Positions 1 through 64,000 of a DNA stretch of 64,000 bases are shown here, one piece after another; position 1 is the first letter of the stretch; every line of letters starts with the position of its first letter. The translations under genes were made by a program, and so were the position numbers. Below the pieces are notes generated by a model that ran no database searches, had not been told where the DNA came from, and saw nothing but the letters and a program-made list of their open reading frames with translations. Source of the DNA: a bacterium (lineage in GTDB: Bacteria; Babelota; Babeliae; Babelales; Babelaceae); NCBI GenBank assembly GCA_021827715.1, contig JAKAUO010000019.1, positions 3,290-67,289 on the forward strand, in the 5' to 3' direction.

Positions 1-49
1 TTTTTCAAATTTTACGGTAAAATAGAGACAAAAACTATAAGGAGTCGCA

Positions 50-349
50 ATGAAATCGTCGATTATTCTCTCTTTAACCCTAGTGAGCCTCTCCCCAATA
101 TATGGAGTCCAACGCGAAATTTTTATTACCCTGCCTGAAGGAACCATCCCAAATGTGGAAAAAATCGTACATATCACCCCCCTTATTGCAGTAACCAGTG
201 TTATTACCTGCCTTTCTGCCTACCAACTTTTCATAAAAACACCTGCCAAAAAGGCTCAAGAACGGCAGATTTTAGTCGATTGGGCGCTTCCTTCAGCGGG
301 GCTTGCTGGTGGCCTTCTAGCGTTGATTTTGATCAGTAAAAACCTATAA
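50..349 (+). CDS. small hypothetical membrane protein (99 aa)
   Basis: ORF track. aaggag RBS at 39-44. Hydrophobic N-terminus (IILSLTLVSLSPIYG) and hydrophobic C-terminal stretch (GLAGGLLALILI). Confidence 0.4.
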   Translation: MKSSIILSLTLVSLSPIYGVQREIFITLPEGTIPNVEKIVHITPLIAVTSVITCLSAYQLFIKTPAKKAQERQILVDWALPSAGLAGGLLALILISKNL

Positions 350-453
350 AATTCACCATTTAATTACAATCTGAAAAATACTTGACTTATCTTCCTCCTG
401 GTATATACTATATTTTATAGCATTAATAAAACCAGTTAAAAGACGGGAAAATA

Positions 454-846
454 ATGAAAAAAAATATATTATTTCTAGCAAGCATACTTATATGCTCATT
501 AACCTCTGCACAGGCAGCAATTCCATCTATTAATATCCCTTTAAGCGCGCCAAACCATTATAAAATCGACTTAAAGCTAGATTCTAACCATATTTTAAAG
601 GCATCTGAAAACGTACAAGATGGCTTAAAGAGTACCTCTTTATTAGCCACGCAAATGGGCTTTGTTGGTGTTGGCTTAGGGATAAGCTACTATTCATTGT
701 CGCTTTTAAAAAATCTCGCTCTTAAGAACCAAAAAGACGCTCAAAAGACTTGTTTTTCAGATCGAACAATGGGTATTTTCGGTGGAGTAGGCTTACTTTC
801 AGGCCTGGGCTTAATTTACTTTAGTAGTAAATTGGCACGTATATAA
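454..846 (+). CDS. hypothetical secreted/membrane protein (130 aa)
   Basis: ORF track. Signal-peptide-like N-terminus ending LTSAQA. Two Gly-rich hydrophobic segments (GFVGVGLGISYY, GIFGGVGLLSGLGLIYF). Confidence 0.45.
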   Translation: MKKNILFLASILICSLTSAQAAIPSINIPLSAPNHYKIDLKLDSNHILKASENVQDGLKSTSLLATQMGFVGVGLGISYYSLSLLKNLALKNQKDAQKTCFSDRTMGIFGGVGLLSGLGLIYFSSKLARI

Positions 847-849
847 AAA

Positions 850-1329
850 TTACTCTAAAAACGCACGGAGCATCCAGGCCATTTTTTCGTGACGTTCCAT
901 CATATCACATAAAAAGTTATTGGTGCCCGCGTCACCAAGTTCCATCGTAGCGTCAACTTCTTTACGAATCAAACGAATAATTATTTCATGGTCATGAAGT
1001 AAAATTTCTAACATGCCCTTTTCGTGGGGATTCTCACCAGGATTTTCAACAATTTCTGCTGTTTTTAAATACTCTTGCGCCGTTCCTGGGGCCATGTGGC
1101 CCAATGCACGAATACGTTCGGCAACTTCGTCAACCATTTCTAAAAGGTCTTCATACTGTTCTTCAAAAAAAAGATGGAGCGGTTTAAAATCTGACCCGCG
1201 TACGTTCCAATGGAATTTAAGGGTCTTGATATAAAGTAAAAATTGATTTCCTAAAATATGTGACAATTTTTGGCTTACTACTTTACGTGTTTCATCCGAA
1301 AGTCCAATAGCAATGTGCGTCATCTTCAT
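850..1329 (-). CDS. dps: Dps family DNA-protection/ferritin-like protein
   Basis: Dps-type motifs HWNVRGSDFKPLHLFFEEQYEDL and DEVAERIRALG. Start moved to the MKMTH methionine, which has an AGGAG RBS just upstream on the minus strand. Confidence 0.85.
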   Translation of the reverse strand: MKMTHIAIGLSDETRKVVSQKLSHILGNQFLLYIKTLKFHWNVRGSDFKPLHLFFEEQYEDLLEMVDEVAERIRALGHMAPGTAQEYLKTAEIVENPGENPHEKGMLEILLHDHEIIIRLIRKEVDATMELGDAGTNNFLCDMMERHEKMAWMLRAFLE

Positions 1330-1452
1330 GTCTCCTATGGTTATATTCCTCATGTACTGTATCAAAAAATGGGTGGTTCTGACAAGTATCTATAAAAGAT
1401 TGCGTGCATTGCCTCATACAAGCTACTCTAAAAAATAGGGGAGGACTTGTAG

Positions 1453-2577
1453 ATGAAGTATAAAGCAGTATTGCCACTGATACTTTTTGTATCACTCGGC
1501 GCACTTAACGGTACCACAAAAAAAACAAAGACATATGCCTTAATACGGTATCCTGTTGTTGATCTTTTTAGTTCAGCCGCTATCCCAACCACGGTTTCGG
1601 CAGCAACTCGTACACCTACACCGTGTCTTCGCATACATCAGGCCCTTTTTAATGAAGTTTTTGAAATAGAACAGACAGAAGGTCAAGCAACCGCGCTCAT
1701 TATTCCCTGGGCACGCTATGGTTATGACGCGCAAGGTAAAGCCCAAGCACGTTATTGGGTTTCCAATAACGATATTATCGTTCTTTCAAAAATCTGCATA
1801 CCTGATTTTCACAACGCATTGCCCTTTTTTAATAGTCATACGGTTACGCTCAAAAAACCCTTACTGATTAACAAAGTTACTTATTCAGTCGGTACACAAT
1901 TTGTGCGTACTTTCAACGACACAGCTGATGATATTTCCATCAAGTATATAGATAGTGTTGCCAAGAATATTCAACACTGCACCATCCCACGCTCAGCGGT
2001 TCTTAAAACCCCTCCGCATCCCTCGCGTAAAGAGTTTGTGCGCGTGCTTACTGAATTTATTAAAGATATACAGAGCCAGAACCCCGGTGCTATCCCCTAT
2101 GTTTGGGGTGGCAGTAGCTTTCTGCGGCCCTATAGTGCCAGTTATACAGAAGATTCACAAGGGTTTCATCGTGCTGAAAACGAAACCGTTCCTTTAGCAG
2201 GCTATGACTGCTCTAACCTTATTTTACGCTTTGCGCATATGATGAACATACCCTATTTTTTTAAAACTACGTCAATGCTTGAAAAGTATGGGAAAAAATT
2301 AACGCGGCATGATAAACTACAAGAAGGTGATCTCATTTGGCTTCAGGGACATGTTGCGGTTATTACTGATCTTGCCAATACACTTATCCTAGAAAGTAGT
2401 GGCTATGAAAATAGCGTAGGCAGAATTCGCATAGTAAAACTTTCTGAATTTCTTAAAAATATCAAAACGTGGGACGATCTTTTAAAGGCCTATCGCAACA
2501 ATCAAATCGTTGTTCGGCTTGATTCCCAAGGTAATGATTATAAAGAGTCTCCTGTAAAGATATTTAAGTTGTATTGA
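1453..2577 (+). CDS. secreted NlpC/P60-family (papain-fold) cell-wall hydrolase with an unknown N-terminal domain
   Basis: Signal peptide. C-terminal Cys/His core: GYDCSNLILRF, then GDLIWLQGHVAVITD. Confidence 0.7.
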   Translation: MKYKAVLPLILFVSLGALNGTTKKTKTYALIRYPVVDLFSSAAIPTTVSAATRTPTPCLRIHQALFNEVFEIEQTEGQATALIIPWARYGYDAQGKAQARYWVSNNDIIVLSKICIPDFHNALPFFNSHTVTLKKPLLINKVTYSVGTQFVRTFNDTADDISIKYIDSVAKNIQHCTIPRSAVLKTPPHPSRKEFVRVLTEFIKDIQSQNPGAIPYVWGGSSFLRPYSASYTEDSQGFHRAENETVPLAGYDCSNLILRFAHMMNIPYFFKTTSMLEKYGKKLTRHDKLQEGDLIWLQGHVAVITDLANTLILESSGYENSVGRIRIVKLSEFLKNIKTWDDLLKAYRNNQIVVRLDSQGNDYKESPVKIFKLY

Positions 2578-2616
2578 AACAGTGGCGCGTACTGCAATAG
2601 TGTAGTAATTTTTCTG

Positions 2617-2937
2617 GTGTCATTTTATACTTATAGTATGAATAACAAGTTTTTGCCTTTATATAAAAAAATTATTGTCGATAGTGTTACGCAAGTGCTT
2701 CCTAAGTGCTCTATTTATCTTTTTGGTTCTCGTGCTCGTAATACTAACCGAGAAGGCGCTGATATCGATGTTGCTTTAGATAATCAAAAAGTAATATCAT
2801 TTCAGGACTTGATGACCATACGCAATAACCTTGAGGATTCTCATATCCCAGTCAATATGGATATAGTTGATTTACATGCAGTATCACAAGATTTTAAAAA
2901 TAAAATTTTACCGGAAATAGTTGTATGGAAAAAATAA
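2617..2937 (+). CDS. minimal nucleotidyltransferase (MNT-type antitoxin)
   Basis: LFGSRARNTNREGADIDVALD matches the GSxAR...DxD pol-beta NTase signature. Overlaps the next ORF by 13 nt. The true start may be ATG 2638. Confidence 0.8.
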   Translation: MSFYTYSMNNKFLPLYKKIIVDSVTQVLPKCSIYLFGSRARNTNREGADIDVALDNQKVISFQDLMTIRNNLEDSHIPVNMDIVDLHAVSQDFKNKILPEIVVWKK

Positions 2938-3386
2938 ATTCAAAAAAAGAACTTCTTGATAAATATTCGATACTTCAAGATGCATTGGATACCTTAGATT
3001 TTATTGTTAAGCGTTATCAAGATACTGTTGAAAAGACTGATATTGATGACCATGATGGCATGCAAGTACTTCGTATCGAACGAGATTCACTTATTCAGCG
3101 TTTTGAATATTCTTATGAGTTATTCTGGAAATTTTTAAAAAAATATGCAGAACATCAATTTATAAGACTTGAATCAGCTTCGCCTCGCGGAATTATCCGT
3201 ATTTGTGTTCAAAGTGGTATTCTTACAGAAGAACAAGGTTTACTCGCGGCAGAAATGCATGAATATCGAAATAAAACATCACACATGTATCGTGAGGAAA
3301 TCGCTGATAGTATAAGCGAACACGTTCCTGAATTTTATATGTTTATGCGAACAGTATCTCAGCATTGTATGCAGATATTAAGCTAA
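2925..3386 (+). CDS. HEPN-domain protein, HI0074-type nucleotidyltransferase substrate-binding protein (toxin partner of the MNT)
   Basis: RDSLIQRFEYSYELFWKFLKKY and the Rx4H HEPN motif RNKTSH. Translationally coupled to the MNT gene. Confidence 0.8.
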   Translation: MEKINSKKELLDKYSILQDALDTLDFIVKRYQDTVEKTDIDDHDGMQVLRIERDSLIQRFEYSYELFWKFLKKYAEHQFIRLESASPRGIIRICVQSGILTEEQGLLAAEMHEYRNKTSHMYREEIADSISEHVPEFYMFMRTVSQHCMQILS

Positions 3387-4408
3387 AAATAAGGCACGAT
3401 AACATACGCTAAGCGGTAACGATTTTCCCATGCCTGAACAAACGGCTTAAGTGGATAGCGCACTGCTTTCTGCACATTTTTCTCTGCCGTATCATGGCAT
3501 ATAATTTCTCTTTTATTCAAATCAATACCCACTACCGTAATCAAATGTCCTTTATCATAAGGCTTCAGTGCACCGGGCAATAATTCAGATGAGCAAATAC
3601 TCAAAATTACCGGACATCCTCGCTTAAGTAATCGAATGATATCCTTCAATGAGTTTAAACGTGCAACATAGCAAAGATATCCCGGTAAATAGACGCCGGC
3701 AAGTGCGGTATTAAAGGGCCAACTTCCGTAAATAGAAAGTTTTGAATCAAAAACTTCCTGTGCTAGTGTCGCTACATCATAAGATTTATTGGTATAAAAC
3801 CCTATCACTTGAGCAATTGACGCTGGTGAGCACCAACCGGTACTTTCTGTATAGTCAGCACTATGTTGTGATAAAATGGGTACGCCTTGAATGTAAAGCG
3901 GTTTGACATTTTTGGGATAATCATCTATAGGTTCGGGCTTAAAAAGTGCAAGATCGGAGGCGCATACACTGATGCTACGAAGCACCTGGGTATCAGCGCC
4001 TTTGTACCCCTGCACGTTAATACGAAACTGATGATATTTTCTTCCATGAGCACCTTCAAAGCGCACATGAACATAGCGCGCGCTTGAAGAAGGATCTTTT
4101 TCTAAAAATGAATGGTTAATCCCTTTACCCCATTCATACATTTTATAGGTTGACCATTTGTGTAACTTTTCATCAAACACTTCTAAAGAAAAGCGTAAAT
4201 ACCCTTTTGCAGGAAGATCTGCGGTCCATGAAACTAACAGTTGGTTAAAGGGTTGCGCTCCTTTTTTTTCAACAGTAACGTTACCCGTTTTACGAATAAA
4301 GGCTTCTGGGAAAAAATGGTATGTTTTTGTCCACGTATGCGCATGCATATATCCAATGCTGCTCAGTATAATTAAATAGATACTATTTTTTTTCATACCT
4401 GTTCTCAA
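3383..4408 (-). CDS. secreted peptidase C39-like (papain-fold) protein with an unknown N-terminal beta-rich domain
   Basis: Signal peptide. Candidate catalytic Cys in GWCSPASIAQVIGFY and His in KGHLITVVGID. Confidence 0.55.
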   Translation of the reverse strand: MRTGMKKNSIYLIILSSIGYMHAHTWTKTYHFFPEAFIRKTGNVTVEKKGAQPFNQLLVSWTADLPAKGYLRFSLEVFDEKLHKWSTYKMYEWGKGINHSFLEKDPSSSARYVHVRFEGAHGRKYHQFRINVQGYKGADTQVLRSISVCASDLALFKPEPIDDYPKNVKPLYIQGVPILSQHSADYTESTGWCSPASIAQVIGFYTNKSYDVATLAQEVFDSKLSIYGSWPFNTALAGVYLPGYLCYVARLNSLKDIIRLLKRGCPVILSICSSELLPGALKPYDKGHLITVVGIDLNKREIICHDTAEKNVQKAVRYPLKPFVQAWENRYRLAYVIVPYF

Positions 4409-4414
4409 TGTATC

Positions 4415-5569
4415 CTACAAAACATGGATATCAAAAAGCTCTTCAAATCTTTTAAAATTATAGAGCATCTCAATAACTTGTAATCGAGAACGGTTCCACA
4501 CGGGTAACATATCCAATGCATGTTGCATAAAACTATTAAGACCTATTTTATATTCAGTGTTTCCTGCTTGATCAACAATAACTTCAGGAAACGCGATACC
4601 TATACCAAAAAGTCCCGGTGCGATAAAGCCTGTTTGGGTATTATATTCCATATCAGGATTACAACCGGGAATAGGATTACGTTCATACCCTGCAGCATAA
4701 ATAATTTTTGTACACAAAGGCAGCCATGCCTTACGCGCCTTTTCTGAATTATAAATTCTGGCTAAATTGCAGGGTGGGTTTTTTTCTAATACATTTTTTG
4801 CCCATTCAGCAGCAATACCCTTAAGCCCAGAACTACTATACAAAAGCCAACCACCCATGTCCTGCGTATAGACAAAAGGTTTTTTATAAAAATTGATAAT
4901 ACGCGAAACCGGAAGTTCACTTAAAAATTTAAGAACTAAAACCGCAGAATGTGCGCTGCCAATAACAGCAACAGTATCTTCTGGGTTTACCAATTGCCCA
5001 AGAAGATCTTTATTTAAGGCATAGTCAAGGGGAATTTCTTCTGCACATTCTTGATACTGTAAGGATCGGGGATGCGCTCCTGTTGCAAGCACTACCCGTT
5101 GGGCATCAAATTCTTTTCCATCGGCAAGCTCTATGTGCCAAGTATCCGCACTATATTCTAAACCTGTCAATAAGGTCTGATGCGAAGTAACTTTAAAGCG
5201 CATACAATTGGTGATATCTTGAAGCGGTTTTACAATAATAGAAAGTGGGTACTCTTTTACCAAATTATAATTATATAATTCTTGTACTGCGTGCGGTGCG
5301 CATTCCTGAAACGCTTTACACGCCTGTATAAAATCAATATATAAGGAAGTTTTTGTATTGCCCGGCACTGTTTGGTAATAGTGCCCAATACGTCCTACGT
5401 TAAATTCAGGATCCACCCAGACAATATCTTTTTTAGGAATACCCAAATCAAGTAATAACCCAACAACTACTATACCTGCAGGTCCGGCTCCCACTACGCA
5501 CCATTGAACTGCATTAACCTCTAATAGACCCATACAAATAAGGGCTAAAAAAATTTTCTTAAGATTCAT
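4415..5569 (-). CDS. FAD/NAD(P)-binding oxidoreductase (two Rossmann motifs) with a hydrophobic N-terminal leader
   Basis: VVGAGPAGIVVVG directly follows a hydrophobic leader. Second dinucleotide motif VAVIGSAHSAV. The alternative start at M13 would remove the leader. Confidence 0.6.
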   Translation of the reverse strand: MNLKKIFLALICMGLLEVNAVQWCVVGAGPAGIVVVGLLLDLGIPKKDIVWVDPEFNVGRIGHYYQTVPGNTKTSLYIDFIQACKAFQECAPHAVQELYNYNLVKEYPLSIIVKPLQDITNCMRFKVTSHQTLLTGLEYSADTWHIELADGKEFDAQRVVLATGAHPRSLQYQECAEEIPLDYALNKDLLGQLVNPEDTVAVIGSAHSAVLVLKFLSELPVSRIINFYKKPFVYTQDMGGWLLYSSSGLKGIAAEWAKNVLEKNPPCNLARIYNSEKARKAWLPLCTKIIYAAGYERNPIPGCNPDMEYNTQTGFIAPGLFGIGIAFPEVIVDQAGNTEYKIGLNSFMQHALDMLPVWNRSRLQVIEMLYNFKRFEELFDIHVL

Positions 5570-5620
5570 TATCTATCCCCCCTAAAACGACTCCTTTTAA
5601 CTTTACCCAAAATGGTGCAC

Positions 5621-7351
5621 TTATTGCAAGACACGCAATGCTACATCGACGCCTTGGAGTTCGAGTGAAACTTTACCGTTCCAATGGTTTTCAGTTATAT
5701 ACGCAGCTATAGAAAAAGAATTATCTTGGTTGCAAGAAAACCATTCATATAATTCTGGACGGTTGAAAAAAATCACTGACTTAATGACGCCTTCAGAAAA
5801 TATACGTATTTTACAATGCTGCTCTTTAAGCAAATGCGGTGGTTCAAGAAGTGTTACCTGTTCTATAAAAAAAAGTGGCTGGGCATTTTCACAGCCAAAG
5901 GGTTCTAAATAATGAAGCCCATGGGAAAGCTGTTGGGTGATATCGGTAAGCAGTAAGGGCGCATCACAAGTGATTCTTTTAATAAGTGTTTCAGCCGTTA
6001 CATACTGCATAATATATTCAGATAAACGCTTTTTAAAAAGGTCAAAATGTTCTTCTTTTAAGGAAAGCCCTGCCGCCATAGGGTGACCACCAAAACTTAT
6101 TAAAAGATCTTTCACCGATGTTAATGCTTTGAAGATATCACATTCTGGAATTGACCGGCATGATCCCTTTAAAATTCCGCCCGCTGTTTTATGTAATAAA
6201 ATAGTAGGAACATTATAAGCATTCATAAGTTTACCTGCCACCAACCCGATAACACCTGATGGCCAATCATCATTGCAAGCAATAATCATGCGCGATTCAT
6301 GGGGACGAATGGCGCCCTGACTAATATGCTGTTGCACCGCTTCAAAAATGCTCCTTTCAATCTGCTTACGCGTTTCATTTAATTGATGCAAGAGGCTTCC
6401 GACCGCTTCTGTAACCGCATCATCGCTTCCCACCAGGAATTTAACGCCTGAACGCGCATCTTCCAAGCGCCCGAGCGCATTAATTTGAGGAGTAATAAAA
6501 AAACCTATATCCAATGAATTCAAAAGAGGCTTAGTAACACGCGCATTGCGCTTGAGAACGGTTAACCCGTAACTGTGACCTTGCGTAATTTTTTTCAACC
6601 CATGCCGCACCCAATACCTATTTTCCCCGGTAAGCGGCACCACATCAGCAACGGTTCCTAAGAGTAACAATTCATACACTTGGTATGGTAACTCTTTACC
6701 CAGTCGCTTATAAAGTAAAGACATAAGTTTAAAGCTCACGCCCACCCCGGCAAAAAATTTATAGGGGTATGAGCAATCTTCCTGGTGGGGGTCAATCACT
6801 GCAAAGGCAGCAGGAACTTTACCATGTGGTCTGTGATGATCAGTAATAATAAGATCAATACTGAGTTGCTGTGCACGCTCAGCCGGCTCAAAAGCGCTAA
6901 TGCCGTTATCTACGGTAATAATAATTTTATAGCCATTCTGATGAGCACGCTCAATAGTTTTACACGATAACCCGTACCCATCTTTTACGCGATGCGGTAA
7001 AAAGAAATTTACCTGCGCACCCAGCGGCAACAAACAGATCATCATAAGCGCTGAGGAGGTTATCCCGTCAACATCATAATCACCGGAAATTAAAATTTTT
7101 TCAGAATGCTCAATTGCTTTTAGTAAACGATCAACGGCTTTTTCTGCGTCTTTAAGTAATGCAGGATCCGCGACATCTTTTTCATAAGAGCTTATTAAAT
7201 AATCTTGTAAATGCTCTTTTTGAGTAAATCCTCGACTATACAAAGCATAAGTTAATGCTATCGGAAGCGCCACTTGTGTAGCAAGATTGGCAACCTGCTG
7301 GGTATCAACTTCAGGGATTTTCCACTGATATTTAAGGCCTTGCACAATCAC
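5621..7351 (-). CDS. recJ: single-stranded-DNA-specific exonuclease RecJ
   Basis: DHH-family motifs: GDYDVDGITS, TVDNGI, ITDHH, and GGHPMAAG (DHHA1). Confidence 0.9.
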   Translation of the reverse strand: MIVQGLKYQWKIPEVDTQQVANLATQVALPIALTYALYSRGFTQKEHLQDYLISSYEKDVADPALLKDAEKAVDRLLKAIEHSEKILISGDYDVDGITSSALMMICLLPLGAQVNFFLPHRVKDGYGLSCKTIERAHQNGYKIIITVDNGISAFEPAERAQQLSIDLIITDHHRPHGKVPAAFAVIDPHQEDCSYPYKFFAGVGVSFKLMSLLYKRLGKELPYQVYELLLLGTVADVVPLTGENRYWVRHGLKKITQGHSYGLTVLKRNARVTKPLLNSLDIGFFITPQINALGRLEDARSGVKFLVGSDDAVTEAVGSLLHQLNETRKQIERSIFEAVQQHISQGAIRPHESRMIIACNDDWPSGVIGLVAGKLMNAYNVPTILLHKTAGGILKGSCRSIPECDIFKALTSVKDLLISFGGHPMAAGLSLKEEHFDLFKKRLSEYIMQYVTAETLIKRITCDAPLLLTDITQQLSHGLHYLEPFGCENAQPLFFIEQVTLLEPPHLLKEQHCKIRIFSEGVIKSVIFFNRPELYEWFSCNQDNSFSIAAYITENHWNGKVSLELQGVDVALRVLQ

Positions 7352-8154
7352 GTCGGCCCCACTGCATCTTGGGTGTTTTTAGAAATAAGTGAACAATAAG
7401 AAAGATTATTCAGATCATACAGCGGATCAACTACCACTTCATATAAATAGCCTAAATTATTAAGAGTAAAATTCTTAATGCGTCCTACGGCTAACCCTTG
7501 AGGATAGAGTAACCCGTCACCACTGGTAAGTATTAATTCATCAAGCACCAGCGGTTCTAGGTGACTTATAAAATCAATCTGATTGCCATGAAAAACACCA
7601 TGCGCTCCTGACTGCGCACACACCACGGGAACATGACACTGCTGATCGGTAATGGGCATAACGCGAGCATGCCACGGATATACGCTTACTACCCTGCCTA
7701 ATAAAACATTATTCAAAGTGGCTAACATATTAAGTGCAATGCCATCAGAAGAACCTTTATCAATAATAAAAAATGAATCTTTTTGTTGTAATTGTTTATA
7801 GATAATTTGCGCAGTACCGCAATAGTTTAGAGGTTGCCTTTGCTCATACACAATTCCCAAAGCATGCATCTGCTTGCAACGCATCAATTCTGCTTGTGCT
7901 TTAATAACATCTTGCAATAATAAGGAACGCTCATGATAATTACGTTCTATAAGCAGATGATACTCTTTATGGCTTTTAAATCGATAATAAGCATCTTGCA
8001 TGGGCTGCACCGTATAGGCATACAGACATACCAATATATAGAGCACCGCACTGACCAGCACCGAAAAGGGATAAAGTACCACCTGCGGGTGCTTGATGAC
8101 TCCGTACAATAAAAAAAGTACTATACTGAAGGCTACAACATTTCTTATACGCAT
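7348..8154 (-). CDS. mreC: rod-shape-determining protein MreC
   Basis: N-terminal TM, coiled-coil region, then MreC-like LLGRVVSV...ITD...LTSGDGLLYPQGLAVGRI. 4-nt overlap with recJ. Confidence 0.7.
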   Translation of the reverse strand: MRIRNVVAFSIVLFLLYGVIKHPQVVLYPFSVLVSAVLYILVCLYAYTVQPMQDAYYRFKSHKEYHLLIERNYHERSLLLQDVIKAQAELMRCKQMHALGIVYEQRQPLNYCGTAQIIYKQLQQKDSFFIIDKGSSDGIALNMLATLNNVLLGRVVSVYPWHARVMPITDQQCHVPVVCAQSGAHGVFHGNQIDFISHLEPLVLDELILTSGDGLLYPQGLAVGRIKNFTLNNLGYLYEVVVDPLYDLNNLSYCSLISKNTQDAVGPT

Positions 8155-8168
8155 ACACTTTAAAACTA

Positions 8169-8966
8169 TTAAAAACGTTTTTCATAAGAAAGCGCCAGAG
8201 CGCCTGATTTGTTTACCAGAATATCATAGGTGCGTTCATGATGTAAGCCGTTCTTTACAACTTTTTCAGAAGCAGCGCCAAAGACACACCCTAAGGCAGC
8301 GCCAGCAACCACTTGAGACACGGTATGCCGATTAATAGCAACTGACTGAATCGCAACAAGAAGCGCAAAAGCGCTTAACGGAATAGCATAATCTTTTCCT
8401 AATTCTGCACCAAATAAAAAAGCCATAAAGGCTACTTCAAACATATGTCCAGAGGGAAACCCACCGTAATATTTTTTGCAGGGAGAAAAATATTCATTTT
8501 TTGGCCTGAGTGATCCTTTGATAGGAATCAATTTAAGCGCATCTTTATACAGCCACAAAAAGGGGAGCGCTGCTAAAAAGGTATTAGAGGTCAGACGAGT
8601 ACGCTCATCAGATGAAAAAAATTGTAATAAAATAAGGGCAGTAAAAGATATGCCCATCAGCGGATCAACACTATATTTAAAGACAGGGGCAATTTCATGA
8701 ATATTGCGGTGTTTTTTTTTATTATAAAAATAGGCGTGCGTCGGTGCGTCTGCCGCCCGCCCGGCCATATAAAATGGTGCGCTTTCTAATAAAATTTTAT
8801 AGGTATCTGCCGTTCCAAAAAGATATTTATTGAAATTAATCATGCCATGAATAGTTTGCTGCATAAAGATAGAAAGCGGGTTACCACACAGCGGTGCTAG
8901 CGTAATTATCACAATAATCCGTATAAAAAAACGCGCACGCGCCATTGCAAGCCCCATAAGAAACAT
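8169..8966 (-). CDS. PAP2-superfamily membrane phosphatase-like protein (third motif degenerate)
   Basis: Multi-TM. GSLRP and GFPSGH match PAP2 motifs 1 and 2. Motif 3 reads INRHTVSQVVAG, so the canonical SR and the D of SRx5Hx3D are not conserved. Confidence 0.55.
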   Translation of the reverse strand: MFLMGLAMARARFFIRIIVIITLAPLCGNPLSIFMQQTIHGMINFNKYLFGTADTYKILLESAPFYMAGRAADAPTHAYFYNKKKHRNIHEIAPVFKYSVDPLMGISFTALILLQFFSSDERTRLTSNTFLAALPFLWLYKDALKLIPIKGSLRPKNEYFSPCKKYYGGFPSGHMFEVAFMAFLFGAELGKDYAIPLSAFALLVAIQSVAINRHTVSQVVAGAALGCVFGAASEKVVKNGLHHERTYDILVNKSGALALSYEKRF

Positions 8967-9014
8967 CCCTATGGTAGAGCTTACAACAGCAAGCGTGCAA
9001 CCTTCAATAGCTTT

Positions 9015-10469
9015 CTAGAAACCGTTTGGCCTCATGGTGTGCCATTGAGTCTGTTGTTCATATGCATACGCAGCTTGAAGTAGTAACCCTTCAGACAAAT
9101 CAGGGCCCATTAATTGAAACCCAATAGGCATACTTTCAGCTGTAAATCCTGCAGGAACTGAAAGTGCCGGTATGCCCGTTAAATTTGCAGATGCGTTAAA
9201 ATAATCTTGTAAATCCATTTTTAACCGGTCATTATCAAAAGCACCAAATTTAAAAGCACCGGATGGGGTCGTAGGCATTAATAAAAGATCTACTTCTTTA
9301 AAAGTCTGTAGGAATTGTTCACGCATCAAGGCTTGAACCGTTTTAGCACTTTGATAGTAGGCCTCTGCATGTCCACTGGATAATGCATAGTTACCAATTA
9401 AAATACGTCGTTTAACTTCTGCTCCAAATCCTTTGGAACGGTCATGTATGTAGACATCAGATAACGTTTGCGCTTGTGTATCACGGTAACCATACCGTAT
9501 CCCATCAAAACGTGCCAAGTTGGACGCTGCTTCAGCACGGCTAACCATAAAATATACAGCAGCACCATAATCCATAGCAGGCAAGCTTAAACGCTTAATC
9601 GTGGCACCAGATTTTTCATACACTGCCACTACGTCATCTAAAATCTTACGAACATCATCTTCTATGCCTTCTGCTTGAAAGGCATTGGTTACAATACCAA
9701 TTTTTAACCCTGCCGGAAGTTTTCCATTTAAATATTGTGTATAATCAATTTTTTTAACGCGCAAGCTGGTAGCATCACGTGCATCATGGCCCACAATCTC
9801 AGACAACACCAGAGCACTATCATAGACATTCCGGGTAAGCACTCCAATTTGATCCAATGATGAAGCATAGGCAATTAATCCATACCGCGAGACTAATCCA
9901 TACGTAGGTTTTACTCCCACTAAATTACAAAATGAAGCAGGTTGACGGACAGAACCACCCGTGTCACTTCCTAAGGACCAAGGCACTAAGCCTGCTGCAA
10001 CACATGCTGCCGATCCGCCGCTGGAACCACCAGGCACTCGTGAAACGTCCCATGGATTTGCCGTCTTAAAAAAAGCAGATGTCTCGGTAGAGCTTCCCAT
10101 AGCAAACTCGTCCATGTTTGCGCGCCCAATGAGCGGTGCACCTACTGCCTTGAGCCGCTCTATAACCGTTGCATCATAGGAGGCACGATACTGCTCAAGC
10201 ATCTTTGAAGCGCATGAGGTAATACGCCCCTGCTGACAAATATTATCTTTAATAAGTCCCGGGATACCACTTAATACACTCACCTGCGTAGCTTTTTCCA
10301 GACCCTTTTCAATAGATTCGACAGAAAATATTTCTAAAGCGCTTTTAACGCTGCCATCTTGGGTGGAAAAACGTTCTGAAAAAAAAGTAATAAGCTCAGA
10401 GACTGAAATTTTTTTCTGTTTAAGTGCTTCAGCTAACTCTGAAATAGAAGCAAATGCTAAATCTTTCAT
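9015..10469 (-). CDS. gatA: Glu-tRNA(Gln)/Asp-tRNA(Asn) amidotransferase subunit A
   Basis: Amidase signature GGSSGGSAACVAAG. Length and context (gatC immediately upstream) fit. Confidence 0.92.
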   Translation of the reverse strand: MKDLAFASISELAEALKQKKISVSELITFFSERFSTQDGSVKSALEIFSVESIEKGLEKATQVSVLSGIPGLIKDNICQQGRITSCASKMLEQYRASYDATVIERLKAVGAPLIGRANMDEFAMGSSTETSAFFKTANPWDVSRVPGGSSGGSAACVAAGLVPWSLGSDTGGSVRQPASFCNLVGVKPTYGLVSRYGLIAYASSLDQIGVLTRNVYDSALVLSEIVGHDARDATSLRVKKIDYTQYLNGKLPAGLKIGIVTNAFQAEGIEDDVRKILDDVVAVYEKSGATIKRLSLPAMDYGAAVYFMVSRAEAASNLARFDGIRYGYRDTQAQTLSDVYIHDRSKGFGAEVKRRILIGNYALSSGHAEAYYQSAKTVQALMREQFLQTFKEVDLLLMPTTPSGAFKFGAFDNDRLKMDLQDYFNASANLTGIPALSVPAGFTAESMPIGFQLMGPDLSEGLLLQAAYAYEQQTQWHTMRPNGF

Positions 10470-10488
10470 AAAAATGGAGTGCTCCTGG

Positions 10489-10791
10489 TTATGACTGCTT
10501 GATAATCACGGGTACAACAAAGTAATTATTTTCATGAACGCGCGCACTTTCTACAAGAGGTTGCGTGCATAAGAGCGCATGATCTTGACGAAAAACATTA
10601 ACCCAGGCTTCGCTTTCTTGAGCTGCGCCGGGCAGGCTGTCATGGTATTGCGCTGCTATACCTTTCAACCGAGAAGCGTATTCTAAAACCGCCTCTAAAC
10701 TTTGTCGCAAAGGCTCAACTTCGTCTGTTTCCAGTTTAATGCAGGAAAGCGTAGCTAATTTTAATAATTCTTCTTGCGTGATTAACGCCAT
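10489..10791 (-). CDS. gatC: amidotransferase subunit C
   Basis: About 100 aa, directly upstream of gatA. Begins MALITQEELLKLA and has a GatC-like FRQD motif. Start set at M6 of the ORF. Confidence 0.8.
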   Translation of the reverse strand: MALITQEELLKLATLSCIKLETDEVEPLRQSLEAVLEYASRLKGIAAQYHDSLPGAAQESEAWVNVFRQDHALLCTQPLVESARVHENNYFVVPVIIKQS

Positions 10792-12185
10792 GATAATTTC
10801 TTCCAATCTTCTGAACGGAACCGCATAAGATAAATAATACCCATGAGCCCGTTACCAATATAAAATGAACTATATACCAGAATAAACTTAATAAGCGTAT
10901 TTTCAAGAGGCAGCATCGATAAAAGGTATGAAACGGGCATGAAAAACGCAAGCAGCGAGATTAAACGCACCCACATTACCACCCGTACATTCGATGCACC
11001 GCGTAAAGCCGCCGCCAAAATAAGCTGCAAAATATCAAAAAATACCAGAACGCTAATAATAGGGAACGCCGTAGCAGCAAAATCAGTAAAAACCTGCTTA
11101 CTATCAAATAACCCGATAACCACCTGAGGCATAAGGGAAAAGAGACACAATATAGTAAGCACCATCACTGAACTTAAAAAAAGAACTTTTTTAATGGTAC
11201 TTTTAATACCTAACCAATTTTTACTTCCATAATCATTACTTACTAATAACGTCACCACCTGGGCAAAGGCAACTGCCGGAGCAAAGGCAAATTGTTCCAT
11301 GTCTTTTATTACATGAAAGGTTCCCATGGCAACTTTTCCTAAGGGGTTAATCAGGCTACACAACCACATTTTAGCAATGGCTAACGTGGCCTTATCAATC
11401 ATAACCGGAACACTCACTACAAAGATCTTGCCCATAAGGGTAATTACGTGCCTATTTAAAAAGGGCACCTCGTACAAGGTATGGTACCTGCTTATGAAGA
11501 GATATATAAGCCCGGAGATGCAAATTACCCCATATTGTATCACTGCTGCCCATGCCGAGCCCATAATACCTAATGGTGGAAAACCACATTTACCAAAAAT
11601 AAGAAGATAGTCGAGAATAACAAATAACGCCGCCCCGCCCAAAAAGAGATTCATGGGAACACGCGTATTTTTAACACCCCGCAAAAAACCAACGATTCCA
11701 TAACTTATAAACATACAAAAAATGCTTAAGCAGCGTACTTTTAAATAGGAAGTGCCGATAAGGACCAATCGGTCTGGCACCTGATACCATCTAAAAATAG
11801 CATGAGCACCAAAAAACAGCCCTAATGCAATAAGGCCGCCTACCATCATGGACACCCATAACGCGGCGCTCAAAGAATTACCCACATTTTTTTTATCATC
11901 CGCCCCATTATAATGGCCACACATAATAACGGCACCCACAGAAAGCCCTTCAGCTATTTTAGTAACCGTATGTAATAAGGTATAGGTCACGCCCAATGCG
12001 GTATATAAAGAGGTTGAATTAAGCTGCGCTATAAATTTCGCATCAAGAATATTGATCATTAAAACGAAAGCGGTAATCAGCTCAGGAAAAAAGAGTGCTA
12101 AAATAGTGGAATACGAATTACCGTTATCAGAATCTTTGATGCCAAAAAGATAACTTGAAAAAAGCGTTTGAGTTTGTTTTATCAT
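10782..12185 (-). CDS. MATE-family efflux transporter (about 12 TM)
   Basis: 467 aa and uniformly hydrophobic, with a MATE-like layout and size. Family call comes from topology and size only. Confidence 0.6.
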   Translation of the reverse strand: MIKQTQTLFSSYLFGIKDSDNGNSYSTILALFFPELITAFVLMINILDAKFIAQLNSTSLYTALGVTYTLLHTVTKIAEGLSVGAVIMCGHYNGADDKKNVGNSLSAALWVSMMVGGLIALGLFFGAHAIFRWYQVPDRLVLIGTSYLKVRCLSIFCMFISYGIVGFLRGVKNTRVPMNLFLGGAALFVILDYLLIFGKCGFPPLGIMGSAWAAVIQYGVICISGLIYLFISRYHTLYEVPFLNRHVITLMGKIFVVSVPVMIDKATLAIAKMWLCSLINPLGKVAMGTFHVIKDMEQFAFAPAVAFAQVVTLLVSNDYGSKNWLGIKSTIKKVLFLSSVMVLTILCLFSLMPQVVIGLFDSKQVFTDFAATAFPIISVLVFFDILQLILAAALRGASNVRVVMWVRLISLLAFFMPVSYLLSMLPLENTLIKFILVYSSFYIGNGLMGIIYLMRFRSEDWKKLSWR

Positions 12186-12221
12186 GAACTCTCCCTATGT
12201 GAAAAGATATGCTGCCTTATC

Positions 12222-12869
12222 TTAGCGCTGTGCAGAAAAAATGCAATAGTTACGTTGACGATCGCCCACCGCATAGGAATAACATTTTTTTAAGTAATAC
12301 TCCTGCTTGGCATTCGGTTGCCATTCATGGGATGCCCAATAGACAAAGACACTTTTTTCATATCTTCCCCCTTGTGCAAAAATACGCAACAATTCATCAG
12401 GCTGCAAAGAGGCGCGTGCGCAAAAAAGGTCTATAGGCTCGGTGCTTTTTCTTAAAAATGTCCGCCAATCAAGATCACAGGTTTTAATACCAGTAAGCCC
12501 CAAGGTTTCTATAACGTCATTAAGAAAAGCAACTTTTTTTTGAGTTACCTCAATAAGAGTTACGTTAAGATGGGGGTACATAATTTTTAAAGGTATCCCG
12601 GGAAACCCGCCACCGGTACCAACATCAGCGATACTATTAATGGCAGTTAGATCAATTTTTTTACCCAGTATGAGCGAATCTTCAAAATGGTACGCAAGTA
12701 CCGATTCAAGATCCGTGATTGCAGTGATATTAAAAAGCTCATTGGCCTTAATTAATAAAGAATAATAGCACTGAAATTGCTCAAACTGCTTGCCTGTAAG
12801 ATTATTTTTTTTGGCAAATTGTTTCCAGGGGATCTCGGCTACCGATAGAATCTGTGATTTTCCTGTCAT
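12222..12869 (-). CDS. rsmG: 16S rRNA (guanine527-N7)-methyltransferase RsmG/GidB
   Basis: SAM motif DVGTGGGFPGIPLKI. 215 aa. Confidence 0.85.
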   Translation of the reverse strand: MTGKSQILSVAEIPWKQFAKKNNLTGKQFEQFQCYYSLLIKANELFNITAITDLESVLAYHFEDSLILGKKIDLTAINSIADVGTGGGFPGIPLKIMYPHLNVTLIEVTQKKVAFLNDVIETLGLTGIKTCDLDWRTFLRKSTEPIDLFCARASLQPDELLRIFAQGGRYEKSVFVYWASHEWQPNAKQEYYLKKCYSYAVGDRQRNYCIFSAQR

Positions 12870-12875
12870 ACTTTT

Positions 12876-13295
12876 TCATATCCCTATTAAATATGCCCCA
12901 ATAACCATACAAACAGCCCCAACAATATGCCAGATATTAAACTTTGATTGTAAAATAATAATCGATAGTACTGCGACATACACGACGCTGAGACGGTCAA
13001 TTGCTACTACATAATTGAGTGGTCCATGCTTGAGAGCAAGAAAATATGATAAATATCCAAGTCCTGCAAAAAAACCGGTGAATACGAGCGCAATAACGTC
13101 TGTCATAAGCACGTTTTTCAAACTCAGTCCCTCGAACTTTTTTGATGCAAAACAGGCTATAATAAACAGCGTTGTCATAATCATACAAAATAAAGAAGTC
13201 ATCAATAAAGCATCATGCTCTTTTAATTTAGCATTAATAATAATAGCCATCAATGCGGAACTTAAGCCTGAAATAATCGCATATATATACCACAT
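12876..13295 (-). CDS. small EamA-like (DMT superfamily) membrane protein
   Basis: 139 aa with 4-5 TM helices and a single EamA-type half-transporter layout. Confidence 0.5.
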   Translation of the reverse strand: MWYIYAIISGLSSALMAIIINAKLKEHDALLMTSLFCMIMTTLFIIACFASKKFEGLSLKNVLMTDVIALVFTGFFAGLGYLSYFLALKHGPLNYVVAIDRLSVVYVAVLSIIILQSKFNIWHIVGAVCMVIGAYLIGI

Positions 13296-13445
13296 AAGAT
13301 TTCCTTAAGTATAAAGAGTTATGTTGCTGCTGATAAAACAGTATACCAAGCACCTTCCATCAGAGCAACCGCATCTGGGAATGATTCATCTCTAGATCTT
13401 TACGTTTAACAACAGGTAAACTTATAATAAAAAGATGGGGAGTAC

Positions 13446-14177
13446 ATGGAAAAAAAACTTTTATTCGTAATGGCTCTTTTTGCTATGAGCCAAGCATTGC
13501 TGTCTGCACTTTCAGCGCCAACACCGCACATAATAAGCTTCTTTATGATCCCCTGTGCCTTAAATAAAGCATGCGCGCAAAAATTTCCCCAGGATAAATT
13601 GGAAGATATCATAGGCTCACATACAGAAATGGCCCAAGAAATTTTAAAAAAGCATCTTGCAAGCCCCCTCGTACAAGGTATCTATGTCAATTATTTAGGG
13701 TATATAACGTATACGGATTATAATGGGCAAATTATGCTCCCGAATAAAGAAAGCCAGAATGAATTAACGGTGGTTGTTACCAGTCAGATATATCCGGTGA
13801 TGTTACAAGACAATACTGTGCACCATTTTGAAATACCTCAAGAAGTGGATGCCCATTTTTATCAGTATAATCTCAAGCAGGATGACGGGCATAAAAAGTG
13901 GCACTGGACCATTAAAAAGATCGATCGTCCAGCACCATCAAAAATACCTGTTCATGCTTTAATTATTATGGCAAAACCAAAAGACTTAGAAATTACCCCG
14001 GGAACATTTCCTGCTCATGAAGCGCCAAATTTTATTCTGCCTGACATCTATGTGCACGCCGGCATTGACACACCATTCTGCGTTTTGAAATTTTTAAATA
14101 TTAATCGTTTTTTTGAACCGTTGGTAATAGAAAAACAATATAAAGAACAATCCTATATACAAGCGCCATTGCCATAA
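13446..14177 (+). CDS. hypothetical secreted protein (243 aa)
   Basis: ggggag RBS. Signal peptide MEKKLLFVMALFAMSQALLSALSA. No recognisable domain. Confidence 0.45.
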   Translation: MEKKLLFVMALFAMSQALLSALSAPTPHIISFFMIPCALNKACAQKFPQDKLEDIIGSHTEMAQEILKKHLASPLVQGIYVNYLGYITYTDYNGQIMLPNKESQNELTVVVTSQIYPVMLQDNTVHHFEIPQEVDAHFYQYNLKQDDGHKKWHWTIKKIDRPAPSKIPVHALIIMAKPKDLEITPGTFPAHEAPNFILPDIYVHAGIDTPFCVLKFLNINRFFEPLVIEKQYKEQSYIQAPLP

Positions 14178-14263
14178 AATGGGTATCATAGATAATTAAA
14201 TCTATTGCTGCTATACTTGGTTATAATAAAAACCTTTTCTACCCGTTAAAGGATTATTACGAT

Positions 14264-14887
14264 ATGAAACTGCACATTGCTTTTGATCTTACGGATCTTG
14301 ACCACGCCCTTTCTATAGCACAATCCATTCACCACCATGCTGATATTTTTGAAGTGGGCTCACTGCTGATTTACAAAAATGGCATGCAAGCTGTTTCACG
14401 ATTCAAGCAACAATTTCCCCATAAAACTATCTTGGCTGACCTAAAAATCGCCGATCGAGCAAAAGAGGCAACTATTTTATGCTCTGATTCTGGTGCAGAT
14501 TGGATAACGGTATTAGCGGGTGCCCGTTACAATAGTATCCATAGCGCATGCAATACTGCTCATGAACGCGGGAAAAAAATAATGCTCGATCTTATTGATG
14601 CAAGCTCACTCGGACAATCTGCTCTAGAAGCAAAAAGCTTTGGTGTCGATGCGCTGTTACTTTCAATCCCCAACCAAGATTCTTCACAACTTACCTTCTT
14701 AGAGACATGGGATATGGTTAAAGGCAACACCCCACTGCCTGTTTATATTTCAGGGAATATATCATTAGAGACACTAGCAACGATTATGGATTTAAACCCA
14801 GCAGCTATTGTTATTGGCAAAGAGATAACTTCAGCCGCTAACCCTGCTGCTGAAGCTGAAAAATTCTACACATTAATTCACCGTTAA
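14264..14887 (+). CDS. 3-hexulose-6-phosphate synthase / KGPDC-type OMP-decarboxylase-fold enzyme
   Basis: KLHIAFDLTDLDHAL...ADLKIADRAKEA and C-terminal IVIGKEIT, typical of the HPS/UlaD family. 207 aa. Confidence 0.7.
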   Translation: MKLHIAFDLTDLDHALSIAQSIHHHADIFEVGSLLIYKNGMQAVSRFKQQFPHKTILADLKIADRAKEATILCSDSGADWITVLAGARYNSIHSACNTAHERGKKIMLDLIDASSLGQSALEAKSFGVDALLLSIPNQDSSQLTFLETWDMVKGNTPLPVYISGNISLETLATIMDLNPAAIVIGKEITSAANPAAEAEKFYTLIHR

Positions 14888-16327
14888 AGACGGTATACTC
14901 ATATAACTTTTAATCACTGACCATATTGTGTCACTATTTTGCGCGCATGCTGCGTACATGAGTCCACTCATCTGATCAACCTGTTGCGGTGTATATTGGA
15001 TATTAAATGTATTAGTGAAACCAGCAGTTAAAGGATCCCATCCATTTTGATAGTTCTGATTGCTCACCAACGGAAAATAGATAATAGTAGGCGTTCCTGA
15101 TCCAGGATCACCAGGATGCACAGAGCAAACATTATTAAGTATTTTTGTATTGATATGAGGAAACGGTAAACCATTTGCTAACGCATAGGCCTGCATACAT
15201 TCTAATTGCGATGCTGTGTCCGTCTCCATGGTCAGGTCAACAACAATAATAATATCAATTTTTCGCAACGGATCTAATGCGGGCGGCAAAGGTAGGTTAC
15301 ATAACATGCCGCAATCCACAAAAGTTAACGACTCTTTTTCAGGTAAAACAGCATCAACTATTTTATAGTTCCAATTGGGTAACTGCGCTGGCAATGCACG
15401 CACGCTGGTAAGATCATTAAGAACAACATCAGTCTGTAAACTCTGTTGAATCATATCAAGAATTATCTGTTCATATCCAGAAGCATTACTTATAAGCGCA
15501 CCTATAACATCTTGAATATCTGCAGAGATAACTGATCCCCAAATACCTTGACATAAACTTAATGAAAGCGGCTCTGTAGCTAAAGTAACGCTCCCCTTAT
15601 TAAATGTTGAACCTAAGTATGAAACAGGAATAGCTGTTTTTAAAAATGGACATCTCACATCAAATGGGGTCCATTCTACCCAACGGTAACAGGTATCAGT
15701 CATAGAATCAAGTGGGGTAACACAATTGTAAATAGGTAACGGTAATGAACTATCAGCAGGCATAGGACAATACGTATCTATCCTAATCTGTGTAAGATCG
15801 TGCATTGCAGGATAGTCTAAAACTTTTTGGGCAATTAAACTGCCCCAAATATCATCAAGTGAAATGGATTGTCCATTTTCAAATTTCTTGAAAAGCTCCT
15901 TTATAATACTATCAACGTCAACGTTTCCCAATAAACCGGCATTTAAGCCAGGCTTAAGGAATGTTATATAATCTGAAAGAGCTTTATGCGATTGCAGCCA
16001 TCCGCTTATTGCCCAGGTTGAACCAGAAAGTCCACACAAATAACTGGTAAGATCTAAAAGTCCATCTTGGCTAAATGCCTGCAAAAAGCCCAAGCCACCG
16101 ATCATGGCCCGTAACCCACCACCCGATATACAAACGGCTATTTTGGGAACACGACCAATAGGATTGGTAATTTTTTTTTCCCATGCAGCCTGTGCATACT
16201 CAACACGCTTGGCGCTATATGCAATTTCTTCTGGACTCAGTGCAGTTACCGATGTAACGTATGAAAGCGAATTAAGGTGACCATTTATACAAAGACCTAT
16301 AGAAGGCAAAAAAAATTTTATATTCAT
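14873..16327 (-). CDS. cPLA2/lysophospholipase (PLA2_B)-family lipase with an N-terminal signal-like segment
   Basis: CISGGGLRAMIGG (oxyanion/Arg motif), LCGLSGSTWA (GxSGS nucleophile) and FVDCGMLCNLPLPP...KIDIIIVVD (Asp of the dyad). These match the eukaryotic cPLA2 blocks SGGGFRAM / GLSGSTW / DSGLTFNLPYP. Confidence 0.75.
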   Translation of the reverse strand: MNIKFFLPSIGLCINGHLNSLSYVTSVTALSPEEIAYSAKRVEYAQAAWEKKITNPIGRVPKIAVCISGGGLRAMIGGLGFLQAFSQDGLLDLTSYLCGLSGSTWAISGWLQSHKALSDYITFLKPGLNAGLLGNVDVDSIIKELFKKFENGQSISLDDIWGSLIAQKVLDYPAMHDLTQIRIDTYCPMPADSSLPLPIYNCVTPLDSMTDTCYRWVEWTPFDVRCPFLKTAIPVSYLGSTFNKGSVTLATEPLSLSLCQGIWGSVISADIQDVIGALISNASGYEQIILDMIQQSLQTDVVLNDLTSVRALPAQLPNWNYKIVDAVLPEKESLTFVDCGMLCNLPLPPALDPLRKIDIIIVVDLTMETDTASQLECMQAYALANGLPFPHINTKILNNVCSVHPGDPGSGTPTIIYFPLVSNQNYQNGWDPLTAGFTNTFNIQYTPQQVDQMSGLMYAACAQNSDTIWSVIKSYMSIPSLTVN

Positions 16328-16453
16328 GAGACCACCTACACTTTTAAAAAAAATAAAAAATAAAGATCTATGACCTCAACACAGTGTAGAATGCTGAATG
16401 TTCATAAATCAAGTTATTTGCCCTGAATACCCAGGGCGTATGCACCAAAAGAA

Positions 16454-18208
16454 TTATTTATTTTTTGCTTCTGCCTTTTTAAGATAGCTGTTATTAAACA
16501 TATGTTTAATTTCATCAACTGTAGTAGCCTGATCAGGGCTTTTATCAAACCGTTGTTCAATAGCACGAGGAAAGCGCAGCGCATATCCCTGTTCATGCTC
16601 AGTCTTGCCTGCTGTATGCAATGGTGACCTGGTTATTTCATCTGCGATGACCACCCATATCAGATGCGGCTCTACCCACACATCGGGATACAATTCTTTT
16701 GCACATACCACATTAAAAGGTTTATGATCGACTGTATAGTCATCACATAATTTTTTAATATCTTTAAACCCTTGGTCACTTAACCCCGTGCCTACTTTTG
16801 CAATCGTTTCATAGCGGTCATTTTTTTTATCATAAACACCCACTAAAAAAGCTCCTATGCCAAACGCTGCACGTCGTCCACGGCCAACGTAATACCCGAG
16901 TACCACTGCATCGATGGTGTCTATAAGCGTGCCCGATTCTTGCGTGCGTTTAAGCTTGATCCAGTTAAAATTTCTTTTACCAGGCTGATAGTGCGCATTC
17001 ATTTTTTTTACCACAAGTCCTTCAAGCCCTTCATGCATACATTCTAAAAAATAATCTTCAAGCTGTTCAGTGGTAGTAACCTCGCGCTCATCAATTAATG
17101 AAATAGTCTCATAATGATCAGCAGTAATAAAGCTCAGTGCCACTTTGCGACGAGCCTCATGCCCTTTGTTAAGCATTGATTCACCATTAAGATACAGAAG
17201 GTCAAAGACAAAAAGTTTTAAAGGGAACTCTTGCGCCATGGTTTCAATGCCATGTTTCCGTTTGCGTTTTACCGTCTGCTGAAAAGGTAAAAAAGCACCG
17301 GTTGATTCATCAAAAACAATGGCTTCACCTTCAAAGATAGCATCTTGTACTTTAAGCTGCTGAGCAGCCTGAGTAAGTTCAGGAAACATGCTTGTCATAT
17401 TAATTAAGTTTCTTGAATAGAACCACACCTGATTATTTTTAACATGTATTTGTAATCTAAAACCATCAAGCTTTGGTTGCGCGGCACAATGGCCAAGTTT
17501 TTCGATAATCTCTGCAGCAGTGGGCAACCGTTCAGCAAGTGAAGGTAAAATAGGAATTCCCACGGTAATATGAATATCAGAAAGGCCCTGTGCACCATTT
17601 TTTTTAAGCGTTGCTGCAATAAGTCCTAAATCTGCACATACATTATAGGCGTGCTCAATGTCTTTTCGTAAACTTTTGTTGCCAACTAACATCCAAGAAA
17701 ACGCATCGATCATGGTCATGTCAGAAAAACCGGTACGTAATTTACCCAAGATAATGCGTATAACAAAACCGCCTTCTGCAGGCGTCAGAATGCGCAGCAA
17801 CGCCTTCAGAAATTTTGCACGTTCTTCTTGCGAACCTTCACCAGAAATAGTTTGTAGTTCTATCAGCTGCTGAAAGACTTCTTTAAGACTCAAGTCTTCT
17901 TGCTGTGCTTTTGCAGAGAAACTTGCTAAAAAAGATCCAAGGTCACCCTTTTGCTTAACACCCACAGTAAACTCTTCAAGCGGAAGATCGACTATTTCTT
18001 GAATAACTTTTTTAATGGTTTTTTCAGCTATATTAAATTGATTGCCTAAATACGTTGGTCGCACTTGGCCGAGGGATAAATAGGTAATCATTTGTGCTTG
18101 CTCTGGCGTTGCCTTATGAAAAAGCGCCGCCAATAATTCCATTATCTGATTACGGGAAGTAAGCTCTTCTATTGCCTGTAATACGTTAACGACTTCTTGA
18201 AACTTCAT
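16454..18208 (-). CDS. ATP-dependent DNA ligase, Lig1/archaeal type with an N-terminal DNA-binding domain
   Basis: Motif I KLDGFR, III EGEAIVFD, IIIa LFVFDLLYLNG, IV EGLVVKK, V NWIKLK. 584 aa. Confidence 0.88.
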   Translation of the reverse strand: MKFQEVVNVLQAIEELTSRNQIMELLAALFHKATPEQAQMITYLSLGQVRPTYLGNQFNIAEKTIKKVIQEIVDLPLEEFTVGVKQKGDLGSFLASFSAKAQQEDLSLKEVFQQLIELQTISGEGSQEERAKFLKALLRILTPAEGGFVIRIILGKLRTGFSDMTMIDAFSWMLVGNKSLRKDIEHAYNVCADLGLIAATLKKNGAQGLSDIHITVGIPILPSLAERLPTAAEIIEKLGHCAAQPKLDGFRLQIHVKNNQVWFYSRNLINMTSMFPELTQAAQQLKVQDAIFEGEAIVFDESTGAFLPFQQTVKRKRKHGIETMAQEFPLKLFVFDLLYLNGESMLNKGHEARRKVALSFITADHYETISLIDEREVTTTEQLEDYFLECMHEGLEGLVVKKMNAHYQPGKRNFNWIKLKRTQESGTLIDTIDAVVLGYYVGRGRRAAFGIGAFLVGVYDKKNDRYETIAKVGTGLSDQGFKDIKKLCDDYTVDHKPFNVVCAKELYPDVWVEPHLIWVVIADEITRSPLHTAGKTEHEQGYALRFPRAIEQRFDKSPDQATTVDEIKHMFNNSYLKKAEAKNK

Positions 18209-18761
18209 TTACGCCCATCACTTTTTTAAAATACCAATAAGCAGAATAATAGGATACACCGAGTGTTACTGTAGATAAAGAAATAAAGCTCAGACAATCA
18301 AAAATTCTAAAATCATAATAGCTCATATACGGAGTAAAATATAAACAATCTTTTATTAATAACCACCCAAAAAAGATGATCTGGAGCGCTGTCTTTACTT
18401 TTGCAGAATAAATAACCGGCAAAAAGATATTTTTTTGCATTCCATACTCACGTAACCCCATCACGAAAAGCTCGCGTATTGCTAATGCAAGCGCCATCCA
18501 CCAGGTACATTGCCAGGTATACACGGTTGCAATCATCACAGAAAATAAAAATATCTTATCGGCAAATTGATCCAAAAATGCGCCTAAGGCGGTGGTTTTT
18601 TTGAGTCTTCTTGCTAAAAACCCATCAAAAAAATCGGTTGCCGCTAAAAGACAATAACACGAAAACGTAAGAAAAATTGGAGCATGCCAGGTAATAAGAG
18701 GCGCTAATAGAAGTGGGGATAGAAAAAGACGAAGACAGGTAAGGATAAGAGAGATATTCAT
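18186..18761 (-). CDS. pgsA: CDP-diacylglycerol--glycerol-3-phosphate 3-phosphatidyltransferase (CDP-alcohol phosphatidyltransferase family)
   Basis: DFFDGFLARRLKKTTALGAFLDQFADK matches Dx2DGx2ARx8Gx3Dx3D. Multi-TM. 23-nt overlap with the ligase gene. Confidence 0.8.
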   Translation of the reverse strand: MNISLILTCLRLFLSPLLLAPLITWHAPIFLTFSCYCLLAATDFFDGFLARRLKKTTALGAFLDQFADKIFLFSVMIATVYTWQCTWWMALALAIRELFVMGLREYGMQKNIFLPVIYSAKVKTALQIIFFGWLLIKDCLYFTPYMSYYDFRIFDCLSFISLSTVTLGVSYYSAYWYFKKVMGVNEVSRSR

Positions 18762-18773
18762 AAAGCTCCGAAG

Positions 18774-18824
18774 GGCCGTGTCAGGCGTAGTTTGCCGAGG
18801 CTAAAGCCCCGGATAAACGAAGCC
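18774..18824 (-). repeat. GC-rich structured trailer abutting the CCA end of tRNA-Met (family 1)
   Basis: About 51 nt, roughly four-fifths identical by eye to 20397-20447. The shared core is ttgccgagRctRaagccccggataaRcgaagcctggtg. Minus-strand RNA can fold CCGGGGC-UUUA-GCCUCGG. Confidence 0.6.
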
Positions 18825-18901
18825 TGGTGGCGGCGCAGGGACTCGAACCCCGGACCTACGGGTTATGATTCCGTCGCTCTAACCAGCTGAGCTACGCCGC
18901 C
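18825..18901 (-). tRNA. tRNA-Met (anticodon CAT, elongator-like), CCA encoded
   Basis: Reverse complement reads GGCGGCGTAGCTCAGCTGGTTAGAGC...ATCATAA...GGTTCGAGTCCCTGCGCCGCCACCA. Cloverleaf folded by eye. Confidence 0.85.
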
Positions 18902-18932
18902 TAATATTTTCAAAAAAACTACAGTTAGTATA

Positions 18933-20333
18933 CTATATCCATAGTTTTTGTATACCAAGAGTTGAGGTATAGAATTCAAAGATGGCACGAAGTAATAAAA
19001 GACCCGTCAAAAGCGTCGCAATAATACCAATAATCATAGTCACTGCGAACCCTTGAATAGGCCCCGCTCCAAGGTAATACAGAACAATTGCTACTAAAAA
19101 GTGAGTGATATTAGCATCTAAGATAACCACCAAAGCACCAGAAAACCCTTCATCTACAGCCTTTTTAAGAGATGCTCCCGATGTTAACACTTCTTTTATC
19201 CGCTCATAAATTAAAATTGAAGCATCAATAGCCATACCGATACTTAAAACTATACCGGCAATCCCCGGAAGTGTAAGCGCTGCTTGAAACCAGGAAAGAG
19301 CAAAAAGAATTAATAGAAGATTGTAGAGCAACACGATAAAGGCAAAAAGACCTGCAACTTTGTAAAATAAAATACTGAATAAAAAGAGAAGACTCAAGCC
19401 AATTAAACACGAAATAAGCCCTTGATGTACAGCGGTTTCACCTAATGACGGCCCGATATGGCGCTCTTCTATAACTTCTACCGGGGCAGTGAAAGCTCCA
19501 GAGCGAAGCATAAGAGCGATATCTTTTGCTTCCTGCATATCAAAATCACCTTCTATTTGCCCAGAGCCATTAATAGCTGAATTAACTTTAGGAGCAGAGA
19601 TAACCTCGCCATCAATAATTAATGCAATTCTTTTTCCGATGTTATTTTTTGTTAATTGGTAGAACTGAGAAACCCCATCACCCTTAAATTCAAAAGCGAT
19701 GACCGGTGACATAGTAAGATTTTTAGAATCGCCCAAACGCGCTTGTGCCGTTTTAAGCAATTTACCGGTAAGTTCAGTAAATTTAGGAACGATATGGTAC
19801 ATGGTCGAAGAGTTACTACCATGGCCACGCACTTCTTTAACAATTATTTTGTTATCTGGCAATACACCATTATATTTTTTCAACAACTCTTCTTGCGAAT
19901 CTCCTGAAGCCTCCACGAGCTTTACTTCGAGCAATGCAGACTTACCGATCATAGCTTTTGCTTGTTCAGGGTTGTGCACATTAGGAAGCTCAATCAAAAT
20001 ATTTTTGTCGCCATAGGCAGCAATAGTTACTTCACCCACACCAGATTTATCTAAACGGGAACGCAATACCTCAATATTATCATGAACAGCATTTCTAATG
20101 ACTTCCTGGGATTCTCGTTCGGTTAATGGCTTGCCTGATGGCCCGCGAAGAGAACGTTCATGCTCTAAAAGCAAATCAGTTTTTACTTCAAGAGTTATAT
20201 AGGTACCACCGACAAGATCGATACCAAAATTTAAATTTTTACGCAGATCCATCAAAAAATAGACACCAAAGAGTGTAATGATCAACCAGACACTTAATTG
20301 GGAAAATACGATACGCTTTAAAGAAATTGTCAT
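18933..20333 (-). CDS. secD: protein-export membrane protein SecD
   Basis: N-terminal TM, FGIDLVGGTYITLEV, a large periplasmic domain and a 6-TM C-terminus. No secF adjacent. Confidence 0.85.
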   Translation of the reverse strand: MTISLKRIVFSQLSVWLIITLFGVYFLMDLRKNLNFGIDLVGGTYITLEVKTDLLLEHERSLRGPSGKPLTERESQEVIRNAVHDNIEVLRSRLDKSGVGEVTIAAYGDKNILIELPNVHNPEQAKAMIGKSALLEVKLVEASGDSQEELLKKYNGVLPDNKIIVKEVRGHGSNSSTMYHIVPKFTELTGKLLKTAQARLGDSKNLTMSPVIAFEFKGDGVSQFYQLTKNNIGKRIALIIDGEVISAPKVNSAINGSGQIEGDFDMQEAKDIALMLRSGAFTAPVEVIEERHIGPSLGETAVHQGLISCLIGLSLLFLFSILFYKVAGLFAFIVLLYNLLLILFALSWFQAALTLPGIAGIVLSIGMAIDASILIYERIKEVLTSGASLKKAVDEGFSGALVVILDANITHFLVAIVLYYLGAGPIQGFAVTMIIGIIATLLTGLLLLRAIFEFYTSTLGIQKLWI

Positions 20334-20396
20334 ACTCAGAACCCTTTTATAAAATACTTACATAAGAAGATTGGCTCAAGCTAAATGTCGTAGACT

Positions 20397-20447
20397 GGCC
20401 GTGCCGGACATAGCTTGCCGAGACTGAAGCCCCGGATAAGCGAAGCC
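20397..20447 (-). repeat. GC-rich structured trailer abutting the CCA end of tRNA-Leu (family 1)
   Basis: Paralogous to 18774-18824. Contains a GCGAAGC mini-hairpin motif. Confidence 0.6.
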
Positions 20448-20535
20448 TGGTGCGGAAGAGAGGACTCGAACCTCCACGGGATTTCTCCCACAGCCACCTC
20501 AAGGCTGCGTGTATGCCATTTCACCACTTCCGCGC
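20448..20535 (-). tRNA. tRNA-Leu (anticodon GAG), long variable arm, CCA encoded
   Basis: Reverse complement reads GCGCGGAAGTGGTGAAATGG...CAGCC-TTGAGGT-GGCTG, then the variable arm, then GGTTCGAGTCCTCTCTTCCGCACCA. Confidence 0.85.
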
Positions 20536-20583
20536 TATTCATTATTCTAATCTATCAGATAACAAAAAACACGCAACTTTTAT

Positions 20584-21660
20584 TTACGCAAAAAAGCCTT
20601 TAAACCATGCTATAATTGCTGAAAAAAAATTTTGAATCTTAAGCAATATTCCGCTAAAAAAACCGGGAGCTTCTGCCTCTTTCTTTTCAGGAGTTTCAAC
20701 ATAAGAAGCCCTTTCTTCTTTGACTTTTAAAAGATCAACGCCTCGCTCTTTAAGCGCAGTAAGTTGTTGCTGGATCAATGCCATTGATTTAGTAATATTA
20801 TCTGACAACTCATCAAAATAATGGGAAAAATCACCCTTAATATAGTCGGCAATGCCGATAATATTTTCCCGAGAAGCAATAATTTCAGTATATAATTGCT
20901 CAGCCACCTGGTCACTCAATACTTGAGCAATTTTTTCATAATTATCAAAGGCTTTCTGCTCAAAATTATGGCTGATCGTGATCTGCTGCATTAAGACATT
21001 CATCGCTTGATCAATGGCTTTATACAATTCGGTAAGAGCATCAAAATCTTTTTTAAGTTGTACCAAGGCTTCTTTAGTTTCTTGAGCCTGAGCCAATTGC
21101 ACGCGATCTTGTTGCGTGAGTTGGCCCTCAGGCTTTTGCAAGGTTTCAAGCCGTTCAATTTCTTCAAACAACGTTTGATAAATGCCATTAATAGCACCAC
21201 CTAATGCTTGGGAAAACTCTTCAAACTTATTAGTAAGAACATTTTTTTTGGTTATAAAAGTATTCTCAAACTGCTCAACCAATGCCTCTTTCTGACGCAC
21301 CTCTTGATACACGTCATGAGCATGCTTTAATGTTTGTTGTTTTTTATACCAGTTACCCCGTGCATATTCTGGTGATTCAAACATGTCTGTGTCGTTAGAA
21401 TCAATTTCTTCATCGTCTTCATTTTCATCAGTATCAACGGTATCATCAGAAGAGTCATCGGAATCAAGATCAATTGGCGCAACGTGTTCTGGCACGACCG
21501 CAGGAGATTCAGTAATCTCTGAACCCTCAACAGGAGTTTGCGCTTCCGACTCTTGCGTAGAACTTTCTGATTCTAAGGGAACGTCCTCAGCCACGACCGT
21601 CTGCTGAGTATAAGAAATTATAGGAAATACTAATCCAATATAAAGTAATTTTTTATCCAT
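20584..21660 (-). CDS. secreted acidic coiled-coil protein with a C-terminal amphipathic/hydrophobic tail
   Basis: Start set at MDKKLLYIG (GGAGCA RBS upstream). Signal peptide, D/E-rich tract (DLDSDDSSDDTVDTDENEDDEEID), then long heptad-like regions. Confidence 0.5.
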   Translation of the reverse strand: MDKKLLYIGLVFPIISYTQQTVVAEDVPLESESSTQESEAQTPVEGSEITESPAVVPEHVAPIDLDSDDSSDDTVDTDENEDDEEIDSNDTDMFESPEYARGNWYKKQQTLKHAHDVYQEVRQKEALVEQFENTFITKKNVLTNKFEEFSQALGGAINGIYQTLFEEIERLETLQKPEGQLTQQDRVQLAQAQETKEALVQLKKDFDALTELYKAIDQAMNVLMQQITISHNFEQKAFDNYEKIAQVLSDQVAEQLYTEIIASRENIIGIADYIKGDFSHYFDELSDNITKSMALIQQQLTALKERGVDLLKVKEERASYVETPEKKEAEAPGFFSGILLKIQNFFSAIIAWFKGFFA

Positions 21661-21670
21661 CCGGTGCTCC

Positions 21671-22132
21671 TTATAGCGTACGAGCAAGCTCTTTAAGCTC
21701 ATCCATTAACGCAACTGATAATTCTTCTGCTTCTGGTGAAGTATAACTCCAACGAACACCAGAATCAACTCGCGTAATAATAGAACGATCACATTTAATA
21801 TCAATGATATCAATACGAACAACGTTCATAAGCGGATGCACCAAAGAAGGAGCGCGAACTACACCAGCCCGACCCAATACACTGTAGGCTACATTGCCTT
21901 CATCAAGAAAGTTCAACATAACTTTTTTCTGCCATACCATATTATGGTAACCCAAATGATCCTTATTAATAGTAAGGAGAATACTTTCAAGTCCTTTTGG
22001 ATAAATTGATTGTATCGGTGTTGTATGAGGAAGACCCTTTTCAGAAAAAGTTGCTAAAATCGCAACCGTTTTTTCTTGCTTGAGAACCTTTACTAAATCT
22101 TCTGGCAATTTAATGCCTACATTTTTTGCCAT
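21671..22132 (-). CDS. pyridoxamine-5'-phosphate-oxidase-like (FMN-binding split-barrel) protein
   Basis: N-terminal pattern LKQEKTVAILATFSEKGLPHTTPI resembles PNPOx-like proteins. 153 aa. Confidence 0.45.
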   Translation of the reverse strand: MAKNVGIKLPEDLVKVLKQEKTVAILATFSEKGLPHTTPIQSIYPKGLESILLTINKDHLGYHNMVWQKKVMLNFLDEGNVAYSVLGRAGVVRAPSLVHPLMNVVRIDIIDIKCDRSIITRVDSGVRWSYTSPEAEELSVALMDELKELARTL

Positions 22133-22190
22133 TTAAGTATCCTCTCATATAAGTAGTGCACGGTTGCACCATGGTTTATTTATTATTTTT

Positions 22191-23357
22191 CTAGTGCAAT
22201 AATGCAACAACAATTTCATTTTCAACGGCTCGACCTAACGTAGTAAGCCAAAAATGGGTCTGATTATTATCCACATACCCCAATTGGATAAACTCCCCAA
22301 TTTTTGCTTCAAAACGTTCTCTTTCTTGTTCCGATAATCTATTTCGAACCAACTGCCAAGAAAGACCCTTTTTTTGCCGTAACCCCAACATAAGTTGCTC
22401 GAGCCAAACCTGACTTTCTGTTAAGGTTTCTGACACTATAGAAAGTTTTTCAAGTTCTTGCATAGAGTTTGCAGCTTCAACAACCGTTAAATAATTCATC
22501 AAATTCTTTTCGCTCTGAAAACGTGATGCTCCATCAAAAGAACATGCGCCCATTCCAAACCCTTTATACGGCAAACGCTTCCAATAAACACTATTGTGTC
22601 TCGATTCAAACCCAATTTTTGCAAAATTTGAAACTTCATACTGCAAAAAACCATGCTCCTCTAATGTTTTTGCCGTCCATTCATAAAGAGCCACCATGGC
22701 ATCATCGGTGGGTAAAGCGATCTTTTTTCGCGCCACTCCATAATAGAGGGGCGTATCCTCATGCACCGTTAAAAAATAAACAGAAAGATGCTTAATGGGC
22801 CACGTCATCGCTTTTTGAATAAGCTCATACCATTCTTGCTGACTAATGCCGGGCAACCCCAAAATTAAATCAATAGAAAGTACTTCAAACTCAGAAGCTG
22901 CCATATCGAGCAAGTGTAAAACATCATCAGCTTTTTGATGTCGATTTAAAGATGTCAAAACCTGGTTATTTAAACTTTGTACGCCTATGCTCAATCGAGT
23001 GATCCCTAACTTTTTCCAAGCAGAAATCTTTTCTTGTGTCACGGTTCCGGGATTAACCTCTAAACTAATTTCAGGGGCACCAGCAAATTCAAAGGTATTA
23101 TTAAGTATACCAAACATGTCAAGTAGCAGTTCCGGTGGATACGTGCTGGGTGTCCCTCCGCCGAAGAAAATTGTCTCAATAGGCCGTTTAAATGCATAAT
23201 CACCATACAGTTTAATTTCTTTTATAAGAGCTTCATGATATCGTTCCATAAAATGATCATGACTTGCAAGCGCAACAAAAGGACAAAAATGGCATTTATA
23301 GGGGCAAAATGGCCAATGAATATACAGGGATGCAACGTCACATGATGAATTAAACAA
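22191..23357 (-). CDS. hemW: radical SAM heme chaperone HemW (HemN-like)
   Basis: LYIHWPFCPYKCHFCPF (CxxxCxxC), GGGTPS, and an HemN C-terminal-like domain. 388 aa. Confidence 0.85.
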   Translation of the reverse strand: MFNSSCDVASLYIHWPFCPYKCHFCPFVALASHDHFMERYHEALIKEIKLYGDYAFKRPIETIFFGGGTPSTYPPELLLDMFGILNNTFEFAGAPEISLEVNPGTVTQEKISAWKKLGITRLSIGVQSLNNQVLTSLNRHQKADDVLHLLDMAASEFEVLSIDLILGLPGISQQEWYELIQKAMTWPIKHLSVYFLTVHEDTPLYYGVARKKIALPTDDAMVALYEWTAKTLEEHGFLQYEVSNFAKIGFESRHNSVYWKRLPYKGFGMGACSFDGASRFQSEKNLMNYLTVVEAANSMQELEKLSIVSETLTESQVWLEQLMLGLRQKKGLSWQLVRNRLSEQERERFEAKIGEFIQLGYVDNNQTHFWLTTLGRAVENEIVVALLH

Positions 23358-23373
23358 AACAAACCTTTAGCGA

Positions 23374-24612
23374 TTAAAATTGTATTGAAATATTTTTTAA
23401 GCTCTCGGGCCATACTATAGATCCATCAGCCTGCTGATAGGTTTCCATAAGCGCTACCATCAGTCGCGGTACGGCTAAAGAAGAAGTATTAAGGGTATAA
23501 GCATACTGAGCTTTATCCTGCGCGTGCCGCTTGAATCGGATACCGGTTCTTCGCGCTTGAAAATCAGTACAATTACTTGAAGAAGATACCTCATAGTAAG
23601 CTTTTTGACCGGGCATCCACACCTCAATATCATACGTTTTAGATGATGCAAAGGAACAATCCTGCGCCGCAAGCAGACTTACACGGTAATGCAAACCTAA
23701 GCTTTTCAAAATAGATTCTGCACAAGCAACCATACGTTCATGTTCTTCCTGAGCCGATTCGGGAGTACACACCGTATAAAGTTCCACCTTTTCAAATTGA
23801 TGTATACGAATAAGACCACGTTCATGAGCACCGTGCGTACCAGCTTCACGCCTAAAACAACTGGTCCATGCTGTGGAACGCTCTGGTAGTTGATCAATGG
23901 TTAAGATAGTATCACGATACAGGTTAGTAATATTTACTTCTGCCGTGGGGGTTAAGTAGAGCTTATCTTCAGGAACTGCATATACGCTGTCTTTGAAAAT
24001 AGGAAAATTACTTGCATTAATAAGGGACTGTTCATTGACCAAATAAGGCGGTAGTACTGGGTTAAACCCATGCTTAACATTATTATTTAACATCATAATA
24101 GTTAAAGAATAGAGCATCCGTACTGCGTCACCTTTATATAAAGCAAAATTAGTACCGGTCATAGTCGCAGCTGCTTCAAAATCGAACCAACCCAATTTTT
24201 TACCCAGTTCAACATGATTTTTAGGCTCAAAAGTAAAATGTGGCTGCTGACCAACTGTTTTAATGACCTTATTAGCCTCTTTATTCCCTTCTGGGATATC
24301 TTCAGCCGGAATATTGGGGCAATGGAGATAGAGGTCTTTAAATTCTGCTTCTATTTTTTCAAAGAAGGGTTCCATCTGCTTAAGTTCAGCGCTTATTTTT
24401 TGCGATTCTTGGCGAATTTCAGGCGTAATTCCCTTTTGCGCCTCTTTTGCCAGTCTATTTTTTTCAGCGCGAAGTTGTTCAATTTCACGTTGAGCAACGG
24501 AAACTTGCTTTTCTAGGCTTATAAAACGATCAATAGGAAAACTTGGGCTTTTACGAAGTATGAGTCTCTTGAAATCTTCGGGGTGCTCACGCACAAAAAT
24601 CAAATTAATCAT
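23374..24612 (-). CDS. serS: seryl-tRNA synthetase
   Basis: N-terminal coiled-coil arm. Class II motifs LTPTAEV, FRREAG, HQFEKVE. Confidence 0.92.
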   Translation of the reverse strand: MINLIFVREHPEDFKRLILRKSPSFPIDRFISLEKQVSVAQREIEQLRAEKNRLAKEAQKGITPEIRQESQKISAELKQMEPFFEKIEAEFKDLYLHCPNIPAEDIPEGNKEANKVIKTVGQQPHFTFEPKNHVELGKKLGWFDFEAAATMTGTNFALYKGDAVRMLYSLTIMMLNNNVKHGFNPVLPPYLVNEQSLINASNFPIFKDSVYAVPEDKLYLTPTAEVNITNLYRDTILTIDQLPERSTAWTSCFRREAGTHGAHERGLIRIHQFEKVELYTVCTPESAQEEHERMVACAESILKSLGLHYRVSLLAAQDCSFASSKTYDIEVWMPGQKAYYEVSSSSNCTDFQARRTGIRFKRHAQDKAQYAYTLNTSSLAVPRLMVALMETYQQADGSIVWPESLKNISIQF

Positions 24613-24677
24613 ATAATTCTCTCATTTCTTTAAAGATATTTTAAACAGGATACTTCAAAAAATAAAAGTTAGCAAAG

Positions 24678-24704
24678 AAAAAGCCGCTTTTTAAGCGGCT
24701 TTTT
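24678..24704 (-). terminator. rho-independent terminator downstream of the HU gene (bidirectional shape)
   Basis: AAAAAGCCGC-loop-GCGGCTTTTT. Perfect stem flanked by an A-run and a T-run. Confidence 0.7.
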
Positions 24705-24741
24705 GAAAGGGTAAAAGCTTGTTATTTAAAGTAACAGTTAC

Positions 24742-25020
24742 TTAAACTTGACGTACAGCTTCTTTAAAATTTTTACCTGCTTTAAATTTAGGAACATTCG
24801 TTTGTGGAAGACGAATTTTTTCTTTAGTTGCAGGGTTAATTCCATTACGTTCTGGACGTTGTGCTAAAGAAAATGTTCCAAAGCCTGACCATTGTAATTT
24901 ATTACCTTTTTTTAACGTACGCATAACGATACGTGTAAGTGCATCAAGTACACGGGTAATATCTTTTTTACTGAATGTTGTTTCTTCGCTTAGCGAATCT
25001 ATTAACTCAGTCTTATTCAT
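24742..25020 (-). CDS. hup: HU/IHF-family DNA-binding protein
   Basis: MNKTELIDSL...GFGTFSLAQRPERNGINPATKEKIRLP...KFKAGK. AAGGAG RBS. Confidence 0.9.
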   Translation of the reverse strand: MNKTELIDSLSEETTFSKKDITRVLDALTRIVMRTLKKGNKLQWSGFGTFSLAQRPERNGINPATKEKIRLPQTNVPKFKAGKNFKEAVRQV

Positions 25021-25080
25021 AAGACGCTCCTTGAGATATAGGTTTGTTTGTTTGTACCACTGTTTATAATCATCAAAACT

Positions 25081-25111
25081 TACTTATCATTTGACTCCCT
25101 TATGATAAGTA
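25081..25111. promoter_or_regulatory. 10-bp perfect inverted repeat in the HU/tatD divergent intergenic region
   Basis: tacttatcat (25081-25090) and atgataagta (25102-25111), separated by 11 nt. Lies 60-90 nt upstream of the HU start. Confidence 0.3.
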
Positions 25112-25199
25112 GCTTATTATGATCACTAAAATATACTAATTTTATTTAATACTTTGTCAATAAAAAAATAAAAAAAAATTGTAACATAAAGAGAAATAT

Positions 25200-26027
25200 A
25201 TGCTTTCATCTCATGCAAATTACCAACTTGTCGATACTCATTGCCACATTTTACATATGATCAATAAATCGACTCAAGGAGCATTTTCGTCAGAAGAAAT
25301 TCAGGAGATCAGAAAAATATTATATCAAGCAGAACTTAAAAGTGTTACCTCAATTTTTGAAATTGGAACTACAAAAATAGAGAGCATGTTAAGTGTTGAA
25401 CTTGCAAAAATTTTCCCAACTATTTTTTCTGTTATTGGTATTCATCCCCATGAAGCAAAAGAATATCAAAAAGAAGATGTCATTTTTTTAAAAAATCTTT
25501 TACAGCAACATCATGAAAAAATTGTTGGTATTGGGGAATGTGGTCTTGATAAACATTATCCTGATCATCATCTTGCCGCTCAAAAAGATTTGTTTAAAGC
25601 TCAAATCGAATTAGCAATTCAGTATAATAAAGCATTAGTTGTACATACACGCGATGCAGAAGATGAGACATATGAAATTCTTGAACAGTATAAGCACCAA
25701 TTAAAAAGAGTAACTATTCATTGTTATTCCAATTCACTTGCGTTTGCTCAGAAAGTAACCTCTTGGGGATGGTTTTTGGGAATTGGCGGAACAGTAACGT
25801 ATCCCAAAAATAATCTATTACGCGAAATAGTTAAAACCATTGGCCTTAATTCATTAGTTCTTGAAACAGATGCACCATTTTTACCGCCACAAATAATACG
25901 GGGCAAGCAAAATTCACCCGAACAAATTTCAACCATAGCACACTATGTTGCAGAATTATTAGACACTGCCATAGAGACAGTCGCTACTCAAACAACCCAT
26001 AACGCACATCAATTATTTATTCCGTAA
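25200..26027 (+). CDS. tatD: TatD-family metal-dependent hydrolase/DNase
   Basis: VDTHCHI, GECGLD, VHTRDA, ETDAPF motifs. Confidence 0.85.
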   Translation: MLSSHANYQLVDTHCHILHMINKSTQGAFSSEEIQEIRKILYQAELKSVTSIFEIGTTKIESMLSVELAKIFPTIFSVIGIHPHEAKEYQKEDVIFLKNLLQQHHEKIVGIGECGLDKHYPDHHLAAQKDLFKAQIELAIQYNKALVVHTRDAEDETYEILEQYKHQLKRVTIHCYSNSLAFAQKVTSWGWFLGIGGTVTYPKNNLLREIVKTIGLNSLVLETDAPFLPPQIIRGKQNSPEQISTIAHYVAELLDTAIETVATQTTHNAHQLFIP

Positions 26028-26903
26028 AAAAAGTTGTTTATTATGAAGCAACGCAAAAAATGAACCTTTATTTTTATAGGCATCTTCCAAATAATATTGT
26101 GATGCATTACTAAAAAGATCTTTATAGCATAATACGGTTTCTAATGCCTTTTCATCATTATTGCCGGTTTTTTGTTCGCGCCACCAATAACCATTTGGGT
26201 TATAAAAATGCCAATAAAAAGCGTCTTTTAATAAAACAATTTTTCCACCCGTTGCATAAATTTTAAAACCGAAGCGAAACGTATCTGATCCATGATCCTC
26301 TGGATAGCCACCTACACGATCATAGGCAGAACGCCGGAAAAGAAAATTACCGGACATTGCCGGGTCATGGGCCGCAGAAATGCAATGATTCAAATCACAG
26401 ATACGGTTGGGAGCTTCATACCGCATGATCGCCTTGATATCTTTATTTCCTTCAAAAAGGATCATATATTCTACCATGGCTGCATCACACCCTGTGTTAC
26501 CTAGAATTTCTACTAAGCGATTGATCGTATTATGCGACGCGCCGGCTAAGATATTATCGGCATCAAGCCTAAAGAGTAAATCCCCTTCGGCATGCTTTAT
26601 GCAGGTGTTTGCAGCTGCTCCGGCGCCTTTATTATATGCATGCTTTGCAATTTTTAAGTTGGGAAATCTTTTTTTACAATGCCTTAAAACGGCAAGTGTC
26701 TCATCTGTTGAGGCATCATTACAGCAGATAACTTCAAAGGGATAGGCGATAGTTTGGGCATAAATACTTTCAATAGCCTTTTCTACTTTATCGACGCAAT
26801 TATAGCAGGGCATAATAAATGAAATAAAATGATCAGTGGCCTGTATCGCGGCCATTAAGCCTACAAAGACACTGTACAAACAGATTTTTTGATAAAAAAA
26901 CAT
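26013..26903 (-). CDS. family 2 glycosyltransferase with an N-terminal TM
   Basis: ISFIMPCYNCVDKVEKAIESIYAQT...CNDASTDET...RLDADN (DxD-like). Confidence 0.75.
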   Translation of the reverse strand: MFFYQKICLYSVFVGLMAAIQATDHFISFIMPCYNCVDKVEKAIESIYAQTIAYPFEVICCNDASTDETLAVLRHCKKRFPNLKIAKHAYNKGAGAAANTCIKHAEGDLLFRLDADNILAGASHNTINRLVEILGNTGCDAAMVEYMILFEGNKDIKAIMRYEAPNRICDLNHCISAAHDPAMSGNFLFRRSAYDRVGGYPEDHGSDTFRFGFKIYATGGKIVLLKDAFYWHFYNPNGYWWREQKTGNNDEKALETVLCYKDLFSNASQYYLEDAYKNKGSFFALLHNKQLFLRNK

Positions 26904-26925
26904 GGTAAAAACTCCTCTTTTTGTT

Positions 26926-26965
26926 ACGCCCCGCTCGCCCTGAGCGTAGTCGAATGGGTACGAGC
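26926..26965. repeat. isolated GC-rich hairpin element
   Basis: GCTCG-CCC ... GGG-TA-CGAGC arms around ctgagcgtagtcgaat. Sharp GC island in an AT-rich spacer. Confidence 0.45.
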
Positions 26966-27038
26966 AATCATGGGTCCAGTATAGTAAAAAACAAAAATTG
27001 AGCTAGGTGCCCTTTTGATAAGCGTATTCATAGCACTA

Positions 27039-27066
27039 TTGACAAAATTTATATATAATTTATATT
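27039..27066 (+). promoter_or_regulatory. sigma70-like promoter for the tandem paralog genes
   Basis: TTGACA (27039-27044), 16-nt spacer, TATATT (27061-27066). About 50 nt upstream of ATG 27115. Confidence 0.4.
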
Positions 27067-27114
27067 AGAAATAATACCAAAATAAATAAAATAGAGTAAT
27101 ATAGGGTTATTTTC

Positions 27115-28803
27115 ATGAAAATAGTACAAAAATGCATATATAGCATTCTCTTTGCGTCATTCTTTGCGGCATCGGCTGATCAAGCAATTCCCCAAAAGCA
27201 TTCCCTTCTTGAGTCGGATTTGGTGATTCAGATTAAAGCTAGTTTCAGTCAATATGATATTCAGCAATGCATGGAAGATATTACCGGACGATACCTGTCT
27301 AACAGCCTTACCATCGACCAATATTTTTCATATGTTGAATACCTATTGGACCATAAAAAAGATTTATTTGTGCCCACTTGCCAAGGCTGGATCTATTTTC
27401 TTCTTAAAGAATTTTATACTGAAAAACAAACGCCTGCTTTATTTACCCAATTATGCAAAAAATATCCTGAATTCCTTGATGCATTTATTAATTTTGCAAT
27501 GAACCAGTTTCCTTTTAGAACTCGCTATACATTGGAAGGAAAAGGTGATCTCTATTTGATGCACATTATACTCGAGCACAAAGATCTGTGTGATTTATTT
27601 TTTTCCAGATTAGGACAAAATACAACCCTTCAAAAAATATATCTTACCCCTTCAATTATTAATGAGTTTTCATCAAAAAAATATTCTCTCGAGCACTTTT
27701 TTGAATCGGCAAAAAAAGAGCTTTTAAAGCCAATTTTACATCTTATTCAAGAACAGAAACGGCTCAAAGAAGAATTCAAAAAAATTGTAAAAAATCATGC
27801 AGAATCAGTTTCTTCATACCATATCAGCAAAGTAGAAAAATATACACGACAAAAGATAAAACAATCTGCTTGCTTTAATCAATTTATAAAAGCGTTACAT
27901 AAAGAAAAAGAACTTACCAAACAAGGATACATCTGTTTTTACCACGGACAAATGCGCGACTACGCTGTGATGTCAGATCTTGGAAATATTCTTTTTAACG
28001 AATTAGTGCAAAAACAAGCACAATCAGATTTTTATTTCATGCAATTTAGAAAAAATGATTTTGACCATGTCAAACAGTCAATAACAGGGCAGAAAAAATT
28101 GCCCGCGATTATCACAGAAATAAAAAATGAACATGCTTCGATGCTTTTTGGAAGAGATTATTATAATGAACGCTACAGACACCCATGGCGACTATCATTA
28201 AATATCTTTGCCTTTGGTAATTGTAATAACTGGGGAAGTAATACTTTCAATTTTGTTGAGACAAATAGCAACATTAATGAAAGTAAAAATATTTTCAAGC
28301 TTACCTGTGATAATTTTAATATTCCAGAGACTATATCTTTAAAATATGAAACAAGAATGCGGGATCTCATTCAAAAGTATACTAATTTATATAGCACCGG
28401 CAGGCTTATTCTCTTTGCTTTCCCTGCAGCAAAGGTCGATACCTATGCCTATATAGCCGAAGTTGGCGCATATCGCTATAAGCCTTACTTAGACAATAGG
28501 TACATAGAGAGCGTCACCGATTTATTGACTGTCGTGCAAAAACAGAATATTCCGTTTTATGACTTAGATTCGCTAGAGTTTGCAACACCGCTTACTCCCG
28601 CAGGAGCCCTCAATCCTTACAGAGGTATCAAGCTCTTTGTCTTTGAAAATGAACAATGCGATAAACAACGTGAACAGCAACTCCATGCAGAACGTCAAAC
28701 GCTGATCAATGATCTCATTGCAGACCTTAAACAGCAGAATCTCTTAAGTGAGTGTCAATGGATAGCCAAAGAATTTGATAAGTTATTGAAGATGTGTGCA
28801 TAG
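27115..28803 (+). CDS. secreted protein of unknown function, paralog A (562 aa)
   Basis: Signal peptide. Shares many blocks with the next gene: KPILHLIQEQK, CFYHGQ, FMQFR, PWRLSLNIF..GN, TGRLILFAFP, AYIA, EFDKLL..CA. Confidence 0.7.
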   Translation: MKIVQKCIYSILFASFFAASADQAIPQKHSLLESDLVIQIKASFSQYDIQQCMEDITGRYLSNSLTIDQYFSYVEYLLDHKKDLFVPTCQGWIYFLLKEFYTEKQTPALFTQLCKKYPEFLDAFINFAMNQFPFRTRYTLEGKGDLYLMHIILEHKDLCDLFFSRLGQNTTLQKIYLTPSIINEFSSKKYSLEHFFESAKKELLKPILHLIQEQKRLKEEFKKIVKNHAESVSSYHISKVEKYTRQKIKQSACFNQFIKALHKEKELTKQGYICFYHGQMRDYAVMSDLGNILFNELVQKQAQSDFYFMQFRKNDFDHVKQSITGQKKLPAIITEIKNEHASMLFGRDYYNERYRHPWRLSLNIFAFGNCNNWGSNTFNFVETNSNINESKNIFKLTCDNFNIPETISLKYETRMRDLIQKYTNLYSTGRLILFAFPAAKVDTYAYIAEVGAYRYKPYLDNRYIESVTDLLTVVQKQNIPFYDLDSLEFATPLTPAGALNPYRGIKLFVFENEQCDKQREQQLHAERQTLINDLIADLKQQNLLSECQWIAKEFDKLLKMCA

Positions 28804-28813
28804 AGACTATTTT

Positions 28814-30535
28814 ATGAAAATAATACAAAAATATTTATGCATAGCCGTCGCTCTCAGCACCTTTACGCTGCTGCCTGACCAGGCAATCAGCCAGAAATAT
28901 CCCTCTCTTGAGCCGGAATTAGTAGCTAAACTTAATGTCACTGATGAATACCTATTAGCCGATTTACTGTGCTACGCATCTCATTCTTATATCGGTTATC
29001 CCATAATAGATATCGACAATTTTATTCCCATCATTACCCATATTTTAAAAAATAATAAAGCCACGTTTATCTCAAGTTGCGCAAAATACAACAGCCATAT
29101 AGTTACTTTATTTTATACTATTCTCTTAGCTGATCAGGCACCGCTAGAAAAAAAATATAAAATTACAGAAGAATTTGGTACTCTTTGCAGTAAGCATAAA
29201 GACTTTTTTGATGCTTTTATCAAACATATCCCCTCAAAACATTTTGCCTATAATACTTCACAACCCAGAGAGCTACTATCTTTCTTATTACAGAATAAAA
29301 ATATCCTAGAGCTTTTTTTAGTTGAAGTTAAAAGCAAAATTAATACTATACACATTAAAAAATTTCTTATCTTAGAATTTTCACGTAAAGAATATCCGCT
29401 CGAGTTCTTTTTTGAAGAAACAAAAAAAGAACTTTTTAAGCCGATTCTCCATCTTATTCAAGAGCAAAAAAAGATCAAAGAACAACTCAATGACTTAATT
29501 CAAAAACAAAATACGCTCTCTTGTTCTCATGCAATCTTAACAAAAAATAATTTTTTGCAAGAAGTTATCAATTCACAAAGCGGTAAGCAATTGCTTCAGG
29601 CCCTGCAAACAGAAAAAAACCTTACCACTAAAAGACATGTCTGTTTTTACCATGCCCAAAGTCGCCATTTTTCGATTGTATCTGATATTGCAAATGCCCT
29701 TTTTTATGCCTTATTACAGAAAAAAGAGTATCCAGATTTCTTTTTTATGCAATTCCGACCACATGATTTCACCACAGTCCAAAAACTCATACGAAAAAAT
29801 ATTGCACAAAATACGGTAATCTCTGATATAAAAAAGGAACATAAAAAGTTACTCAAAGGATGTATTAACGGTGAATTCAGAAAACCTTGGCAACTTTCAT
29901 TGAATTTATTTGTTTTAGGCAATAGCAACCAACCAGGCGCGCAAACCTTTAATTATTTAGAATCCAATTACAATTGCAGCTATCCTCATGATGGGATCAT
30001 TGAAACTATTTTTGAAAATTTTAATATCCCTCGATCAATTTTTGAAAAATATACTATACGTATAAAAGAGTTACAAGAAGAGGCTTGCGATATCTATGCA
30101 ACCGGCCGCCTTATAGTCTTTGCCATTCCTAAAAAAATTGTGAATAACGTTGCCTATATAGCTGGACATGATGTTGATCAAGGACGCTATGACTATAAAG
30201 AAACCCCTTCATTTGATAATAAAAAGATTAAATCTGTTACAAAATTGATTGATTTTGTTAAACAGGGAACATCTCTTAAGGCCCACTTTCCCGTTATTGA
30301 TGAACTTGAATATGTTCTTTCATTAACGCCTGCAAGCGGGCTTAATCCCCATATTGGCATAAAGATGTTTGCTTTTGACGGTGAACCTTTTAATGCTCAT
30401 GCTGCAAAGAAATTAAAAGCGGATACCAATGATCTTGTACAAGCTCTTATTTCCGACTTGCATAAACATAATCTCTTAAAAGAGTGCCGAGCCCTAGCCC
30501 AAGAATTTGATAAGTTATTGGTCGCTTGTGCGTAA
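28814..30535 (+). CDS. secreted protein of unknown function, paralog B (573 aa from MKIIQKYL)
   Basis: Start set at the ATG that parallels paralog A (tattttATGAAAATA in both). Same conserved blocks. Confidence 0.7.
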   Translation: MKIIQKYLCIAVALSTFTLLPDQAISQKYPSLEPELVAKLNVTDEYLLADLLCYASHSYIGYPIIDIDNFIPIITHILKNNKATFISSCAKYNSHIVTLFYTILLADQAPLEKKYKITEEFGTLCSKHKDFFDAFIKHIPSKHFAYNTSQPRELLSFLLQNKNILELFLVEVKSKINTIHIKKFLILEFSRKEYPLEFFFEETKKELFKPILHLIQEQKKIKEQLNDLIQKQNTLSCSHAILTKNNFLQEVINSQSGKQLLQALQTEKNLTTKRHVCFYHAQSRHFSIVSDIANALFYALLQKKEYPDFFFMQFRPHDFTTVQKLIRKNIAQNTVISDIKKEHKKLLKGCINGEFRKPWQLSLNLFVLGNSNQPGAQTFNYLESNYNCSYPHDGIIETIFENFNIPRSIFEKYTIRIKELQEEACDIYATGRLIVFAIPKKIVNNVAYIAGHDVDQGRYDYKETPSFDNKKIKSVTKLIDFVKQGTSLKAHFPVIDELEYVLSLTPASGLNPHIGIKMFAFDGEPFNAHAAKKLKADTNDLVQALISDLHKHNLLKECRALAQEFDKLLVACA

Positions 30536-30556
30536 TTTGATTTTTACTTATTAGAT

Positions 30557-30599
30557 GGATCCTGAATCAAGTGGTGCGAAGCGCACTGTTTTAGGATGA
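30557..30599. repeat. GC-rich nested hairpin element between convergent genes
   Basis: Inner GTGCG-AAG-CGCAC (30574-30586) and outer ATCCTGAA / TTTAGGAT arms. Confidence 0.45.
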
Positions 30600-30612
30600 C
30601 ACACTTTGTTAA

Positions 30613-31068
30613 TTAAAATCCCAATTTAAAGCCTCTATCTGCCCACAGATGGGAAAAGACCCCTGCTAAAAAGAAAAGCATATTATAGGCCATTTTAATG
30701 GTATATGCCGGATAATACATATGCGTAGCAACGATAGCAGAGACTCCCAGGAAGATTAAAAAAATAAGAGAATGAAATAATGTGCGATGATGCACCATTA
30801 AAGGTATGCAGGCGAATATCCCCATTGCCGTGGCTGCGCCATATTGTTTGGTGTACGCAAGCAGCACCAATAATACAAAAAAGAAAATATACAAAATTCT
30901 TTGGATTTTACTTTTTGTATCAATGTCAGGAAAAAGCGCACCGATAAGTGTGTACATAAGCAATTCAATCTTCCGTTCAAAGCCAAGCGGTCCTAAAAAA
31001 AGAATCAAATATATTGCTACCATATATGATAAAAATCCAACAAATAAATGTGTTTTATGCTGTGGCAT
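30613..31068 (-). CDS. membrane-bound metal-dependent hydrolase, YdjM/DUF457-like
   Basis: THLFVG, FPDIDTKS, HRTLFHS, SHLWAD motifs in a 4-5 TM protein. Confidence 0.6.
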   Translation of the reverse strand: MPQHKTHLFVGFLSYMVAIYLILFLGPLGFERKIELLMYTLIGALFPDIDTKSKIQRILYIFFFVLLVLLAYTKQYGAATAMGIFACIPLMVHHRTLFHSLIFLIFLGVSAIVATHMYYPAYTIKMAYNMLFFLAGVFSHLWADRGFKLGF

Positions 31069-32164
31069 CGTATGGCTCCGTTACCAATTTCATAAGCGTT
31101 GTCCCTGGATAATAATAATCCAATATCTCTTTAAATAAAAAACCCTGCTTGGCCATGGTACGCACGCCCCATTGGCATACTCCCATATGATGCCCAAAGC
31201 CCTTGCCGGTAAAAATAATATTTTTACCCTCTTTTTTTATGGTATAACAAAAACTTCTGACATCCTTGCATAATCGATACATGAGTGTCCCTGAAATTTT
31301 TTTGTGAAACCTACCGGCTTTAACATTTACCTGCATAACTTTACCCGCTTTATCTGATTCATGCACATGGATCTCTTTTATAAAAGATAGATCAGGAAAC
31401 TCTTGCTGCAAAATGGTTACGAGTAATTCCTGAGGATAAACAATCTTCCAATTATAAAGTTTACATTCCGTACAAAAAGTACAGGCATAAGGGCGCGCCA
31501 AATAAGGGTTACTCTTAAAATCGAAGCCCGATATATGCGCCGGAACAATCCCGCCGCAACAGGAATCATACATGGCAACAATAGGTTCTTTATTATACGT
31601 TATAATGATATCATGCGTCTCATTCACCGCTTGCAAAAGGTGTTCAAAATCATGGACACCTTTATAGGTCTGATGAATATTAGTGGCTTTAATATCAAAA
31701 AGCTGTTTTTTCTTTGATTTTTTAGCCACCATCATTTTATGTACAGCATAGGTGCGTACCATAATGGCAAAGACTTTATTCACCTCAAGGGGCCAACCTG
31801 GCCAGCTTTCAGAACGCAAGACACTATATACATACTCATCTAACGAAATATTATTAATAACATACCAATGGTTATCCTGAATAATTAAGGCTATCTGGCC
31901 CGCATACACAATATCCTGGTACCGGCAACGATTATCATCCGCACTTATTCGTACGGCTTTTTTTCCTAATGGCTTACCATTACAAAACAGGCTTCCCTCT
32001 GAATAAAGGCATAAAAAACTTTTTTTTGACGTGGTAAAGTGCCATTCAGAAGATTCATTGAGTTCGCCTTCAGCTAATAATACACGAACATTCCCCTGAG
32101 CAAGCACCGCGCCACAAAAGAATACCCCGACAATGAGTTTAAGCATGATCAACCAGAGGTTCAA
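31055..32164 (-). CDS. SpoIID/LytB-domain protein (peptidoglycan-remodelling)
   Basis: Signal peptide. YDSCCGG and GFGHHMGVCQWG, characteristic of the SpoIID family. Confidence 0.75.
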   Translation of the reverse strand: MNLWLIMLKLIVGVFFCGAVLAQGNVRVLLAEGELNESSEWHFTTSKKSFLCLYSEGSLFCNGKPLGKKAVRISADDNRCRYQDIVYAGQIALIIQDNHWYVINNISLDEYVYSVLRSESWPGWPLEVNKVFAIMVRTYAVHKMMVAKKSKKKQLFDIKATNIHQTYKGVHDFEHLLQAVNETHDIIITYNKEPIVAMYDSCCGGIVPAHISGFDFKSNPYLARPYACTFCTECKLYNWKIVYPQELLVTILQQEFPDLSFIKEIHVHESDKAGKVMQVNVKAGRFHKKISGTLMYRLCKDVRSFCYTIKKEGKNIIFTGKGFGHHMGVCQWGVRTMAKQGFLFKEILDYYYPGTTLMKLVTEPYDATA

Positions 32165-32621
32165 GAGATTTGGGTAAATAAATTTTCTGATCTAAAGCTT
32201 TGTTAGCAAGCATATCGGCATGGGTATTATGCGCACGCAAGACATGCGTCACTCGATGAGGGATCGTTTTTAATATATTTTTTGCACGCATAAAAAGTTT
32301 CTGCAAAATTGGGTCTTTTACTCGATAATGGCCATTAATTTGTTTAACTAACAGCTCAGAATCAGAAACAATAAGTAACTCGTCTGACAGTGTGATATGG
32401 TTAACCACAAAATGAAGTCCTATTAATAATGCTGCATATTCAGCCTGATTATTAGTTTTTTTTCCAATATAATATCCATGCTCTTCAAGTATCAGGTCAC
32501 CGGCTTTTATAACACATCCAACAGAGGAATACCCAGGGTTGCCACGCGATGCACCGTCAATATAAAGACTAATGCTTTTTTTTAAGACAGGCTTGGAGGG
32601 AAAAAGAGACATTTGATTCAT
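32139..32621 (-). CDS. rnhA: ribonuclease HI-family protein
   Basis: DEDD residues in DGASRGNPG, NNQAEYAAL, SDSELLV, HNTHADMLAN. Confidence 0.8.
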   Translation of the reverse strand: MNQMSLFPSKPVLKKSISLYIDGASRGNPGYSSVGCVIKAGDLILEEHGYYIGKKTNNQAEYAALLIGLHFVVNHITLSDELLIVSDSELLVKQINGHYRVKDPILQKLFMRAKNILKTIPHRVTHVLRAHNTHADMLANKALDQKIYLPKSLEPLVDHA

Positions 32622-32624
32622 ACA

Positions 32625-33326
32625 TCAGATAGGTGTATAGAGTAACCGAAAACAATTTTGGCACGGAACCAGCTTATGCTTGCGAATACTGACCAAGTCT
32701 TGCGTGGAAATTGCATTAAAACAGGCCGAGCAGGCATTTTTATCAACCGGCACTACCGGATTTTCAATCATCTCTTTCATAGAAACAAATTTTTCAAGCA
32801 TATCGGGGTTTACATGATGTTTAAGTTCATCATAAAGAGCGGTATGTTCTTCCAAAATAGTTTTTTCCGCTGCTATAGTTTGATCAATCTGCGCAGTTTG
32901 CTCATGCGCTTGCGCACGTGCGGTAACCATCTGAAAATCTGTTTCACCCATTTTTTTTTCGAGAGTTTCATAGGTTTCAAAAAGATCAAAAAGTTTATTT
33001 TCCTGAGTATCGATATCCTGTGCGATAGTTTTAAGCTCAGTTTCTAAAGAAAAATATTCTTTTGGAGAACTCGATGATTCTAATTTATTTTTTAATGAAC
33101 GTTGACGGTCACGTAATATTTTTATTTCAAGCTCCTGCGCATCGAGATTTTTTTTAGCGGTATGCGCTTTAAGCTGCGCATCTTTCAATACCTCTTCAAG
33201 TTTCTTAAGATCATCAATGAATGTCTGCCTATTAAAAGAAAGCTGCGCTATTTTTTTCTGACTTTGCAGGATAGCAGCATCTTGGGTTACAAAGGCAAGA
33301 AAGGTGAAAAATGGATCTGAGTTCAT
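32625..33326 (-). CDS. coiled-coil protein with a C-terminal C4 zinc ribbon (COG1579-like)
   Basis: Long heptad region, then CSACFNAIS...CQNC. Confidence 0.7.
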   Translation of the reverse strand: MNSDPFFTFLAFVTQDAAILQSQKKIAQLSFNRQTFIDDLKKLEEVLKDAQLKAHTAKKNLDAQELEIKILRDRQRSLKNKLESSSSPKEYFSLETELKTIAQDIDTQENKLFDLFETYETLEKKMGETDFQMVTARAQAHEQTAQIDQTIAAEKTILEEHTALYDELKHHVNPDMLEKFVSMKEMIENPVVPVDKNACSACFNAISTQDLVSIRKHKLVPCQNCFRLLYTPI

Positions 33327-33365
33327 ACTATTTCTCTATTTTTATGTCACATGAGGACTTAGATT

Positions 33366-33445
33366 CCGGTTCAAGCCCGGAAGGACACCTATCAGTAGCT
33401 AGGTGTAGGATGGCCTGCCATCCGGAGCTCCGAAGGAGCGCAGGA
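33366..33445 (-). repeat. GC-rich multi-hairpin trailer abutting the CCA end of the tRNA
   Basis: Four consecutive hairpins: CCGG-7-CCGG (33366-33380), ACACCTA-8-TAGGTGT (33385-33406), GGATGG-CCTG-CCATCC (33408-33423), GCTCC-GAA-GGAGC (33427-33439). Confidence 0.6.
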
Positions 33446-33522
33446 TGGTGGGCCCACCAGGACTTGAACCTGGGACCTTTCGGTTATGAGCCGACTGCTC
33501 TGACCGACTGAGCTATGGGCCC
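33446..33522 (-). tRNA. tRNA with CAT anticodon (resembles tRNA-Ile2/lysidine type; could be Met), CCA encoded
   Basis: Reverse complement reads GGGCCCATAGCTCAGTCGGTCAGAGC...CTCATAA...GGTTCAAGTCCTGGTGGGCCCACCA. Resembles E. coli ileX by memory. Confidence 0.8.
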
Positions 33523-33563
33523 TTCCAACATGATGTTATACTACCGTATTTTCTTTTTATTGT

Positions 33564-34574
33564 CTAACGTGCCCCTATAAGAAAATCTTTAATGCGGTTG
33601 CTATATGCCCATTCATTATCGTACCACCCATATAACCTTACTAATGAGCCTGCACTAACGGTCATGGTGGTATCAAAAATAACTGAATGGCTATTACCCA
33701 TGAAATCGCTTGAAACTAAGGGCTGATAAGAAACTGAAAGTATATTTTTTAAAACGGTCCGGGAAGCCTCGGCAAACCATTCATGCAGGGTATCTACTGC
33801 CACAGGCTTTTCTAATAAAAAAGTAACATCTGCCAAAGAAACCACCGGTATAGGCACCCGTAAAGCGCTTGCTGAAAGAATATTTTTATACTCGGGAAAC
33901 ACTGCAGCTATAGATACGGCAGCGCCGGTAGAAGCGGGAATAATATTTAACGCTGCGGCTCTGGATTTACGTACATCCTTATGTCCAGGATTAACATCGA
34001 GCAATGTCTGTGTATTAGTATAAGCATGCACTGTTGAAGCTAACATCTGGTTAATATGAGTATGCATCTTCATAACATGGATAAGAGGAACCATAGCGTT
34101 AGTAGTGCAACTTCCTAAGGAAATAATAGTATGTTTTTGAGCGTCATAGTGCGATTGATTGACCCCCATGACAATGGTGATATCCTCGCCGTGCGCTGGA
34201 GCTGTAATAACTACCTTTTTTGCGCCACTTTTAATATGTTGTTGAGCATCTTGTGCATGGGTATAATGTCCCGTAGCATCAACCACAAAATCAATCTGTA
34301 GATCGGCCCATGGGAGTTTTGAAGCATCTGTTTCTTGCAAGAGGATAATCTTAAAGTTATCAATCATAAGAAGGCCATCTTTGACAATCACCGGTTTTGT
34401 GTATGCGCTCAAAAGAGAATCATAAGCAATCATATAAGGAACTTCTTCAATATAGACATTGCCGATATTTATGGCAACCAGGGAAAATTTCTTATGTGCT
34501 TGACTATCTTGTAAATATGCGTGAAGAAAATTTTTGCCTATTCTTCCAAAGCCGTTAAGGGCTACTTTTTTCAT
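33564..34574 (-). CDS. gap: glyceraldehyde-3-phosphate dehydrogenase
   Basis: NGFGRIGKNF. Catalytic SCTTN. 336 aa. Confidence 0.92.
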   Translation of the reverse strand: MKKVALNGFGRIGKNFLHAYLQDSQAHKKFSLVAINIGNVYIEEVPYMIAYDSLLSAYTKPVIVKDGLLMIDNFKIILLQETDASKLPWADLQIDFVVDATGHYTHAQDAQQHIKSGAKKVVITAPAHGEDITIVMGVNQSHYDAQKHTIISLGSCTTNAMVPLIHVMKMHTHINQMLASTVHAYTNTQTLLDVNPGHKDVRKSRAAALNIIPASTGAAVSIAAVFPEYKNILSASALRVPIPVVSLADVTFLLEKPVAVDTLHEWFAEASRTVLKNILSVSYQPLVSSDFMGNSHSVIFDTTMTVSAGSLVRLYGWYDNEWAYSNRIKDFLIGAR

Positions 34575-36013
34575 ACTATTTCTTTCATGGTAAGACGTTC
34601 ATGCACACTATTTTTTACTGGTGGCTCGCTAGGCAGATCTTTACATGCCTGAGCTAATGCACGCTCGGTAAGTTCTTTAATAGTCTGCAACCCTTGCACA
34701 GTAAACGCTTCATAACGAACGCATAAAGCGGGTTGCGTGTTAGATACGCGAATAAGGCCCCAACTGTCTTGATCTTCAAAGCGTATCCCATCCTCAAATG
34801 AAAGAGTATAGGATGTGTTTGCGGCTACATATTTTTTTATATTTTCAATTACCTGAGCCTTTTGATCATCTTTGCAAAAAATACGCATTTCAGGAACACT
34901 ATGCGTTTGGGGAAACTGAGATACCAAATCAGTAAGATTTTTTTGTTTAGTATGCACGAGACGTAATAGGCGCAAAAAGGCATAAATCCCGTCATCATAT
35001 CCAAAATATTCGTCGGCAAAAAAGAAGTGGCAACTTAATTCACCACCTAAAAGAGCGCCATGCTCACGCATAGCTGTTTTTATAATAGAATGGCCCGAAG
35101 GCGACCTGAAATAACGGCCCCCATATTTTTTGATCGTATCGGGAACCATCAGCAAACATTTACTATCAAAAATAATTTTTGCTCCGGAGCGCCGTGATAA
35201 TACATCTATTGCAAAAAGTGATAATAACTGATCTCCGGCAAGCAGCGTTCCCTCTTGTGTGATTGCTGCCATACGGTCACCATCACCATCAAAACCCACT
35301 GCTAAAAAAGCATTATTTTTTTTAACTTCTTCGATCACATGAAGCATATTTTCTAATTCAACAGGATTTGCTAAATGATTCGGGTAAGTACCATCAACCG
35401 CTTCACATAAAATAGAAACAGTTGATAACCCTACCGCTTCAAGCACATCACGCAGGAGAGACCCTACCGCACCATTACCACAATCAGCTAAAATGGGTTT
35501 ATCAAAGTTTTTCAAATCAGAAAAAGCGGTGGCCATATATTCACAATATTGTTGTTGCAAAGTGACGCGTTGATACAGTCCCGCGCCGCGAGCAACACTT
35601 TTTGCTTGTTGCAGATACAATTTTTGAATCTCTTGAATTTCATCACCCCATATTGAATTTTTCCCTAAACACATTTTCAGTCCATTATATTCAGGGCCAT
35701 TATGAGAAGCGGTAATCATAACCGCAGCATCATAGGCATGAGTATGTGTTGCAAAATAAACCAATGGCGTAGGACAAATTCCTGTATCATCTATCTGAAA
35801 ACCAGAATCAAATAATGCTTGTACAAATTGCCGATGTATCTCGGGTGAATGGGTGCGGCCATCTCTTCCCAGGATAATTCTTTTTGCTTGCGGGTTTTTT
35901 TGAAGAACATATGCAGCAAAAGCCCGTCCGAGAGTATACATGTGCGCAATAGGAAACTCATGCGTTACTGTTCCACGTATATCATAGTGTCTAAATGCAT
36001 TAGGGGCAATCAT
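34571..36013 (-). CDS. phosphomannomutase/phosphoglucomutase
   Basis: TASHNGPEYNGLK (phosphoserine loop), GFDGDGDR (Mg site), GGELSCH. Confidence 0.85.
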   Translation of the reverse strand: MIAPNAFRHYDIRGTVTHEFPIAHMYTLGRAFAAYVLQKNPQAKRIILGRDGRTHSPEIHRQFVQALFDSGFQIDDTGICPTPLVYFATHTHAYDAAVMITASHNGPEYNGLKMCLGKNSIWGDEIQEIQKLYLQQAKSVARGAGLYQRVTLQQQYCEYMATAFSDLKNFDKPILADCGNGAVGSLLRDVLEAVGLSTVSILCEAVDGTYPNHLANPVELENMLHVIEEVKKNNAFLAVGFDGDGDRMAAITQEGTLLAGDQLLSLFAIDVLSRRSGAKIIFDSKCLLMVPDTIKKYGGRYFRSPSGHSIIKTAMREHGALLGGELSCHFFFADEYFGYDDGIYAFLRLLRLVHTKQKNLTDLVSQFPQTHSVPEMRIFCKDDQKAQVIENIKKYVAANTSYTLSFEDGIRFEDQDSWGLIRVSNTQPALCVRYEAFTVQGLQTIKELTERALAQACKDLPSEPPVKNSVHERLTMKEIV

Positions 36014-36095
36014 GAATCTCCTTTGGGTAAGATAGCTGTGATAAAGTTCTAACGTATCATTTTAAAAATTGCAAGATCATGATAAACTTCTGCGT

Positions 36096-38705
36096 ATGAT
36101 TCCCTTAAAACTATCTTTAAAAAATTTTCTCAGTTACGGACAAACCACCCAATATATCGATTTTGAACCGTATAACCTTATTTGTCTTTCGGGGAAAAAC
36201 GGACATGGAAAATCAGCTCTTCTTGATGCTATTACCTGGGCATTATGGGGACAAGCGCGCAAGACGCAAGGATCTGCTCGCGGGGATGAAAATCTTATTC
36301 GTTTAGGACAAAGCCATATGATGGTTTGTCTTGAATTTATGAGCAATAGCACCATTTATCGTGTACGTCGGGAACTTACCCTTACGAGTAATAAGATACA
36401 AACTACACTTGATTTGGGAATAATTGATCCAGAAAAAAATCAGATTAAAGGGCTTACTGACAAAACGATTCGGGCGACCCAAGAAAAAATTATAACCGCT
36501 CTAGGTCTTGATTATGAAAGCTTTATTAATTCTGTTTTTTTGCGTCAAGGATCTTCTAATGAATTTTCAAAAAAATCGCCTAAAGAACGTAAAGAAATTC
36601 TCAGTTCCATGTTGGGCATTACCCAATTTGAATTAATCAAAAAAAGGGCGATTGAAAAGGGAAAGACCGCGGCCACACAAAAAGATACACTCTTGCCCAT
36701 TCATGAACGATTATCCCATGATATTCTTCAAAGAGAATCACTTGAGCGCGCGTTGCAACAAACAACCCTGCAGGAAAAATTAGCAGAAGAAAAACAAACG
36801 CAGTTACAGCAACAACTTCAACGCGCTGATACCAACCTTGAGCACTTTAAGCAAGATGCTCTTGAATTACACAATGTGGCTATGGCACTCGAAAAATTAC
36901 GTATCACCTGGCAAAAAGGTGTGGAAGAACTGTCTGAAGCACGAGCAGAATTTAAAAAAATACTCACTAAAAGAATTACGCGTGACCATACATCTTCTTC
37001 AGATCTTGCTGAATTAGAAAAAGAACTTGATACAATCCAGCATGAGGAAATACAACATTTGGCATTACAGCAAGAGGCATTGAAACTTGAGCATGCACTG
37101 TCTCAATTAGCTTCAGATATTCAGACTGCACATACTCTTAAAATGCATACTGCAGATATGCACAGGCAGCATAGTGAGTCTCGTCTGCATTTGCAACAAA
37201 AACAATTAACTGTCATTAATGAAAAAATAAGCGTGTTACAACAGACGATTGAAAAAAAAACAGTCACACTTGACCGTCAAAATATCTTTAAAAAATATGA
37301 AAAACATCGAGAATATTATCAAAAATTCGTAACGCAAAAAAATAATCTTTTACTTGCGGTACAACAGTATGACCAGACCGTAAAAAGGCTGAGCCAAAAA
37401 ATAGCGCCGGCGTGTCCCATGTGCCAGCAACCTTTACAGGAAAACAAAAAAAAACTTATATGTTCAGAACAGCAGCAAAGAAGTTCACTTGCTGAGCATC
37501 AATTAAAAAGATTTCAGACGGTATTGCCCGCACTTAAGCAAACTATTATAGAGCTGCATGCTCAAGGAGAAATTCTTAAAGAAGCTGAACATTTAGAAAA
37601 GCAATTACAAGAACTTATTGATGAAGAAAAAAAACTTAACGCTGAATATACTCAAGAGAAAAATAGTGTAGAAAAAGCGCATCAAGAAAAAGAGCTTTTG
37701 ATTAAGGAACAAACGTTACTTTTATCAAACAATATCCCCTACCAGGACCTTTTACAAAAACATCATCTTCTTATGCAACAGCTTTCTTTACAAAAATCTC
37801 TTGCTGAACGTAAACTTGAATTGATACAAAAAATTAAACTCAGAAAATCAGATAATGAGCTCAATCCAGAAACTATACAAGCTCTTTTACCCCATATAAA
37901 AAAAAGAATTCATACTCTTGTTGCTCATCTTCGTTCAATAAAAAATGAGCGCCAGGAGTTAAATCAAAAAATTGCTCTTTTAAAAGAAAAAAATTCTCAA
38001 ATACCCCTGCTTGAAGAATCTATTGCTCAGATACGCAGAGAATTGAACCTATGCAATCAAGAAATAAATACCTTACTGCGTGATACGGGTTCCTATAAAG
38101 AACAACTTACACGGCTAGAGCTTCAACAAAAAGAATTAAATAGAGTTGATGTAACTATTCAAGATTGCACTAAAAGCCATGAACTATATCAAACTATTGC
38201 CCATGTTCTGGGGAAAGATGGAATACAAGCGCTCTTAATAGAACAGGCAATCCCTGAAATAGAACAGGAAGCCAATAACCTTTTGGAAAAATTAACCGAT
38301 AATCAGGCACATCTTTTTATTGAATCGGTACGTGACTTAAAAAGTGGTAAATCCAAAGAGACCCTTGATATTCATATTTCTGATGCAATAGGCATTCGGT
38401 CTTACGAGCTTTTTTCTGGTGGTGAAGCATTTAGAATAGATTTTGCTTTACGGATTGCACTTTCTAAACTTTTAGCGCGTCGTGCAGGAACCTCCTTACA
38501 AACACTTATTATTGATGAGGGTTTTGGATCACAAGATGAGGAAGGTCTTTCTCATATTATGGACGCATTGTATAAAATCCAAGATGATTTTGCAAAAATT
38601 ATTATTGTTTCGCATTTGCCCTATATGAAGGACCAGTTTCCTGTACACTTTGTCGTACATAAAACGGGTCAGGGAAGTTCTATCAAAATTATTGAACAGG
38701 GATAA
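36096..38705 (+). CDS. sbcC: SbcC/Rad50-family ATPase with a CxxC zinc hook
   Basis: Walker A GKNGHGKSALLDAI, long coiled coils, hook CPMCQQPL, signature LSGGEAFR, Walker B LIIDEGFG. Start set at ATG 36096 (MIPLKL). No sbcD adjacent. Confidence 0.8.
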   Translation: MIPLKLSLKNFLSYGQTTQYIDFEPYNLICLSGKNGHGKSALLDAITWALWGQARKTQGSARGDENLIRLGQSHMMVCLEFMSNSTIYRVRRELTLTSNKIQTTLDLGIIDPEKNQIKGLTDKTIRATQEKIITALGLDYESFINSVFLRQGSSNEFSKKSPKERKEILSSMLGITQFELIKKRAIEKGKTAATQKDTLLPIHERLSHDILQRESLERALQQTTLQEKLAEEKQTQLQQQLQRADTNLEHFKQDALELHNVAMALEKLRITWQKGVEELSEARAEFKKILTKRITRDHTSSSDLAELEKELDTIQHEEIQHLALQQEALKLEHALSQLASDIQTAHTLKMHTADMHRQHSESRLHLQQKQLTVINEKISVLQQTIEKKTVTLDRQNIFKKYEKHREYYQKFVTQKNNLLLAVQQYDQTVKRLSQKIAPACPMCQQPLQENKKKLICSEQQQRSSLAEHQLKRFQTVLPALKQTIIELHAQGEILKEAEHLEKQLQELIDEEKKLNAEYTQEKNSVEKAHQEKELLIKEQTLLLSNNIPYQDLLQKHHLLMQQLSLQKSLAERKLELIQKIKLRKSDNELNPETIQALLPHIKKRIHTLVAHLRSIKNERQELNQKIALLKEKNSQIPLLEESIAQIRRELNLCNQEINTLLRDTGSYKEQLTRLELQQKELNRVDVTIQDCTKSHELYQTIAHVLGKDGIQALLIEQAIPEIEQEANNLLEKLTDNQAHLFIESVRDLKSGKSKETLDIHISDAIGIRSYELFSGGEAFRIDFALRIALSKLLARRAGTSLQTLIIDEGFGSQDEEGLSHIMDALYKIQDDFAKIIIVSHLPYMKDQFPVHFVVHKTGQGSSIKIIEQG

Positions 38706-38708
38706 CCT

Positions 38709-39713
38709 TTAATCAATCCCACGTAAATAGGCAACAGCATCTAAAGCGGCTTTTGCTCCATCACCACTGGCAACGACTGCCTGCCGATAGCGGTCATCTG
38801 TAGCATCACCTGCCGCAAATATACCCTCGACAGATGTTTTTTGACGCTCAAGCAATGTTATGTACCCATACTTATCGCACGCAAGTAAATTTTTAATAAA
38901 ATCTGTTTCAGGTATTTGACCTATCGCCAAAAAAAGTCCCTCTGCATGAATTATTTCATGCGCCAGGGTAGATTTATTAAATATTTTAATACCGGTCATA
39001 CCTGTATCATCACCCAGGATTTCTTCTACCTCAACATCATTGCGGTATGAAATATGATTATAATTTCTTATTTTTTCTTGCATACGAGGGCTTGCTCTAA
39101 ATTCAGCACTGCGCAATAACAGCGTAATACTTTTTGCATATGACGCAAGCTGAAGAGCCTCTTCTATGGCAGAATCGCCACCACCAACAATCACCACATC
39201 TTTACCTTGAGCAAGGGTACAATCACAAACAGCACAGGTTGAAACCCCTTTTCCCCAAAATTCAGACTCTCCCGGTATACCAAGAGTGCGCGGACGTGAA
39301 CCGGTAGCAATTACTATCGCGTCAGCATAATACGTTATTCCTTCACTGGTAATTAAGGTAAAACGAGGACCCTCATCTGCAATAGAAATTGAAACCACGG
39401 CTTCATACACTATTTTCGCACCAAAAGATTCCGCCTGTTGCTCCAAACGATCAATAATAGACATACCATATTGAGGAACCACCCCAGGCATATTTTCTAC
39501 TGTTCCTGCAATAGCCAATTGTCCACCAGGCCGCGGCCCGACAAAAACCAGGGTTGATTCTCCTGAATTACCGCCATATATGCCTGCGGAATAGCCGGCA
39601 ACACCCCCGCCAATCACCGCAAGGCGCGTGCAGATCGCTTGTTTGAAATTATCAGCACTACACAGCAGTGCTGGCATGCCACCCATGATCAAAAGTGTTT
39701 TAAAAAAATTCAT
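38709..39713 (-). CDS. trxB: thioredoxin reductase (low-Mr type), possibly with a hydrophobic N-terminal leader
   Basis: VIGGGVAGYSAG, redox CAVCD, GGGDSAIEEA, AAGDATD. The leader MNFFKTLLIMGGMPALLC depends on start choice. Confidence 0.85.
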   Translation of the reverse strand: MNFFKTLLIMGGMPALLCSADNFKQAICTRLAVIGGGVAGYSAGIYGGNSGESTLVFVGPRPGGQLAIAGTVENMPGVVPQYGMSIIDRLEQQAESFGAKIVYEAVVSISIADEGPRFTLITSEGITYYADAIVIATGSRPRTLGIPGESEFWGKGVSTCAVCDCTLAQGKDVVIVGGGDSAIEEALQLASYAKSITLLLRSAEFRASPRMQEKIRNYNHISYRNDVEVEEILGDDTGMTGIKIFNKSTLAHEIIHAEGLFLAIGQIPETDFIKNLLACDKYGYITLLERQKTSVEGIFAAGDATDDRYRQAVVASGDGAKAALDAVAYLRGID

Positions 39714-39716
39714 AGA

Positions 39717-41162
39717 TTACTCAGTTATAAAACGACTTGCAAAATCAAAAAATTCTCGCTTGGTCATTACGTCATTATAGCGCCCAACTACCAACCCATC
39801 TTTTATAACGACAAAATAAGGAACTGTCGTAACACGGTAACGGTCCTTAAGTTCGGCCATTTTCTCTATATCTACTTTAACACATACTAATTTATCTTTC
39901 AGCTGTGTACCAATAGCTTGAATATAAGGCATTATTTGCAAGCATGAAGAACAAAATTTAGTATAAAAATCGATAATAACAGGAACCTTGCTTTCTAGTA
40001 CAACGCTTTTAAATTGATCCATAGATTCAATGGCAGTAATTTCAATCAGATTAGTAGCAACAACGGGATCATACAATTTCCGCTCAATTTTTTTAGCAAA
40101 AATTTCATCAAAACCGATACGTTGTAAAAATCTTTCAGCATCCAAAGCCGCCTTAACCCCATCACCACTGGCAACAGCCGCTTGGCGGTAACGTTCATCT
40201 GAAACATCCCCTGCAGCAAAAACACCTTCTTGTGACGTCTCTTGAGTTCGACATGAATGCGCAATATATCCTAAAGGCGTAAACGCTATCTGTCCCTTAA
40301 AAAGCTCGGTATTAGGCTTATGCCCTATAGCTAAAAATACACCATCAATAGGCATATGGTCAGAACCTTGGGCTGTTTTAAGTTTTATACCCGTTACACG
40401 CGATCCATCACCCTCTATTTCAGTAATAGAGGTGTTATACCTAATTTTTATGTAATCAAATTTCTTAAGACGATCCTGCATGGCAACTGAAGCGCGCATT
40501 TTATCTCCGCGGACCAGAAGGGTAATGTGTCGAGCATATGCAGTAAGCTGTAGGGCCTGTTCCGCTGCCGAATCACCTCCTCCTACCACGACCACATCTT
40601 TATCCTTGAAGAATGCCGCATCGCAAATAGCACACGCAGTTACCCCTTTGCCCCAGTGTTCTACTTCCCCTGGTACATCTTTTAGACGCTCAGGAAAAGC
40701 TCCGGTGGAAATGATTACCGATAAGGCATGCACTTGGGAATCCTCAGAAGTGACAAGTTGATACGGCCAGACAGAAAAATCTACTTTTTTTATACTTTCA
40801 TTCACCAGCACCGCCCCAAAATGCTGTGCTTGCTCTTGCACCGCTTTAATAATTTCAGGACCCTGTTTTTTGCCCATACCTGGCCAATTTTCTACTTCAC
40901 TGGTGCTCATAAGCTGTCCTCCAGCTTGCGGACCTTGGAAAACCACCGTATGCAAATGGGCCCGGGAGGTATATAATGCCGCGCTTAAACCCGCTGGCCC
41001 TGAACCGATAATGGCAACGGGAATAATATTTTTAGAGCCTTCCACCCTTTTCCAATCATAGGTTCCCGCCGGTGGCGTTTTCCCGGTAAAGCCATACCAA
41101 TAAAGTCCGCCGCACACCAAAAGCCCCAGAGTAAGCCCTAAAAAAACTGAATAAATCTTCAT
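39717..41162 (-). CDS. membrane-anchored thioredoxin reductase fused to a C-terminal thioredoxin domain
   Basis: N-terminal TM (VFLGLTLGLLVCGGLYWYG) with no internal ATG before the Rossmann motif IIGSGPAG. CAICD, GGGDSAAEQA. C-terminal Trx fold with FCSSC and cis-Pro TVPYF. Confidence 0.8.
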   Translation of the reverse strand: MKIYSVFLGLTLGLLVCGGLYWYGFTGKTPPAGTYDWKRVEGSKNIIPVAIIGSGPAGLSAALYTSRAHLHTVVFQGPQAGGQLMSTSEVENWPGMGKKQGPEIIKAVQEQAQHFGAVLVNESIKKVDFSVWPYQLVTSEDSQVHALSVIISTGAFPERLKDVPGEVEHWGKGVTACAICDAAFFKDKDVVVVGGGDSAAEQALQLTAYARHITLLVRGDKMRASVAMQDRLKKFDYIKIRYNTSITEIEGDGSRVTGIKLKTAQGSDHMPIDGVFLAIGHKPNTELFKGQIAFTPLGYIAHSCRTQETSQEGVFAAGDVSDERYRQAAVASGDGVKAALDAERFLQRIGFDEIFAKKIERKLYDPVVATNLIEITAIESMDQFKSVVLESKVPVIIDFYTKFCSSCLQIMPYIQAIGTQLKDKLVCVKVDIEKMAELKDRYRVTTVPYFVVIKDGLVVGRYNDVMTKREFFDFASRFITE

Positions 41163-41263
41163 AATAAAAGCCTATTTACCAATATATAACTTTCAAATTT
41201 TACGTATTCTAGTATACTTAAAAAGGTATAGTAAATAAATGTTTAATATTTAGGTATGGACTC

Positions 41264-43570
41264 ATGAATATAAAAAAATTTCTTATACTGATTTTATCAG
41301 TGTTTTCATTCACTACAGCCTCGCTCAAGCCAGAAGCTCCCGTTCAAGCAATAACGCTTGAAAACTCGCAGGAAATTCAACAAGAAGCCGCGCTTCAGGA
41401 AGACGAATTAATTTCCATTTGTCAACAAATACAAAAGGAGTGCTCTAAGCAAATCGATTTTTTAACCTCTATTTTGCAGCAAACAATTGGGTCTGTTCAA
41501 AAGGGTTCTATTAAAGCATCGCTTGATAAAAAAGCACTTTCACAAAAATTGTATGAGTACATAAGTCTTATGCATCTTTTGCAGGGCATGAGTGTAATGA
41601 CCGCCAATCATGAAACATTGATGCAAGTAACGGTTATCTTAAAAAATGTGATAGATAGACTGACGGTTGCTTTTGACGCGCAACTTACCATTCTTGAGGT
41701 TCCTGATATTGAAGACCTTTTGGTTACCGATAAAAACTTCACCCCTACTTTTGAGTACCTTTTTAAGCTTCTTACAAAAAATGAGAGGCGTCTTAATGAA
41801 CTTGTTCTTAAAAGCACTTCATTAGGGTTAACTACTATCAATAAGACTATTAGGTCCTTAGAAAATTTTTGTCAAAACTACAAATGGCCGCTTTTTATGG
41901 CTGGTTGCGCTGGCGCCGGGCTTATGTTTTATCAATGGCAAAAAATGCCCTTGACTATTGAGTCTCCTAATCAGACTAATGGTTCCTGGCTGTATGATAT
42001 CATAAAGAACCACTCGCCTAGTTTTGATTCTGCAGCTTTGACTGTAGCAGTAGTAAGTGGTTTATTTAAAGATCAGCTAACCCTCGTGGGTAATTACGTC
42101 GTAAATACAGCATATAAATCGATTACAAAAAAATATAACAAAATAAAAACATTTTGTGCTGAAAGTTATGATGTCTTAAAAGGCATAAATAATGTCAAGC
42201 GCGAAGGGCTTGCAACATCTCTTGATAACGTACCCGATCTTGATGACGAATCTCTGATTGGGCTAGAAGATCAAAAAAAGGAACTTTATAAAATTTTAGA
42301 GTATCTCGGGGACCCAGAACTGTATATCCGCTCAGATAATGAAATTGCTAAATGCATTATGGCAATAGGACCTTCACGATGCGGAAAAACAGCCTTGATT
42401 AAAGCACTTGGTGCAACTATCAATAAACATTATGAAGAAGTCGGTTCAAGCCTAAAAATTAAATTTATTGAGATTAATTATCTCATGATTAATTCTGCGC
42501 CCGGCATGCTCCAAGAAATCATTGAATATGCCAAAGCAAGTGCCCCATGCATATTATTTATTGATGAGATTCATCTTCTTGGGTTGCAAAAAACCGGAGA
42601 TAAAGGACTTCTTAATGATTTCTTAACACAACTTACTGAATTACATAAAATTAAAGATCCATTAAAACAAGTATTTATTATTGCAGCAACAAATCACCCT
42701 GAGCTTCTTGCGCCGGAACTCTTTAAACATGAACGTTTTGGTAAGGTGATCAGGTTTAAAAAACCGGGCATTACCGAACGTGCAAACTTCTTCTTATCAA
42801 GCTTTAAAAAGTATGGAATTAACCCTGAAGTAATTGATTTAAAAAGTATTGTTCTACAAACAAAAGAATGTGATTTTGGTCATCTTCAGCAAATTATTAA
42901 AGATGCCCGTTTTGAAGCGCGTGCCCGTGGACAAGGCGTAAATCAAGAACATTTACAGCGTGCTATAAATTCTCTTGTTCATGGATTGAATTCAACGGCA
43001 GAATTAAGTAAAGAAGAAACCCTTATTGCAGCCATTGACCAGGCAGGAAAAATCGTTACTCATTATGCCTTGGGCATTCATGAAACAATTCATCTTGCAA
43101 CGATAAATAAAGTTGATGGTAAAATTGAAGAAGATATCTTGTGGATCTCCGACAAAAAAGACACTGAGGTTATTCCTGCGCGTTATGGAACTATTATCTC
43201 TACTTCTAACCGTGAGGAAATTCCTTTTTCAGATGCAATCGAACTTGAAAAACTGTGTAAGCGCTATCTTTCTGGAATAGCGGCCCAGCAAATAATCTTA
43301 GGAACGTACTATATCGATTATACCGCACAAGATTATAGAAATGCTTTTGATATTGCCCAAAAAATAGTTCTCAAGGGATTAACACTTAAAACACTCCCTC
43401 CTGAGCAGCAAGATCGAATATTTCAAGAAACGCAAAAGCTGATGACTCAATTCGAAGCAGAAATACTGGAACTGCTGAAAACTCAGAAATCACTCATTGA
43501 AAAACTCGTTAAGGAGCTGATCAAAGACCGTTGCTTAACTGGAAAAGATATTGAAAGTATAGTACAATAA
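41264..43570 (+). CDS. FtsH-like membrane AAA+ protein with an inactivated M41 peptidase domain
   Basis: Walker A GPSRCGKT, Walker B APCILFIDEIH, IIAATNHPELLAPELF. E. coli FtsH has AYHEAGHA where this protein has AIDQAGKIV, and the downstream AEE is AQQ, so no zinc ligands remain. Confidence 0.8.
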   Translation: MNIKKFLILILSVFSFTTASLKPEAPVQAITLENSQEIQQEAALQEDELISICQQIQKECSKQIDFLTSILQQTIGSVQKGSIKASLDKKALSQKLYEYISLMHLLQGMSVMTANHETLMQVTVILKNVIDRLTVAFDAQLTILEVPDIEDLLVTDKNFTPTFEYLFKLLTKNERRLNELVLKSTSLGLTTINKTIRSLENFCQNYKWPLFMAGCAGAGLMFYQWQKMPLTIESPNQTNGSWLYDIIKNHSPSFDSAALTVAVVSGLFKDQLTLVGNYVVNTAYKSITKKYNKIKTFCAESYDVLKGINNVKREGLATSLDNVPDLDDESLIGLEDQKKELYKILEYLGDPELYIRSDNEIAKCIMAIGPSRCGKTALIKALGATINKHYEEVGSSLKIKFIEINYLMINSAPGMLQEIIEYAKASAPCILFIDEIHLLGLQKTGDKGLLNDFLTQLTELHKIKDPLKQVFIIAATNHPELLAPELFKHERFGKVIRFKKPGITERANFFLSSFKKYGINPEVIDLKSIVLQTKECDFGHLQQIIKDARFEARARGQGVNQEHLQRAINSLVHGLNSTAELSKEETLIAAIDQAGKIVTHYALGIHETIHLATINKVDGKIEEDILWISDKKDTEVIPARYGTIISTSNREEIPFSDAIELEKLCKRYLSGIAAQQIILGTYYIDYTAQDYRNAFDIAQKIVLKGLTLKTLPPEQQDRIFQETQKLMTQFEAEILELLKTQKSLIEKLVKELIKDRCLTGKDIESIVQ

Positions 43571-43609
43571 GAGGCAATCACCGCTTGTTTAATTTTTTAA
43601 GGAATTTAC

Positions 43610-44881
43610 ATGAAGAAATTATTTTTAATTGCATTGGCTTTTTGCCTGAGTCTCTCATATTTTTGCTTTGGAGAATCGCAGCAAGCAGTAGATAAAGTAT
43701 ATAAGCAGCAGCAGGATTTTGTCATAAGTCTTCTTAAGCAATGCAAAGAGCGGCAGACTCAAAAGGCCGCTCGTGAATCGCTTGAAACATTAAGCGGCTT
43801 TCTTAAACAATTTCCTTCTGCGCTTGAATGTGTTATTGATACCTTTCAAGTCTGTCTCGATCACAACTGTAAGGATATTCCGGCACATGTTACTAAATGC
43901 ATAGACAACTTTAGAGCAACCTCTGCAAATAAAGACTTCATGGATTACCCTGATATTCATATGGTGCAGCCGAAATTAAATGCTTTAATAATCTGTTACT
44001 TTAATTTTCAACTCAGCCCACTCGGCGCAGTTGATCATTATGGCCAGAGTTTTTTACAAAGAACTAATCTTGATACCTATCTTTCACTTGCTCAACCTAT
44101 TATTACCTTTATAGGAATTTATGCATTATTAAGCTATAGCATTAATTACTTGAACAACACTTTTGAAATAAACTATAAGCATGACAAAAACCCTTTCTTG
44201 CAAGAGGCAACATCAACTACTTTTAAGGCAATTACAGCAAGCCTTTTCGTACCGGAAATACGTCCAAGTCTTGAGAGAACCCAAAAGTATATTAAAGAAA
44301 CTTTCAGCAAAAACTACGCCCAAATTATTAATAAAAATCGCAAATCGGGTTATCCTGCAAAACCAGCAAAAGAATCATTTAGCACCATTAAAGGTTACGG
44401 TGACACTAAATTACTGCTCACGCCGTATATCGATTTTTGCGCCCATTTGACTGAATACAGATCTGCAGATTTAAGAATAGCACGCGGGATTTTACTTGAA
44501 GGTGATTTAGCCGATGGAAGAAGAATTGCTCAAGCCTTTGCCGGTGAAATAACTCAAAAATACAAATCACTCGGATCCAGCACGCAATGTCTTGTCTATG
44601 AAATTCATGGCTCATCTTTGGTTGATAAGAAATTGGATAAGGTCCTTGAAGAATGCTTAGAATTCGCCCCCTGCGTATTGATTATTAATAACCTTGATTG
44701 GGTATACAAGCAAAAAGATGTTGCCCCTGAAGTATATGCTCATATTATTAATAAGCTCAACCGCTACTTGGCTCAAGATAGCAATTTCCCTGTTACTATT
44801 TTTGCTACCTCTCAAGATCACACCGTTTTGGACCCAGTGCTTCTTGAATTTAATAAGTTTGAAGTGATTCCACTCGCTTAA
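43610..44881 (+). CDS. FtsH/AAA-like paralog with degenerate Walker A and B motifs and no peptidase domain
   Basis: RGILLEGDLADGRRIAQAFAGE (vs GPPGTGKT), APCVLIINNLD (vs IFIDEID), IFATSQDHTVLDPVLL. Signal/TM, periplasmic domain and TM topology like the upstream gene. Confidence 0.6.
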   Translation: MKKLFLIALAFCLSLSYFCFGESQQAVDKVYKQQQDFVISLLKQCKERQTQKAARESLETLSGFLKQFPSALECVIDTFQVCLDHNCKDIPAHVTKCIDNFRATSANKDFMDYPDIHMVQPKLNALIICYFNFQLSPLGAVDHYGQSFLQRTNLDTYLSLAQPIITFIGIYALLSYSINYLNNTFEINYKHDKNPFLQEATSTTFKAITASLFVPEIRPSLERTQKYIKETFSKNYAQIINKNRKSGYPAKPAKESFSTIKGYGDTKLLLTPYIDFCAHLTEYRSADLRIARGILLEGDLADGRRIAQAFAGEITQKYKSLGSSTQCLVYEIHGSSLVDKKLDKVLEECLEFAPCVLIINNLDWVYKQKDVAPEVYAHIINKLNRYLAQDSNFPVTIFATSQDHTVLDPVLLEFNKFEVIPLA

Positions 44882-45312
44882 AAGGTATCAATCAGAGCTA
44901 ACCGTTCAGCATAACGGCCACCTTTAAATTCGGCATTTAACCAGCAGGAGATTATTTCCTTAGTCTCCTGCTGCGTCACATAATCAGCCGGTATCACTAA
45001 AACATTACAATTATCATCTTCTTTTGCCTTCTGAGCAATCATTGCTTTCCAGGCTACGCACGCAAAAACTCCTTTAAATCTATTGGCGGCGATAGCCATG
45101 CCATTGCCACTACCGCACAAAAGAATAGCGCCCTCAATCTTATCCTGGTGCATTTGTTGAATCGCTTGATGTGCAAAAAGAGGATAATCGGAACGTTCGG
45201 CAGTAAAAGCACCGATATCAAGCCAGAGTCCAGGCAACGATTTAATATATTCTTTTAACTCAAAACCCCGATGGTCGGATCCTAAAATTATTTTTTTTGC
45301 TTGCAGTTTCAT
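44878..45312 (-). CDS. rpiB: ribose-5-phosphate isomerase B
   Basis: LGSDHRGFELK and CGSGNGMAIAANR. 144 aa. Confidence 0.85.
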   Translation of the reverse strand: MKLQAKKIILGSDHRGFELKEYIKSLPGLWLDIGAFTAERSDYPLFAHQAIQQMHQDKIEGAILLCGSGNGMAIAANRFKGVFACVAWKAMIAQKAKEDDNCNVLVIPADYVTQQETKEIISCWLNAEFKGGRYAERLALIDTF

Positions 45313-45415
45313 ACATCGCCTTTTTTGTCTACCTTCTGAACTCTCACTTAATCTAAAAAAAGAAGATATACTTACACAAGAGACCTAACATTTTATAGAG
45401 GAACATTGTGAGCCT

Positions 45416-46645
45416 ATGATAAGACTTATAATTCGACTTGCCTTAGCCCATATTTACCGTGCGACTGGTCAAAAAAATATATCTCTTATGATAAAAATTT
45501 GTTTTGCTGCGCTGACCATAAGCACCTTTTCACTTACTTTAGTGGTGGCTGTTATGAATGGATTCCAGAAAGAAACCGCCAAGAAATTACAAGGAATTCA
45601 TGCAGACATTATCATTAAAGCGCCAGCAGAAGCTTTAGATTATGAAAAACTTATCACGGTTATAAAAAAAGAATTTATCGCTGAGATTCAACAGGCATCT
45701 CCCCAGGCTATCAGCAATGTTATCCTTAAATCTAACAAGCATGACACTCTTTCTCCGTTGAGTGTATGTATCGGCATTGATCCACAACGCGAGAACGAGG
45801 TAACAACTCTTTTTAGCATGTTGAGCTCACCTGAAAATCCATTGCTGCAAATAGCGGGCAATCGGATCCTGATTGGAAAAACTGCAGCTCAAGTATTAGA
45901 TGCCACACCCCAAGAGCCTATAAGCTTGTTATATATCCCTGAAGAACCACAAAAAAGAAAAATTACGCTGGAAGAAACACACGCTGTTATTGGCGGCACG
46001 TTTAGAACAGGAATTGAAGAATTTGATACTGCAGTAGTATTTTGTAATCTCGATTTTTTTAAAAAAACATTTAAAAATAGTGATGTTTCCCAGATAGTTC
46101 TTAAGTGCAAGCCGGGTATAAATCTTGAGCAGTGCGCTCACGCGTTAAAAAAACGCTTTGGGCAACTTGAAGTTTATACCTGGAAAGAGTTATATCCCGC
46201 ACTTGTTTCTGCATTAGCGCTTGAAAAATATGCCGCCTTTATTATTTTAGCACTCTGTGCATTGATTGCAGCAATGAATTGCCTGGCACTTATCTTTATG
46301 TTTATCACCCAGAAAAAAATGGAAATTGTGATACTCAAAACCATGGGCATGCGTGATAAGGATATCAGCTTAATCTTTCTTCTTATCGGCTTTATGATCA
46401 CCTTAGCGTCCACTATATTCGGCATTATTCTTTCTGCAGGTGCCGGATGGTTCTTGCAGCGCTATCCGCTTATTACCTTACCAGATGCCTATTACGTTGA
46501 TCATTTACCGGTTGATTTAGATTTCCCTTTAATACTTGCTGTTTTTTGTACCATGCTTGCCTTAGGGACTTTCGCTTCATACATTCCTTCACGCAGGATA
46601 CATACTTTTTCTATAGCGCATCTTCTTAAATTTGGAGCCGAATGA
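45416..46645 (+). CDS. LolC/LolE-type (FtsX-family) ABC transporter permease
   Basis: N-terminal TM + VMNGFQKE, a MacB-like periplasmic domain, and 3 C-terminal TMs (FtsX fold). Confidence 0.75.
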   Translation: MIRLIIRLALAHIYRATGQKNISLMIKICFAALTISTFSLTLVVAVMNGFQKETAKKLQGIHADIIIKAPAEALDYEKLITVIKKEFIAEIQQASPQAISNVILKSNKHDTLSPLSVCIGIDPQRENEVTTLFSMLSSPENPLLQIAGNRILIGKTAAQVLDATPQEPISLLYIPEEPQKRKITLEETHAVIGGTFRTGIEEFDTAVVFCNLDFFKKTFKNSDVSQIVLKCKPGINLEQCAHALKKRFGQLEVYTWKELYPALVSALALEKYAAFIILALCALIAAMNCLALIFMFITQKKMEIVILKTMGMRDKDISLIFLLIGFMITLASTIFGIILSAGAGWFLQRYPLITLPDAYYVDHLPVDLDFPLILAVFCTMLALGTFASYIPSRRIHTFSIAHLLKFGAE

Positions 46646-47697
46646 TGAAACGCATTCCAATGCTGGACTGGAAGTTAATGAACAAAAGAGTGTTTGTACG
46701 TGCCGATTTGAACACCAAACTTTCAGGAACATCGGTTCCTCACAGTTTAAAATTTAAACGACTACTGCCTACGCTTGCCTATCTTAAAAAAGCTGGGGCG
46801 CAAATCACCCTTGCAACACATATTGATCGGCCTACGCATTTTCAACCCGAATTTTCAACACGACAACTGACCCATTTTTTAAATCAAGAAGGGTTTTCTT
46901 GTCTGTATAGTACCCCAGAAAGTCTTTCAGCTCTTTTAGAACATGAACATGATATTATGCTGCTTGAAAACCTGAGGTTTTACCCAGAAGAAGAGACCAA
47001 TTCTCGAAATTTTGCTCATAAAATAACACAAAAATGTGACTACTTTGTCGAAGATGGCTTTGGTGTGTTAGCGCGCAAGGAAACCTCACACACCCCCGCT
47101 GCCGAGCTTTTCAAGCCAGAAAAAAGATCTATTGGGCTTTTGGTTGCAGAAGAATTGGAACATTTACAGCCCGTGAAAAAAAATCCCAAACAGCCTTATT
47201 TAGTCATGGTTGGCGGCGGAAAAGGTGAAGAAAAAATCAAGACACTGTATCATTTTCTTGATAAAGCTACTCATATTGCGCTTTTGCCGGGGCTTTCGGA
47301 ATTGCCGGAAGCGTATGATTTCATTCAGGACGCGCACAAGCATTCTGTTACCCTTTTGCTCCCTGAAGATTATGTAATGATTGATGATAAAAAAATCAGT
47401 ATTGGCACTCAGACACTAAAACAATGGCGCCCTATTATTCTTTCTATGCAGACCATCATTTACAATGGGTTGATGGGTTTTATCTCAGAACCAGAAACTA
47501 CTGCTATGACGCATGCTTTATTTGAACTTTTTAAGCAAAGTGAAGCTGAAAAAATTATTATTGCCGGGGGCGATACCACCTTTGCTGCACAACAATGGCA
47601 TATCCATGGGGAGAAGATTTTTCTTTCAACAGGCGGCGGCGCCACCTTAAGTTATCTCGCGGGTCAAAAATTGCCCGGGCTTAAGATTGTGACGTAA
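46642..47697 (+). CDS. pgk: phosphoglycerate kinase (short, divergent)
   Basis: VRADLN, ENLRFYPEEE, VGGGKGEEKI, YNGLMGF, AGGDT, STGGGATLSYLAGQKLPG. 351 aa vs about 390-400 typical. ATGA overlap with the preceding gene. Confidence 0.8.
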   Translation: MMKRIPMLDWKLMNKRVFVRADLNTKLSGTSVPHSLKFKRLLPTLAYLKKAGAQITLATHIDRPTHFQPEFSTRQLTHFLNQEGFSCLYSTPESLSALLEHEHDIMLLENLRFYPEEETNSRNFAHKITQKCDYFVEDGFGVLARKETSHTPAAELFKPEKRSIGLLVAEELEHLQPVKKNPKQPYLVMVGGGKGEEKIKTLYHFLDKATHIALLPGLSELPEAYDFIQDAHKHSVTLLLPEDYVMIDDKKISIGTQTLKQWRPIILSMQTIIYNGLMGFISEPETTAMTHALFELFKQSEAEKIIIAGGDTTFAAQQWHIHGEKIFLSTGGGATLSYLAGQKLPGLKIVT

Positions 47698-47833
47698 TGA
47701 ACTAACAACGTACATTATTATAAAATCTCAGCTCGAAGCAACAAATTACAGGTTTGTCGCAACAGAAAAATAATAATTGCGCAACGCGTCTAGAGGGGTA
47801 AAGCAACATGTTCCAATTAAAATTCTATGACAT
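47632..47833 (+). repeat. direct repeat copy A (pgk 3' end plus about 135 nt downstream)
   Basis: Aligns with 48911-49114. The core 47665-47833 vs 48947-49114 differs at about 7 positions by eye. Confidence 0.85.
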
Positions 47834-47895
47834 ATACTTATACGAAAAGGAAGAGTAGTTCGTTTTTTTAAACCTATTACTCAAAAGGAGTGATC

Positions 47896-47955
47896 ATGTT
47901 ACAATGGTCAAAGAATAATTCAACATTTTTAAAAAAAGGCAGCTATTTACTTTGA
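47896..47955 (+). CDS. 19-codon leader ORF with the only strong RBS of the cassette (possible 5' part of a recoded gene)
   Basis: aaggag at 47885-47890, 5 nt before the ATG. Contains A7 run 47931-47937 in A_AAA_AAA register. Confidence 0.3.
   Translation: MLQWSKNNSTFLKKGSYLL
47931..47937 (+). other. A_AAA_AAA heptamer (potential -1 frameshift / poly-A slippage site 1)
   Basis: In the frame of ORF 47896 the codons are tta aaa aaa ggc. The -1 frame is open from here into ORF 47958. Confidence 0.4.
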
Positions 47956-47957
47956 TT

Positions 47958-48089
47958 ATGCATACTATCAGAGCTAAATCGATCGCCATGTATTTTATAG
48001 CATTCTTGTGCTTGAATATATGTGCATCTGAACTTATGATACATGAAAAAGGCCTATTAACATCTGAAAAATTTGATGTAAAAAAATAG
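47958..48089 (+). CDS. 43-codon ORF with a signal-peptide-like segment (middle part of a possible recoded gene)
   Basis: MHTIRAKSIAMYFIAFLCLNICASE.... Ends gta aaa aaa tag, an A7 run immediately followed by a stop codon. Confidence 0.3.
   Translation: MHTIRAKSIAMYFIAFLCLNICASELMIHEKGLLTSEKFDVKK
48080..48086 (+). other. A_AAA_AAA heptamer followed by a TAG stop (potential -1 frameshift / slippage site 2)
   Basis: The -1 frame from 48086 reads IVKSKDDYFILTKHGVHKVHRHDVSQSLRE and runs without a stop into ATG 48176. Confidence 0.4.
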
Positions 48090-48175
48090 TAAAAAGCAAA
48101 GACGACTATTTTATTCTTACCAAACATGGAGTTCATAAGGTTCATAGACATGACGTTTCTCAATCATTAAGAGAA

Positions 48176-48508
48176 ATGAATGACGAACAATTGACCCATT
48201 TCTTGAATGGTAATAATGGCGTTATCAAGGTTTGTCGTTTCGCTAATGGTGAATTCAAGCTTGATAGACATGTTCGTGGAAATGGTGGCGGCGCTATAGG
48301 GGCGGCTGTGGGAGTTGTGGCTGGAACTGCTGTGGTGCAAGGAGTTGCTCATGGAACAATTTGGACAATTGCTGCATGCACCGGCCCATTCGTATTTTTC
48401 GTTGGATATGCACTTGAAGCTGCGTGTGCCCCTGCTATTGCCTCTGCAACTGTATATGCAGCCGCAGTTGGTGGTTTGACTGGCGCAGTTGCAACAGGCC
48501 CCATTTGA
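48176..48508 (+). CDS. Gly/Ala-rich hydrophobic (glycine-zipper, bacteriocin-like) membrane peptide
   Basis: 110 aa. GNGGGAIGAAVGVVAGTAVVQGVAHG...AAAVGGLTGAVATGPI. The reading frame is open upstream to 48075. Confidence 0.55.
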   Translation: MNDEQLTHFLNGNNGVIKVCRFANGEFKLDRHVRGNGGGAIGAAVGVVAGTAVVQGVAHGTIWTIAACTGPFVFFVGYALEAACAPAIASATVYAAAVGGLTGAVATGPI

Positions 48509-48520
48509 TAGGGAAGTACT

Positions 48521-48625
48521 ATGTTTTATTGGTATGAACAAGTGCTACTATCATTTCCTATGGTAGTATTACTATACTTCCTGAAGTTTTATGTCATATT
48601 ACCTTACCTGAGAAATAAAAAATGA
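48521..48625 (+). CDS. 34-aa hydrophobic mini-protein
   Basis: MFYWYEQVLLSFPMVVLLYFLKFYVILPYLRNKK. ggaag 5 nt upstream. The stop overlaps the next ATG (ATGA). Confidence 0.35.
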   Translation: MFYWYEQVLLSFPMVVLLYFLKFYVILPYLRNKK

Positions 48626-48753
48626 CGCAGTTTGAACATAATATGATTGCCGGCGTTATACACATAATTCTTTGGATGTTTGTTTATCAACATCATTTTT
48701 ATGATGAAGAAGAACATCAATGGTGGATGAAATTCTGGAGTAAATTCTTTTAA
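48622..48753 (+). CDS. 43-aa mini-protein with one TM segment
   Basis: MTQFEHNMIAGVIHIILWMFVYQHHFYDEEEHQWWMKFWSKFF. ATGA coupling to the preceding mini-ORF. Confidence 0.35.
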   Translation: MTQFEHNMIAGVIHIILWMFVYQHHFYDEEEHQWWMKFWSKFF

Positions 48754-48784
48754 TAAAATCTTATCACATTTGGCCTATAATTTT

Positions 48785-48836
48785 ACAAAAGAGAAGTACT
48801 GAACAGCATTAAATCTGCAAAGTGCTTCTCTTTTGT
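48785..48836 (+). terminator. long hairpin downstream of the cassette ORFs (terminator-like)
   Basis: acaaaagagaagtact (48785-48800) pairs with agtgcttctcttttgt (48821-48836): 16 bp with one G-U. No clean T-run after it. Confidence 0.35.
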
Positions 48837-48910
48837 ATATCCATAAAACATATTCTTTAATTTTGCCAAGAACATCTCACTGTTATTTATTAGTGCAAAG
48901 TTTTATTTCT

Positions 48911-49114
48911 GGAGGCCAATGGACGCTATTTAAGCTACTTGCGGGACAAAAATTGCCCGGGCTTAAGATTGCGACGTAATGAACTAACAACGTACATTAT
49001 TATAAAATCTCAGCTCAAGCAACAAATTACAGGTTTGTCGCAATAGAAAAATAATAATTGCGCAACACGTCTAGAGGGGTAAAGCAACATGCTTCAATTA
49101 AAATTCTATGCCAT
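48911..49114 (+). repeat. direct repeat copy B, including a decayed pgk 3' relic (48911-48979)
   Basis: Encodes GGQWTLFKLLAGQKLPGLKIAT* vs the pgk C-terminus GGGATLSYLAGQKLPGLKIVT*. The downstream 135 nt are near-identical to copy A. Confidence 0.85.
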
Positions 49115-49233
49115 CAGGACTTTGCTCTAATACAATAACCGCCATCTAATCTCTGTTATTTAAAAAATAACCCATGTTTTTTGAAACGATTTTACGATTG
49201 AATCGAATATCTTAATGAATTTATTAGAAATCA

Positions 49234-49741
49234 TCATGTCAAACTCTTGACTGAATCAAATAAAAATGGCTCACTTTTTTTGTCAAAGAAAAACGAATTT
49301 TTCAAAAAATCTGATTTTAACCAGTAACTCTCTACTAGATTGGATCTCTTAGAATCGACCCTATCAATACTTTTATAATATCCAGCATGAGAAACTTTAA
49401 AAACTGATGATCTATTCAAGAAAAACAAAAAGCCTAAAAGTCGCCAGAGCGGTGAAAATGACGACACAATCGCAAAAACATTTCAAAATCACCATAGACC
49501 ATTTTCATATTATAGCGATACAATCAGCTTTATCATGCATTAGTCAAAGTCCTGCTAATATTTCATCTTTCGCTGTTCTACTTGAATCTTTAACTATTGA
49601 TTCAAAGAGCTTTTCATTATCAATCTTAAAAGCAAATGCCGCAGCACTGAAAGTAAAAAGGATATCGCGCGTAAGAGGTCTATAGCGCATTAAATTCATA
49701 AATTTATTATGGTGGATCACCGATCGAGTCGGGGATGACAC
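49234..49741 (-). pseudogene. possible fragmented gene remnant (two out-of-frame ORF pieces)
   Basis: ORFs 49544-49741 and 49234-49467 lie on the same strand in different frames, with no RBS or recognisable domain, in a low-coding-density region next to repeat copy B. Confidence 0.2.
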
Positions 49742-49779
49742 TTTGAAGGTGTCAACGTGCCAAGTTTTGCACTAGGAAA

Positions 49780-49947
49780 CTATTTAGTTCTTGGGAACCA
49801 TTTGTCCTGGAGGTAGTTGCCCATATTAGAGCCCCTATTTTGATGCTTCTCATCATATTGCTTATCAAGATGGTCAACATCTTTACGACTATTTTCACCT
49901 TTAGTATGCTTAGACGAATTCTTTTTATTCTTTTTAACTAATTTCAT
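49780..49947 (-). CDS. 55-aa basic hydrophilic mini-protein
   Basis: aaggag RBS 7 nt upstream of the ATG. MKLVKKNKKNSSKHTKGENSRKDVDHLDKQYDEKHQNRGSNMGNYLQDKWFPRTK. Below the ORF-track cutoff. Confidence 0.35.
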   Translation of the reverse strand: MKLVKKNKKNSSKHTKGENSRKDVDHLDKQYDEKHQNRGSNMGNYLQDKWFPRTK

Positions 49948-50008
49948 TACCCTACTCCTTAAAATTATAACTATATACTTTAAGGATACATAATAAAAGA
50001 TTAAAAAA

Positions 50009-50920
50009 TCAACGGTTTTTCAAAGTTTTAGAGCCAAATTGGTCGATATAAAAGACCAGCAGGCCTAAAAAGATAAGGCCGCCGCCGAGTATAATCGGCC
50101 AACTTACGGGTTCCGCCAAGAAAATATAGGCAAAAAAGGTGACTAATAAGGGAATAGAAAAGCCAGCAAGTGAAACAAGCGTGGCAGAATGGTGCTTAAG
50201 GCTTTGGGCATACAGGGTGTAACCCACAATATTGCCTCCAATAATAGTAAAAAGAAAAGCGGCAAAAAAGTAAGGGTAAGACGTTATATCATACACCTTC
50301 AGCTGGCCATTTAACGCGGCGCCTGCCAGCGCCATAACCCCGGCGCTTAATTGCATTAAAGTATTAATTTGTATTGGCGTATAATGGCCCTTGCGCAACA
50401 ACGATTGGACCAATATCCAACCATACCTACTGAGGATAACGGCACTTAAAATAGCAAGTTCAGGGTAAGAGATGCGCCAAAGCCACTCATACCCCATTTC
50501 AGGAGAAGACTTGGAAAGAATCACTACGAAAGTGCCTATTAAACCGATAACCATTCCTAATGTTTTAGTTATGGTAATTTTTTCATTAAACATGCAATAA
50601 ACCATAAAGGCGGTAATAAAAGGGTCAATACTTCCTAAAAGGGATTGTTTGCTTGCAAGCATATGTTTTAAAGACCATGCCTTGAGTAAAGCAGGTACCA
50701 AGGTGGTGCACGCTGCAATGATAAGCAAAAGAACCCTATCATTTTTTACTCGTTCATAGGTTAACCGTTCAGTCTGGTGCCAATGGTATACCATGAGTAT
50801 GCTTCCAGAAATGAGCATACGGAGCGCTACAAAAAATTCTGCAGAAATGCTGGAAAGTATATATTTATTACACACAATTCCGGCAGCAAGAAAAAGATAA
50901 GCAAGAAAGATATCGAGCAT
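50009..50920 (-). CDS. EamA-family (DMT) transporter, 10 TM
   Basis: 303 aa with two EamA-like 5-TM halves. Confidence 0.75.
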   Translation of the reverse strand: MLDIFLAYLFLAAGIVCNKYILSSISAEFFVALRMLISGSILMVYHWHQTERLTYERVKNDRVLLLIIAACTTLVPALLKAWSLKHMLASKQSLLGSIDPFITAFMVYCMFNEKITITKTLGMVIGLIGTFVVILSKSSPEMGYEWLWRISYPELAILSAVILSRYGWILVQSLLRKGHYTPIQINTLMQLSAGVMALAGAALNGQLKVYDITSYPYFFAAFLFTIIGGNIVGYTLYAQSLKHHSATLVSLAGFSIPLLVTFFAYIFLAEPVSWPIILGGGLIFLGLLVFYIDQFGSKTLKNR

Positions 50921-50955
50921 AATGTCCTGATTTTTTTAATATATTTTTAAGTATA

Positions 50956-51492
50956 TTAAAAAACAGGGCAAAATCCTAAAAAGCAGGTGCCTCGGGCGAA
51001 AACTTCCATATCCTCAATCTGAGATTCGTGTTTATCATAGACAAAGAGTCCCTGGTTTCCGTGCTTAAGGGGAAATCTATGAAAGCCCAAGTCACGTACA
51101 TCTAATTGATGAGCAATATCTTGCAGATAATCTTCAGGGTTTTTATGTTTACCATCGACTTGATCAGCATTCCCCTGCTGAATTGCGCGAACTTTCTGGT
51201 TAAAAGCATTATTCTGCATAAATTGGGTAAAATTTTCAGGTTCGTCCCAGAGAGAATGGTATTCTGGGTGTTCTTTTTTATTGTAGCCCGCTATACCTTT
51301 AAAACATTTAAAATCTGGGTTATCAATAAAAAAAGCTGCTTTAGGCATATTAAAACAATTTTCATGGCACAGTTCATACAAAATAAATTCCGAAACATTT
51401 TCTGTTCCATGAAGGCGTAAAATTTTTTCCGGAATAGTACTTAAAGACCTGAGAACTTGGGCATCGCGTGATAAGATTTCTGTGTTCTTCAT
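50956..51492 (-). CDS. hypothetical cytoplasmic protein (178 aa)
   Basis: Start set at MKNTEIL (AAGGA RBS 5 nt upstream). No recognisable motif. Confidence 0.5.
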   Translation of the reverse strand: MKNTEILSRDAQVLRSLSTIPEKILRLHGTENVSEFILYELCHENCFNMPKAAFFIDNPDFKCFKGIAGYNKKEHPEYHSLWDEPENFTQFMQNNAFNQKVRAIQQGNADQVDGKHKNPEDYLQDIAHQLDVRDLGFHRFPLKHGNQGLFVYDKHESQIEDMEVFARGTCFLGFCPVF

Positions 51493-51731
51493 GGACATCC
51501 TTTTTAAAAGGGGTTTACACATCTCACATGAATTAGTGTAACAACGAATAAAAATAAAAATCAAATTTCAATTATGAACCCCAGAAGAACAACTTATTTT
51601 ATAGCACCTCTTGATAAAGGCTCTCTGGATCAATACAATTGAATACATAATCGTAACTTGCTATCGCCAGATTCCCTGTGCTATTTTAAAGCGAGAACGT
51701 TAAATAGTCTTGGCCACTAACTATACTGTGT

Positions 51732-52793
51732 ATGCGTTATTTAAAATTACTCCTTGTACTCGTTTTCATTCTGACTTCATGTCGCCGCAGTGTGCACAGG
51801 CCTCAGAATAAAAAATTTCCAGAAATAGTAACATGTTGGCAAGATAATCCTGCTCAAACATTTCACTTAAAGAATTCTCATTTAGAACCAGCTCTGTTTT
51901 CGGTCTATAATAAAGAATATTTGGACTCAAAAAAATTACCTGCTGTTATAACTGATAGGCATCAATCTGGTATATTCTATCAGACCAACCTTCTTATAAA
52001 TGACTTAGAAGAAGTGGTCACACAGTTACAAAAAAGTAAGAAAAAAATTAAAAAATTAGATAATTTTACTATCCTTAAGCAGACCGATTATAATTACCTT
52101 AAACATACAGGCCTCATGGTGTTACGCCATAAAAAATATCCTTTTGTGGTAAAACTTTTCATGGAAACTCCTGAAAACTTTGTCAAACCCTTTAGCAGGG
52201 GAATAGAAGAATGTGCCTTCTTTGTGATGGGCGGCGGAATGAACCGTTATCTTGCCGGGTTTACCCGCATTCCTAACCGCAACGAAATTCAAAAAAAAAT
52301 TGAGAGCAATAGATACTGGAAAAGTTTGATAGATACCCCACGCAAATGGTTTTGGGAACCTCAAGAGAATCGCCGAATTTTCATACAAGGTAAAAATATC
52401 GGAACTCAGCAAAAGAGTATGGTACTTCCTAGTATTTATGCAATAGTCTGTGATGCTATAGAATCTGATCACGGCTTTAGTATTTTACGCCAAAATGATA
52501 GACATCTAGCGCTCTCAATAACGGAATTTTTAGGGATAAGAATCGACCCTCATATCAATAATTTTATGGTGGAAAAAGAGACTCAAAAAATTATTATCAT
52601 AGACACTGAGCATTTTCCGACCTTGATCGGCATAAAAGATGATTTTACTATTAATGATTTTATTACCTATTACTCACGATTAACCTTCAGATTCTTCACC
52701 AAAAAACTTTTATTTGATAAAAAAAACCTCAATGCGCTGCAAACACATCCGAGACCTGTTGTGTATCCATATGAGATTCATGGTGAAAAATAA
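51732..52793 (+). CDS. lipoprotein with a protein-kinase-like fold signature
   Basis: Lipobox FILTSC. YPFVVKLF (possible VAIK-like Lys). RIDPHINNFMV...IIIIDTEHF resembles the HxDxxxxN...D catalytic and Mg loops. Confidence 0.5.
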   Translation: MRYLKLLLVLVFILTSCRRSVHRPQNKKFPEIVTCWQDNPAQTFHLKNSHLEPALFSVYNKEYLDSKKLPAVITDRHQSGIFYQTNLLINDLEEVVTQLQKSKKKIKKLDNFTILKQTDYNYLKHTGLMVLRHKKYPFVVKLFMETPENFVKPFSRGIEECAFFVMGGGMNRYLAGFTRIPNRNEIQKKIESNRYWKSLIDTPRKWFWEPQENRRIFIQGKNIGTQQKSMVLPSIYAIVCDAIESDHGFSILRQNDRHLALSITEFLGIRIDPHINNFMVEKETQKIIIIDTEHFPTLIGIKDDFTINDFITYYSRLTFRFFTKKLLFDKKNLNALQTHPRPVVYPYEIHGEK

Positions 52794-54248
52794 TTAATTT
52801 TGCAAAGTACGCTCAAGTTCTTGCAAAATATGTTCAAGCTGACTGTCATTCTTTTTATGGGCATCAATTTTTTCGTAAGCATGTAACACGGTCGAATGAT
52901 CCTTTCTTGATAAGAATGCACCAATTTCCTTCAGAGACCTATCCGTATGCTTTTTCATCAAATAAAAGGCAATATGTCGCGCCTTTGATAGTTCCTTATC
53001 TCGCTTTTCAGAGCGCAATTCTGCAAGCGTTACATTAAAATGATTCATTACTGATCGCACCACTTTGGGTAAATCAAGCGCCTGACGTGATTGATAGGAC
53101 GAATTCTTAAAAAGAACTTTATCCACAAGTTCTTGTGTAATAGGCTGCCTTGTCAATGAAGCACAGGCAAGAACACGAATAAGAGCGCCCTCTAATTCGC
53201 GAATACTGGACGTTGCAGACTGTGCAATACATTCTGCAATCGCATCAGTAATAACTTCATTATGCATTTCCGCTTTCTTTTTTAAAATGGCAATCTTTGT
53301 TTCCAAGGTTGGCATACAAATATCAGCAACTAGTCCCCATTCTAATCGAGAACGCATCCGCTGCGCTAAACCGGCAATATCGCCAGGCAACGCATCACTG
53401 GTGCATACAATTTGTTTTTGTGTTTGATGCAAGGTATTAAAAATATGAAAAAAAGCCTCTTGCGTCTGCTCTTTATGAGAAATAAATTGAATATCATCCA
53501 TTAAAAGAACATCTATATTTTTATATTTTGCTTCAAAAATATGCGTTTTATTAAATCGAATAGCATGAATAAATTCTTGTACAAAACGATCTGCAGTTTG
53601 ATATACAATAATCGCTTTTTTATTATTTTTTTTAATGGCATGGCCTATAGCATGCAAAAGGTGTGTTTTGCCCAAACCTGAAGGCCCATACATAAAAAAT
53701 GGATTATAGAGTATTCCAGGCTTTTCAGCAGCAGCTACTGCGGCAGCATAAGCAAGAGAATTACTCGGGCCCACCACAAAAGTATCAAATGTGTAGATTT
53801 CATGGAACATGGCACGGGCAGATGACTTTTCATTGCTTCTTACAACGGTACGAATTGAACCTTTTACTAATTCATGTCTTGAATGGCCCGTACTATGGGC
53901 CGTAGTGTGCGACACTGAAATGGGCTGAAGACCCGGAATAACCTGCGCAGGGATTATCGTTGGCGCACAATCTTCGTGCTTTTTTGATGATTCTTGAGGC
54001 ATACTATCAACAAATTGAATAGTAATTGTTTGTTCGCCTAAAAGACGTGCTAAATGTTTCTGCAAAAGAGGCAGATAATGTTTAACGATCCAATCTTTAA
54101 TAAAGTGATTCGGCGCCTTTAAATAGATGATTTTCTTATGCGTATCCCAAAAAAGACATGATATGGCCTTAAACCACGTTTCAACAACGGGGCTGCCTGC
54201 CTCTTCACGCGCAATAGCTAAAAATTCACGCCAAATCTGGTTGACCAC
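52794..54248 (-). CDS. dnaA: chromosomal replication initiator DnaA
   Basis: GPSGLGKTHLLHAIG, LLMDDIQF, IRELEGAL, HSTVLHAYEKI. GTG start with an AAGAGG RBS. Confidence 0.93.
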   Translation of the reverse strand: MVNQIWREFLAIAREEAGSPVVETWFKAISCLFWDTHKKIIYLKAPNHFIKDWIVKHYLPLLQKHLARLLGEQTITIQFVDSMPQESSKKHEDCAPTIIPAQVIPGLQPISVSHTTAHSTGHSRHELVKGSIRTVVRSNEKSSARAMFHEIYTFDTFVVGPSNSLAYAAAVAAAEKPGILYNPFFMYGPSGLGKTHLLHAIGHAIKKNNKKAIIVYQTADRFVQEFIHAIRFNKTHIFEAKYKNIDVLLMDDIQFISHKEQTQEAFFHIFNTLHQTQKQIVCTSDALPGDIAGLAQRMRSRLEWGLVADICMPTLETKIAILKKKAEMHNEVITDAIAECIAQSATSSIRELEGALIRVLACASLTRQPITQELVDKVLFKNSSYQSRQALDLPKVVRSVMNHFNVTLAELRSEKRDKELSKARHIAFYLMKKHTDRSLKEIGAFLSRKDHSTVLHAYEKIDAHKKNDSQLEHILQELERTLQN

Positions 54249-54314
54249 ACAAACCTCTTAAATATTTTTTAGATGCTCTTCAATGTACCAGAACTACTGC
54301 TGTTTCTCAATAAC

Positions 54315-55190
54315 TCATGTAAGTATCTTTTTGCCCGCCATTAAAGCGCGTGACCACCCATTATGGACACGTGGTTGCGCAGTGCAATCACCCACTACCT
54401 TGCAGTGTAATTCATACTCGGGCCGAACGCGCAGAATATATCCATCAAAAGTCATTTCAGTTACAGAATTCAAAAATTGTGAATCGGGGCTACTGCCTAA
54501 AGCGAGTAATACCATATCCACGCGCACAACACGAGTATCGAGGGTTAACACAAATTCGTTCGTGTCTCTTGTGCAGGTAATTACCTTGGACGAACAGATC
54601 ATCTTAATGGCTGCACCATTCAAAGTATCTTCTAAATTCTTTTGAATGTCTTCAGATTCTAAAGAAAGAATTTTTGGCTCTTTTTCAAAAAGAGTTACTT
54701 CAAGGCCCCGTTGCCTGCAAGCAAACGCGGCTTCAACCCCGCTTAAGCCGCCCCCAATAATTGCAACCGAAGTAATGTTTGTGCTTGCACTATACTTGGT
54801 AATATCTTCAACATCATCAAGCGTATGATAAGTAAAAACCCCTTTATGAAGATACGTTTTAAATAATTCAGGAACTCTCGGACGAGTTCCAATACCAATA
54901 ATTATCGTATCATAGCCAAATACTTGCCCATTGTGCGTTACCACCATTTTTTGATCAGGATCAATTTCTACCACCCTCTGCTGCAGATACAGTTGTGCAT
55001 GTGCCGGCAGTTTTAAAAATGTCTGTTCCTTCGGCCATACACCGGCTAAAACATGTTTAATGGAACAGGTATTATTGGGGTATTCACGTTGTTGCGTAAG
55101 AATAAGTAACTCTGCTTGAGGGTCATGTTTTGCTAAGGTATGTGCTGCTGAAACACAGGCTGCCGAAGCGCCTATAAAAATATATCTCAT
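54315..55190 (-). CDS. FAD/NAD(P)-dependent pyridine nucleotide-disulfide oxidoreductase (short form, 291 aa)
   Basis: MRYIFIGASAACVSAA and VAIIGGGLSGVEAAFA dinucleotide motifs. Lacks a C-terminal dimerisation domain. Confidence 0.7.
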   Translation of the reverse strand: MRYIFIGASAACVSAAHTLAKHDPQAELLILTQQREYPNNTCSIKHVLAGVWPKEQTFLKLPAHAQLYLQQRVVEIDPDQKMVVTHNGQVFGYDTIIIGIGTRPRVPELFKTYLHKGVFTYHTLDDVEDITKYSASTNITSVAIIGGGLSGVEAAFACRQRGLEVTLFEKEPKILSLESEDIQKNLEDTLNGAAIKMICSSKVITCTRDTNEFVLTLDTRVVRVDMVLLALGSSPDSQFLNSVTEMTFDGYILRVRPEYELHCKVVGDCTAQPRVHNGWSRALMAGKKILT

Positions 55191-55300
55191 AATTATAGAA
55201 TACCATAAAGATTTTCTTATATCTTGCCTTTTTATCCAAGTTTTGTGTAACTTTATAAGTGATGTTTAAAAATTACACAATTTCTTGGGAGGTCTTTTAT

Positions 55301-56461
55301 ATGTTTATACAGCGTGAAATTACCGATTATGTTATTAAATTTTCAGAATTTTTCCCTGTTTTAGCGATCCTCGGACCGAGACAATCAGGAAAAACTACCC
55401 TTGCCCAGCATATCTTCAAGAACTACCATTACATAAATCTTGAAAACTTAGATATACGGGAAGCGGCATTGCTCGATCCAAGGGGTTTTCTTGAAAAATT
55501 ATTACATTTCCCTGGGGTTATTATTGATGAATTTCAAAATGCGCCAACCCTTCTTTCTTATATGCAGGTTATTGTCGATCGCGAAAAACGACAAGGTTTT
55601 TTTATCCTGACCGGATCTCAAAATTTTCTCATGAATCAATCCATAAGCCAGTCACTTGCAGGCAGAGTTGGTATTCTCACCTTACTTCCTCTTTCAAATA
55701 GCGAAATTAAAAATGCAGGGCTCCAGGCAAAATTTAGTGAAAATGCCATTTTTAAGGGATGTTATCCCCGTATCTTTGAAAAAAATAAACTCGAACCGGA
55801 ATATGTATACCCATCTTACATTCAAACCTATATTGAACGAGACGTTCGATCCATTATAAAAGTGAGCGATCTTACCCTCTTTAAGAAATTTTTAGGTTTG
55901 TGCGCAGCACGTATAGGTCAACTTTTAAATATCTCTGCGCTCGCCACTGAATGTGGAATGAGCATGCAAACAGTTAATTCATGGCTTTCAATTTTACAAG
56001 CAAGCTATATCATATTTTTATTACAACCTTATCATAATAATTTTAATAAAAGGCTGGTAAAAAGTTCAAAGCTCTTTTTTTATGATACAGGTGTAGTATC
56101 ATCGCTGCTTGGTATCGAAACCGTTGAACAATTAGAACAACATTATCTGCGGGGTTCACTTTTTGAAAACTTCATTATTGCGGATATACAAAAGCAATTT
56201 TTTAATAGAGCAAAAAATCCTTCTATCTATTTTTGGCGAGACAGCCACGGCCATGAGGTTGATTGCATTATTGAGAAAGGGACAACTCTTATACCTATAG
56301 AGATCAAAGCAGGCATGACTTTCGATAAAAATTTTATTAAGGGCTTGACCTATTGGCAAGAACTTTCTGGGAAAACAAATGGTATGCTTATATACGGCGG
56401 AGATGAAGAATTGCATATTAAAGATTGCGATATTCAAGGTTGGAAGAACTTCAAAGTTTAA
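55301..56461 (+). CDS. AAA ATPase of the COG1373 type (AAA_14 + DUF4143-like)
   Basis: ILGPRQSGKTTLA, VIIDEFQ, C-terminal WRDSHGHEVDCIIE. Start set at ATG 55301 (GGGAGG RBS). Confidence 0.75.
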   Translation: MFIQREITDYVIKFSEFFPVLAILGPRQSGKTTLAQHIFKNYHYINLENLDIREAALLDPRGFLEKLLHFPGVIIDEFQNAPTLLSYMQVIVDREKRQGFFILTGSQNFLMNQSISQSLAGRVGILTLLPLSNSEIKNAGLQAKFSENAIFKGCYPRIFEKNKLEPEYVYPSYIQTYIERDVRSIIKVSDLTLFKKFLGLCAARIGQLLNISALATECGMSMQTVNSWLSILQASYIIFLLQPYHNNFNKRLVKSSKLFFYDTGVVSSLLGIETVEQLEQHYLRGSLFENFIIADIQKQFFNRAKNPSIYFWRDSHGHEVDCIIEKGTTLIPIEIKAGMTFDKNFIKGLTYWQELSGKTNGMLIYGGDEELHIKDCDIQGWKNFKV

Positions 56462-56495
56462 AAATTGCACAAAATTGCTATAATAAAAACATAAT

Positions 56496-56667
56496 GCGCC
56501 CGTAGCTCCCAGCCTACGCGCAAGGCTTCGGCGGGCAGGCAATTGGATAGTTCCTGAAATTCAAGTAAAATATAAACATACGCGCCCGTAGCTCCCAGCC
56601 TACGCGCAAGGCTTCGGCGGGCAGGCAATTGGATAGTTCCTGAAATTCAAGTAAAATATAAACATAC
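56496..56667 (+). repeat. perfect 86-bp tandem repeat x2, each unit a truncated tRNA-Arg 5' fragment split by a 32-nt GC-rich insert
   Basis: Unit: gcgcccgtagctc + ccagcctacgcgcaaggcttcggcgggcaggc + aattggatag + ttcctgaaattcaagtaaaatataaacatac. The intact tRNA starts at 56668 in the same phase. A TGcTATAAT extended -10 lies at 56476-56484. Confidence 0.9.
56629..56657 (+). promoter_or_regulatory. sigma70-like promoter for tRNA-Arg built from repeat-unit sequence
   Basis: TTGGAT (56629-56634), 17-nt spacer, TAAAAT (56652-56657). The tRNA 5' end lies 11 nt downstream. The same arrangement occurs in unit 1. Confidence 0.4.
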
Positions 56668-56744
56668 GCGCCCGTAGCTCAATTGGATAGAGTGCCGGAC
56701 TTCGAATCCGTAGGTTGCAGGTTCGAGCCCTGCCGGGCGCACCA
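56668..56744 (+). tRNA. tRNA-Arg (anticodon TCG), CCA encoded
   Basis: GCGCCCGTAGCTCAATTGGATAGAG...CTTCGAA...GGTTCGAGCCCTGCCGGGCGCACCA. Confidence 0.88.
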
Positions 56745-56821
56745 GCCTACGCCTGTGTAGGGCTACGGCTGGGTGAACCACGGCATAGCTGCATAGCAGC
56801 GACGACGGGCGGGCCAGTTTT
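56745..56821 (+). repeat. 76-77-nt GC-rich trailer after tRNA-Arg(TCG) (family 2)
   Basis: Identical to the reverse complement of 61393-61466 except for a 2-nt indel (ctgtgtaggg vs ctgtaggg). Ends in GGCCAGTTTTT. Confidence 0.85.
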
Positions 56822-56941
56822 TATCAGAAAAAGGTCACAATCAATTGTCTTATGATGAATGCATGAAGCTCATAAAAGATATTATTTCAATTGTTGAGCG
56901 AGCTATACGGAATAAGCCGCATACACCGGGATTTATTGTTG

Positions 56942-57298
56942 TTATCGTTTTGCAAGCTCGTTTTGAATTTTCAGCATAATCTGATTAATGCCTGCAAGCT
57001 TTGTCTTTGTTTCTTCGCGTAAAATAATAGTTGTATATTCGGTTTGGGTAAGCTTCTTTCGAGCTTTTTGTGCCACGTGGTGCGAACGTTGTAAAAAAAT
57101 TCTGCATTCATCATTTTTTTGCTCAAGGTGCATTAAACGTTCATGGAGCTCAAGTTCGTGAAGATTTTGTCTATAAGAGCGAAACTGCATGCCAGAAACC
57201 AAAAACTTTAAAAGTGATGGAGCTTTAGGAAAAATGGGCATCACCGAATGATGACAAAAAAATACACTTATAAGTGTAACAAGAATTCCTTTTTTCAT
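56942..57298 (-). CDS. hypothetical secreted/anchored coiled-coil protein (118 aa)
   Basis: N-terminal hydrophobic segment. No recognisable domain. Confidence 0.45.
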   Translation of the reverse strand: MKKGILVTLISVFFCHHSVMPIFPKAPSLLKFLVSGMQFRSYRQNLHELELHERLMHLEQKNDECRIFLQRSHHVAQKARKKLTQTEYTTIILREETKTKLAGINQIMLKIQNELAKR

Positions 57299-57468
57299 AA
57301 ACTCTCCTGGTGTAAAGCGCTACGTCCTTTTATAATCACTTTAGTATACAAAAGGCATTTTAGTTTTACTAGCAGATGTTAATACAAAAAAGCCATATGA
57401 GAAAAATTCTATATTTTAAAACATCTATATTTATATAATAAAAACAGGAGAACTAAGGAGAACGGACA

Positions 57469-58269
57469 ATGTTAAAACAATTTATTCTTACCCTATTGTG
57501 TTTATGTACTATACAAAACCTTTCAGCGGTCAGCAAAAAAGAGATTGAAACCATTGGTCAAAAAATTTGGCAGAATGAAGCAAAATGCGAAGAAGAACTT
57601 CTTGTATTTTGGAACAAAAATGAATCGTTCCCTTCATTGGGCATTGGCCATAATATCTGGTTTCCCGAAGGTTGGCTTACAAAAAATCCTGATGTGAGAT
57701 TTACAGAAAGTTTTCCCCTACTATGTAATTATTTAGAAAAAAATAAGGTGGTTCTTCCTGCTTGGTTAAAAAAAGCAAAAAATAGTGGCGCTCCCTGGAA
57801 ATCTCGTGAAGACTTTTATAAAGACGAACAACGGTTACAAGAATTACGGACTCTTTTGGTAAAAACTACCGCATTACAAGCTCATTATATGATCGACCGG
57901 CTTGAAGAAAAATTACCAAAAATTATAGAAAAAGCGCCTATCAGTCAACGAAAAAAAATAAGTAAAAATATTACTTTGATGCGATCAACGTTTTTAGGAA
58001 CCTACGCATTAGTCGATTATCTCAATTTTAAAGGCGATGGACTTAATTCAAGAGAAGCAACTAAAGGTCAAGGGTGGGGATTACTTGCCGTATTACTTGA
58101 TATGCCAGACAATCTGAATAAAAATAATGTAACGAAAGCGTTCACGGTATCAGCAGCAAAAAAACTTATAACCCGCATTGAAAATTCGGCACCCTATTAT
58201 GCACCTCTAGTGTTTTTTGAAGGCTGGATGAAACGAATAAGCACCTATAGTGAAGAAAAAGCATGTTAA
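57469..58269 (+). CDS. hypothetical secreted protein (266 aa), probably co-transcribed with the GH3 gene
   Basis: aaggag RBS and signal peptide. 20-nt overlap with the downstream GH3 gene. Confidence 0.5.
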   Translation: MLKQFILTLLCLCTIQNLSAVSKKEIETIGQKIWQNEAKCEEELLVFWNKNESFPSLGIGHNIWFPEGWLTKNPDVRFTESFPLLCNYLEKNKVVLPAWLKKAKNSGAPWKSREDFYKDEQRLQELRTLLVKTTALQAHYMIDRLEEKLPKIIEKAPISQRKKISKNITLMRSTFLGTYALVDYLNFKGDGLNSREATKGQGWGLLAVLLDMPDNLNKNNVTKAFTVSAAKKLITRIENSAPYYAPLVFFEGWMKRISTYSEEKAC

Positions 58270-59920
58270 AAAAAGTTTTTATTTTACTGCCTACTTTGCT
58301 ATAAGCACTCTTGTTGCACAGCAAGCACTAGATCCAGAAAAAACGCTTGAGCAATTAACACTGCGCGAAAAAATTGGTCAACTGTTTATGGTAGCTGCAG
58401 CATCAAATTTTAATGCGCCGACAGAACAACTTGCAAGCTTAATGCAAACATGCCCCTATACGATGGAACAGGACCATGTCATGAAAATGATCACCGACCA
58501 TCATGTTGGTGGCGTTATCTTTTTATATAAAAGTGATCCTATAACCCAAATGACACTTACCCAAAAATTTCAAGATGTTGCACAAGTACCGCTCCTTATA
58601 GCACAAGACAGCGAATGGGGCTTAAGTATGCGTTTGGATAATGATCCTACAAAAGTTGTCCGCTATCCTCGCGCTATGACACTCGGTGCTCTTCATGATA
58701 GACAAAAAATATATGATGTTGGCTATGAAATCGGGAAACAGTGTGCCGCTATTGGCGTACATATGAACCTAGCACCCGTTGCTGATATCAACAATAATAG
58801 ACGGAACCCTGTCATACATGATCGTTCTTTTGGTAACAATCCATTAAAAGTCGCCCAGAGAGCAGCACTTTTTGCTAAGGGATTACAAGATGCTGGTGTT
58901 CTTGCGTGTGCAAAACATTTTCCTGGGCACGGTGACACAGAAGTTGATTCACATCTGGATTTGCCGGTTATTAAACATAATCGCGAACGTTTTAAAACAA
59001 CTGAGTTACTACCCTTTCAACACGTGGCGCATCAACGCATTGATGCAATTATGCATGCACATATTTGTGTGCCTGCACTCGATGCAACAGGAAAACCATC
59101 AAGCCTATCGTACCCTATTGTTACCGGACTTCTTAAAAAAGAACTTAACTTTAATGGTCTTTCCATTACTGATGGTCTAGGTATGGATGCTGTGCGCAAA
59201 AATTATGCATCAGGTCAACTTGAACTTGAAGCATTTTTAGCAGGCAATGATTTGTTGCTTTGTCCACTTGATGTTCCCCAAGCCATGCAGAACATTGAAC
59301 AAGCTATTACCCATGGCGACGTTGATGAAGATGACCTAAATCAACGTGTACTTAAAATATTAAAAGCCAAAGCACGAGCTTTTGCACAGAGCAAAGCTTA
59401 CTTTTTTCAAGAAGCGCAAGCTTATCTTATACGTCCGCAGGCGTATGAACTTCAAAAAGATTTGTATCGCTCTGCCATTACATTGCTTACCTATAATAAT
59501 CAACTCCATTTTGATACCAACTTTTTTGATGAAAGCTGTATCATTCAAATAGGCGCACTCCCCGAAGACTATTTCAAAAATAGTTGCAGACACTATGGCA
59601 AAAAAGTTATTACCGGCTCAGTTTTACCTGAAGCTGCAGCAGATCATGATACGGTTGTTATTGCCATTGGCGACATGAATAAATTTGTTGATAAACAATT
59701 CGGTATTACTGACACACTGCTTGATGACATCAAACAATTAAAGAAAATTGGTAAAAAAGTTATTGTAGCTCTTTTTGGTACGCCGTATAGCATTCCCTTA
59801 TTTAAAGATGTCGATGCAATTATTGAAGCATATGAAGATGTACCGGTAGCCCAAGAGGCAGTTGTTGATACACTTCGTGGCATACTCAAACCAACAGGGA
59901 CATTGCCGATAATGCTTTAA
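58250..59920 (+). CDS. secreted glycoside hydrolase family 3 (NagZ-like beta-N-acetylhexosaminidase) with a C-terminal alpha/beta domain
   Basis: KHFPGHGDTEVDSHLDLP, SDSEWGL-like AQDSEWGL, ITDGLGM. GTG start and signal peptide. Confidence 0.85.
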   Translation: MKKKHVKKSFYFTAYFAISTLVAQQALDPEKTLEQLTLREKIGQLFMVAAASNFNAPTEQLASLMQTCPYTMEQDHVMKMITDHHVGGVIFLYKSDPITQMTLTQKFQDVAQVPLLIAQDSEWGLSMRLDNDPTKVVRYPRAMTLGALHDRQKIYDVGYEIGKQCAAIGVHMNLAPVADINNNRRNPVIHDRSFGNNPLKVAQRAALFAKGLQDAGVLACAKHFPGHGDTEVDSHLDLPVIKHNRERFKTTELLPFQHVAHQRIDAIMHAHICVPALDATGKPSSLSYPIVTGLLKKELNFNGLSITDGLGMDAVRKNYASGQLELEAFLAGNDLLLCPLDVPQAMQNIEQAITHGDVDEDDLNQRVLKILKAKARAFAQSKAYFFQEAQAYLIRPQAYELQKDLYRSAITLLTYNNQLHFDTNFFDESCIIQIGALPEDYFKNSCRHYGKKVITGSVLPEAAADHDTVVIAIGDMNKFVDKQFGITDTLLDDIKQLKKIGKKVIVALFGTPYSIPLFKDVDAIIEAYEDVPVAQEAVVDTLRGILKPTGTLPIML

Positions 59921-59921
59921 T

Positions 59922-61316
59922 TTATGAGATCATTTCATCAAGTAGCGGGTCAAGGTAGCGCAGGAGCGACTTCGCTCTATTGTGCCATATGCCCTCTTTT
60001 TTAAGATGCAGCAGCTGCTTTACTTCACGTGCATATCTTGCAGTATCGCCACCAAAAGTTGTTATATATTCGCGAATGAAGGGCTCATAAAAATCATTAA
60101 ACCATTTCCGGGTATCAACCTTTTTTGTTCTGATATTGGTTTCAAATATCAAGTTCCAGGGGAAGCCAAAAAAGGGAAATAGCAAAAGATAGCCTAAATC
60201 GATTGCCGGGCTCATAGGGCGCAAGATAGATTTACCCAACCGATCCAGATCTATCCAATATACACGATCTGTCAGTTCATCGTAGAAAATATTTTTTGGA
60301 TGCAAATCGCCATGCACCATGGTCATCCCCAAAAGAGAGCTGCTATCTGGCTTACCCTGTTCATTTTTCATAAACGCTTTATGAAAGTTCGCCAGAGTTT
60401 TTGCGCTCGCAGTATATGCTTTTTGTAATCGCATTTTATTACTATCTGACGGGTTATCTTTATAGGCATTCATATACGAATAAAGATCTGATCCAGAAGC
60501 CTTGGGTGTTATGGTAATAATATGTTTTCTTCGCCAACGGTAATACTCTAAGGTTGCAACCGGTAATGCCAGTATAGGAAAATCAGCCATGTAAGCGGGT
60601 GCGCTATATTTTTTTAATGGGTTGTATCGTGCTGCAATCGCTACATTAAATGCCTCATTTTTTCCCTTTGCAAGATCTTTGATAATATATTCTTGGCCCG
60701 TCTTTTGATTTTTAACCAAAAACAATTGCTTGGTTGCCATGCCGCCTTCTTCAGACTTTTTTCCCACAGGATGCAGGTTACGTATTTCAAGTTCCTCGAT
60801 ATGCTCAAATGCAGGGTCAACTATTTTTCCCGTGCTATAGGCCCGCGCTAAAAATGATTGTATCCCTTTATCAGAAAATTTTCCTCTATATGTCTCTTGG
60901 GGAGACACATAGACGCGCTTAATGATTTTATATTTATCATACACAGCAGCAACAAAATCATCGTCAGACTTACTGGATAGACCGCCTGCCGCTTTTAGTG
61001 CTAGAAGAGCATCATGAGTACATTCTTTTTTATCAAGGCAGGTGCGTATAATATCCTGTCCGCTTACTTTTGTATCAGTAATTTTATCAGACTCCTGGAC
61101 AATACAACAGGTACAGGCCGGCTCTATTTGGTTATCCCATGCTGATAAAGCACATGATTCAGAATCTGATACATCGCGTATCTCTTTAATAATCCCAGCA
61201 TCATCATTGAGCACCATAGGCCTATAAGCACCCATAAAACCTTTTTTAAGCATGCTGTAATCATCGGCATATACAAAAAATGGCAGCGCATATGCGCAAT
61301 AGAGCAGTATGATCAT
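59922..61316 (-). CDS. secreted kinase-fold protein (APH/choline-kinase-like)
   Basis: Signal peptide. QEYIIKDL (Lys). MVHGDLHPKNIFYD...VYWIDLDRLG is the Brenner-type HGDxHxxN...IDxD motif. Confidence 0.65.
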   Translation of the reverse strand: MIILLYCAYALPFFVYADDYSMLKKGFMGAYRPMVLNDDAGIIKEIRDVSDSESCALSAWDNQIEPACTCCIVQESDKITDTKVSGQDIIRTCLDKKECTHDALLALKAAGGLSSKSDDDFVAAVYDKYKIIKRVYVSPQETYRGKFSDKGIQSFLARAYSTGKIVDPAFEHIEELEIRNLHPVGKKSEEGGMATKQLFLVKNQKTGQEYIIKDLAKGKNEAFNVAIAARYNPLKKYSAPAYMADFPILALPVATLEYYRWRRKHIITITPKASGSDLYSYMNAYKDNPSDSNKMRLQKAYTASAKTLANFHKAFMKNEQGKPDSSSLLGMTMVHGDLHPKNIFYDELTDRVYWIDLDRLGKSILRPMSPAIDLGYLLLFPFFGFPWNLIFETNIRTKKVDTRKWFNDFYEPFIREYITTFGGDTARYAREVKQLLHLKKEGIWHNRAKSLLRYLDPLLDEMIS

Positions 61317-61392
61317 AATCTTTTCCCATCCAGTCTATAAATAAAGGTATATCGCATTCACTATAGCAAAACAAAAAGGAACATTGGTATAA

Positions 61393-61466
61393 AAACTGGC
61401 CCGCCCGTCGTCGCTGCTATGCAGCTATGCCGTGGTTCACCCAGCCGTAGCCCTACAGGCGTAGGC
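61393..61466 (-). repeat. 74-nt GC-rich trailer after tRNA-Arg(CCT) (family 2)
   Basis: Reverse complement matches 56745-56821. Confidence 0.85.
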
Positions 61467-61543
61467 TGGTGCGCCCGACTGGAATCGAACCAGTGGCCTA
61501 CAGTTTAGGAAACTATCGCTCTATCCTACTGAGCTACGGGCGC
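61467..61543 (-). tRNA. tRNA-Arg (anticodon CCT), CCA encoded
   Basis: Reverse complement reads GCGCCCGTAGCTCAGTAGGATAGAGC...TTCCTAA...GGTTCGATTCCAGTCGGGCGCACCA. The 5' end lies 2 nt downstream of the tlyA stop. Confidence 0.88.
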
Positions 61544-61545
61544 TT

Positions 61546-62280
61546 TCAGATCTTTACAAAATAGGCCAAGAACTCTTTGTTCCCCGATCCTCCAAGAATG
61601 GGCGATTCGGTAACACCCTTCAATTCAAAACCTATCGTCTGAATTGCATCGCAGACAGAAATAACCGCTTTCTGTTGAATCGCGCTGTCTTTGATAACAC
61701 CCTGATACCGCTGCGCGATCTCAAGACCAACTTCAAATTGCGGCTTAATAAGTGCAATAAGTATACCACCTGGCTTTAGAAGTTGGGCGGCTTGAATCAT
61801 AACTTTAGTAAGAGAGATAAATGAAAGATCCAACGTCATGCAATCTATGATGTCTGCAAGCACCGGCACCTGGCGAATATCTGTATTTTCCATAACAACA
61901 ACACGTATATCAGTAGATATCTTTGGATGCACCTGAGCGGTACCTACATCTATGCCGTATACTTTGCAAGCGCCATAGTACAATAAACAATCAGTAAACC
62001 CGCCGGTAGATAACCCCGCATCAAGACAAACAAGATCTTTTACCAGAATATTAAATTCTTTTAAAGCATGTTCAAGCTTAAGCCCCGAACGTGCAACAAA
62101 TTTTAATGCAGCAAGGTTTATTTCGATCGAGCAATCGAATGGAGCCAACAGACTACTTTGTGTGCAAATTTTTCCCTGCAATATTACTGAACCCTGCTCA
62201 ATAAGCTCTTGAATTTTAGAGCGCGATAATGAAGGGTATCGCGCTTGTATAAGTTTATCTAACCGTATTTTATGCACCAC
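61546..62280 (-). CDS. tlyA: TlyA-family rRNA 2'-O-methyltransferase (S4 + FtsJ domains)
   Basis: RLDKLI...SRSKIQELIEQGSVILQGK (S4) and LDAGLSTGGFTDCLL (SAM motif). Confidence 0.85.
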   Translation of the reverse strand: MVHKIRLDKLIQARYPSLSRSKIQELIEQGSVILQGKICTQSSLLAPFDCSIEINLAALKFVARSGLKLEHALKEFNILVKDLVCLDAGLSTGGFTDCLLYYGACKVYGIDVGTAQVHPKISTDIRVVVMENTDIRQVPVLADIIDCMTLDLSFISLTKVMIQAAQLLKPGGILIALIKPQFEVGLEIAQRYQGVIKDSAIQQKAVISVCDAIQTIGFELKGVTESPILGGSGNKEFLAYFVKI

Positions 62281-63922
62281 GAGCTTTTCTATCCTCTAAC
62301 ATAAGCTGTTGAGTAAATGGCGTTATCGTGTAAAAGAGCATACGGGAAAGCTTACTTTCATCTTCCAACATTTTTTTAAACGGAAGCGCTACAAATCTAT
62401 TTTCTGATGTTTTTATAGTCACATGATCCATACCGACACTTTTTCTGAACGCTTTGCGCACATCATGCAGATCTTTAATCGGCTCACCATTAATCTCAGA
62501 AATAATTTGCCCCCGCATTAATACAAAAGAGCGCAGTGCCGCAGAATCGGGCAATATATGTGCAAGCACCACAGCAGGCTCAAATTGATTTTTAAAATCA
62601 CCATATTTTGCAAGATGTGGGGCTGATTGAATAAGCTGAGGAATATGATCCAATGCTAAATCCATAAGCACCATACCACCGAATAACTCATAATCTATTT
62701 TTTCATACGGTGGAAATTTTTGGCGAACCGCGGGTAAATCGCATTGATTAAATACAAAGGATAGATTTACTGGTTTTCCTTGACGATACACGGTGACATG
62801 TATTTTATCACCCAGCATTAAACGGGAAATATAATCCACAATCGATACCTTATCTTCGCACCACGGAACATTCATTTCACCAAAGATATCTAAAGAATGG
62901 CCGTCGATACTGTAAATCATATCTCCAGCTTTTACGCCTGCCTTTTCCAACGGACTATTTTTATAGGTTTCAATAACATACAAACCACCCGGTAATGGAT
63001 TATTGAGAAACTTGGTAAGACTTTCACTTGCAGGATTAAAATGAACTCCTAAAAATGGCTTGCGCAAGAAAGTAATATTTGAAAAATCACCACAATGTAC
63101 CTGTTCAGCATGCCGCAAAAACTGAGTTACCTCATTACTTGGTATAATATAATTAACATTTTGGGCTGCAGCTGCAGCGAACCCTGCGGTATTAACCCCC
63201 ACCACACGAGCATCCTGGTTTAATGATGGGCCACCCGAGTTTCCCGGATTTATAGGAGCACTAATTTGAATCATATAATGGCCATCAATATGTTCGCGCC
63301 CACTAACCACGCCGGTGGTACTTTTCAACGATTGTTGCCCCAAAGGATAGCCCAATGTCATAATTTCATCAGAACGTCTTACTGCATCTGAGTCTCCAAA
63401 TCTTAAGTAAGGGACTTGTCCCAATGTCTCTTTAACGCGTTCGAGCGATTCTGAGGTTAAGCGGACCAGCGCAAGGTCCCGGTCAGGGTTTAATGCGATT
63501 ATGTCAGCTGCAAGACGCTGCTTGCCCATACTAGGGATTTGAACCTCGACTGCCACCGAACCGTTAATCACGTGAAAATTAGTAATAAATGATCCTTGTT
63601 CATCAATAAAAAACCCGCTTCCGGTAGCAAGTCCCTGTTGCGGAGTTTTATAAGGTTCAAGCCAATTGAATTCGATCTTTTGTACCCACACTTGAACAAC
63701 CGTGTCTTTTACTAATGGTTGAATATCCGACCAGCGCTTACTGACATCCGATGAACTTCCTGCTGGTAATTGCGCTTTTTCAGCACTCTCTTTAGGGTGC
63801 ATATGAGATTTAATTTTTTCAAAAAGATCGGCATAATAAGCGCGGTCCTGCTTATTTTGATAGACAAAAAAAAGTAAGCCGCCGGTAAGTAAGACAACAA
63901 GTGCTAAAAGCAATCTTTTCAT
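62270..63922 (-). CDS. HtrA/DegP-like periplasmic serine protease with PDZ region
   Basis: TM/signal. Triad contexts TNFHVI, DLALVRL, GNSGGP. PDZ-like GDMIYSIDG. Confidence 0.85.
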   Translation of the reverse strand: MKRLLLALVVLLTGGLLFFVYQNKQDRAYYADLFEKIKSHMHPKESAEKAQLPAGSSSDVSKRWSDIQPLVKDTVVQVWVQKIEFNWLEPYKTPQQGLATGSGFFIDEQGSFITNFHVINGSVAVEVQIPSMGKQRLAADIIALNPDRDLALVRLTSESLERVKETLGQVPYLRFGDSDAVRRSDEIMTLGYPLGQQSLKSTTGVVSGREHIDGHYMIQISAPINPGNSGGPSLNQDARVVGVNTAGFAAAAAQNVNYIIPSNEVTQFLRHAEQVHCGDFSNITFLRKPFLGVHFNPASESLTKFLNNPLPGGLYVIETYKNSPLEKAGVKAGDMIYSIDGHSLDIFGEMNVPWCEDKVSIVDYISRLMLGDKIHVTVYRQGKPVNLSFVFNQCDLPAVRQKFPPYEKIDYELFGGMVLMDLALDHIPQLIQSAPHLAKYGDFKNQFEPAVVLAHILPDSAALRSFVLMRGQIISEINGEPIKDLHDVRKAFRKSVGMDHVTIKTSENRFVALPFKKMLEDESKLSRMLFYTITPFTQQLMLEDRKARGA

Positions 63923-64000
63923 TTTTCCCTCTTTAAATTAGACGTTACAGTAGACTGAGTGTACTGCAAAAACAAAATATGATAAACTACTCTTTATAAA

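Follow-up and report, generated by a model that had tools for sequence, protein, structure and literature searches.

Organization of the array

The window (the whole 64,000-nt stretch of DNA analyzed here) contains two adjacent 86-nt units on the forward strand, at positions 56496-56581 and 56582-56667, followed immediately by an intact tRNA-Arg(TCG) gene at 56668-56744 that was identified by both ARAGORN and Rfam. A direct string comparison found the two units to be 100% identical, and TRF reported a period of 86, 2.3 copies and a score of 375 at the array. The perfect periodicity covers positions 56496-56680, corresponding to two units and a further 13 nt, and the intact tRNA gene begins exactly one period after unit 2. 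Both the perfect pair of 86-bp units and the phasing of the tRNA gene had been proposed in an initial annotation of this DNA and were borne out. The array is placed in the middle of a 70.9-kb contig, 2.2 kb from dnaA, in a metagenome-assembled genome of 54 contigs (1.0 Mb, 38.5% GC, 94% complete). According to Pfam, the flanking open reading frames encode a DUF4143 ATPase, two proteins without a Pfam match, a GH3 hydrolase and others.

As first parsed, each unit consists of the 13-nt tRNA 5' end (GCGCCCGTAGCTC), a 32-nt GC-rich insert, the segment AATTGGATAG and a 31-nt AT-rich tail. All of these parts are present, but comparison with relatives shifts the boundaries of the first three from 13 + 32 + 10 to 12 + 32 + 11, that is 12 nt of tRNA, a 32-nt element of the form CCCAGCC...CAGG and the segment CAATTGGATAG. 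In unit 1, the copy of tRNA-Arg(TCG) positions 1-12 (GCGCCCGTAGCT) occupies 56496-56507, and the hairpin element, referred to here as E, occupies 56508-56539 with the arrangement CCC(A)GCC / TAC / GCGCAAGGC / TTC / GGCGGG / CAGG, an assignment supported by a covariance model and by solo copies in relatives. It is followed by a copy of tRNA positions 13-23 (56540-56550), which comprises the end of the D stem and the D loop, and by the AT-rich tail (56551-56581), a tRNA leader/promoter region homologous to the stub tail of the relative G001 and to the leader of the genome's own tRNA-Arg(ACG) gene. The corresponding four parts of unit 2 occupy 56582-56593, 56594-56625, 56626-56636 and 56637-56667, also on the forward strand.

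Upstream of unit 1 lies a promoter-like site on the forward strand, TTTAAA-16-TATAAT with a TG (56457-56484), which is homologous to a promoter in G001. Downstream, the trailer of the tRNA-Arg(TCG) gene (56742-56821, forward strand) consists of a CCA-type E hairpin at 56742-56772, approximately 45 nt of further sequence and a T run, and the basal helix of this hairpin uses the tRNA's own CCA. The window contains a second tRNA-Arg gene, tRNA-Arg(CCT), at 61467-61543 on the reverse strand; with its near-identical trailer, the inverted partner of the TCG trailer, it covers 61393-61543. The sequence CCAGCCTACGC has only four copies in the 1.0-Mb assembly, two of them in the units and two at the 3' side of these two tRNA-Arg genes.

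The units do not qualify as functional tRNAs as positions 1-23 are present and positions 24-76 are absent, and the ARAGORN and Rfam calls at the array were limited to 56668-56744 with none falling on the units. When a permissive Rfam threshold was used, the only matches beyond the two tRNAs of the window were weak antisense ones to RF04354, a plastid leader model, located on the complementary strand of these two tRNA-Arg genes. Thermodynamic folding of the whole unit was no better than that of shuffled sequences (z = -0.11), so that structural support comes from covariation only; the folding of unit and trailer as a set gave no signal (z = -0.11, +0.63 and -0.55).

Conceivably the exact doubling of a real stub was made or miscounted by the assembler. 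The genome is assembled from a metagenome into 54 contigs, the copy number of a perfect short tandem repeat is difficult to establish from short reads, and an exact search of public metagenome contigs, which may leave out records close to this genome, found no match to the 86-nt unit. We nevertheless consider an artefact of this kind quite unlikely, as assemblers tend to collapse repeats rather than expand them, the array is interior to its contig, and the relatives G001, G124, G170 and G163 provide independent cases of at least two stubs in tandem. Furthermore, the periodic stretch is only 185 nt long, so k-mers or reads of at least 100 nt resolve the array uniquely.

The insert is a member of a genome-wide hairpin family

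Examination of the flanks of all 35 tRNA genes showed that nearly each of them, as well as the tmRNA gene, is directly followed at its CCA by a copy of E. The design of these hairpins is uniform. A 6-bp outer stem is formed by CCA and three further bases, which pair with three bases and TGG; it is followed by a symmetric 3x3 internal loop (TNC/TNC) and an inner GC stem of variable length, and the element ends in the tail CAGG, then CCA. A covariance model (R1) was built from fourteen other tRNA and tmRNA trailers of the genome, with the unit inserts left out of the training set. In the R1 alignment 91.8% of the cells are paired and six pairs are changed on both sides, and none of 500 shuffles was as good. 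The unit inserts match R1 over its full length (model positions 1-33) at 56509-56542 and 56595-56628, with 33.3 bits and E=2.4e-5, and are the best R1 matches of the window after one training sequence. The full-length match makes the insert a regular member of family E, a tRNA-trailer hairpin family that is not private to the two Arg trailers.

The tie between the insert and the tRNA trailers had been recognized in the initial annotation, and the link now extends to most tRNA genes and to the tmRNA gene. In the units, E follows position 12 of the stub and is not attached to the CCA of any complete tRNA or tmRNA gene. Solo and nested copies of E also occur, and family E is thus not confined to CCA ends. 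The copies in the units have CCC...GGG as their outermost triplet, and solo copies 94-97% identical to them were found in G001 and in G012, a member of another genus. Solo copies of the same CCC...GGG subtype, with no adjoining tRNA, were also observed in the window itself at 10603-10639 (forward strand) and on contig C11 of this genome at 11414-11446 (reverse strand). The hairpin of the tRNA-Asn trailer (C33:4086-4150) is in tandem, with two identical 31-nt copies and the start of a third.

The number of E copies was 29 in this genome and ranged from 0 to 47 across about 40 relatives, with none in twelve of them including the congener G003. A strict structural regular expression for E gave 46 matches in this genome against 22 in shuffled sequence, and only about 21 of the matches, the short GC-rich ones, are real. 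E behaves like a mobile, selfish repeat, as suggested by its patchiness, by the nearly identical solo copies in another genus and by the nested copies. The literature that we searched on Dependentiae tRNA repeats, on GIY-YIG genes at tRNA genes and on hairpins 3' of tRNA genes gave no account of E, and neither CCA-fused hairpins nor an insertion between D-stem positions 12 and 13 (hereafter 12/13) in 5' stubs was found described there.

The same scar recurs across the order

The arrangement seen in the units, in which tRNA bases 1-12 are followed by E, by the bases from 13 onward, by an AT-rich leader and then by the cognate intact tRNA, was found in at least 22 genomes of the order. A BLAST search of the locus against 40 relatives showed similarity reaching beyond the tRNA in several genomes. 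The scar precedes tRNA-Arg genes of all four anticodons, namely ACG (G004 and G001), TCG (G001, with two different units), CCT (G002) and TCT (G020 and G029). The junction pattern GYGCCYRTAGCTYCC, in which tRNA positions 1-12 are joined to YCC, was found in 28 of the 261 genomes of the order, representing 20 genera, while the reversed control gave two matches; at least four chance matches in collagen-like coding repeats (G006, G194:C2, G218 and G247) were discarded. When the acceptor 7-mer was left free, the junction search returned 41 matches against eight in the control, about half of them Arg. Stubs of His, Met, Ala and Val tRNAs were also found, each before its own tRNA, with Arg being the commonest in strong excess.

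About thirty cases could be parsed cleanly, and these follow the pattern tRNA(1-12) / TCCNNN / TNC / hairpin / TNC / N'N'N'GGA / CAGG / CA..., most of them lying just upstream of the cognate intact tRNA. The variable triplets of the scar covary (GCC/GGC, TGC/GCA, ACC/GGT, GTC/GAC, TAC/GTA, GGC/GCC and TCC/GGA), and the comparison of these cases places the insertion of E between T12 and C13 of the D stem. The junction surveys imposed the 12/13 boundary in the search pattern and are hence biased to that site. When short TCC-type copies of E were collected without this constraint (34 copies from 141 genomes, with no matches in the control), their 5' flanks proved to be varied; nine of the 34 flanks end in CT, including those of nested insertions that follow GGCT inside another E. 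The preference for AGCT on the 5' side is therefore a tendency and not a rule. Among the origins that had been considered at first, an element targeting the D loop is the one that the comparative data support, with the D-stem 12/13 insertion recurring in many genomes of the order.

Two unusual stubs were observed in the course of these searches. In G210 (locus L090), a chimeric stub with an Ala-type 5' 12-mer (GGGGATGTAGCT), E and an Arg-type D loop (CAATTGGAAA) lies before tRNA-Arg(ACG). In the genome under study, GTGCCCCAGCTGGAAGACCAGCTTCGCACCA is positioned upstream of tRNA-Arg(TCT) on contig C7 (9183-9234) and looks like a heavily deleted mini copy of tRNA-Arg(TCT) comprising the 5' acceptor strand, the D loop and the 3' end with CCA.

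Abortive integration or excision had also been proposed, and one form of this origin would make the units att-type scars left by an integrase-bearing element that repeatedly entered and left the tRNA gene. There is a resemblance to classical tRNA integration sites in that foreign DNA is enclosed by direct repeats of part of the tRNA and the intact tRNA is kept. The repeated tRNA pieces are 12-13 nt and 11 nt long in the units, and in relatives the repeats are 13-37 nt long and run into host upstream sequence. This origin is very unlikely, however, since the duplicated part is the 5' end together with host-specific upstream sequence, the inserted DNA is a mere 32-nt member of a dispersed hairpin family, and scars of this type are found at many tRNAs of different kinds, their repeats ranging from 13 to 37 nt. 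The Pfam scan found no integrase or recombinase among the flanking open reading frames, and the proposal was not upheld.

A further reading takes E to be an intervening sequence that is removed from the RNA, or takes the units to be small RNAs with a function of their own, for example as decoys for enzymes that bind tRNA. The covariation of the E stem and the orientation of E, which is always sense to the tRNA in stubs, would agree with this, as would the tRNA-Ala(GGC) of G194, which is complete apart from an E at 12/13 and has no intact second copy. In a pattern search of 261 genomes, however, this was the single E-bearing tRNA of otherwise full length. The remaining copies with E are either truncated or disrupted at several points, and the majority adjoin an intact copy, the units themselves have no tRNA positions 24-76, and no Rfam family matches them; we regard the reading as exceedingly improbable. 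Removal of E from the RNA would make such genes common with no need of an intact neighbour, and the insertion is for this reason read as inactivating. A tRNA intron, either group I or protein-spliced, was considered as well and rejected, given the truncation of the units, the lone full-length case in 261 genomes and the lack of any Rfam intron match.

The G194 gene (contig C1:209192-209298; loci L089 and L103) is broken only by a 31-nt E and is not called by ARAGORN. The G194 genome is 91% complete, and no intact second tRNA-Ala(GGC) was found in it. An organism that has tRNA-Ala(UGC) can plausibly do without tRNA-Ala(GGC).

Variation of the upstream copies among relatives

The upstream tRNA copies differ widely in the extent to which they are preserved. 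In G148, a 25-nt upstream direct repeat accompanies a pseudo-tRNA-Arg that reaches the 3' acceptor strand and carries three insertions. Unit 2 of G001 retains tRNA positions to about 49, also with three insertions, and most of the stubs reach no further than positions 18-27. E is bordered directly, in G029 (His) and G170 (Arg), by direct repeats of 35-37 nt that combine upstream sequence with positions 1-12. The copies appear from this comparison to be a decay series and not a conserved device. The G148 locus (contig C60, locus L062) is a tandem tRNA-Arg(TCG) array in which only the middle copy is intact; its upstream copy has hairpin insertions in the D stem, the anticodon loop and the T arm, and a further fragment lies 3' of the intact gene.

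The stubs are also patchy between orthologous loci. At the TCG locus, the two units of the genome under study are identical and the two of G001 differ from each other; the copy in G002 is disrupted in another way, and no unit is present in G003 or G005. At the ACG locus a stub is present in G001 and G004 and absent from G002 and G003, and the genome under study retains only E remnants, ATTGGACAG and a tail. Genomes with no E showed no stub, and the congener G003 is without any E. The comparison of unit copy number among relatives that had been suggested at the outset thus gave two units, different units, a disrupted copy or none, even within the genus.

Promoter-like sequences in the array

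Promoter-like hexamers were found at the consensus level upstream of unit 1 (TTTAAA-16-TG.TATAAT, 56457-56484) and in each unit (TGGATA-16-TAAAAT), in agreement with what had been noted from the sequence earlier. The hexamer scan returned six sites against 1.0 +/- 0.9 in shuffled sequences. Spacing within the sigma-70 range (16-18 nt) was observed at 56457-56484, 56544-56571 and 56630-56657, all of these being matches to the consensus only. The TAAAAT at 56566-56571 ends 10 nt before unit 2, and the site in unit 2 likewise ends 10 nt before the tRNA. Transcripts could therefore start at three predicted places.

These sites raise the reading that the array is a selected regulatory device, in which three tandem promoters or a structured leader mimicking the tRNA 5' end would raise or tune the expression or processing of tRNA-Arg(UCG). 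The position of the hexamers 10 nt before the next unit or tRNA and the extended -10 element upstream of unit 1 would suit such a role. A leader module is common to the TCG and ACG loci, and in different species the 5' 12-mer of each stub agrees with that of its own tRNA (A7 at ACG loci, T6 at the TCG locus of G001), although recurrent duplication or gene conversion would lead to the same agreement. Against a selected function, the stubs are present or absent at orthologous loci of congeneric genomes, their content and truncation points vary, and the tail is only 20-27 nt in several relatives, too short for a promoter. In addition, tRNA-Arg(UCG) reads codons that are rare in this genome (CGA 4.6 and CGG 3.7 per 1000). 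A regulatory device therefore seems unlikely. The promoter-multiplying duplication envisaged in the initial annotation may hold as a side effect of the array, but it shows no sign of selection and is gained or lost between congeners.

Comparison with known systems and candidate agents of mobility

By analogy, the closest known kinds appear to be REP/REPIN-type palindromic repeats and the partial tRNA duplications at integration sites, with the rtT repeats as a looser analogue. Like REP, BIME and REPIN sequences, E is a short GC-rich hairpin with covarying stems and a short conserved tail, and its copies are dispersed, nested or in tandem, and patchy between close relatives. Unlike in REP/RAYT systems, no RAYT/IS200 (Y1) transposase accompanies it, as a search for PF01797, which was positive in control genomes, had no match in this assembly (94% complete). 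Most E copies also differ from REP sequences in being joined directly to the CCA end of a tRNA or tmRNA gene, whose CCA contributes to the basal helix, and E inserts inside tRNA copies at D-stem 12/13 as well. No REPIN-type inverted pairs were seen. A tetranucleotide comparable to the 5' foot of REP sequences (for example GTAG) might be sought in the (G/A)TAGCT that precedes E in stubs, but this is the tRNA's own sequence and the flanks of solo copies are varied.

The attL/attR type of partial tRNA duplication resembles the units in that a piece of tRNA is repeated on either side of an insert and one intact tRNA survives, whereas the units repeat the 5' end and not the 3' end, include host upstream sequence of variable length, and contain a 32-nt insert with no integrase. 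The rtT RNA (Rfam RF00391) is encoded by the trailer repeats of E. coli tyrT/tyrV, which are tandem units downstream of a tRNA, each with a tRNA 3' end. The units described here are similarly in tandem, adjoin an intact tRNA and carry a short copy of one tRNA end, but they are located on the 5' side of the gene, copy its 5' end, are interrupted by a dispersed hairpin and have no Rfam match. MITE-like palindromes such as the RPE of Rickettsia and the Correia elements of Neisseria are, like E, small non-coding insertions that can be nested, occur in varied contexts and are tolerated where harmless; E is much smaller (about 30 nt), does not have transposon-type terminal inverted repeats and is tied to tRNA genes.

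A candidate source of mobility was found in GIY-YIG genes. An 80-aa GIY-YIG protein (PF01541, E=9e-16) is encoded in the genome by two intact genes, and a third copy survives as a fragment; all three immediately follow a tRNA gene. The intact genes lie behind tRNA-Phe (C34:2764-3250) and tRNA-Leu(TAA) (C20:1-620), and the decayed fragment lies behind tRNA-Asp (C33:4453-4536). Past each intact gene come an inverted TCC-type E and, after it, a 23-nt repeat of the 3' end of the tRNA, beginning in the T loop and accompanied by a second copy of the trailer. The GIY-YIG genes are in this way linked to E only circumstantially. One report describes SegB, a phage T4-type free-standing GIY-YIG homing endonuclease, as driving segmental amplification (PMC13096335). 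The genome resembles such systems in having GIY-YIG genes at tRNA genes, and breaks made by the nuclease could explain local duplications, which makes a nuclease-driven origin of the breaks and duplications plausible. The array differs in that no GIY-YIG gene is present at its locus, and the connection to the D-arm insertion is one that we infer.

As a tentative model, E might be a site-preferring mobile element of the Babeliales that is perhaps moved in trans by the 80-aa GIY-YIG nucleases and homes to the most conserved words in the DNA of tRNA genes, namely the CCA end and the D-stem sequence AGCT/CA. Breaks and insertions would then continually make stubs and arrays, which might subsequently act as landing pads where insertion does no harm, or as decoys, so that the working gene is spared.

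The odd local repeat is an instance of an order-wide pattern in which a tRNA-tied hairpin marks partial 5' tRNA copies at one position, and the main interest lies in family E rather than in the local array. If E is truly mobile and tRNA-directed, it would offer a compact model of selfish repeats that exploit universally conserved gene sequences, of the origin of tRNA pseudo-copies and tandem arrays in reduced genomes, and of disrupted tRNA genes that are overlooked by annotation pipelines.

Proposed history of the units

The two units are probably non-functional 5' stubs of tRNA-Arg(TCG) with their leader, split at 12/13 by E and doubled very recently. As far as sequence comparison goes, the array is the footprint of a selfish repeat family and not a new gene. 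The tail of the unit agrees with the tail of the first stub of G001 at 34 of 42 positions and with the leader of the genome's own tRNA-Arg(ACG) at 30 of 41. In G001, homologues of the promoter-like sequence upstream of unit 1 are found before the stub array and again before the intact tRNA.

The history may have begun with a partial tandem duplication of the promoter and the tRNA 5' end, possibly through break repair at the tRNA gene. E would then have landed after AGCT (position 12) in the dispensable copy, where it could be kept because the same insertion in the working copy would be lethal. The resulting module of stub, E and tail would have been passed on within the genus and shuffled between its Arg loci. 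A final doubling, which the complete identity of the two units dates as very recent, would have taken place in this genome by slippage or unequal recombination at the tRNA pieces of 12 nt and 11 nt, which are present more than once. In a G001-like ancestor, the promoter would have been followed by a stub, a tail, a second stub, another promoter and the tRNA, and recombination between the repeated 5' pieces might have converted this order into the present arrangement. Whether the duplication or the insertion came first is inferred, and several of the steps draw on a handful of loci.

RNase P trims a leader that is added by an upstream start during tRNA processing. If the units are transcribed, they would form such an extra leader, to be removed by RNase P at the true 5' end of the tRNA, and additional promoter activity, if any, would be a by-product. 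For the organism, the two units are probably neutral.

Arrangement of the two tRNA-Arg genes

The tRNA-Arg(TCG) and tRNA-Arg(CCT) genes are in tandem in G008 and G032, and the pair in G008 lies directly downstream of a gene whose end resembles a TlyA/FtsJ-type methyltransferase. The TCG gene follows the same TlyA/FtsJ-type gene in G002, G003 and G005, and lies behind the DUF4143 ATPase gene in the genome under study and in G001. In the latter two genomes it converges on the CCT gene across 4.6 kb (56668-61543 in the window), with the two near-identical 76-nt trailers forming inverted repeats. This arrangement suggests an inversion or transposition through the two Arg trailers.
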